Below are positions 1 through 64,000 of a stretch of DNA of 64,000 nt, one piece after another. Source of the DNA: the human T2T-CHM13v2.0 reference genome, Homo sapiens. Each line of letters begins with the position of its first letter. The stretch's first letter is position 1. Below the pieces are notes generated by a model. It was not told the DNA's origin, ran no database searches, and saw nothing but the letters and a program-made list of their open reading frames with translations. The DNA lies in assembly GCF_009914755.1 (NCBI RefSeq), contig NC_060934.1; one strand, given 5' to 3'. Made by a program: the position numbers and the translations under genes.

Positions 1-254
1 GGTCCGCAGCGCCCGCGGCCGCCTCCCACACCTCAGTGCCCCCGCCCCCCGGGGCTCCCCAGTCTCCGCGCCTCCTCTCTGCTCCTCTCCCCCGGCCTCC
101 GGCAGCCGGGAGCCGCGCGCGGACCCTCGGAGACCATGTCCTGACTGAGGGGAGAGGGCGGAGGCGGCAGCAGCGGGGCGGGCGGCGGCGCGAAGGGAGG
201 CGGAGAGGGGCCGGGCTCGACTCGTAGCCGCGGGCTGCGCGGGGAGTCGCCGCT

Positions 255-288
<34 letters not shown>

Positions 289-345
289 AGCGCCCGTCGG
301 ACGGGGAGGAGGAGCAGGAGCTGGAGGAGGAGCCGCCGCCGCCAG
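1..345 (+). other. ZRANB1: Distal, mainly non-coding first exon (TSS not determinable; donor after 345)
   Basis: Donor CCAG|GTAACC at 345/346 inside the CpG island, same strand as the coding exons. The start coordinate is only the window edge. Confidence 0.65.
255..287 (+). repeat. (GCC)11 trinucleotide repeat in the first exon
   Basis: Direct count: 11 perfect GCC units, preceded by GCC GCT; a further (GCC)4 at 332-343. Confidence 0.97.
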
Positions 346-474
346 GTAACCGGGCCCCGGGGGGCGCCCCACCGCGGCCTGCCGGGCCCCTCGCTCCCAG
401 GCGGCGCCCAGGTTGCCGGGCCTCACGGGCTGTCCGCCCGCCCGGCGCCCCAGGGGCGACCGCGTCGCAGGCGC

Positions 475-565
475 GGGGAGGGCAGGGGCCCGGGCCGCCG
501 CTGTCGGCGCTTCCATCTTGGGCGCTCCGGTTGCGGGGACGGCCCGGGGGCTGTGGGAGGGCGGG
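475..565 (+). other. Two canonical G-quadruplex motifs at the start of intron 1
   Basis: GGGG-A-GGG-CA-GGGG-CCC-GGG (475-494) and GGGGG-CTGT-GGG-A-GGG-C-GGG (546-565) fit the G3+N1-7 pattern. Confidence 0.6.
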
Positions 566-1265
566 TCCGCCCAGCTTGTTTACCGACCGCCGGCCGCCCG
601 TGGCTGGACGCGGTGCCGGTCCCACCGCCGCTCTTCCGCCAGATTTCCCCACAACTTCTTTTCCTGCCGGAGACGGATCGGCGAGTGGGGTTTCGCTCCC
701 ACTCCGCAATAGGCCGTAAACACTTGGGTCCATCGCCACAAGTTGGTTCTGGTGTCTCCAAACTTGTATTTCAGTCCCTCGGCCGCTTGCTTTCCACCTC
801 CTGCGGTGGCCTCCAGTTGCCATTTGTAGGAAAATAAAGGTGGGGGACGACGAGGCGGGTGGGGAGGAGGAGCTGGAGCTAGTGGAAAGATTCGTCTACC
901 CCTCCTGCTCGCAGTAACGAGTGTTCAGTGCAAGGATCTGTTTTTTCTCTGCTATGGTTTGGTGCGGGTCATTTCACAGACAAAAGAACTGTAGTGAATG
1001 CTGGCATTAAGCGCAAGGGACAGGCAGTTTAGGTTAAGCCTGGAAGTTTGAACCGGCCCATTATCTTTGAGATACACTGGTGTTTTGAAACTCTCTTGCT
1101 GAGGATATTGTATTTCAGTCAGTTGATTACCCTTTTCTGTAACTCCGTAGACTATCGATTTAAGCGCCGCCCCATCTTACCAGTATTTTGGTTTCACCGT
1201 GTTTATGATGATGTTAATAAATCTAATGTGCAAAAATACCGTTTTAGGAACACAATTGGAGATAA

Positions 1266-1561
<296 letters not shown>

Positions 1562-2310
1562 TGAGAGAAATCTTTAACTCTGGGACCTATTATATAATGA
1601 GTTATTTCTTTACCTGTGTGTTTTAGTTAACTTCTTTTATCACTTGTGCAGCATCCAGCAGTACCCCTGTTTTGGTCAAACATGGATGACTCAGTGTACA
1701 AACCATAAGCCAGGGGAAACCATAAGGAATTTTGATCTTGGCTTGTGCCAAGGCTCTTGGGAAAGTCATCTGAACTATGGGAGAAATAAAGCTGGATCTT
1801 GTCTCCTTGTTATTATTTTGAATTAAATGAGGGAATTCTAAAAAAATTTAGAATCCTATTGACTTTTGGCTCTAAAGATAGGCAGTCTCTTTATACTAAA
1901 ATTTCATAACATTGTTTTTATTGGGCTGTTGGGGGTTTACGAGATAGTAGGACAGTAATGACATTTTGCTCTTTTGAGGAGGATGTTATCTGAGTGTCAT
2001 GAGGGATTTTATTTCTGTTGCTGTTTCGATACCTTTTATTAATGCCTCAGAGCATTGGGACACCCATTTATTTACTCTTGAAATGTGCTTGGGTGTGATG
2101 AACTCATTCATGGTAATATATTTTAAGCTCATGGCCTTGATCCATGTCTGTACACTGATAGGGGTTATGGATGTCACATTTAAAGTCTGAGGATTAACAT
2201 AGTTTTGGAACTCATGATCTAGTTGTACAATATATGAGGCAAATTGCTTCATATGTGTAATTGATACAGTGAGAGCTTGTCCATGTGCTTTATAATAAAT
2301 GTAAACGTTA

Positions 2311-3296
<986 letters not shown>

Positions 3297-5047
3297 GGAT
3301 TTGGTTCAGTTTTATTATATGGGCATTGCTGCTTGCCTCTTCCTTTCCAATAATAATCTCTTGTGTCTGGGCTTTGAATACTTATCCTCTCATTGATTTG
3401 GTATTCGATTTGGAATATTTGTGCTCCACTTATGCCTTATGCCTTGCACATTTGAACACTCTTACCTCCTCACATCACAACATAAAGACTTAGAGAAAAC
3501 TCCTTTATACAGGCAAAATAAAGTTCAAGCTTCTTGGTGTGGTGTTCAAGTTTCTCTGTAGTCTGGAACTGATCCATTCTTCAGTCCTAACTCTAATTTA
3601 TTTGTGAATCCCTAACTCTAGCCACACTAACTTGCTTGTTGTTCCTATGAAGTCCCTCCTCTTGGCCTTGCTTTATGCCATTCTTTCTGTTTGAAATCCT
3701 CTTCTGCTTGTATTCATGGAGACAATGTTCTGGGCCAAGAGAGGTCCTGTCTCTAGAGAAGCCTTTTTTGACTACTTTAACCCAAGGGATCTATTCAGTC
3801 TTCTCTTGCGTGAGACTTTCTTTTCTTAGAATATGCTAGCCTTGATTTCAGTTATCTTTTTATGTTTCTATTTTGCTTCCCAACTAGTTTTTTAAGACTT
3901 CTGCCAAATGGGTATATCTCTATACCCTGTATCTATCTATGGAGACCATATATTCAGCACTGAAAATATGAATACATGGTCTGACAAAGTATTTTTGGTT
4001 ATAGAGGTATTCTAGGATATGCAGTTTGTACTGTAGTAAGTATTGGTGTTTCTGGGACTTTATGGTTTATGAGACAAATACTTGAAACTATGGCTGTCTC
4101 TTTAAAAATTTGGTTGGTATGTTTATATGTATTATCAGCATACTTCTTTGCCCTGTAGAGGATGTTCAGCATTTTGATAGTGTTTGTGTCATATTATTAA
4201 AATAAAAATTAAATATTATGTTTCTCTGGTTTACTTCAGATTTGTGTCTGGGGCAGTTACTTGGGTCTTGGATGCTAAGTTTGGTCATTCCATATTGTAT
4301 GGAGGTAACATTTAGCATCATGGGAAGGAGAAAATAATCTGTAGCCTCAGTTTGTATTCTTAACCTCAGATGTTGGCAGCCTGTGTCACTGATGATAAGG
4401 CAGATGAGACAGGAGAATATGTGATTCACTACTGCTACCTGTCAACCGTCTTGAATGAAAAATAAGCTGGTCCACAGAATTTTTGTATACCAAGGATAAC
4501 ACATGTAATTATGTAGTACATAGGTGAATGCTGATGCATTTGGAAAATAGGTGTGTGTGTTTCTCTTGTATTGGATGAGTAGGAGGTATGGTATTTTATG
4601 GGTACACAGTCTCTTGGCACTAAACCATCTTGACTTACCTACTACATCTATGTGGAAACCTGTCCTCTTTCTCCAGTTCAATAAAATATTTTTCCCCTTG
4701 AAATTCATTTTTAGAAAGTATATAAAAAGTATTTTTTTTCAAGTGTCAGAAACCTTTTAGCATCATTGAAGTTAAAATGACTGTCCATAAACTTTTCAGA
4801 AATAGTAGGCATTTTAGGCTACTAGATTTGTAAAAGGTATTTTCATAGAATTATACCAGTGATTTCACCACCTGAAAAATCTGGATCCGTAAGCATTCTT
4901 TGCTTTTTGGAAGGGTGGTATTTTGGTTAATTCCATGAAGTTTTTGACAGGAGCCATAAGTTTGAATTTTAAAATGGGGGTTGGCCAGGTAAATTGAATA
5001 TAAAATTAATATTTTTTCTGCTGCCTAGTGAATTAAATTAAAAAAAA

Positions 5048-5891
<844 letters not shown>

Positions 5892-6019
5892 CTAAATTTT
5901 TTAGTAATGAAAAAAATAAACTACTACCCAGGCGTGGTGTCATGTGGCTGTAGTCCCAGCTACATGGGAGGCTCAGGTGGGAGGATCGCTTGATCCCAGG
6001 AATTCGAGTCCAGTCTGGG

Positions 6020-6960
6020 TGTATTAGTTTGTTTTCACATTGCTATAAAGAACTATCAGCCGGGCGCAGTGGCTCACTCCTGTGATCCCAGCACATTAAG
6101 AGGCCTAGGCGGGTAGATCACAAGGTCAGGAGTTCAAGACCATCCTGGCCAACATGGTGAAACCTCGTCTCTACTAAAAACACAAAAATTGGCTGGGCAT
6201 GGTGGTGCACACCTGTAGTCTCAGTTACTCGGGAGGCTGAGGCAGGAGAATTGCTTGAACCCAGGAGGCAGAGGTTGCAGAGAGCTGAGCTACACTCCAG
6301 CCTGGGCGACAGAGCAAGACTCTGTCTCAAAAACAAACAAACAAAAAAAACAAACTAGCTGATGCCAGGTGCTGTGGCTCATACCTGTAATCCCAGCACT
6401 TTGGGAGGCCAAGGCAGGTGGATCACGAGATCAGGAGTTCGAGACCAACCTGACCAACATGGTGAAACCGTGTCTCTACTAAAAATTCAAAAAAATTAGC
6501 TGGGCGTGGTGGTGCGCACCTGTAATCCCAGCACTTTGGGAGGCCAAGGCAGGAGAATCTTGAACCCAGGAGGTGGAGGTTGCAGTGAGCCGAGATTGTG
6601 CCACTGCGCTTCAGCCTGCCTCGGAAGAAAAGAAAAAGAACTACCTGAGATTGGTAATTTATAAAGAAAAGGGGTTTAACTGACTAACAGTTTCTCATGA
6701 CTGGGGAGGCTTCATGAAACTTATGGTAGAAGGTGAAGAGAAAAAAAGCACCTTCACAAGGCAGGAGAGAGAGAGTGAGCAGGGGAAGTGCCACGCTTTT
6801 AAACTATCAGATCTCCTGAGAACTCACTCAGTATCTCAAGAACAGCATAGGGGAAACCGCCCCCATGATCCGGTCACTTCCCACCGGGTCCCTCCCTTGA
6901 CACATGGGGATTACAGTTGGCAATGAGATTTGGGTGGGGACACAGAGCCAAACCATATAA
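6020..6960 (-). mobile_element. MaLR solo LTR (MSTA-like), interrupted by two + strand Alus (~6058-6353, ~6364-6637)
   Basis: tgtattagtttgttttcacattgctataaagaacta...gggtggggacacagagccaaaccatataa matches MST/THE1 LTR termini. 5-bp TSD CTGGG at 6015-6019 and 6961-6965. Confidence 0.85.
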
Positions 6961-7124
6961 CTGGGCAAAGTAGCAAGACCCTATCTCTTACCAAAAAAAA
7001 AAGAATTTTTGTTATTTTTATTGTTCATATATTGAGGGCAAACTGTCCCTCTCACTCCTGAACTCACACACCGCAGTTTTGGTTTTTCATCCTTTGTCAA
7101 GTCAATTTTTAATGTGGGTGGTCT

Positions 7125-7258
7125 CTTTCTTTTTTTTTTGAGATGGGGTCTTGGTACGTTACTCAGGCTGGTGTCAAACTCCTGAGTTCAAGTGATCTGC
7201 CCGCCTTGGCCTCCCAAAGTGCTGGGACTGCAGGCTTGATGAGCCTCCGCACCTGGCC
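7125..7258 (-). mobile_element. FLAM_C-like Alu monomer
   Basis: Single left-arm monomer flanked by TSD taatgtgggtggt. Confidence 0.8.
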
Positions 7259-7359
7259 ATAATGTGGGTGGTTTTAATTCATATAAATAAAAAATATTTG
7301 AATGCGTGATATTAATTGGAATCAGTTGCAAATCTTTCCAGTTTTTTCTAAAAAAAAAA

Positions 7360-8870
<1,511 letters not shown>

Positions 8871-8880
8871 TAGCAGTGCA

Positions 8881-10003
8881 CAGTCACGCGTTGCTTAAAT
8901 GTTCTGAGCAATGCATTTTTAGGTGATTTTGTCGTTGTGCGAACATCATAGAGTCTACTTAGACAAAACCTAGATAGTATAGCCTACTGCACAGTAGGCC
9001 ATGGGTTATAGCCTGTTGTTCCTAGGCCATAAACGCTGTATAGCATGTTACTGTATTGAATACTGTGGTGTTTTTCTAACACAAAGATAAGTATTCATGA
9101 ATGTAAACATAAACATAGAAAAAGCACAGTAGAAATATGGTGTAAAAGATAAAAAATGGTACACCTGTATAGGGGAATGGAGCTTGCAAAACTGGAAGTT
9201 GCTCTGGGTAAGTCAGTGAGTGAGTGATGAATGAATGTCAAGGACATTACTATACACCACTGTAGACTTCATAGACAGTGAACACTTTGGCTACACTAAG
9301 TTTATTTAAAAAATTTTCTTCAAAAATAAATTAATCTTAGCTTATTGTAACTTTTTAACTTTATAAATTTTTAATTTTTAAAAAAACTTTAGACTTTTGT
9401 AGTAACACTTAAAACACAAACACATTGTGTAGCTGCACAAAAATATTTTGGTTCTTTAGATCCTTACCTTATAAGCTTTTTTTGCCAAAAACTAGGACAC
9501 ACGTTAGCTTAGGCCTACACAGGGCCAGGATCATCAGTATCACTGTCTTCCACCTGTACATCTTGTCCCACTGGAAGGTCTTCGGGGGCAATAACATGCG
9601 TAGAGCTATCATCTGTGATAACAATGCCTTCTAGAATACCTCCTGAAGGACCTGCCTAGGGCTTCTTTACAGTAGACTTTTTTTTTTAAAGGAAGTAGGA
9701 GTAACATTGTAAAATGACAATAAAAAGTATAGTAAACAAACTGGTAACATACTTATTATCATGATCAGATATTACGTACTGTATATAATTTTACATGCTA
9801 CACATAGCTAGACTGCCAGCGCAGTAGGTTTGTTTACACCAGCATCACTACAAACGTGAGTAATGAATGTATTGTGCCATGACATTATGGTGGCTTTGAC
9901 GTCACAAGGCAAATTTTTCAGCTTTGTTATATAATCTTATGGGGACTACTGTCACATATACAGTCTGTCTTCGATTGACACATGGTTATGCAGGCTATCA
10001 CTG
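8881..10003. mobile_element. Tigger3b-like (TcMar-Tigger) non-autonomous DNA transposon
   Basis: Starts CAGTCACGCG..., contains gaacatcatagagt...cacaaacctagat-type text, ends ataatcttatgggg...actg followed by TA; about 1.1 kb. Confidence 0.8.
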
Positions 10004-10011
10004 TAATTCTC

Positions 10012-10306
10012 TTTTTTTCTTTTTTTGAGATGGAGTCTCGCTGTCGCCCAGGCTGGAGTGCAGTGGCGCGATCTCGGCTCACTGCAGGCTCCGCCCCCTG
10101 GGGTTCACGCCATCCTCTTGCCTCAGCCTCCTGAGTAGCTGGGACTACAGGCGCCCGCCACCTCGCCCGGCTAATTTTTTGTATTTTTAGTGGAGATGGG
10201 GTTTCACCGTGTTAGCCAGAATGGTCTCGATCTCCTGATCTCGTGATCCGCCCGCCTCGGCCTCCCAAAGTGCTGGGATTACAGGCGTGAGCCACCGCGC
10301 CCGGCC
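10012..10306 (-). mobile_element. Young AluY (Ye5-like diagnostics) with 11-bp TSD CTGTAATTCTC
   Basis: gcaggctccgccccctggggttc, gccacctcgcccggc and gtctcgctgtcgccc match the recalled AluYe5 consensus. TSD at 10001-10011 and 10307-10317. Confidence 0.8.
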
Positions 10307-10806
10307 CTGTAATTCTCAACTGTAAGTTGATTTATTGCAAGGCAGGATTCCCTGGATATATGAAGAAATTATCCCTATTCTGCAGCAGAAGGAAAGGATC
10401 TCTCTTAGTGTTGCACAGTAAAAGTTGAAACAATACACTTGTGAGTGGAATTCTGAAGACATCACTTCTGTGATTTTTAAACCACTTCTAAATCCTTTCC
10501 TCTTTTGTTTGTGGTGGGTAGTTAACTTCACTTTTTGGTATTTAATGGAGCTAAAGTTTATTTTTAAACGGGAACTAGTTCAGTTTTCCGAACTAACTAA
10601 ACTTTTTGTGGAATACTATCTTTTGATACCAGCAGAATATTAAGTTTCTTTTTATTAACTAAATGATTAATAAGCAATGTTTACATGGAGATACTGTTTA
10701 GGGACATAATGAGTTTTTCACAGTTCAGTGTTAGAAACAAATCATAATTCAGTAAACTAAGAACTATTTTAGAAGTTTGTTTTGAAGTGGTAAAGAAGGG
10801 ATTAAA

Positions 10807-11110
10807 GGCCTGGCGCGGTGGGTCATTCCTGTAATCCCAGCACTTTGGGAGGCTGAGGCGGGCAGATCACTTGAGGCCAGGAGTTGGAGACCAGCCTGGC
10901 CAACATGGCGAAACCCCATCTCTACCAAAAACACAAAAATTAGCTGGGCATGGTGGCACATGCCCATAATCCCAGCTTCTTGGGAGGCTGAGGCATAAGA
11001 ATTGCTTGAACCTGGGAGATGGAGGTTGCAGTGAGCTGAGATCGCATCACTGCACTACAGCCTGGGTGATAGAGCAAGACTGTCTGAAAAAAAGAAAAAA
11101 TAAATAAAAG
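10807..11110 (+). mobile_element. AluS
   Basis: Full dimeric Alu with A-rich tail. Confidence 0.9.
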
Positions 11111-11719
11111 AACTAAGTTTATTCAGTAACATGAGATTGGGGTTGGTCAGGATGGGCTTTACCGAGGTGGGAACATTTAAGCTGGTCCTTGAAGGAGCAG
11201 TACCAGATTTCTAGGTATATAAAACGGGGTAAGAAGGGGAATAGGAGTAGGCAAGCATCCTGTTACGAGTGAAGGCATGGAGACATGAAAATTACATGTC
11301 ATCTTTAGGGACTAGCAGAGGCTACGGTGTCGCCGAAGCATGCAGATGAGGTTGGAAAGGCACTCTTAGCACTTGATCCTCACCTTCCCCTGGGGCTGGG
11401 AATTAGAAGGGAGGAGTGATCTCCTTAAGTGTGGATCATCTTTACAGATGTGAAGAGCCATTACCCACCCCTCCCCAACTGTGCAACTGTGAGTGTGTAT
11501 TGGGAAGATATGTCAGGGATATTTGTGGTATATATTAGAAGTGTTGAAGGCATTGTTTTTATAGAAATTATTTTAGTAAATTCTTTTTTATTATTGGGCA
11601 CCTCCTATGTGATTTGAAGTTGCTTAGGATTTTCTAAAAGATTACATAAAATACTGTTGAAAAGATGATTGCATACAAAACATAATCTGTTCATTGTTAA
11701 ACGTATACGAAATGTTGGG

Positions 11720-12230
11720 ATACATCTGTGAACAAGACAAAGTCTTTGCTAATTGTGTTCTATTTACGCTCTAGTGTGGAGAGACAAATGAAGAAAGAAA
11801 TGTCAGATAGTGATAAGTGCTGTGCAGAAAATTAAAGTAGGGTGATGTGATGGAGAATGCCTGAGTGGTCAGAGAAAATCTTTCTGAAGAGGTGACATTT
11901 AAACTGATATCTCAATGACAAGAATGATGTGGAAAATCCGGGGAAATAACATTCTAGGCAGAGGAGATTTCTAATACAAAGCACCTAAAGGGAGAATCAT
12001 CTTGACTTGTAAAAGGAACAGAAAGTCACTTTATGTAAAAATTTGTAAGTAAGGCTGGGGAGTTTTAATTTTATTCTGTGTAAGGATGGTGGATAGAGTG
12101 GAAGTGCTAGATCACTTAGTCTCTGCAGTAATCCAAGTGACAAATAATGGTGGCTTGGAATAGGGGTATAGCAGGGGAGTCTGGAATGAAGCAAACTTTT
12201 GGGGACTTGTTTAGGAGGTAGTATCAGTGG
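11720..12230. mobile_element. Degenerate L2 fragment
   Basis: gaacaagacaaagtc...tctctgaagaggtgacatttaaactga...gtaatccaagtga resembles L2 3' region text. Confidence 0.6.
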
Positions 12231-12354
12231 TAGCTAGCTAATCTGTTTTGTAGCCTGATAATCTTGGACAATGTGTTTATAATCATGGAAGGTTGTGGTG
12301 CATTAGCAAGAGGGTACTGGAGTCAGAACTGGGGTTCACTTCCTAGCCTTGTGA

Positions 12355-13016
<662 letters not shown>

Positions 13017-13257
13017 GATATGGGGTACTTTAAGAGGGAAGGTACCTGAGGATTCAATGAAGTTACTGTTCTTTACCTAAAGCTCCGTACAAAACTTAAG
13101 TTGATGTTACATCAAGCTGGCGAGTGTTCGTGATGTTAATGGGTTTTGAAGTGATCAGTTTTAGCCCTCCACTTAAAGATAGGTAAGCCATTATGGTCCC
13201 CATTTTTTCAGATGTGAGGCTTGGGTTCTAAGGATTTGGCTAGTATTTCAGATGTAA

Positions 13258-16481
<3,224 letters not shown>

Positions 16482-17679
16482 GACAGAAATTAAATTCTGA
16501 ATGAAGTAGCATGTTCATAGTTCTTGCAAAAGTTGTTTTATTATTATTTAAATGCTGGATTGCTGTGTATTTTTGGAGTTAATTGTTCCATTTCCATACA
16601 TGTTTAAGAAAACTGTGGTCTTTCATCCAGTTAGATTGCAGGTTCTCTGAGCACAGGGACAGTGTTTTGTCTAGTTATATCTCTCCATATTTCTGAGTGC
16701 ATGGTAAACCTTTGGTAAATGTTGTCATAGGTTGTTACATTAGTTTTGTTTGGGATTGTGATTTAAGGTACGTGATTGACCTGGGATGTCTCAAACTGTG
16801 TAAAGGAACTATGCTCTAAGATAGGTTCTGCTGAAGCTCAAGACATACCTGTATTACACCCGCTCACTTTCTTGTTACGATTGAGGAACTGAAGTGTTCA
16901 GATAGAGTAAGTATGTAAAGAGCTAGAAATCCTCCTGAGATGACAAGATGAACAGAAAGAGCATTAATATTGTTTCATGCTAGATTTGACACAATGTAAG
17001 TTAACTTTTTGTCTTTAAGATCTTCTTTCATTCTAGTCAGTGGATTGCTAATTGTCTAGTGGTTTAAAAGAAAACAAGACCATTAGAGTTGTAACTTTTA
17101 TTACAGTTTTTTCTAATGTATCCTTGACAGATTAAAATGTAACATTTAAATTCGTTACATTTTGAAGATTTAGGTTTGGTTGGAATGAAGTTAGTTGTAG
17201 TTGTAGAGGGTAATCACCTCAGTTAATTAAGGCATAGTGCTGATAAGGCCAAGGTCACCCTGGCAGGTGTTATTTAATTTTACCTTGTCCAACTTATCCA
17301 CAAATTCCTGGGAAGAGTACAGTGTGTTTAGTTCAGATCTACTCATTTGATACAGATGCCATAGATAATAGTGACCTCTTTTTATAGGAATGCCAGCTCA
17401 TTTTTGAGATCTAATTATTGATTATTTACATACAATTTCACACTAATTTAGGACTTTTAGAAGATACTTAATGATTGCAAAAGTTTTGTACTTGTGTCAT
17501 TGTCATAGCAAGATTTGAATAGTTAACCAGCTTATGGGTTGCCACAGTGCTCTGGATGGTAGACTTTCAGAGCAGTGACGAAAGGAACAAACATTTATTG
17601 AACAATTTTGCGGCTTTTAGTAGTCTAATCCCTTTAATTTGTAGATGGGAAAACTGAGGCTCAGAAATAGGAAATTCTG

Positions 17680-18020
17680 ATTACGAATTGAGTTTTGGAC
17701 ATGTTAAGTGTGAGAAACTTGTTAAACCTTCAAATTGAGATGTCAGGTGGGCAACTGGTTTTACAAATCTTGAGTTAGGGGAGAGATCCAACTTGGAGAT
17801 ACAAATTTTTAAATTATCATGAAGTAGATGATATTTAAAGCCCAGGGATTGTCTAAGATCCCCAAAGTAGTTAGAGGTTAGAGAGAAGAGGACCAAAGCT
17901 TGGGGCACTTGGCTCTTTAATTCAGAAAGATAAGGAAGCCAACAAAGAAGTTTGAGGAAGAAAAGCTACTGAGATTGGAGGAAAACCAGGAGAATGTCTT
18001 GGAAGCCATGTGAGAACAGT
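17680..18020. mobile_element. L2 fragment
   Basis: gagttttggacatgttaagtgtgag...ggagatacaaatttt...aagcccagggattg...ggaaaaccaggagaatgtc resembles L2 consensus. Confidence 0.65.
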
Positions 18021-19999
18021 ATGTTTAATTGTGGATTATAGAACCAGAGAGCTTCAGACTAAGCCATTTAACAAATAATTTAGTGATTGTTGTATTTTGC
18101 CTAAGAGTTCTTTTTATTTCAAATGCCGAAGTTGCAGAGGCAAAAGTGTTTAATAATTTCGTGGATTCAATTACATGTTACAAATTTTTTAATGGGGCTA
18201 GAATGTGAAGGTGCTGAAGTCATGGCTTGCTGTGTAATATTCTAGCTATTTGTTGATGTAGTTGTATACTTAAGTATGGACCTAACTGGTGTGTTATGAA
18301 ATGAGAGAAAAACATGTAATAGGTTTTGCTCAGTTTATAATCTGGTCAAGGATATAGGAAGACATAACAAGTGTATCAAACATGAATCTTAGTCCAAAAA
18401 CTCAGATAGAAAGAAGGTACCACATTTGCTTTCTTTAAATTAACTTGATTTGACTTCTACTTCTTTGGCAAGAAATTCAACCTCAGTCATCCTTGGGGTC
18501 CCCTCTCCTCATGTTATTGGAAGGCCTGGTGTCATATGGTTCAGATTTTGCCTGCATTGGTTATGATACTGTCTTCCATTGCCTTCCACAAGGTTCCATC
18601 AGGTTCTGTGGCTCTGCCACCAACTGTGGGCCCTAGTGCCTGTGGCTTGACACCTAGTTTATATCTAGCAGACACTTTTTACTGAGGTCTTGCTGCCTGT
18701 TCAGTTGCTGCCATGGAGTTGATTCCATCCTCTCTAGAATTTCTTCTGAGATTGCTCACAAGGTCTACTCCTTTCTTTCATCAAGTCATTCAACATGGCC
18801 TCTTCTTGGGTTTTACTAAACACAAGGTGCTGGTCTACCTTCCGTGCCACTGGAATCTCTGAACAAAGGTTTTTGAAAGCCTGGCTGTTTGACTGGAAAT
18901 CGAAGGGAGGGATGGAAATAGAAGGATGTGAGTGACATAGGAAAAACATATATGAATTAGCGTTCCAAAAACTAGCCCCAAGAGGAAATATAAAGTGCCA
19001 AATGTCAATAAAAGTATGGTTGCTTGGAGTGTACTTGGAGTGAGTTGAAAACTTCATGAAGATGAGACTTGAACTGAGCCTTAAAGGATGGGTAGAGTTC
19101 ATTATAAATGAGGGTGTCTATTGTGCTTCTGTATCTAAGGCAGTACCTTCATGTGTATGTTGGGTGGTGGTGACACATGCATGAGTCGGGCGTGTGTGGC
19201 ATGTTTGGGAGTGAGTGGTGTGTGTGTTTGTGACAGGAAGGAGTTGAGAGTTTATACTGTTGCAGAAGAGCCTCAGAAAGAGAATTGTGGAACAGTCAGC
19301 TGGATGGATTTAGAAAGGGAAGATGCTTAGAAGGCTTTTATGGTAGTTCTGACCTGAACTGGAAAAGGATTGATGGCAGTGGGAATGAGAAGACAGTAAT
19401 TAGATAGAAACCACTAGAAAGAATCTGTGGGGAGAAGGCAGAATTTAAGGTGATTCTGAGTTCTCTGCTGGGTGCAGAGGTATTAATAGTGTCATTAATG
19501 GAAACTGGAGAAGTCAAGATAGGAGTTTGTTGTGAGAAGAAAATAAGGGGTTTAATGGAGGATTTGATAACCTGGTGAAGCCCTGAAATGAGGTTAGATT
19601 TGTAGATAAAGGGTTTTACCATATCATCGATCTTCACGATCCTGGTCTAGACCGGTTGTTTTTCCTGTTGACTATTGCGAAGAAGACAGTGATGAAAGAA
19701 TATACTGATGAGAAAAGAGATGAGTATGTGCGATACTTTGGCTTAAGAGTTAAGTAGTTTGAAGTTTTTTATTTACAGAAATTTTATAGTTCAAAATTGC
19801 TTTGTAATATTTTAAGAGCCTGAAAATTTAGCATGCTTGGAAAATCCGTTTTAGTTTTAGCTTTCGTCTTTATATCCCTAAGATGTTCTCTGAGCATTTG
19901 TAAATCTCCGCAGATTTATATTAATAAGCTAATAATTATTTATATTAGTAAGTATAAATTTGTATTAATAAAGCTAATAAAAATCTTTAAGGCTGCTTT

Positions 20000-22372
<2,373 letters not shown>

Positions 22373-23417
22373 TATTATCTAATATAAGGCACATCTCAAA
22401 ACTCTTGAGCTTGGTTTTGGTATTGCTTAGTTACCTGGATTTTCAGAGGTTGGTGGGCTAATTAGGCAGCTGTCTGTCCATTATTTTACCAGGCATTTAT
22501 GACAGTGATTATTTTTTATGACAGTTTTTTGTTTGTTTTTTAAATCAGCCTGGACATTTAAATATATTGTGCCAGCATATTAGTTACATGAAGATTAGCT
22601 AAGATAACATAAGGTTACGGGCTGTTTAGTTGCACCTACAAACATAGTAAGACTTATCAAAACAAGTATGGATTTTGAATGTGAATATTTTAAAAGATAT
22701 ATTGAAATTACTTAGAGTAGCCCTGGATATATGTTCATTATGGCATTTATCTTGTTAATAAGTTTCTACATGCTCATTTTAATTTCCAGTAGCATGAGCA
22801 AGTAACTTATATTTCATTCCCGAGAAACTAAAAGAATCTGCCTAAAGAGTATGAAAATTGCCATTAAATCTGTATTGTCTACTTTCTGGATGGTTATATC
22901 ATTATAGTTCTCTGCTCTTCCACACATTTTTGGGCTGCTATCAGTTTGTAAGTAATCATTATACAAACTAAATTTAAAAATTTAAACAAGATAATTTTAT
23001 ATTACTTGGATCAGGGAAAAAAATGCAGTTGCTGAAGGTGGTTTCATAGCTAAATATAAGCAATTATTTTGCTTTTTCTACTTTTTTGGATTTTATCATC
23101 TTTTCCCTTTTAGTAATAGAGTAATACAGGTAGGAATTAACTTAGCACTGCCAAATTAATAGTAATATTAGAACTGTGTACACAGCACAGGGTTAAGGTT
23201 ATATAGAAAAATGTCTCATCCATGTTTAATTTGGCTGACCAGCCCAGTTGATTAGCCAATTTTATTGTTTTGTTAAATTAAAATTCTAAATATAGTTGTC
23301 CATTGTTAAAATAAGTGAGTAGGGTTAAAATAGAGAATTGATAAAAATAAAGCCTTAAAAATCTTTTAGCTAAAGTAGCAGGCTTCAAGTGAAATTCAGT
23401 TTTGGTCTCCTTTACAG

Positions 23418-23591
23418 GAATAGCTATTCAGTCAGACAGAACCACTTATCACGTTTTGCAGTATCTCCTGAGGAAGTCAGAATTCTGAGCCAGCATGAAG
23501 ACGGAATCTTGTCTTTGATCTGATTTGCAAACCGTACTTTTATTCTAATCATGTGCAAGGTGGAGGTTATAGCGTGGGAACTAAAATCTTA
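23418..23591 (+). other. ZRANB1: Probable upstream exon (174 nt) of a long ZRANB1 isoform
   Basis: Acceptor ttttggtctcctttacag|G at 23417/23418 and donor TTA|GTAAGT at 23591/23592, in unique non-repeat sequence. Phase-compatible with the acceptor at 25500/25501. Confidence 0.75.
23551..23591 (+). CDS. ZRANB1: Start of a 26-aa N-terminal extension (MCKVEVIAWELKS-Y-FLPDTAHFKKCT) fused to the canonical MSERG start
   Basis: ATG at 23551 gives 13 codons plus TA. Joined to C25501 this makes TAC, then 12 stop-free codons to ATG 25538. 708+26=734 aa matches a predicted long isoform as I recall it (unverified). Confidence 0.7.
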
Positions 23592-23738
23592 GTAAGTGTG
23601 GTTTTTATTTTAGCTATTAAGTAGTATACTTTCTTATAGTGATTTTTTTTTTCTTCTTAGCAGAGTTCACACTATAAATAGTGTATGGACTTGGCAGGCA
23701 GGAACATAATACAGTATACTTCAAAAGTGAAAGATTTA

Positions 23739-24078
<340 letters not shown>

Positions 24079-24414
24079 ATTTAACCCTCTAGGTTCAGGA
24101 AAAATCCCTGAGAAAGAGAGAGCAAAGCTTCTATACTCTGCCTAGGATTTCTTTCTCTTTCCGGGTGAAAAATAGGTGTTGGGATGATACTGAGTTGATA
24201 AAAGTATTTAGGAAAAGTGGCCAGTGTCTAAATTCAAGCCATTAAAAAAAAAAAATTAAATTTGTTATGTAAGTTGCTTCATTTATGAATTAGTTGCCAT
24301 TAAATTATGAAGTCTTTCTTCATTATAGTGTAGTGTTAGCCCATTGTTGAATCCTAGAAATCTTTTAAGTAGTGTGAATATCTTTTAAATATGAATTGGA
24401 TTTTTTGGGGGGCA

Positions 24415-24693
24415 GGGGATGGAGTCTCACTCTGTCACCCAGGCTAGAGTGCAGTGGTGCGATCTTAGCTCACTGCAACCTCTGCCTGCCGGGTTCAAGC
24501 AGTTCTCTGCCTCAGCCTCCTGAGTAGCTGGGATTACAGGCACCTACCACCATGCACGGCTAATTTTTGTATTTTTATAGAGACGGGGCTTTACCATCTT
24601 GGCCAGGCTGGTCTTGAACTCCTGACCTTGTGATCTACCCGCCTCAGCCTCCCAAAATGCTGGGATTATAGGCTTGAGCTACTGCCCCCGGCC
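24415..24693 (-). mobile_element. AluS
   Basis: Antisense dimer flanked by an atgaatt(g/a)gatttt TSD. Confidence 0.9.
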
Positions 24694-25500
24694 ATGAATT
24701 AGATTTTGAGTATATTTTAAATATTCAAAATTTAAAATATTTTAATTATGAACATTCACAATTATATTGGAATGATTATGCTACTGGTTATTTCAGTGAC
24801 CTTCCACAGATTTAATTTTCCCCAGTACAGTCTTCTTTTTTTTACTCCAGATAGAACTAGATTTTGAGGCTACAGATTATCAAGGAACTACCTATTTCAT
24901 AATGTTACTTTGTTAATTGTAGCCATTACTTCTCAACATGTTTCTTTACTACCTGTGCTAATTAAGAACAGTGGATAATTAGCATTTTAAGTTGCTTTTC
25001 TCCCTTAGCGAGAATGATAAAATAGACGTTGTTTGATCTTCTGAATTCATGAATCATAATCTGTGTTCATAATTTGAGAATGGTTATGTGTTTAAGCTAT
25101 TTTTTAGTTTGTGTTGTTTCCTCTACCTTTGTCTCTTTAAACTATTGGTTACTTTTCTAAATTGATGTGATGGCCTCCCTGAAATTAAACATTTCTATTA
25201 GTGGCTTCCCGTTAATCTCATCCTTCTTAGATCAAACCTCGTTATATCTCCTGCCTATCTCTTTTGCATTCCAAAGTTCAGTTTTATTAAATCCCAGGGT
25301 CTAAGATTTTTTCTTTGAGAATTTATCTCCAGTGTTTCTATGGAAATTAAAAAAGAAAATTAGGATAATTCAATGTCGAAATGTTGCATGCATCTTTTGA
25401 GAAATTTATATTTTGTAGGTTGAAGGACTTGCTTTTTGGGCAGCGTATTTTTGGAGGTGGAATGTAGTTATTTTAATAACCATGTCCTAATTATTTATAG

Positions 25501-25537
25501 CTTCCTGCCTGACACAGCTCACTTCAAGAAGTGCACA
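25501..25537 (+). other. ZRANB1: 5' part of the AUG exon (acceptor at 25500/25501): 5'UTR of the canonical form, coding in the long form
   Basis: gtcctaattatttatag|C with a CTAAT branch-point-like motif; open frame up to ATG 25538. Confidence 0.8.
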
Positions 25538-26351
25538 ATGTCAGAACGTGGAATTAAGTGGGCTTGTGAATATTGTACGTATGAAAACTGGCCATCTGCA
25601 ATCAAGTGTACTATGTGTCGTGCCCAAAGACCTAGTGGAACAATTATTACAGAAGATCCATTTAAAAGTGGTTCAAGTGATGTTGGTAGAGATTGGGATC
25701 CTTCCAGCACCGAAGGAGGAAGTAGTCCTTTGATATGTCCAGACTCTAGTGCAAGACCAAGGGTGAAATCTTCGTATAGCATGGAAAATGCAAATAAGTG
25801 GTCATGCCACATGTGTACATATTTGAACTGGCCAAGAGCAATCAGATGTACCCAGTGCTTATCCCAACGTAGGACCAGGAGTCCTACAGAATCTCCTCAG
25901 TCCTCAGGATCTGGCTCAAGACCAGTTGCTTTTTCTGTTGATCCTTGTGAGGAATACAATGATAGAAATAAACTGAACACTAGGACACAGCACTGGACTT
26001 GCTCTGTTTGCACATATGAAAACTGGGCCAAGGCTAAAAGATGTGTTGTTTGTGATCATCCCAGACCTAATAACATTGAAGCAATAGAATTGGCAGAGAC
26101 TGAAGAGGCTTCTTCAATAATAAATGAGCAAGACAGAGCTCGATGGAGGGGAAGTTGCAGTAGTGGTAATAGCCAAAGGAGATCACCTCCTGCTACGAAG
26201 CGGGACTCTGAAGTGAAAATGGATTTTCAGAGGATTGAATTGGCTGGTGCTGTGGGAAGCAAGGAGGAACTTGAAGTAGACTTTAAAAAACTAAAGCAAA
26301 TTAAAAACAGGATGAAAAAGACTGATTGGCTCTTCCTCAATGCTTGTGTGG
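25538..26351 (+). CDS. ZRANB1: TRABID coding exon, aa 1-271: three RanBP2/Npl4-type zinc fingers (NZF1-3) and start of AnkUBD
   Basis: MSERGIKWACEYCTYENWPSAIKCTMC..., WSCHMCTYLN...CTQC and WTCSVCTYEN...CVVC are three W-x-C-x2-C-TY-x-N-x6-C-x2-C motifs. 814 nt ending at GTGG|GTAAGT (phase 1). Confidence 0.98.
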
Positions 26352-26417
26352 GTAAGTTTCTGTATTCTGCATTTTTTGCGTGGGATGGGAAAAGGTAGTA
26401 AAAATGATATGAAAAGA

Positions 26418-26551
26418 GCTGGGTGCGCTGACACACGTTTGTGGTCTTAGCCACTTGCTTGAAACCAGGAGTTTGAGGCTGTAGTATGCCATGATCGGTC
26501 TGTGAATAGCACTTGCACTCCAGCTTGGGTAACATAGTGAGACTGTGTCTC
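26418..26551 (+). mobile_element. FAM / 7SL-derived fossil Alu monomer, followed by (TG)n(TA)n at ~26574-26602
   Basis: Retains the 7SL-specific gatc..ctgtgaatagc..ctgcactccagc segment that dimeric Alus lack. Confidence 0.75.
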
Positions 26552-27549
26552 CACGCACATGCAAAAATGTGAGTGTGTGTGTGTGTGTGTGTATATATAT
26601 ATGCGCAAAGTCACTAGCATTTGATTCATTCAGCACGATAGCTGTACTTTCAAGTATGCATACATAAAAATTTGTGTATTTGTGATCTTGTCGTAACTTT
26701 GTACTAAATTGCCCACAATTAATTGTGTTCATGTCTCTCCATTACTGGGGGCAGTGGAAACGTTTAAGTTAAAGCAAAGTTTTTACACATCAGCAGTAAA
26801 ATATATACCTGGACTTTAAAACTGCTACTCTGTTTATTGTAACAAGATGTAACTGAGGAACACCAGCTGCTGTTTCCAAGTATTTGTAAACAGTGTGAGC
26901 ATCTTGTGATGATAGAAGCTTTAGTCAGATGTTAAAAATACCACAAAAATGTGTGACTCCAAGAAGTTGAACAAACATATTGACCTTGAAAATACTGGTG
27001 TTAATTTAACATGAATGTCATGTAGTAAATGTTTGCAAACTTTATGGAACTGATTACATGTAGCCAGCTGATTCCATACTTCAAGTTATGGTTCATATGT
27101 ATTGTGACATTTTCCTCAGGAAATGCTGTTAAAGGACAGAGACATAGGAGAGCAGAGTTTTTCTTCAGTTCTTGACCTTGTGAGTTAATTGTGATGTAAT
27201 TCACAAAAGCAGTGACTTGAGTCTTCAGTATTTTTTTTTTGAGTAGATTAGATGTTTGATTTTTATTAAATTATTTGGATGGGCTGCTTGCTTTGACATT
27301 TGGTCTTATGAGGGAAATTTTGAATGATTACTAAGTTTAAACTTTGTGTGGAACAATAGCTAAGCTTTAACTATACCTTAGCTGTATGTTTTCCCTCAGT
27401 ACCAATTTCTTTTATTTATCCCTCTGGGTACAGCCCAAGAATATGGAAAGTTTAGGTGTATGAACCTGTGAGTCCTAGGAATTGATTTCCAAGAAATCGT
27501 GAGTTTTAAAATTAAATTATATATATCATTCCCCCCCCCCCCGCCCCAA

Positions 27550-27836
27550 GATGGGATCTCACTCTGTCACCCAGGCTAGAGGGCAGTGATGCAATCATGG
27601 CTCACTGCAGCCTCAACCTCCTGGGTTCAAGTGACCTGCCATCTCAGCCTCCCCAGTAGCTGGGACTCCCCATTAGCATGTACCACTATGCCCTGCTATT
27701 GTTTTAAATTATTATTTGTAAAGATGGGGGTCTACCTATGTTGCCCAGGATGGTCTTGAACTCCTGGGCTCAAGCGATTCTCCCACCTCAGCCTCCTAAA
27801 GTGTTGGGATTATAGGCATAATTTGCTGTGCCCAGC
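27550..27836 (-). mobile_element. AluJ
   Basis: atcatggctcactgcagcctcaacctcctggg J-type diagnostics. Confidence 0.85.
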
Positions 27837-28846
27837 TGAAATCCTGAGTTTTCAATTTTAGCTTTGTTCTGGCAAAAAAGAATATCCCAGCAGATGAATC
27901 CTTCTGACCTCCAGACTTAGTAGGCACTTAGCAAGTCTTAGTTCTAGTTTCCTCCCATCCTGAGGATGAGGGGATGAAAACATACCGGGCTATCTTCTGT
28001 CTGTGTTGTCCCATTTTATTCCTCTGATTTTTCTGCTCCAAATTGAGGGGCAACATACAGTATGATTGTCAGTTAAAAAAATTTAAACAGGAGATACAAA
28101 AGGGTTTTGTTATTAGTTTCCTTAGAGATCAAATTGATTTAACATAAAAATTCACCGTTTTGCAAGTGAACAACTCATTTGGCATTTAGTGCATTCACAT
28201 TGTGTAACCACTACCTCTGTGTTGTTCCAGAACATTTTCATCATCCCAAAAGGAAACTATGTACCCATTAAGCAGTTACTGCCCCCTACCCCTACCCGCT
28301 AACCCTTGATAACTGCCAGTCTGCTTTTGGTGTCTGTGGATTTACCTATTCTGGATATTCATATAAATGGAATCTTTACATATCTGTGAGCTTTTATGTT
28401 GGGTGTGATTGTCTTTTAATTGCTTGTATGCCTTTGGAACAGTCTTAAAATCATTTTTTTTTTTTTTTTTTTTTTTTTTTTCAGGGAGTAGTGTACTATG
28501 AATACTTGGACTACAAGGTGGTGTTATAGTACATGTAGGTTTATAGATGAAAATGAACTAGACTTCATTGTGACGGTTCTTAACCTCACAGTGAAGGTCA
28601 CTAAACCTCACTAAAGGTCATAGAATCCTTTAGGAATCAGGGCTTCATTTCAACCCCCGGTTGCTTCAAGTCAGTGGATCTCAGGATAAGAACACCTGAT
28701 TTGAAATATTTTCTTTCCTTGAAACACACAAGTTAGATGAATCAACATGTTTGTCTTTATGACATTATTTCTTCTTGGTCCTGCCTTTTTCTACATATCC
28801 TTACTACTTTTGACTAGACGACTAGCCATCCTTGTACCTCTTTGCA

Positions 28847-29492
<646 letters not shown>

Positions 29493-30589
29493 GTGGAACA
29501 AAAACTTCTACCAATAGGACCAGTATTGGATTTGACGTTGTTTTATTTATAAAACGATTTGTCATTAAGTTGCTGTTTCTACCTGCAAAGTTTCTAGATT
29601 CTTAGGGGCAAGGGTTGATTGTATTTGGTTCTTGGTAATGTGGACTATGTCTTTCCTATTGGCAAATAATTTTTACTATTAACTCTACAATGTCATTCTG
29701 AACTGTTATACGTAAGGTTATAATTATAGGCCTGTTTCTATGGGATAGCCATATTCTGATGTGTAAACATAACTGAAATATGTTAAATACTTTTTTTAAA
29801 CTTGTTTACATTGTGTTGGGTTAATTTAAAAAAAGGCTTGAGCAGTAAGACTAACAGAAGTTCACATGTACTCAAAATTAATCTTTACGTCCCTTTTCTG
29901 CCTGCCTTATGTTCCCCAGATTTCATTAGATACAGTGTATTTTGGGTTATTGATGTTAAGTGTTTTTTAAAAAATACATCTCTAAAGTAGTATATACACT
30001 GAGTATAAAATGTGAGACTTTTCCATTTAAAGTTGGAAAAAAATTGCAACCTCAGGTCAGCTTTGTAGCTGATAAACTAGGAATGAGGAAGATTCAGTTG
30101 TTGAGAGGGCAGATGTCAACTAACACATCAGCAGTATCGAGCAAACATATTGACATAGCTGTTGGGTGTTAAGTTTCACATAAGTCATATTATCTTATGT
30201 GGTGAGAGGATGTTGGGGACAGCTGTGCCAAAACCTGATATCAGTAGTAGAGCCTGAGGTTGAGAACCAGGGTGGTAAAGGTAGAGGTGTGAATGTAAAT
30301 GTACAGTTGTCTCTGGAATGTCTGCAGTTGGTACTAGATGTTTTTAGGTACATCAGGTTTTTAGGGCGGTCATGTGAGCACTCACCATAGACTGCTTTTC
30401 TCACTGGGTAGACAATAATGTATCTAGAGAATAGAGCAGCACTACCTAATGCCCTGCTTTTGTTCTGCTATTGTATTGAATCAGTTGCCTTATGAAATTG
30501 CACTTCAATTTGTGTACATAGATACGTCCTTAAAAAGACACAGGGTTAGATAAGAACACCATATTAAATCTGTGCTGTAATGTGTATTC

Positions 30590-31920
30590 CTGAATCCTAG
30601 ACTCATATATCCAGCTGCCTATTCAGCATCTTTCCTGGAGTGTTTAAAAACTCAAGCTCATTTCAAGCTCAGTAATGCTAAAACAGAACTGATCTCTCCT
30701 TCAAATCTATTTTTTCCCAGGCTCTCATCTTGGTTGATGGCAAATTTCTCATTCCATTGCTTGTGCCAAAAGCCTTGGCCCTCCTTGATTCTTCTTTCTC
30801 TTATGCCCCACTTCTATTTCTGAGAAGATTCTTTGGCTCTACCTTCAAAATATATCTGTACTCTGACCACTTCTCACTATTCTTGTCCAAACCATGATCT
30901 ACCCTTGCCTTTGCCCTCCGTACAATCTGCTGTCATCAGAGGAGCTAATTCTTCTCAGAACCCTCTAGTGATCACCTGTTTTACTTGGATTAAAAGCCAG
31001 AGTCCCTCAAAAACTCTACAAGGCCATCTACATGCTCTGTATTGCACACTTCAGCTTCCCTCCATATACTTTTGACCCTTGAATAACACAGGTCTGAACT
31101 GTGCGCGTCCACTTATACGTGAGTTTTCTACCAGCTCTGCCACCCCTGAGACAGCAAGAACAATGCCTCTTCTTCCTCCTCCCCCTCCTCAGCCTACTCA
31201 AGGTGAAGATGATGATGATGAAGACCTTTATGATGAGCCACTTTGACTTAATGAGTTGGTAAATGTATTTTCTCTTCCTTATGATTTTCTTAATAACATT
31301 TTCTTTTCTCTAATGTATTACAAGAATACAGTGTATAATACATATACAAATATGTGTTCGACTGTTTATGCTATTAGTAAGGCTTCCGGTCAACAGTAGG
31401 CTATCAGTATTTTGGGGGGAGTTAAAAGTTATACATGGATTTTCTACTGTGTGGGAGATTGGTCCCCCTAATCTCCATGTTGTTCAAGGGCCAAATATAG
31501 TTTATCTCTGAACTAATCTGTTTTCCACCTTTTCCATTTCATTCCAGCCACTCTTGCCACCTTTTTTTTTTTTCCTATAAATAAGCCTCAAGCCTTTTAC
31601 TTGCTGTTTGCTCTGCCTGGATTGCTCTCCACCTTCGCTTCTTTTCTCATGTATTGCCTTCTCAATGAGGTCCTCCATGACTGCCGTATCTAAAATTTCA
31701 TCCCTGTCCATTATCCCTCCCCACAGCATTAATTTTCTTCATAACACTTCTAATATGCTTCATCATCTTGTTTATTATTTGTCTCTCTCTACTCTAGAAT
31801 TTAAGCTTCCTGAGGGCCAGTAATTTTATGTTTTGTTCAAAGCTGTATCTTAGTATGTACAACAGTGCCTGCTACATACATACTAGGCACTCAGGTATTT
31901 TTATATCAATGAACGAATGA
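30590..31920. mobile_element. L2 element split by a Tigger2a insertion
   Basis: tagactcatatatccagctgcct... and ...agtgcctg...taggcactc...aatgaacgaatgaat (L2 3' end) lie on either side of the Tigger. Confidence 0.7.
31069..31497. mobile_element. Tigger2a (MER28-like) MITE
   Basis: Degenerate TIRs c..ttgacccttgaa(t)aaca / tgttgttcaagggccaa with flanking TA; internal cctcctcagcctactcaa..gtgaagatga; about 430 bp. Confidence 0.85.
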
Positions 31921-32447
31921 ATATTTTTGGGAACTAGGGTCTGGGCAAACCTTTATCCTACTCCTCCTATGAATTTCTAGATTCTTTGCCTGCTTCCTAG
32001 CTCTCTATGTTTTTCAATAGTTGGGGCTCAACCCAGGAGAGCCAGTTTTACTTCTCACTGGTTGTCAGGAAGACTGAGGTAAGTAGTGGGTATGAAAGGG
32101 TCTTACAGGAAAGGGTATAGAGGCTTCAGTTTATCACCAGGCAGTCTATGGACATGAAAAGTCTAAAGTCAGGTTTATGTTTAATTTCTCTACCTCCCTA
32201 CTTTCACTCATGGCAATATTTGTTTTTTCAAAAAAATCATTCTATGTGTTTGCTATAACTATCAAATGAGATTTTTACTTGAAATATTTTATTCAGTTGT
32301 CATTGGACCTGCTGCTTCCTAGTTGGCGTTTATCTTACTTCCTAAACAATAGCTGCATCTTTCTTAAGTTTAGGAGCTGAGATTTGGTTGGGGCTGTTGA
32401 AGGTATAGGGGGAAAAAAATCAAACTTAAGTAACAAGTTCACATTGA

Positions 32448-35078
<2,631 letters not shown>

Positions 35079-35168
35079 TTAACTTGCCCATTGACTTCCT
35101 TATAGGTTCATCTCCCTCTACCCCCTCTTTGGGCTTTTTGGGTGATTTGCATGACCAATATAAATAGA

Positions 35169-36271
<1,103 letters not shown>

Positions 36272-36989
36272 AACAAATAATACCTTAATTTGACAATTTC
36301 AGAAAAATTTTACTTAATTTTCACCAGTTCCTAGAGGAGGTCAGAGCCATTGTTAATAATGAAAGAAGTTGAGGTACAGAGGGACTGACTAGTATGGGAA
36401 GTAGCTGTCCTTTCCAAGACACAAATGGTAACGGGTTTCTTTCTGCTGGATATGTTTGGGGGTTATTACTGGAGCTTTTGAATTATGTTTGATGCCTGGG
36501 AATATTAATGTTTTCAGCCCTGCCTTTTTTCAGGTCAGCGAAATAAATATGCCTGTATGAAGCTGATTGCTGTGGCCCAGGGTAATCTGCTACTTGCTAA
36601 TATTTTACAGCATTCCATGGTTAGGTTACATTATTTGGACTTGACGTTTTGTGTGCGGTGTTTCTGTAGTGTGTGTTCTGTTTGCTCTGCTCATGTTGGC
36701 CTGTTTTTGGCTTGGTATACCAAAGGTGTTTGGACAGTCCTTCAGTGTTTAGAACTTTTCCTGTTCTGTGGATTGCTTTGCAGTCATCATTACTTCTGTG
36801 TTGATAGCTCAGTTGCAGATCTGTGTTCTAATATGTCATTTTTTGAGATCAACATCTGTGAGTTTAGAGAGGAAACTCGTGAAGTTGTTCACAGTTATGG
36901 CTACTTTTTAAGTGCTGGGTTATGAACTCTGATTGTATGCTGATGCCAAACTAGTGTTCTACTGAAAGATACTCTTCTGATTTAGTGTC

Positions 36990-38451
<1,462 letters not shown>

Positions 38452-39378
38452 TAAAAGCTTTTAATAGGATCCAAAATGTACACAGACTTCTGTAGCGTCT
38501 TTTGGCCTGCATCCGTAAAAGGAAAGTGAGTGCTAGAGTACTGGCAATGCTTTGTAGTCCTTGGCTAACTTTGCGTGATACTCTTAAGTGTGATGCGTGT
38601 GTAGCTATGAAGACTGTGATCATTTCACTCCACAAACGTTTGTGATTGTGGGTTTACTTCCTGTCCAAGGTAGTTCATATAGGTAATAGAGTTATTTTTA
38701 GCAACATGAAATAAGTATTATCTTCAGGTAGTTTTTGTTTTTCAAGTTTTTAAGGATTTCCTGTTTTGATCTTGGAACACTGGATATAAAATAACATTTT
38801 ATGTCATGATTTTTAAGTGAATTGTGAGAATTTCCAGCAACATAAAATATTCTCATCTGTAGGGAACACACATGCCTGTGTGCACACTCACACTTTTCAC
38901 CTCTTCCCTTTCTACTATTAAATGATGCTGGCCCGTTTGGTCCGGGATTTGAAAGTACTTCCTGACACCTGTGATAAAAAGAAAGCTTCCAGGAATGAAT
39001 GTTTCTATTAAGGCAAATGGGCGGTGATGGCAGAAATAAAGCGCCAGTATTCTTCTTGGTTGCCTTTAGTATGTCTGAGACGTAGTTCTCGGCTTTCAGA
39101 AATGATTGATTACACAGGGTTGCCAACTAGTAATGTGCCTTTTTATGCTGAGAAAGGGACTATGTCGCGTGATTCTTGATTATGTGATAACTGACATTTG
39201 AATATGCAGCATTGATTCAGTAACGGCTTTCATTTAAAAAAGAAAGTACTATATTAAACGAACACATTGAAATATGAAATCCAGATGTATCCTTTAAATA
39301 TCAAGTATAAAAGGATGTGTTTTGACTCTAGAGAATTGTTGGGATCTAAACTAACTTTAAAAAGTTGCGTTAAACTAG

Positions 39379-41468
<2,090 letters not shown>

Positions 41469-42059
41469 GCAGACTATATGCATTGTAGACTATTTCAGAG
41501 ATAAGAAAAGCTATGAAAAAATAAAAATAGTTTGTAATCTCACTGCCTAGAGGAAGTCTGTCAGATTTTTTGTGTATTTTCAGTCTTTTTTTTTGCATTT
41601 ATTTACTTTTACATAGTTGAGATTATATTGTATATCCTTTTTCATTGAACTTTATATTTTGAATCAACATGTTACCTTTTAAAAATGAATGTGTAATATG
41701 ACATTGAATTGCTGCACCTTAAATTAACCTGTTCTTTATTAGCAACAGTTTGGGAGTCCCTGTGGAGCTGTCTTTGCTGATGTTTGTTGTTAAGAATGGC
41801 ATGCTGTCTCATTTTATTAATCATTTGTATTTTTTTCTGTGAGTTGTTGATTCATGTCTTTTGTTCACTTTCGTTCACTTTCTTTGGTGATTTTATCAAG
41901 TTACATGAAATCTATATGAAAAATACACATCTCCAGTCCCAGTCTGGGCAACATAAAATCATTTTTGGCCTCGGCCTCCCCAAATTGCTGGGATTACAGC
42001 GGCGAGCCTTGGCACCTGGCCTCAGTTACTTTGAAAAATTGTCTTAGCTTTTACCTTTT

Positions 42060-43200
42060 CTTTGTTCATTCATTCATGCATTCAGGTACTCCCTGAGTGT
42101 GCTCCCAAGCACTTTGAAAGAAGTCATGTCTCTCAAAGAGTTTATAGGGCAAATAGAATTTAGCAAGCCAGGATAGCTCAGCAGAGGAAGTACAGGGTCC
42201 TAGAAGGAGCATAGAACCTAATCTCATTAGGAGATTTGGAGAGGACTTTTGGTGACATCTAAGCTGAAACTTGAAAGAGAAGAAGGAATAGTGTTTCTAT
42301 TAGTGAGAATTTTATGTGTTAAAAATCCAGGGTGGAGAGACCAAGGCATGTCAAATAACCCGAGAGAAGTCAGTTGGTTGGAGTGTAGAATGAGGACTGT
42401 GAGAGAGAACCTGTAGGGAATATTGGGACTATTTAACCTGGTTAAATAGGTTAATTCCTTAACCTGGTTAAGGAATTTAGCTGTTAACCTGAGGGCAGTG
42501 GTAAACTTTTTTTTTTTTTCCCCCTGAGATGAGATCTCACTTTGTCACCCAGGCTGGATGGAGTGCAGTGACATGATCACGGCTCACTGCAGCCTCAACC
42601 TTCTTGGGCTCAAGGGATCCTCTCACCTCAGTCTCCCAAGTAGCTGGGACTACAGGTGCATGCCAGCACGCCTGGCTTATTCTTTAAATTTTTTGTGGAG
42701 ATTGGGTTTCTCCCAGGCTGGTCTTGAACTGCTGAGCTCAAGCAGTCTGCCCTCCTTGGGCTTCCAAAGTGCTCAGATTACAGGTGTGAGCCACTGCGCC
42801 CAGCCTAGTGGTCAACTTTTGAAAAGGGAATGCCGTAATTAAATTTGTAGTTTAAGAAGACCACACTCACCCTAGTGTAGAGGGAGCAACACTTGAGATG
42901 GCAGACCAGTAGAGTAAATGATAGCAACTTAGGTATAGCCAGGTATAGCTGGGGTAGAGTCAGTGGAGATGGGGAAAGGGAGATTTATTTGAAAAAGACT
43001 GAAGTAGAATTGGCAAAACTTGGAAGAATTGATACTGGGCTGAGATGAGGAGGAGTTTAGAAAGCCAGATTTTTGGTTTGGACATCTGGGTTGGCTAACA
43101 GTATCATTTTTCCTGGACATAGGAGAGGGAAAGTTTAGGTTTTTTAAGAGGTTTTGTGGTGAGGATGCCTGATGGATTATTGGATACATGGGGTCTGAAA
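42060..43200. mobile_element. Degenerate L2 interrupted by an AluJ (-) ~42505-42805
   Basis: ttcattcattcatgcattca terminus and ggtgacatctaagctgaaacttgaa text. Confidence 0.6.
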
Positions 43201-43489
43201 CTTTTGGGGATGGATGCTTGTGGGGCTGTGAGTGTCTACAGAAGCCATGAACTTTCTTTTTCAGTGGCAAATTATAGGAGCTTTCTTGTTTAGTGTTTCT
43301 AATTGGAGACCTTAGTAAGATTGACTGGGTTACTTTTGAACATTTCTTCCAATTTGATGATTTTCTGTCTTAATTCTGTCTACTTTTGTCTAGAAGAATT
43401 AAATGTATATAATATGAACAGTATAAAGTTATAATAAATTATGAAAGTTTTTCCTTTTATCCTTTCTTCCTTGCCCCTGCTTCATTTTT

Positions 43490-46333
<2,844 letters not shown>

Positions 46334-49300
46334 TGCTTCAGTTACTCTTGGAGGCATTGTGAGATGTCAGTAACCTAGAAAACATGTATATGTTGATTAT
46401 CTTCTCTTGGAACTTTTCATTTTTTCCTGGCCTTTCTCCCATAAAGTGAGATTTTAACACTTGCATTTATTTGTCTTTCCCTGTCTACCAACTCTTCTAC
46501 CTTATTCTTACGTTCTTTTTATCCCCTGACATTAAAAGGTGCTCAAAGTGTAATTATGTGAAGAACTCAGATATTGTAAGGTTTTTTTTTTTTGTTTTTT
46601 TTTTTTGTTTTTTTTTTTGGGCATGTATTATGATGCTTTTTCCCTGCACTTCACTTTAAGTAGAAAACATGCGGTGGCTAAAACTTTAAATTATATGCGT
46701 ATGGGCCAAATCCTGTTGAACCAACCACGTCTACAACAAAAACGTGTCTATGAAGTAATGTCTAAACTTTCAGAAGTTCTCTTTGAGCAGTGTGCAATAA
46801 AGACGTAGCAAAAATTGGGACAGTTCAGTGACATTTTCATGAAATTTGATTTGTAATTTACTAATCTTTGTAGCTGAAAATGTGCAATTCTTAATGAAAA
46901 GAATGAAATTACGTATTCCCCAAACACTAGATAATAAAATAATTTTCTTTTAGATATTATTTTTTACCTATATTTAAGTGATGTGTGTTTTTCATGCTCT
47001 GGGAAGTTTGGAGAATTTCGTGCTGTCAAAAACTGAGAATAGTCTGTTCTCCTCATCTTCTGTATGTCTGCCATGCTGGGGAATGGGCAGTATGCCCGTT
47101 TGTAGTTTAATGCAGAGCATGGAGTAGGAGGGACTAATTAAGTGTTTTTGATAATTTTGTATTAGGTCAAATAGAAATCCTAGTTGTGTTTGTGTATATC
47201 GGCTTTATTGAGACATAATTTCACATACCATGCATTTCAACATTGTAAGTTCTGGTTATATTTTTAAAAAGCACTTAATGAAAGCAGAATTGGTGATATT
47301 ATTGTACATTATAGTTCCAAAGTACAGTCTGCTGATTTTGTTGTGCTATGTAGTCTGCACCCCACCCCCCAGTGCTCATTAACTTCTAATTACAGAAATC
47401 TCTCAGAGACATTAGAGAGGAAATCTTAAGAATTTCTAAGATGAGATTCTTCTAGACTTCAGCTATATGGTGAGTTAGCTAAAAACAATAAAGCGATTTG
47501 AAGATCTCCCCTTCTTCCAAGCAAAAGAAGGAAGTTATTTGGTGCTTAGCTTTAGATTACCTCATCTCTGTCTTTGAGAAATAAGAAATAAACATGAACA
47601 CATATAGTACAAAACACCTACATACATGCATACACGTATATACACATAAATTGTACAGATCTTCCTCTTTGCTTTTTCAGCTAAATTGATCAGACTCTTG
47701 GGTTGTTTTTGGAAGTGTTTGGAACATTTTTTATGTAATACGAAAAAATTTGTAAGTAGATAATATTTTTAGATTAGAACTAAAGACTATAAAAGGTGCC
47801 TTGATGCTATGTATACCTGAGAATAGTCAAGGGCTTTGATAGGTCTGAAGGGAAAGGTCGTTGCCTTCATACAGAAATGCTATGAAGTGAAAGGAGATGG
47901 TGTGGGCATGGTCAGTCCTAAATAAAATAAAACTGCATTGAATTATCTTAAAAGTTATGGGCCCTACCAGACTATACTTAATTGTTCATTAAATAATTTA
48001 AGCAGAAGTTTCAGAGTTCTTTCTGTATTTGAACATAATAATTGGAAACAGAAAACTCTTCGATCATAGAGTTGTTTTTAGTTCAAGTAGCACTTTCTGG
48101 TCTATTTGAAAGGCTTGCCCCTTTGGGAAGATTTATAGCCTTTATCTCATGCCATCCTTGATTAAGCTTTAGCTTTGACTTCTCTAGGGTACACTGTTCC
48201 TCAGAAGGATGTGTAAGGTGGGTGGAGGCGGGGCATTTGTAGCTGAACTTGTATATGCATAGTGAGGAATTTATCAAGCTACATTGCTGTGAAAATAAGA
48301 ATTCCTGTAAGAAGGCATTCTTAATATAATGGGTTTTCAACCTGAAGAATGTATATGTCTGTGTTCGGGGCAGGGGGTCATTTTTTTGAGGAGAGGATCG
48401 AAATTTGCAGAAAGGACTGTTTTGAATATTGGAGTCATGTTTTCACTGTCTTTGTACTTCTCATATTGCCTGGCAAGGCGTTCCTGTATATGATGAGGAT
48501 TCAGTAAATGTGGGAATTATTTTGAAGCCTTGTTATCTTTACTAATGGTAGAAAATTGTTGCATTTTATCAATCTGTTATATTCTAAGGAATATGTCTGA
48601 TCTAATTCCTAGTTCAAGATGGCAATTAAAATACTCTTTTAAAAGTACACTAAGAATATTTTTTTACCTAGTATTAGTGTTCTGTCCAGCAAACACATTT
48701 GTCTTGATGTAATTTAGGAAACACTTAAAAGTATTTGGTCCCATAAATAATTTTTTAAAAATTGTTTTAAACACTTTTTGTGGTAAATTGGAAGCTAATC
48801 TACTGTTTCTTTGCCCAGGCTGATACCCATACTTTACCAGACTGCTTAGTAGACAGTATTACTGTGTTTACCTAACATTAATTTGTGTTAAGATTAATAA
48901 AATGGTTCAGTGGTAATGGAATGTTCTTTATAGATTTGGCAGAAGTGATATTTCTGTTTCCCCCCTACTCTAACTGGATTGTAATGTTTTATTTTAGCGT
49001 ATTTTATATGAAATCATCTGGTCCAATTTTTACGTTATTAATAATTCTTAATGGATATAAGGAAGACTTGGCTATGAGAATCTGAAATCAAAATGTTGCC
49101 AACGTTTACTTACACTGAAGATGGTTTCAGTTGCTCTAAGTTGTTTCAAAGCTAAAGAGCAGTATGGAAAGCTCAGCATTTGTTTTGATTCTGCTTTAAG
49201 AATGCAGTGTAAAGGGCAGGAGGAGCTCAACACCAGCTGGAAGCACATCCCTGTCTCCTTGGTTTCTGCAGAGTCAGGATGAACGCAGGACCGGAACCAG

Positions 49301-49634
49301 GGGCTCAGTGTCTCTTGTTACGTCTGGTTTCTCATACTAGATTATTGATCTTCGATCCAATTCATGCAGCCTAATAGTTCCTCTAAATCTCACCAGAGCC
49401 TGGAGCCTGCACTGATGGTAAGGTAAATGTCTAGGCAGTTCTAGTTCTGGAAGGAAAATTTTTAAAGGGAAAGGAAAAAACTTATTTTCCTTACTCTTAT
49501 AGGACATTTAAATGATGCATCAGGATCCAGGAAGCACAGAGAAACACTTAAAAGATTTTGGAGTGATTGCTACGGTTTGTGTTTTTTGAAGAAAATGAGA
49601 ATTAAATGCTTTTCTATCTTGATGCTTGTTTTAG

Positions 49635-49822
49635 GGGTTGTAGAAGGTGATTTAGCTGCCATAGAAGCATACAAGTCATCAGGAGGAGACATTGCACGTC
49701 AGCTCACCGCAGATGAAGTACGCTTGCTGAATCGTCCTTCTGCCTTTGATGTTGGCTATACTCTTGTACACTTGGCTATACGTTTTCAGAGGCAGGATAT
49801 GCTAGCAATATTGCTTACAGAG
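49635..49822 (+). CDS. ZRANB1: TRABID coding exon, aa 272-334: ankyrin-repeat ubiquitin-binding domain (AnkUBD)
   Basis: gttttag|GG GTT GTA... reads GVVEGDLAAIEAYKSSGGDIARQLTADEVRLLNRPSAFDVGYTLVHLAIRFQRQDMLAILLTE|gtaagt. 188 nt, cumulative 1002 nt (phase 0). Confidence 0.97.
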
Positions 49823-50079
49823 GTAAGTTTGGCGTTTTGGTTAAATGTTCTTTTATATTAAAGAAACCTGTTCTTTAGTTTTCATTTTTGATTTTATAAT
49901 GTTTCTCTAAGCAGCTTTAAAATGTTTTGAATTCTTTTACCCCCTTTTAAAAATAACATTAAACTTAAGAGACTTAATTTTTAAGGGTATATGCTTTCAA
50001 ATATTTGAATAGTCACAACAATGTTTGACTCATCATGTTTGGTTCATACAAACCTGGGATGTATCTGTCATTCTTTAGT

Positions 50080-51237
50080 CATTCAATTAACAGATATTTA
50101 TTGTGCATTTACTGTGTGCCATGCACTAGGCTGAGAAGGGATACAATTGTAAAGATACTGGCTCTTTCTTCATTAAATCTCCAGCAAAGTAGAGAAATGA
50201 ACAGGTAATTCTGTGCAGCCTGTGCCCTGGTAGATGTAAATGCCAAGTGTTATGCCAGTACTTGAAGAGTTTTGAGGTGTCTTGTCGTCTTTCTTATAGC
50301 AGGTAATGTTTTTGCTGCAATTTGAAGAGAAAGAGTTAGGAGTTAGCCACATGAAGTGGATAAGGGAGAGAAGGGAAGTTGAGGAAAGCATTTTTACAGG
50401 GGGCAGAGATGGTGGAATTTGTGGTGAATCTAGGGACTTGCAGGTAACTAAGCATGGCTGAGATGGTGATTGGGAATGGAGAGAAGGGAAGTCTGAAAGA
50501 TAAGCAGAGGCTGGATTACGAAGGATCTTCTGTGTCAAGGAATTTGAAGATTATCCCTAGGCACTGGATGGTGTTAGGTATGGGCGCAGGGGAGTGAGCA
50601 GAGCAGATTGTGTTTTGGCTGCTGCACACTGGAGAGGGGCGAGCCTGGTTAGGAGGGAGTTGCAGAGGTGCTGGCAAGAACTTCTGCCAGAAGGGCAGAA
50701 GGGTAGCCATAGAAGGGTACCCAGAAGGGTAGCCTTAGAAATGGGAAGAGGGTTAGAGGGTTGGAGAGACTGAGACAGGCCCTCAGTCTGAAGAAGTAGA
50801 CTGATTGGATATGGGAAGATACAGTGTGGATGTAAGTTGATTCTTCAGTTTCTGGCTTACATAACTAGGTACATGCTACCAATGATAGAGATTGTGTATG
50901 AATTATTCAGAATGTGACTACATTATCCAGGTTTTTTTTTTCTTTCTTTTTTTTTTTAAGCTGGAGTCTCACTCTGTTGCCCAGGCTGTAGTATAGTGGC
51001 ACGATCTTGGCTTACTGCAGCCTCTGCCTCCTGGGTTCAAGCGAGTCTCCTTTGTCAGCCTCCTAAGTAACTGGGATTGTAGGCACATGCCACCATGCCT
51101 GGCTAATTTTGTATTTTTAGAAAGGTGGGGTTTCACCATGTTGGCTAGGCTGGTCTTGAACTCCTGACCTCAAGTGATCTGCCCGCCTCGGCCCCCCAAA
51201 GTGCTGGGATTATAGGCATGAGCCACCGTGTCTGGCC
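50080..51237. mobile_element. L2 fragment (~50080-50900) followed by AluS (-) 50932-51237
   Basis: tcattcaattaacagatatttattgtgcatttactgtgtgccatgcactaggc is an L2 3' terminus. Confidence 0.75.
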
Positions 51238-51879
51238 AAGGTAACATTTTTTAATGGTAAGAGAAATAGAGTAAAAGTGCAGAGAGTCATATTAATTGTG
51301 GATTCAAATTTTGTCAGTATACATCTTTCATATATACTTTTGCATATTTGTTTATTCAAATTTGCCAATATTTGGGAACCACTGCAGGGCACTGTATGGG
51401 GATTAAAAAATTTGAAGGTTAGATGGAAACATGATTGTAGTAGCTAACCCCTGTGTCCAGTTTGGTAAGATTCCAGTGAAGCCGGGTTGGGGGGCTTGAG
51501 AGACTGAAGGCCATGATGAAAACAAAAGGGCAGGCTTATTGAGTATAAGGGAGAAGGGAACTTTTCAGATAGAGGGATCCAGGTTTTGGAACATGAGATA
51601 GAAGAATTGGAGTTTTTCTAGTGTCGAAGGCCTGGCTGCATTTGTGTTGTGGTGCCTAGTTGTGTTGTCTATTGTATATTGGAAGGGCTGTCAATGTGGA
51701 GTTGTAGTTGCTGGTGGTGACAGGAGCCAGGATAAAGAAGGTGGTTGTGAACTAGGGTGAAAGTCTTAAGGGGCTCCCCTAAAGGTAGGTAGAAGATTAT
51801 TACAAGGTTTTAGAGGGGCCATTGTGAGTCATTGAGCTCCTGAGACAGTCTGAGGAGTAACAGTGGGATGATGATCGAA

Positions 51880-52380
51880 CATCAGTATATTTATTGCAGT
51901 ATCACAGATTGTCTGGAAACTTAGCAGCTAAGACAACAAATGTATGTTATCTCACAGAGTTTGTGAGGGTTAGAATCCAGGAGCTGCTTAGCTGAATAGT
52001 TTTGGCTCATGATGTCATGAGGTTGCAGTCAAGTGGTCCAGGGCTGTAGTTGTCAAAAGACTCAACTGGGGCTAGAGTATCTGTTCCTAAGCCCACTCAG
52101 GTGGCTTTTGGCAGGAGGCTTCAATACTGTGCCATGCAGGCCTGTCTACAGGGATGCTCATGATACAGCAGCTGGTTTTACCCCCAACAAGTGATCCAAG
52201 AGAGGCACAGAGTACAAGAGAGTGATCCAGTGTCTTTGAAACCTGCAGTGTCTTTTATAAATTGATTTAGGAAGCAACATACCATTACTTTTGCTGTATT
52301 CCGTGGGACGTGTAGAACAACCCTGGAACAGCGTGGGAGAGGTGGAGGGGATTTGTTCCAGGCAAAGAGCAAAATTGGTC
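51880..52380 (-). mobile_element. MLT1F/G-like MaLR LTR
   Basis: aaacttagcagctaagacaacaaa...tatctcacag...gaatccaggagc.gcttagctg...catgaggttgcagtcaag. Confidence 0.65.
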
Positions 52381-52564
52381 ATGGATTCAGTCTCCATGGA
52401 GTAAATACTCCAAAGGACAGAATTAAAGGGGCCAGTAGGGAGACTGGAAGTGGGGGAGTCTGGACTAAGTCTAGACTAAGGGGGTGTGTTGCAGAGAATG
52501 CTCAGCCAAGTTCTTTTGGAATGAGAACAGGAGAACATTAGAGTTGGGGATATGTATGTGGGGC

Positions 52565-52866
52565 AGGAATTTTCATCGGTTTCTGTGTCATGGACCATGT
52601 TGGTAGTTTCATGAAACTTATGGACTCCTTCCCAGAATACTGTTTTTAAATACAAAAAATAAGAAGTAAATGAGATTACAAAGGAAATCAGTTGTATTGA
52701 AGTAATAGCTACCAAAATACTAAACTAAATTTGTGATATATAAGAAAATACATTTTAATATAGGTAAAAAGTTGGGGATAATTGATTTAACTTGAATTAA
52801 AACCAAATTCCCATTAAAGTACATGGACCATTCCCAAGATCATGGACCCTAAGTTAAGAACTCCCA
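52565..52866. mobile_element. hAT Charlie4-like DNA transposon fragment
   Basis: tgtgtcatggacc...tatggactccttcccagaatactgtttttaaat...gattacaaaggaaatca resembles recalled Charlie4a/4z. Confidence 0.6.
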
Positions 52867-53299
52867 GCCTACGGAGATGGTTGAGAACCATAAGGTTGAA
52901 GGAGGTGAGAAGGTGAGTGGCAGGCTTCAGGGGCACATCCTGCTTAAGGATGGTGGTGGAAGGGGTTGTTTGGGGGCTAAGTTTCTTTTAGAATGTTTGT
53001 GGTAGTCAGGGTCCAGTCCAGGTGGTTTTTGGAAAGGTCTTTCCAGGTTTTTGGAAAGGGCCTGAGAGCTAGCTGATGGGAATAAGCTATTTTTGAATTT
53101 ACTTTGGGGGAGCCATTTTAACTATGTTACTTGAGAAATAGTCAATTATATTCTGAAAATATTTAATATTTGGTTTTCCATGTTTGAGTGTTGACTAATG
53201 GTTGGGCTCATGGAGTTAAGATATAGTGAGAATTTTCATGGTTAATGGTAATCTTGGCCAATAAAGTCTAGTTGAACTGAATTTCCACGTAGGAGTTTT

Positions 53300-56200
53300 T
53301 AAATTTTTTATTTTTTTCTTTTCTTTTGAGACAAACTTTCTCTCTGTTGCCCAGGGGAGTGATCATGGCTCACTGCAGCCTTGACCTCCCTGGCTCAAGT
53401 GATCCTCTCACCTTTCAGCCTCCCCAGTAGCTGGGACTACTGGTGCATGCCACTAATGCCTAGCTAATATTTTGGGGTTTTTTGTAGAGGCAGAGTTTCA
53501 TTATGTTGCCCAGGCTGGTCTTGAATTCCTGAGCTCAAATGATCCTCCTGCCTTGGCCTCACACAGTGCTGGGATTACAGGTGTGAGCCACTGCACCAAG
53601 CTGCAGTTTCAGAATAGGGAGTCAGGTAACTGTGCTGGGTATGCAGGGTTTTTGAAATATTATTTCTTTAATAGCAATAGCAGTTAGTTGTCTGCATATA
53701 TGATGTAGATAACATTATCATTAAACCTTACTCTTTGAGAAGAAGAAGAAGGGGCTGGAAGACCTGTTGCTTCACACCCCACTGTGGCTGGAAGGCTACC
53801 TTTGGGATAATCGTCCAGGTTGGTGACATCAGGGAACAGGCTCACTGTGGGTTCCCACGGTATTCTCTTTGGGGTTTTTTTTTTTTTTTTTTTTTTGGCA
53901 GAGTCTCTCTCTGTCACCCTGGCTGGAGTGCAGTGGCGCGTTCTCAGCTCATTTCAACTTCCTCCTCCCGGGTTCAAGTGATTCTCATGCCTCAGCCTTC
54001 CAAATAGCTGAGACTACAGCTAATTTTTGTAGTAGTATTTTTAGTAGAGACAGGGTTTCATCATGTTGGCCAGGCTGGTCTCAAACTGCTGAGCCGAAGC
54101 AATCCACCCGCCTCGGCCTCCCAGAGTTGGTGGGATCACAGGCGTGAGCCATTGTGCCTGGCCTTGAATTCTGTTTGTTACTCGCAGATGCTCAACTGTG
54201 ATTTTAGAATTCTGTGTATGTATTTTTATTTAGCTCCACAAACTAGATATGACTGAAATGTGAGGTTAAATTAAATCTTTGCAACATTTGTTGCTATTTA
54301 GCATTTTAAAAAGAATAAAAAAATAACAAAAGAAAGTTCTAGCCTTCTTTGGTTTGTTGTTTTCTTGCTTAGAGGCCTGTGCAGTAGTGCTCCCATCTCA
54401 CTCCTGTCAGGCTGAGCTTCAGAGGTTGGCAGTCTGTGTTTAAACTTGCAGATGCCAAATGCTTTTTTAAAAACTCAAGAGTGGTAACAAATGGAGAGGA
54501 AGAAAGGGCTTGAGGTCAGTGGGAACTAACCCTTTAAATACCGTGCTTTTTTTAAGTCCAAGTTAGGGTACTTGAAACTTGTGGTGTGGGAGAAGAGTAT
54601 TTGCAGTTTCCCTTTATCAGCTGTGATTCTCTGCTTCTAAAGAATGTTTTTATTGTGTGCACGATGGTTAGTCTACTGAGGTTTTCTGTCCTCTCTCCTC
54701 TTCCTGTGATGTGTCTATGAACAACACCCTTTTCCATACATTTTTATGTGCATCTTTGAGTATTTCCTTGTGATAAATTCTTAAAGAGAATTACTGAATC
54801 AGAGGATAAAACATTTTTGTGACTGTTACTGAAAACTTATTCTGGTATATACTTTCATTGGTAAGGAAATAATACCAGTGTATTTTAAGATTAAAGAAAA
54901 CCTTGAGTTATTGGGAAATTTTGCTGATTTCTTTTAAATACTGTTGTTTTCTGCTTCCACTTATGATACATGAGATGAGAGGAAGGTTTCTTTTGTATTT
55001 AAGGTGTCTCAACAAGCAGCAAAGTGTATTCCAGCAATGGTGTGTCCTGAACTGACAGAACAAATCCGGAGAGAGATAGCTGCCTCTCTTCATCAGAGAA
55101 AGGGGGATTTTGCTTGCTATTTTCTGACTGACCTTGTAACATTTACATTGCCAGCAGGTAACTCCAAAATCTAACGTAAAAAGACTTTTTTATTTTATTA
55201 TAGTTACATTTGTGTATGTAGGTGAAAAATGTTTCTGTTAGAAAGCACATTACATAGCTACTGTATGTGCATCTTAAATTACTTGACTGTCTTATATATG
55301 CTGGAAGTGAGCATACAGAGGATTACTTGTTAGGAAATGCGTCTGCTATCTGAGAGGAAGACAGCAGTTGATAGTAACGGATTTCTTTGTGGACCTCAGA
55401 TTATTTTTTAAAAATCTGTTGTACTCTTTTATTTTTCTCTTTGGTTTTATTTTAGAATATCCTTTAAAAAAATCTCCTTTGAAAAATTTTCCCTTTTCAT
55501 GCTTGTGTGTTATTTGAAATTAGATAGCTATATTGGTTACCTGGTATTAAGAGATGGGATTAGAACATGAGCTTTTGATGGGTAGAGTCAGGTTATTTGA
55601 ATTGAACACACTGCATCCTCTTGAATATGTCATTCCTTTTTTACTCATTTATTTCTACTATGTTTGTGAAGGAACTTTTCATTTTTCAATTCATTGACAG
55701 TTGAAAACATCCTCCAGAATGCGTTTTGTCAGTTGGCATTGAATAAATACACCAAACACCAAACGTTTCTAAAATCTTTCATCTGAGATTCTGAGATCTG
55801 TTTGTTTTGTTGCTGTTTTTTTTTTTTTTAGATTGAAACGGGGTCTTGCTCTGTTGCCCAGGCTAGAGTGCAATGGGCGTGATCATAGCTTACTGCGTCT
55901 TCAACTTCTGGGCTCAAGTGATCTCCTGCCTTGACCTCCTGAGTAGCTAGGACTATAGGCACATGCCACCCACCCCTGGCTAATTTTTAATTTTTTTGTA
56001 GAGATGGAGTCTCGCAGTATTACTCAGGCTAGATCTCAGTGTTTTTAATTTTTATGTTCAGACAAACGGATTTTTACAAATTGTAGGAGATAGTAACTAA
56101 GTTTTCTGAAACTGGAGGAAGTTTCATTTGAAATGCACTTGTTCTGAGTATTTAAGCTTACCCCAGAATGATTAGATTTTTAAAAATTTATTTTTTATTT

Positions 56201-56495
56201 TTATTTTTTGAGACAGGGTCTTACTCTATCGCCTAGGCTGGAGTGCGGTGGCAGGATCACGGCTCATTGCAGCCTTGGCCTCCCCAGGCTCAAACAGTTC
56301 TCTCACCGTAGCCTCCTGAGTAGCTGGGACACAGGTGTCTGCTGCCTTGTCTGATTAATTTTTGTATATTTTTTGTATAGAGACAGGGTTTTGCCGTGTT
56401 GCCCAGGCTGGGCTCAGAATCCTGAGTTCAAGCAGTATGCTGGCCTCAGCCTCCCAAAGTGCTGGAATTATAGGCGTGAGCCATTGCACCCGGCC
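53300..56495 (-). mobile_element. Antisense Alus around the 154-nt exon: 53300-53601, 53875-54163, 55815-56035, 56187-56495
   Basis: Alu consensus matches; approximate ends. Confidence 0.85.
55004..55157 (+). CDS. ZRANB1: TRABID coding exon, aa 335-385: start of the OTU region
   Basis: ttttgtatttaag|GTG... reads VSQQAAKCIPAMVCPELTEQIRREIAASLHQRKGDFACYFLTDLVTFTLPA then G|gtaact. 154 nt; absent from the + ORF track. Confidence 0.95.
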
Positions 56496-56683
56496 CAGAA
56501 AAGAAATATTTTATATCACACATGTTACACTAGTATATTAAGAAAAAGCTATCTGATAACCTTCAATGGAAAGGGAGTTATTTTAGAGAAAGTTACTAGT
56601 AGGTAATTAATAAGTGTAATTAAGTATAAGTTAAGTGTAAGTTATGAAACAAAAGATCTTTTAAGTTTGCATTTTCTTTGTAG

Positions 56684-56755
56684 ATATTGAAGATTTGCCC
56701 CCAACAGTCCAAGAAAAATTATTTGATGAGGTGCTTGATAGAGACGTTCAAAAAG
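56684..56755 (+). CDS. ZRANB1: TRABID coding exon, aa 386-409
   Basis: ttttctttgtag|AT... reads DIEDLPPTVQEKLFDEVLDRDVQK then G|gtaagc. 72 nt, phase 1-1. Confidence 0.95.
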
Positions 56756-57238
56756 GTAAGCATGGAATTAATGAGTATAATTTACCTTTCATCTGATCAA
56801 GTAAGTTTTGTTTAGTAAGGCATGGTGTAGTTTGGTGTGTAGTCAACTTGCTTTATTTTTATTTTAAATTAAAGACGTAAAGTCCTGAAGTTCAGTGTTA
56901 TATTGTATGGTTCACTGTTATAGAGTGAACAAATAAAGATACAAAAATTTTAAAACCTTGGTTCTCCGCTTCCTGTTCCAGAATGTATATATTTCTATAT
57001 GAAACACTTTTTAGAAAATAAAACTGTAAAGAATTTAAAAGTTTATTAAATTATTCTAGAGACAGAAGATGTTTCAAGTACTCAAAAGTTTATATTTCAA
57101 TTGGTCAATTTTATTTAGGTGTTTATTGGTAAATTACATATAAACCATTTTATAGCTAGAAAATAGGTTCTTCTCCCCATGAGTATTCTCTAATGACATA
57201 GGTATGGAAATGAACATGTATTTAAATCCATCGTACAG

Positions 57239-57437
57239 AATTAGAAGAAGAATCTCCAATTATTAACTGGTCCTTGGAATTGGCTACACGTTTGGACAGT
57301 CGACTGTATGCACTTTGGAACCGGACTGCAGGAGACTGCCTACTTGATTCAGTTCTACAAGCTACCTGGGGCATCTATGACAAGGACTCAGTGCTTCGGA
57401 AAGCCCTGCATGACAGCCTGCATGACTGTTCACATTG
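57239..57437 (+). CDS. ZRANB1: TRABID coding exon, aa 410-475: OTU Cys-loop with catalytic Cys443 (TGC at 57337-57339)
   Basis: cgtacag|AA... reads ELEEESPIINWSLELATRLDSRLYALWNRTAGDCLLDSVLQATWGIYDKDSVLRKALHDSLHDCSH then TG|gtgagc. The GDCLL motif is A20/Cezanne-like and cumulative numbering puts the Cys at 443. The CDS continues beyond the window. Confidence 0.97.
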
Positions 57438-57854
57438 GTGAGCTGGCATTCTGCCCTGTTTCAACCCAGGAGTGCATTTGCTGGATTATTTCCTTGTAGT
57501 GGTGGGATACTTTTTATGTCAGTTATATTTTCTATGGAAACTGGAGGAAAAACAGTTCATTTTGGACATTAAAATACTTTGAACACGTCCATGGTTTCTG
57601 TTTTTGTTTTTCCCCCAAGAAATGAGATAAAAGCAAGAATCAATGGTTTTTATACATTTTTTTGCTAAATTTTAAAATAGAAACATTTGAAGCTTTAAAA
57701 TGCAAGCATTTATTGTTTCTATAAGACACAGGCAGTATATTTGAACATTTCAAATGCAGCATTTCAAGTTATATATAGTAGCCTTAAATATTGATAAGGC
57801 CGTTGCTCATCTTTTTAGGGATTGATTGACTGATTGATTGATTGATCCATCGAT

Positions 57855-60771
<2,917 letters not shown>

Positions 60772-61666
60772 GATGGTTTGGTGGAGAAATACAGTCTGAT
60801 GTTGTAAATAGGCTAGATAGGGAGTGGCTACTAGGGTGAGAAGGAACTAGGCTGTTTGTTTACAGCCACTGGCAAGAGTTGTTGCAGCAGAACTTTTAGT
60901 CCATAGTCCTGACTCTTAAAGGATGCTTCAGGAGTGAGCACCTAGGGCTGGCATATGGACAGGTGTCCCAGAACAGCATGGTTTGGCATCACCTCCTCCA
61001 GTCCCTGCCACCGGGGAGCTTTGCCCGATGGTTTACAGTTCAGGCATAGGAAGCTGCATTGATTACAGTGATCACACAGACATCCTTACAGTATTGGGGG
61101 GTGGGTTGGGGTGAAAATTAGTGGTTAGATAGTAAGTGTTGTTGCCATGGATTCGGGAGATCAGATATACTAGCCCTAAGGAATAACCCATACATAGTTC
61201 TTGTGTTGAGTTGCATTAGGTTTGTCCACTGGGCCTGTCATGTGACCAGTAGAGAGTAGAGTGAGCAGCCGTGGGTTTTCTAGGCCAGGAGAGGAGGAGC
61301 CAGCATGTAGCTTGTGTAGTCTCCTTTTAAAGATGCTCTTTGCTGAGGTGCCTTTTGCACTTAATTGAAATCAGCTGGAGTGAGATGTTTTCTTAAGTCA
61401 TATAAGATACATAGTAAGAACTGAGAAAGCAATTTTCTTTTATTTGAACCCCTCCACCCGTCACTTCAAGATAGGCTATTTGTGTTTGTAGCTAGCTGTG
61501 CTGTTCTCTTGGATACCCGTGATTTTAGCTGACTCAGGTTCTCAAGTCTGAATATATTGTACTTGCCTTTCAGTGACATGCCAACCCAATTTCCCACGGG
61601 GCAGGTGGAGGCGTTTAATGTTAATTGGGGAAAAAAATCAATATAAGTCTTTTAGAATTATTCCTT

Positions 61667-63210
61667 TTTTTCTTTTTGGAGACAGGGTCTTGGTCTGTTG
61701 CCTGGACTGGAGTGCAGTGGTGCGATCTTGGCTCACTGTAACCTTATACCTTGTGGGCTCAAGCAATTCTCCCACCTCAGCCTCCCAAGTAGCTGGGACT
61801 ACAGGCACATGCCAACATTCCCAGCTAATTTTTTTTTTTTTTTTTTTGTATTTTTTTGTAGAGACGGGGTTTCGCTATGTTGCCCAGGCTGGTCTCAGAC
61901 TCCCACCTCGGCCTCCTAAAGTGACTGTTTTTGTTATGAAGAATTATCGGCCGGGCCTGGTGGTTCAGGCCAATAATTCCAGCAGCGCCTTGGGAAGCTG
62001 AGGCTGGAGGATTGCTTGAGCTCAGGAGTTCAAGACCAGCCTGGGCAACATAATGAGACCCTGTCTGAAAACAAAGAAAAACACAATGAGATACTACTTC
62101 ACATGCACATAAATGGCCATAACCAAAAAGACAAATGATAACAGTGTTGTTGAGAATTTGAAGAAATTGGAATCTTCATACATTGCTGATAGCAACGAAA
62201 AATGTTCTAGGTCTTGAACTCCTGGGCTCAGGTGATCTTCTAGCCTCAGCCTCCCAGTTAGCTGGGATTGCAGGCACATGGGCTCCTTGTGATTTTGATT
62301 TGCATTTCCCTATTTAATGATGATACTGAGTGTCTTTTCATGTGCTTATTGCTCATTCCTATAGCGTCTTTGGTTTAATATCTTTCCACGTCTTTTGCTC
62401 ATTTTTAAATGGATTGTCTTAATATTGATTTGCAGATGTTGTTTGTATCAGGTCCCTTATTGGATATCTGCTTTGCAGATATTTTTTTCTATTCTGTGGC
62501 TTGTCTTTTCACTTCATTAGCAGTGTCTTTTGAAATCACGAGTCTTTAATTTGATCAAGTTCAGTTTATCAATGTTTTTCTGTTATTGCTCATGCTTTTG
62601 CTGTTGTATCTGAAGAGATTTTTGTCTAGCCCAAGGTCACGAAGATTTACTCCTGTGTTTTCATAGAAGAATTTTATAGTTTTAACTTTTACATTTAGGT
62701 CATTTTTGTTTTACATTTTGAGGTCATTTTTGTTTAAAGTGTGAGATGTCCTAAATTCACCTTTTTGCATGTGGATACCCAGTTGTTTCGGTACCTTTAA
62801 TTGAAAAAAACCCTTTCTACATTCTATTGCCTTGGCAATTTTGTCGAAAATTAGTTGACCATAAAAGTAAGGGTTTGTTTCTGGACTCTTAATATTTTTC
62901 TATTGATTTATTTTTCCACTGGGCTATCGTTATGTCATTACCAGACTGTCTGGATGATCATATCTTTGTAATACATTTTGAAATCTGGACTGTAAGTCAT
63001 TTGACTTTGTATTTCTTTTTCAACATTGTTTTGACTATTTTGAGTCCTTTGGATTTCCATATACATTTTAGGATACAGCTTTATCGATTTTTGTAAAAAA
63101 GACAGCTGGGATTATGATTGGGATTGCATTGAATCTGTAGATTTAATTGGGGTGATGGTGGTATTGCCAGCTTGACAATATTGAGCCTTCCAATCCATGA
63201 ACATGGAATT
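61667..63210. mobile_element. AluJ (-) 61667-61920, FLAM pieces 61949-62081 (+) and 62210-62280 (-), and an old L1 (62082-62207 sense; 62287-63210 antisense)
   Basis: L1 ORF2-end text: tttgatttgcatttccc, gggattgcattgaatctgtagat, ccaatccatgaacatgga. Confidence 0.8.
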
Positions 63211-63829
63211 GAGTTTTGAATGTTAAACCAAACTGGTATTCCTGTACCATTTGGTCATATATTGCTGGATTTGGTTTGCTTGTCTGTTCTTATGGAGACT
63301 CTGGTAGTATCAGAGTTTAGGTCTTGGGGTGGTGAGGATGAACATTTTAACATGTTTAGTTTTAAAGTATATTTCATTGAACCTCCCTTCTTCAGTGGTC
63401 TTTGAAGAGTTTTGAGTGCAATCACCATTGAATTTCTGGCTGGCTTAGCTGTCTTATTTATAAAGTTATTTTAGGCACCAAGAAATTTCTAACTGCATAT
63501 AACTTTCAGTATTGACAATTTCTCTGATATTTCTCCTTGAACTTTCAAAACAATGTATTTCATCACTGTTGCCAAAATTTTCAAGACACATTTATCTTAG
63601 CGATTATAAAAGAATATACATATTTTAATTTTAAAACATTTGGAATTATGATTAAACATCCTCAGTTACGTGGAGTATGAAAAATGTTTTAAACTGAGTT
63701 AAACCTCTGGAACATTATATTTTAATTTCTTTAGGAAATATATTTACTCTCTAAGGAGCCCTTCATTAAATTACTGTAAAGTTACTTGTGACACCACCCA
63801 TTTAACTTTTTTTTTCCCCCCGCAATATA

Positions 63830-63935
63830 GCCGGGGTCTCACTATGTTGGCCAGGTTGTTTTGAATTCTGGACCTCAGGCAATCCTCCTCCTTCAGCTTC
63901 CCAAAGTGCTAGAATTACAGGTGTGAGTTACCACA
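63830..63935 (-). mobile_element. FLAM-like Alu monomer
   Basis: Single antisense left arm; tttaacttt on both sides. Confidence 0.75.
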
Positions 63936-64000
63936 CGTGTTCACGTTTAACTTTAATATGCTGAAACTTTTTAACAACAGGAACAGATTGGTCTTTTGTT

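What the first reader, a model, noticed from the sequence alone, without database searches (positions are those of the whole stretch)
25501..26351. AUG-exon circle predicted to encode a 348-aa NZF-only TRABID with a novel 77-aa tail
Seen: the 851-nt exon holds the start codon and all three NZFs and is bracketed by opposite-strand Alu-family pairs: 24415-24693 (-) with FAM 26418-26551 (+), and 23739-24078 (+) with 27550-27836 (-). Since 851 is not a multiple of 3, back-splicing 26351 to 25501 gives ...NACV then G|CT and enters a shifted frame open for 77 codons: ASCLTQLTSRSAQCQN-VELSGLVNIVRMKTGHLQSSVLCVVPKDLVEQLLQKIHLKVVQVMLVEIGILPAPKEEVVL, stop at 25731-25733. This frame is the track's ORF 25548..25733. 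The product would be 271+77=348 aa, keeping the ubiquitin-chain-binding fingers but lacking an intact AnkUBD and the OTU. Established: inverted Alus promote back-splicing, and long AUG-containing exons circularise often. I recall a single-exon ZRANB1 circRNA of this size in catalogues (unverified). Inference: if translated, it would be a catalytically dead K29/K33-chain reader opposing TRABID; circularisation also removes the AUG from the linear mRNA. Most circRNAs are not translated, so the protein is a hypothesis.
Basis: partly seen in the sequence, partly recalled or inferred. Interest (0 to 1): 0.8.

Follow-up and report, generated by a model that had tools for sequence, protein, structure and literature searches.

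The report
Known ZRANB1 start-codon circular RNA
This exon is the already catalogued circular RNA of the ZRANB1 (TRABID) gene; the 348-residue reading frame on the circle exists on paper, but nothing seen here indicates that a protein is made from it.

Summary
The sequence arithmetic is correct. The stretch 25501-26351 is 851 nt, bounded by an AG acceptor and a GTAAGT donor. The ATG is at 25538. It is followed by 271 codons plus 1 nt, and back-splicing then enters the +1 frame for 77 codons, ending at TGA 25731-25733.

The circle is not new. It is hsa_circ_0000268, also called circZRANB1(1). It is 851 nt in hg19, reported in human, mouse and rat, among the ten most abundant circles in rat, and dependent on RBM15.

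The protein remains a paper construct.
- The frame is open at near-chance frequency (P 0.08-0.10).
- The tail matches no Pfam family, folds poorly and is hydrophobic.
- In one of two non-human +1-frame sequences that run past the stop, the tail changes as fast as the unread continuation.
- No searched paper reports translation.

Inverted Alus do flank the exon, but the strongest pairing lies within one intron, and rodents, which lack Alus, also make the circle.

The best fit is a typical noncoding "AUG circRNA" (PMC6487579). The finding is ordinary and already known.

The parts
25501..26351 (+). 851-nt start-codon exon that forms the single-exon circle hsa_circ_0000268 / circZRANB1(1)
   Evidence: Length and splice motifs. 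The size equals the catalogued hg19 interval. The internal acceptor of annotated exon 1 is described in PMC6846653.
25499..25500 (+). AG of the 3' splice site used for forward splicing from upstream exons and for back-splicing
   Evidence: Database proteins P0004, P0008 and P0010 read across joins onto 25501.
26352..26357 (+). GTAAGT 5' splice site (back-splice donor)
   Evidence: hub annotation.
25538..26350 (+). TRABID residues 1-271: three NZF fingers plus the first 26 of 97 AnkUBD profile positions
   Evidence: PDB chains 5af6_F and 4s1z_F cover residues 1-33, and 3zrh_A starts at residue 245.
25503..25733 (+). +1-frame stretch that would be read after the back-splice (76 codons plus TGA; the junction codon adds one more)
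   Evidence: No Pfam family. Mean pLDDT 55.6. GRAVY +0.50, rising to +0.86 in the last 30 residues.
23739..24078 (+). Alu-like element in the upstream intron, + orientation
   Evidence: Rfam SRP-like matches at 23740-23857 and 23876-24030 (+).
24414..24693 (-). Alu-like element in the upstream intron, - orientation; its best partner is the Alu at 23739-24078 in the same intron
   Evidence: Inverted repeats I5, I6, I10 and I17. Duplex -445.6 kcal/mol.
26418..26551 (+).
   Evidence: No Rfam match. blastn 64-78% identity to other Alus, + orientation.
27546..27836 (-). Alu-like element in the downstream intron, - orientation
28861..29134 (-). Alu-like element in the downstream intron, - orientation
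29184..29467 (+). Alu-like element in the downstream intron, + orientation; best across-exon partner of 24414-24693
   Evidence: 80.7% over 264 nt. -424.7 kcal/mol.
23418..23591 (+). Candidate alternative upstream exon. The donor 23591|23592 and the ATG at 23551 are shown; the acceptor at 23417|23418 is inferred
   Evidence: It fits the second circle with a junction about 3 kb upstream of the donor in PMC6846653.
300..345 (+). 3' end of the CpG-island non-coding first exon (donor cag|gtaacc at 345|346). The 5' end of this exon was not determined; the start given marks only the part that aligned
   Evidence: GC fraction 0.83 in 1-500. P0004 aligns across the computed 345|25501 join.

Best explanation
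The 851-nt exon 25501-26351 is the known, abundant and conserved single-exon circular RNA of ZRANB1 (hsa_circ_0000268, circZRANB1(1)). It is a typical 'AUG circRNA'.

It forms by back-splicing the donor at 26351 to the internal acceptor at 25501. This exon sits between two long introns: about 25 kb to the CpG-island first exon and 23 kb to the next coding exon. Exonic RBM15 binding promotes the back-splice. The flanking inverted Alus are at most an accessory in primates.

Because the circle carries the host start codon and its length is not a multiple of three, it necessarily holds a truncated host ORF with a frame-shifted tail. Here that is 271 + 77 codons. This ORF is most likely incidental. 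The circle acts, if at all, as RNA, or through competition with linear splicing of the start-codon exon. It does not yield a functional NZF-only TRABID.

Shown here or in print: the anatomy, the identity of the circle, its conservation and its RBM15 dependence. Inferred: that the ORF is not productively used.
For: Identity of the circle:
- It is 851 nt with canonical sites.
- Its size equals hsa_circ_0000268, chr10:126631025-126631876.
- PMC6846653 describes a back-splice from the exon-1 donor to an acceptor inside annotated exon 1 that is also used by unannotated first exons.
- I find two such upstream exons whose joins onto 25501 are read by database proteins.

Conservation and abundance:
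- The circle is reported as conserved in human, mouse and rat, and as RNase R resistant in rat retina.
- In rat it is among the ten most abundant circles and exceeds the linear RNA in most tissues.

Biogenesis:
- Blocking RBM15 sites in the exon with dCasRx or ASOs lowers circZRANB1(1) with little effect on the linear RNA.
- The class description in PMC6487579 is of AUG circRNAs that are abundant, conserved, flanked by long introns, Alu-independent and without evidence of translation.

The ORF looks incidental:
- The frame is open to codon 65 in 7.6-10.2% of synonymous re-codings of the same protein, and only 5 single synonymous changes would close it.
- The tail has no Pfam family and a mean pLDDT of 55.6.
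- The tail is hydrophobic: GRAVY +0.50 against -0.86 for residues 1-271.
- In P0094 the tail part differs from human at 7 of 50 positions, against 20 of 124 beyond the stop (P = 0.82). In P0003 it differs at 8 of 59 aligned positions, by my count from the alignment.

Base rate: in rat hippocampus 123 of 8350 circles (1.47%) were polysome-associated.
Against: - The circle is cytoplasmic in glial cells and very abundant, so ribosomes can reach it.
- The ATG has A at -3.
- DRACH motifs number 24, against about 15 expected by a crude composition estimate.
- One of the two non-human +1-frame sequences that run past the stop (P0005) has fewer changes in the tail part: 3 of 50 against 23 of 124, P = 0.036. 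This was a post hoc test.
- All 4 mammal-like relatives that read through the 5'UTR keep its length in phase with human, so the same tail frame would be entered. This sample is biased, because only in-phase cases can be seen.
- The +1 frame is open over the tail region in every non-human sequence recovered. These were found because they are open ORFs, so this too is biased.
- I could not see TransCirc, riboCIRC or circAtlas, nor most supplementary tables, where ribosome or mass-spectrometry evidence for this circle might be listed.
Confidence: 0.8

Rival explanations
1. The circle is translated from the host AUG into a stable 348-residue NZF-only TRABID. This protein binds K29/K33 ubiquitin chains without cleaving them and so opposes full-length TRABID.
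For: - The ORF exists and crosses the junction.
- The three NZFs are intact and NZF1 is identical to the solved chains.
- The circle is abundant and cytoplasmic.
- Many circles of the same design are reported as translated, for example circGlis3 giving Glis3-348aa (listing only).
- P0005 shows fewer changes in the tail part.
Against: - No report in six literature searches, and no entry in two supplementary proteome sets.
- The openness of the frame is within chance.
- P0094 and P0003 show no constraint on the tail.
- The tail is hydrophobic and poorly folded. By recalled work on the mitigation of noncoding translation, such tails favour degradation.
- The class as a whole showed no evidence of translation.
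Confidence: 0.05
2. Ribosomes occasionally translate the circle, but the product is rapidly degraded noise with no function.
For: - A host AUG with A at -3 lies on an abundant cytoplasmic circle.
- 14.28% of rat hippocampal circles co-sediment with monosomes.
- The tail is hydrophobic at its C-terminus, with GRAVY +0.86 over the last 30 residues.
Against: There is no direct evidence for ribosome loading of this particular circle. Cap-independent initiation on it is undemonstrated.
Confidence: 0.12
3. Pairing of the flanking inverted Alus is the main cause of circularisation in human.
For: - Opposite-strand Alus lie in both introns.
- There are 45 complementary HSPs between the 10 kb upstream and the 10 kb downstream.
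- Across-exon duplexes reach -424.7 kcal/mol, against about -144 for shuffled partners.
Against: - The strongest duplex (-445.6) joins the two upstream Alus to each other, only about 340 nt apart. The downstream Alus also pair among themselves (-367.9, -359.3).
- The circle is abundant in rat and catalogued in mouse. Alus are primate-specific (passage in PMC6487579).
- RBM15 site blocking reduces the circle.
Confidence: 0.2

Closest known systems
hsa_circ_0000268 / cZRANB1 / circZRANB1(1)
   Same: Same gene, single exon, 851 nt, uses the exon-1 donor and an acceptor inside annotated exon 1.
   Different: Nothing differs in the RNA. Print treats it as a miR-217 sponge or as an RBM15-dependent circle, not as a coding template.
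AUG circRNAs (Stagsted et al. 2019, PMC6487579)
   Same: Contains the annotated start codon, is abundant, is conserved in rodents, and has a long downstream intron and a long upstream intron from the CpG-island exon.
   Different: This locus does have inverted Alus near the exon: 807 nt upstream, and 67 nt (degenerate fragment) or 1195 nt downstream. It is therefore not 'devoid' of them. ZRANB1 is not named in that paper's main text (0 occurrences).
Reported protein-coding circles with a truncated host protein plus a unique tail (for example circZNF609, circ-beta-catenin 370 aa, circGlis3 348 aa)
   Same: The host AUG is used, the ORF crosses the back-splice junction, and the tail is frame-shifted and unique.
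   Different: Those have claimed experimental support. Here there is none. All names except Glis3-348aa (listing) are recalled and come from no call.
'mRNA trap' circles that compete with linear splicing of the start-codon exon (Formin, circMbl; recalled)
   Same: The start-codon exon is removed into a circle. In rat the circle exceeds the linear RNA in most tissues.
   Different: No exon-skipped ZRANB1 transcript or dosage effect has been shown. RBM15-site blocking lowered the circle with little effect on the linear RNA.

Membership tests
Exonic circular RNA hsa_circ_0000268 | Canonical AG...GT sites bound the circularised exon | tested here: met
   tttatag|CTTCC at 25500|25501 and GTGTGG|gtaagt at 26351|26352.
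Exonic circular RNA hsa_circ_0000268 | Size and place equal the catalogued circle | tested here: met
   851 nt here. The hg19 interval 126631025-126631876 is also 851 nt. The description matches the internal acceptor. A lift-over to the T2T assembly could not be run.
Exonic circular RNA hsa_circ_0000268 | Back-splice reads and RNase R resistance | not testable with these tools
   From print only: rat retina RNase R and Sanger sequencing, read counts in human keratinocyte stem cells, qPCR in human cells.
AUG circRNA class | Contains the annotated start codon | tested here: met
   ATG at 25538 inside 25501-26351.
AUG circRNA class | Long flanking introns (>6,500 nt in PMC6487579) | tested here: met
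   Downstream intron 26352-49634 is 23.3 kb (hub annotation). Upstream intron 346-25500 is 25.2 kb from the CpG-island exon, but only 1.9 kb from the alternative exon that ends at 23591.
AUG circRNA class | No proximal inverted Alu pair | tested here: not met
   Inverted Alu-like elements lie 807 and 1423 nt upstream and 67 (degenerate), 1195 and 2833 nt downstream.
Translated circRNA | ORF from an AUG that crosses the back-splice junction | tested here: met
   348 codons, crossing the junction, stop at 25731.
Translated circRNA | Ribosome footprints or polysome association at the junction | not testable with these tools
   No such report. The rat polysome re-analysis names other circles in its text. 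Its figure and supplements were not seen.
Translated circRNA | Junction or tail peptides by mass spectrometry | tested here: inconclusive
   ZRANB1 and its coordinates are absent from the held supplements of PMC11245404 (1 file) and PMC9242994 (4 files).
Translated circRNA | Evolutionary constraint on the unique tail | tested here: inconclusive
   P0094: 7 of 50 against 20 of 124 (P = 0.82). P0005: 3 of 50 against 23 of 124 (P = 0.036). Both are biased samples from unnamed species, and no DNA was available.
Alu-driven circularisation | Across-exon pairing outcompetes within-intron pairing | tested here: not met
   The best within-intron duplex is -445.6 kcal/mol, against -424.7 for the best across-exon duplex.
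Alu-driven circularisation | The circle is absent where Alus are absent | tested here: not met
   The circle is catalogued in mouse, validated in rat and among the ten most abundant in rat. This evidence comes from print.
TRABID NZF ubiquitin-binding module | Three RanBP2-type zinc fingers, with AnkUBD and OTU lacking | tested here: met
   3 Zn_ribbon_RanBP stretches; AnkUBD profile positions 1-26 of 97 only; no OTU.

The most novel reading that the evidence does not exclude
circZRANB1 outnumbers its linear mRNA in most rat tissues. On this reading it is translated from the host AUG into a 39-kDa NZF-only TRABID with a 77-residue hydrophobic tail. That protein would be a catalytically dead reader of K29/K33 ubiquitin chains that buffers or opposes the deubiquitinase. 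Circularisation would at the same time withhold the start-codon exon from the linear mRNA.
Probability: 0.05. Interest if true: 0.6.

Novelty: already known. Interest (0 to 1): 0.2.

Why it matters
If the protein existed, it would add an endogenous, circle-encoded antagonist to the regulation of atypical ubiquitin chains. It would also be a clean case for the disputed idea that AUG circRNAs are translated.

As things stand, the value of this check is mostly negative. It shows that a correct and attractive piece of sequence arithmetic describes a catalogued circle, and that the ORF carries no signal beyond what any start-codon circle of length 3n+2 would show.

Two practical points follow:
- The RefSeq exon-1 model hides the real acceptor at 25501 and two upstream first exons.
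- The proposed test 'does the frame stay open in orthologues?' has little power here, because only 5 single synonymous changes could close it.

Tried and rejected
1. Orthologous DNA. The search for related loci with residues 1-271 found nothing usable. In genome contigs, 30 pattern matches gave 0 confirmed relatives. In viral contigs there were no matches. A direct codon-level conservation test was therefore impossible.

2. P0004 as evidence that the 5'UTR length differs by 1 nt in another species, which would send the back-splice into a different frame. I first read it that way and then rejected it. P0004 changes frame after the UTR part. By my reading of its C-terminus against the human frames, it changes frame again near its end. 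It is therefore more likely a processed pseudogene or a faulty assembly than an orthologue. It still shows the 345|25501 splice.

3. P0005 and P0094 as evidence that the +1 frame is open for 179 codons in other species. Rejected. They carry W at 3 of the 4 positions where human has TGA. The main-frame residues that force an A at the third codon position are kept in 47 of 49 (LI) and 49 of 49 (LN in YLNW) relatives. These ORFs were probably called with TGA read as W.

4. An endless rolling-circle ORF is excluded. The three frames of the exon hold 0, 11 and 36 stops, and 851 mod 3 = 2. A two-exon circle of 1025 nt is also not a multiple of 3.

5. Rfam microRNA matches in the flanks (mir-1268, mir-3135 and others) are all below their gathering scores and lie inside Alus. 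They are not genes.

6. P0006, P0007 (weak matches in long proteins) and P0095 were not examined further.

Full report
**Observation**

The stretch 25501-26351 is 851 nt (851 mod 3 = 2). It is preceded by a pyrimidine-rich tract ending in AG and followed by GTAAGT. The ATG is at 25538 with A at -3. The exon holds 814 nt of coding sequence, which is 271 codons plus one base.

Reading from 25503 gives 76 sense codons and TGA at 25731-25733. With the junction codon, a walk round the circle gives 348 codons and a predicted mass of 39.1 kDa.

Pfam finds three Zn_ribbon_RanBP stretches and AnkUBD profile positions 1-26 of 97. It finds no OTU domain and nothing in the tail at E<=1. PDB chains 5af6_F and 4s1z_F match residues 1-33, and 3zrh_A starts at residue 245. 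That these entries are K33 and K29 diubiquitin complexes is my recollection; the search did not show it.

The three frames of the exon hold 0, 11 and 36 stops, so no endless ORF exists.

**Is 25501 a real exon boundary?**

RefSeq draws exon 1 from 25167, so 25501 lies inside it. PMC6846653 (passage) reports that ZRANB1 has two unannotated first exons. They splice to an acceptor inside annotated exon 1, and one circle uses that same acceptor with the exon-1 donor.

I find both upstream exons.
- The window starts in a CpG island, with GC fraction 0.83 in 1-500. It has a donor cag|gtaacc at 345|346. Database protein P0004 aligns in one frame across the computed 345|25501 join, but only from the exon onward on unspliced DNA.
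- A second exon ends at 23591|gtaagt and carries an ATG at 23551, in frame with the ZRANB1 start through 25501. P0008 (79 member sequences) and P0010 (named by its source as a seal ZRANB1 isoform X1) read across that join.

**The circle is known**

- PMC5945597 (passages) gives cZRANB1 as hsa_circ_0000268 at chr10:126631025-126631876, which is 851 nt. [quoted passage not shown]
- The same interval appears in a table in PMC5798954 and in two further papers seen only as listings.
- PMC13759317 (passages) shows that blocking RBM15 sites in 'ZRANB1 exon 1' with dCasRx or ASOs lowers circZRANB1(1) with little effect on the linear RNA. It also reports that the RBM15 effect on circles persisted in METTL3-depleted cells.
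- PMC11961807 (passages) ranks Zranb1 circles among the ten most abundant in rat, with more circle than linear RNA in most tissues.

**Flanking repeats**

Rfam SRP-like matches serve here as a proxy for Alus; all are below the gathering score. They place elements at 23740-24030 (+), 24414-24692 (-), 27546-27836 (-), 28861-29134 (-) and 29184-29467 (+).

The 'FAM' at 26418-26551 has no Rfam match. It has 8 non-self blastn hits of 64-78% identity to other Alus, and these fix its orientation as +.

Between the 10 kb upstream and the 10 kb downstream there are 45 complementary HSPs.

| Pair | Location | Energy (kcal/mol) |
|---|---|---|
| 23739-24078 with 24414-24693 | within upstream intron, about 340 nt apart | -445.6 |
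| 24414-24693 with 29184-29467 | across exon (best) | -424.7 |
| 28861-29134 with 29184-29467 | within downstream intron | -367.9 |
| 27546-27836 with 29184-29467 | within downstream intron | -359.3 |

The strongest pairing therefore competes with circularisation. Taken together with the rodent circles and the RBM15 result, this makes Alu pairing at most a contributor.

PMC6487579 (passages) defines AUG circRNAs as abundant, conserved, flanked by long introns and Alu-independent. Here the downstream intron is 23.3 kb and the upstream intron is 25.2 kb from the CpG-island exon.

**Is the open tail frame more than chance?**

I re-coded the first 271 codons with synonymous codons and asked how often the +1 frame stays open to codon 65. 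The answers were 10.2% with uniform codon choice, 9.4% with the gene's own usage, and 7.6% with permutation of the exon's own codons.

The 12 codons from the 5'UTR are not covered by this null. Only 5 single synonymous substitutions in codons 1-64, and 6 of 108 substitutions in 25503-25538, would close the frame. 'The frame stays open in orthologues' is therefore a weak test.

**Conservation**

No orthologous DNA could be fetched. Searching the tail against protein databases returned ORFs called on unnamed, evidently vertebrate contigs. These were found because they are open ORFs, so they cannot show that the frame is usually open.

- P0003 (61 aa) ends at the same stop as human.
- P0004 (113 aa) changes frame relative to the human gene and looks like a pseudogene or a faulty assembly. 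I do not use it for UTR length.
- P0005 and P0094 (179 aa each) carry W at 3 of the 4 human TGA positions. The main-frame residues that force a stop-compatible codon there are kept in 47 of 49 and 49 of 49 relatives. These ORFs were probably called with TGA read as W, so the real stop is probably kept.

P0005 and P0094 allow one useful comparison: the rate of change in the tail part against the part beyond the stop, which nothing would read.
- P0094: 7 of 50 against 20 of 124, P = 0.82.
- P0005: 3 of 50 against 23 of 124, P = 0.036. This test was post hoc.
- P0003 differs from human at 8 of 59 aligned tail positions, by my count from the alignment.

There is no consistent constraint on the tail.

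Among 49 stored main-frame relatives, out of 86 found, 4 read through the homologous 5'UTR. All 4 keep 12 codons plus one base before the ATG, as in human. Only in-phase cases can be seen this way.

**The tail as a protein**

A single-sequence AlphaFold2 model has mean pLDDT 55.6 and two predicted helices. GRAVY is +0.50 for the tail and +0.86 for its last 30 residues, against -0.86 for residues 1-271. From recalled work on the mitigation of noncoding translation, hydrophobic C-termini favour degradation. This was not checked here.

**Is translation in print?**

No searched paper reports it.
- Six searches found no paper whose listing or viewed passages report translation of this circle.
- The four specific names tried had 0 occurrences.
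- ZRANB1 and its hg19 and presumed hg38 coordinates (the hg38 numbers are from memory) are absent from the held supplements of PMC11245404 and PMC9242994.
A catalogue entry may therefore exist.

Base rates are low. In rat hippocampus 123 of 8350 circles were polysome-associated. The text names other circles among the top ones; the figure was not seen. PMC6487579 reports no evidence for translation of AUG circRNAs.

**Verdict**

The circle is already known. The coding interpretation is unsupported but not excluded.

I put the noncoding AUG-circRNA reading at about 0.8, a functional NZF-only protein at about 0.05, and unproductive trace translation at about 0.12.

Noticed in passing
window 23418-23591 (ATG 23551, donor 23591|23592): An upstream alternative exon carries an ATG in frame with the ZRANB1 start through the 25501 acceptor. 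It would add 26 residues to the N-terminus. Database proteins P0008 (79 members) and P0010 (seal isoform X1) read the same extension. It is not in the RefSeq model the hub supplied for human.
   Followed up: partly
window 23418-23591 plus 25501-26351: The only strong acceptor in 23250-23550 is AG at 23416-23417, 2934 nt from the donor at 26351. This fits the second ZRANB1 circle with a junction about 3 kb upstream described in PMC6846653. Such a two-exon circle would be 1025 nt, with a 320-codon ORF from ATG 23551 and a 23-codon tail. The acceptor is inferred.
   Followed up: partly
window 1-700, donor 345|346: A CpG island (GC fraction 0.83 in 1-500) holds a non-coding first exon ending at cag|gtaacc. 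P0004 reads across its join to 25501. The RefSeq exon-1 start at 25167 lies inside the intron of these transcripts.
   Followed up: partly
proteins P0005 and P0094 (homologous to window 25581-26117, +1 frame): These public-database ORFs from vertebrate-like contigs run 179 residues in the +1 frame of ZRANB1, with W at three human TGA positions. They were probably gene calls made under a TGA=W code on host DNA.
   Followed up: yes
protein P0004: This ORF joins the CpG-island exon to the 25501 exon and then shifts frame relative to the human gene, once clearly and by eye a second time near its end. It looks like a processed pseudogene or a faulty assembly of a non-human ZRANB1 transcript.
   Followed up: partly
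window 20000-33000: There are many sub-threshold Rfam microRNA matches (mir-1268, mir-3135, mir-1972, mir-1285 and others). They all lie inside Alu elements and all score below their gathering thresholds, so they are Alu-derived look-alikes and not genes.
   Followed up: no
window 26567-26600: A (GT)n/(TA)n microsatellite lies directly after the degenerate Alu fragment, about 215 nt downstream of the donor.
   Followed up: no
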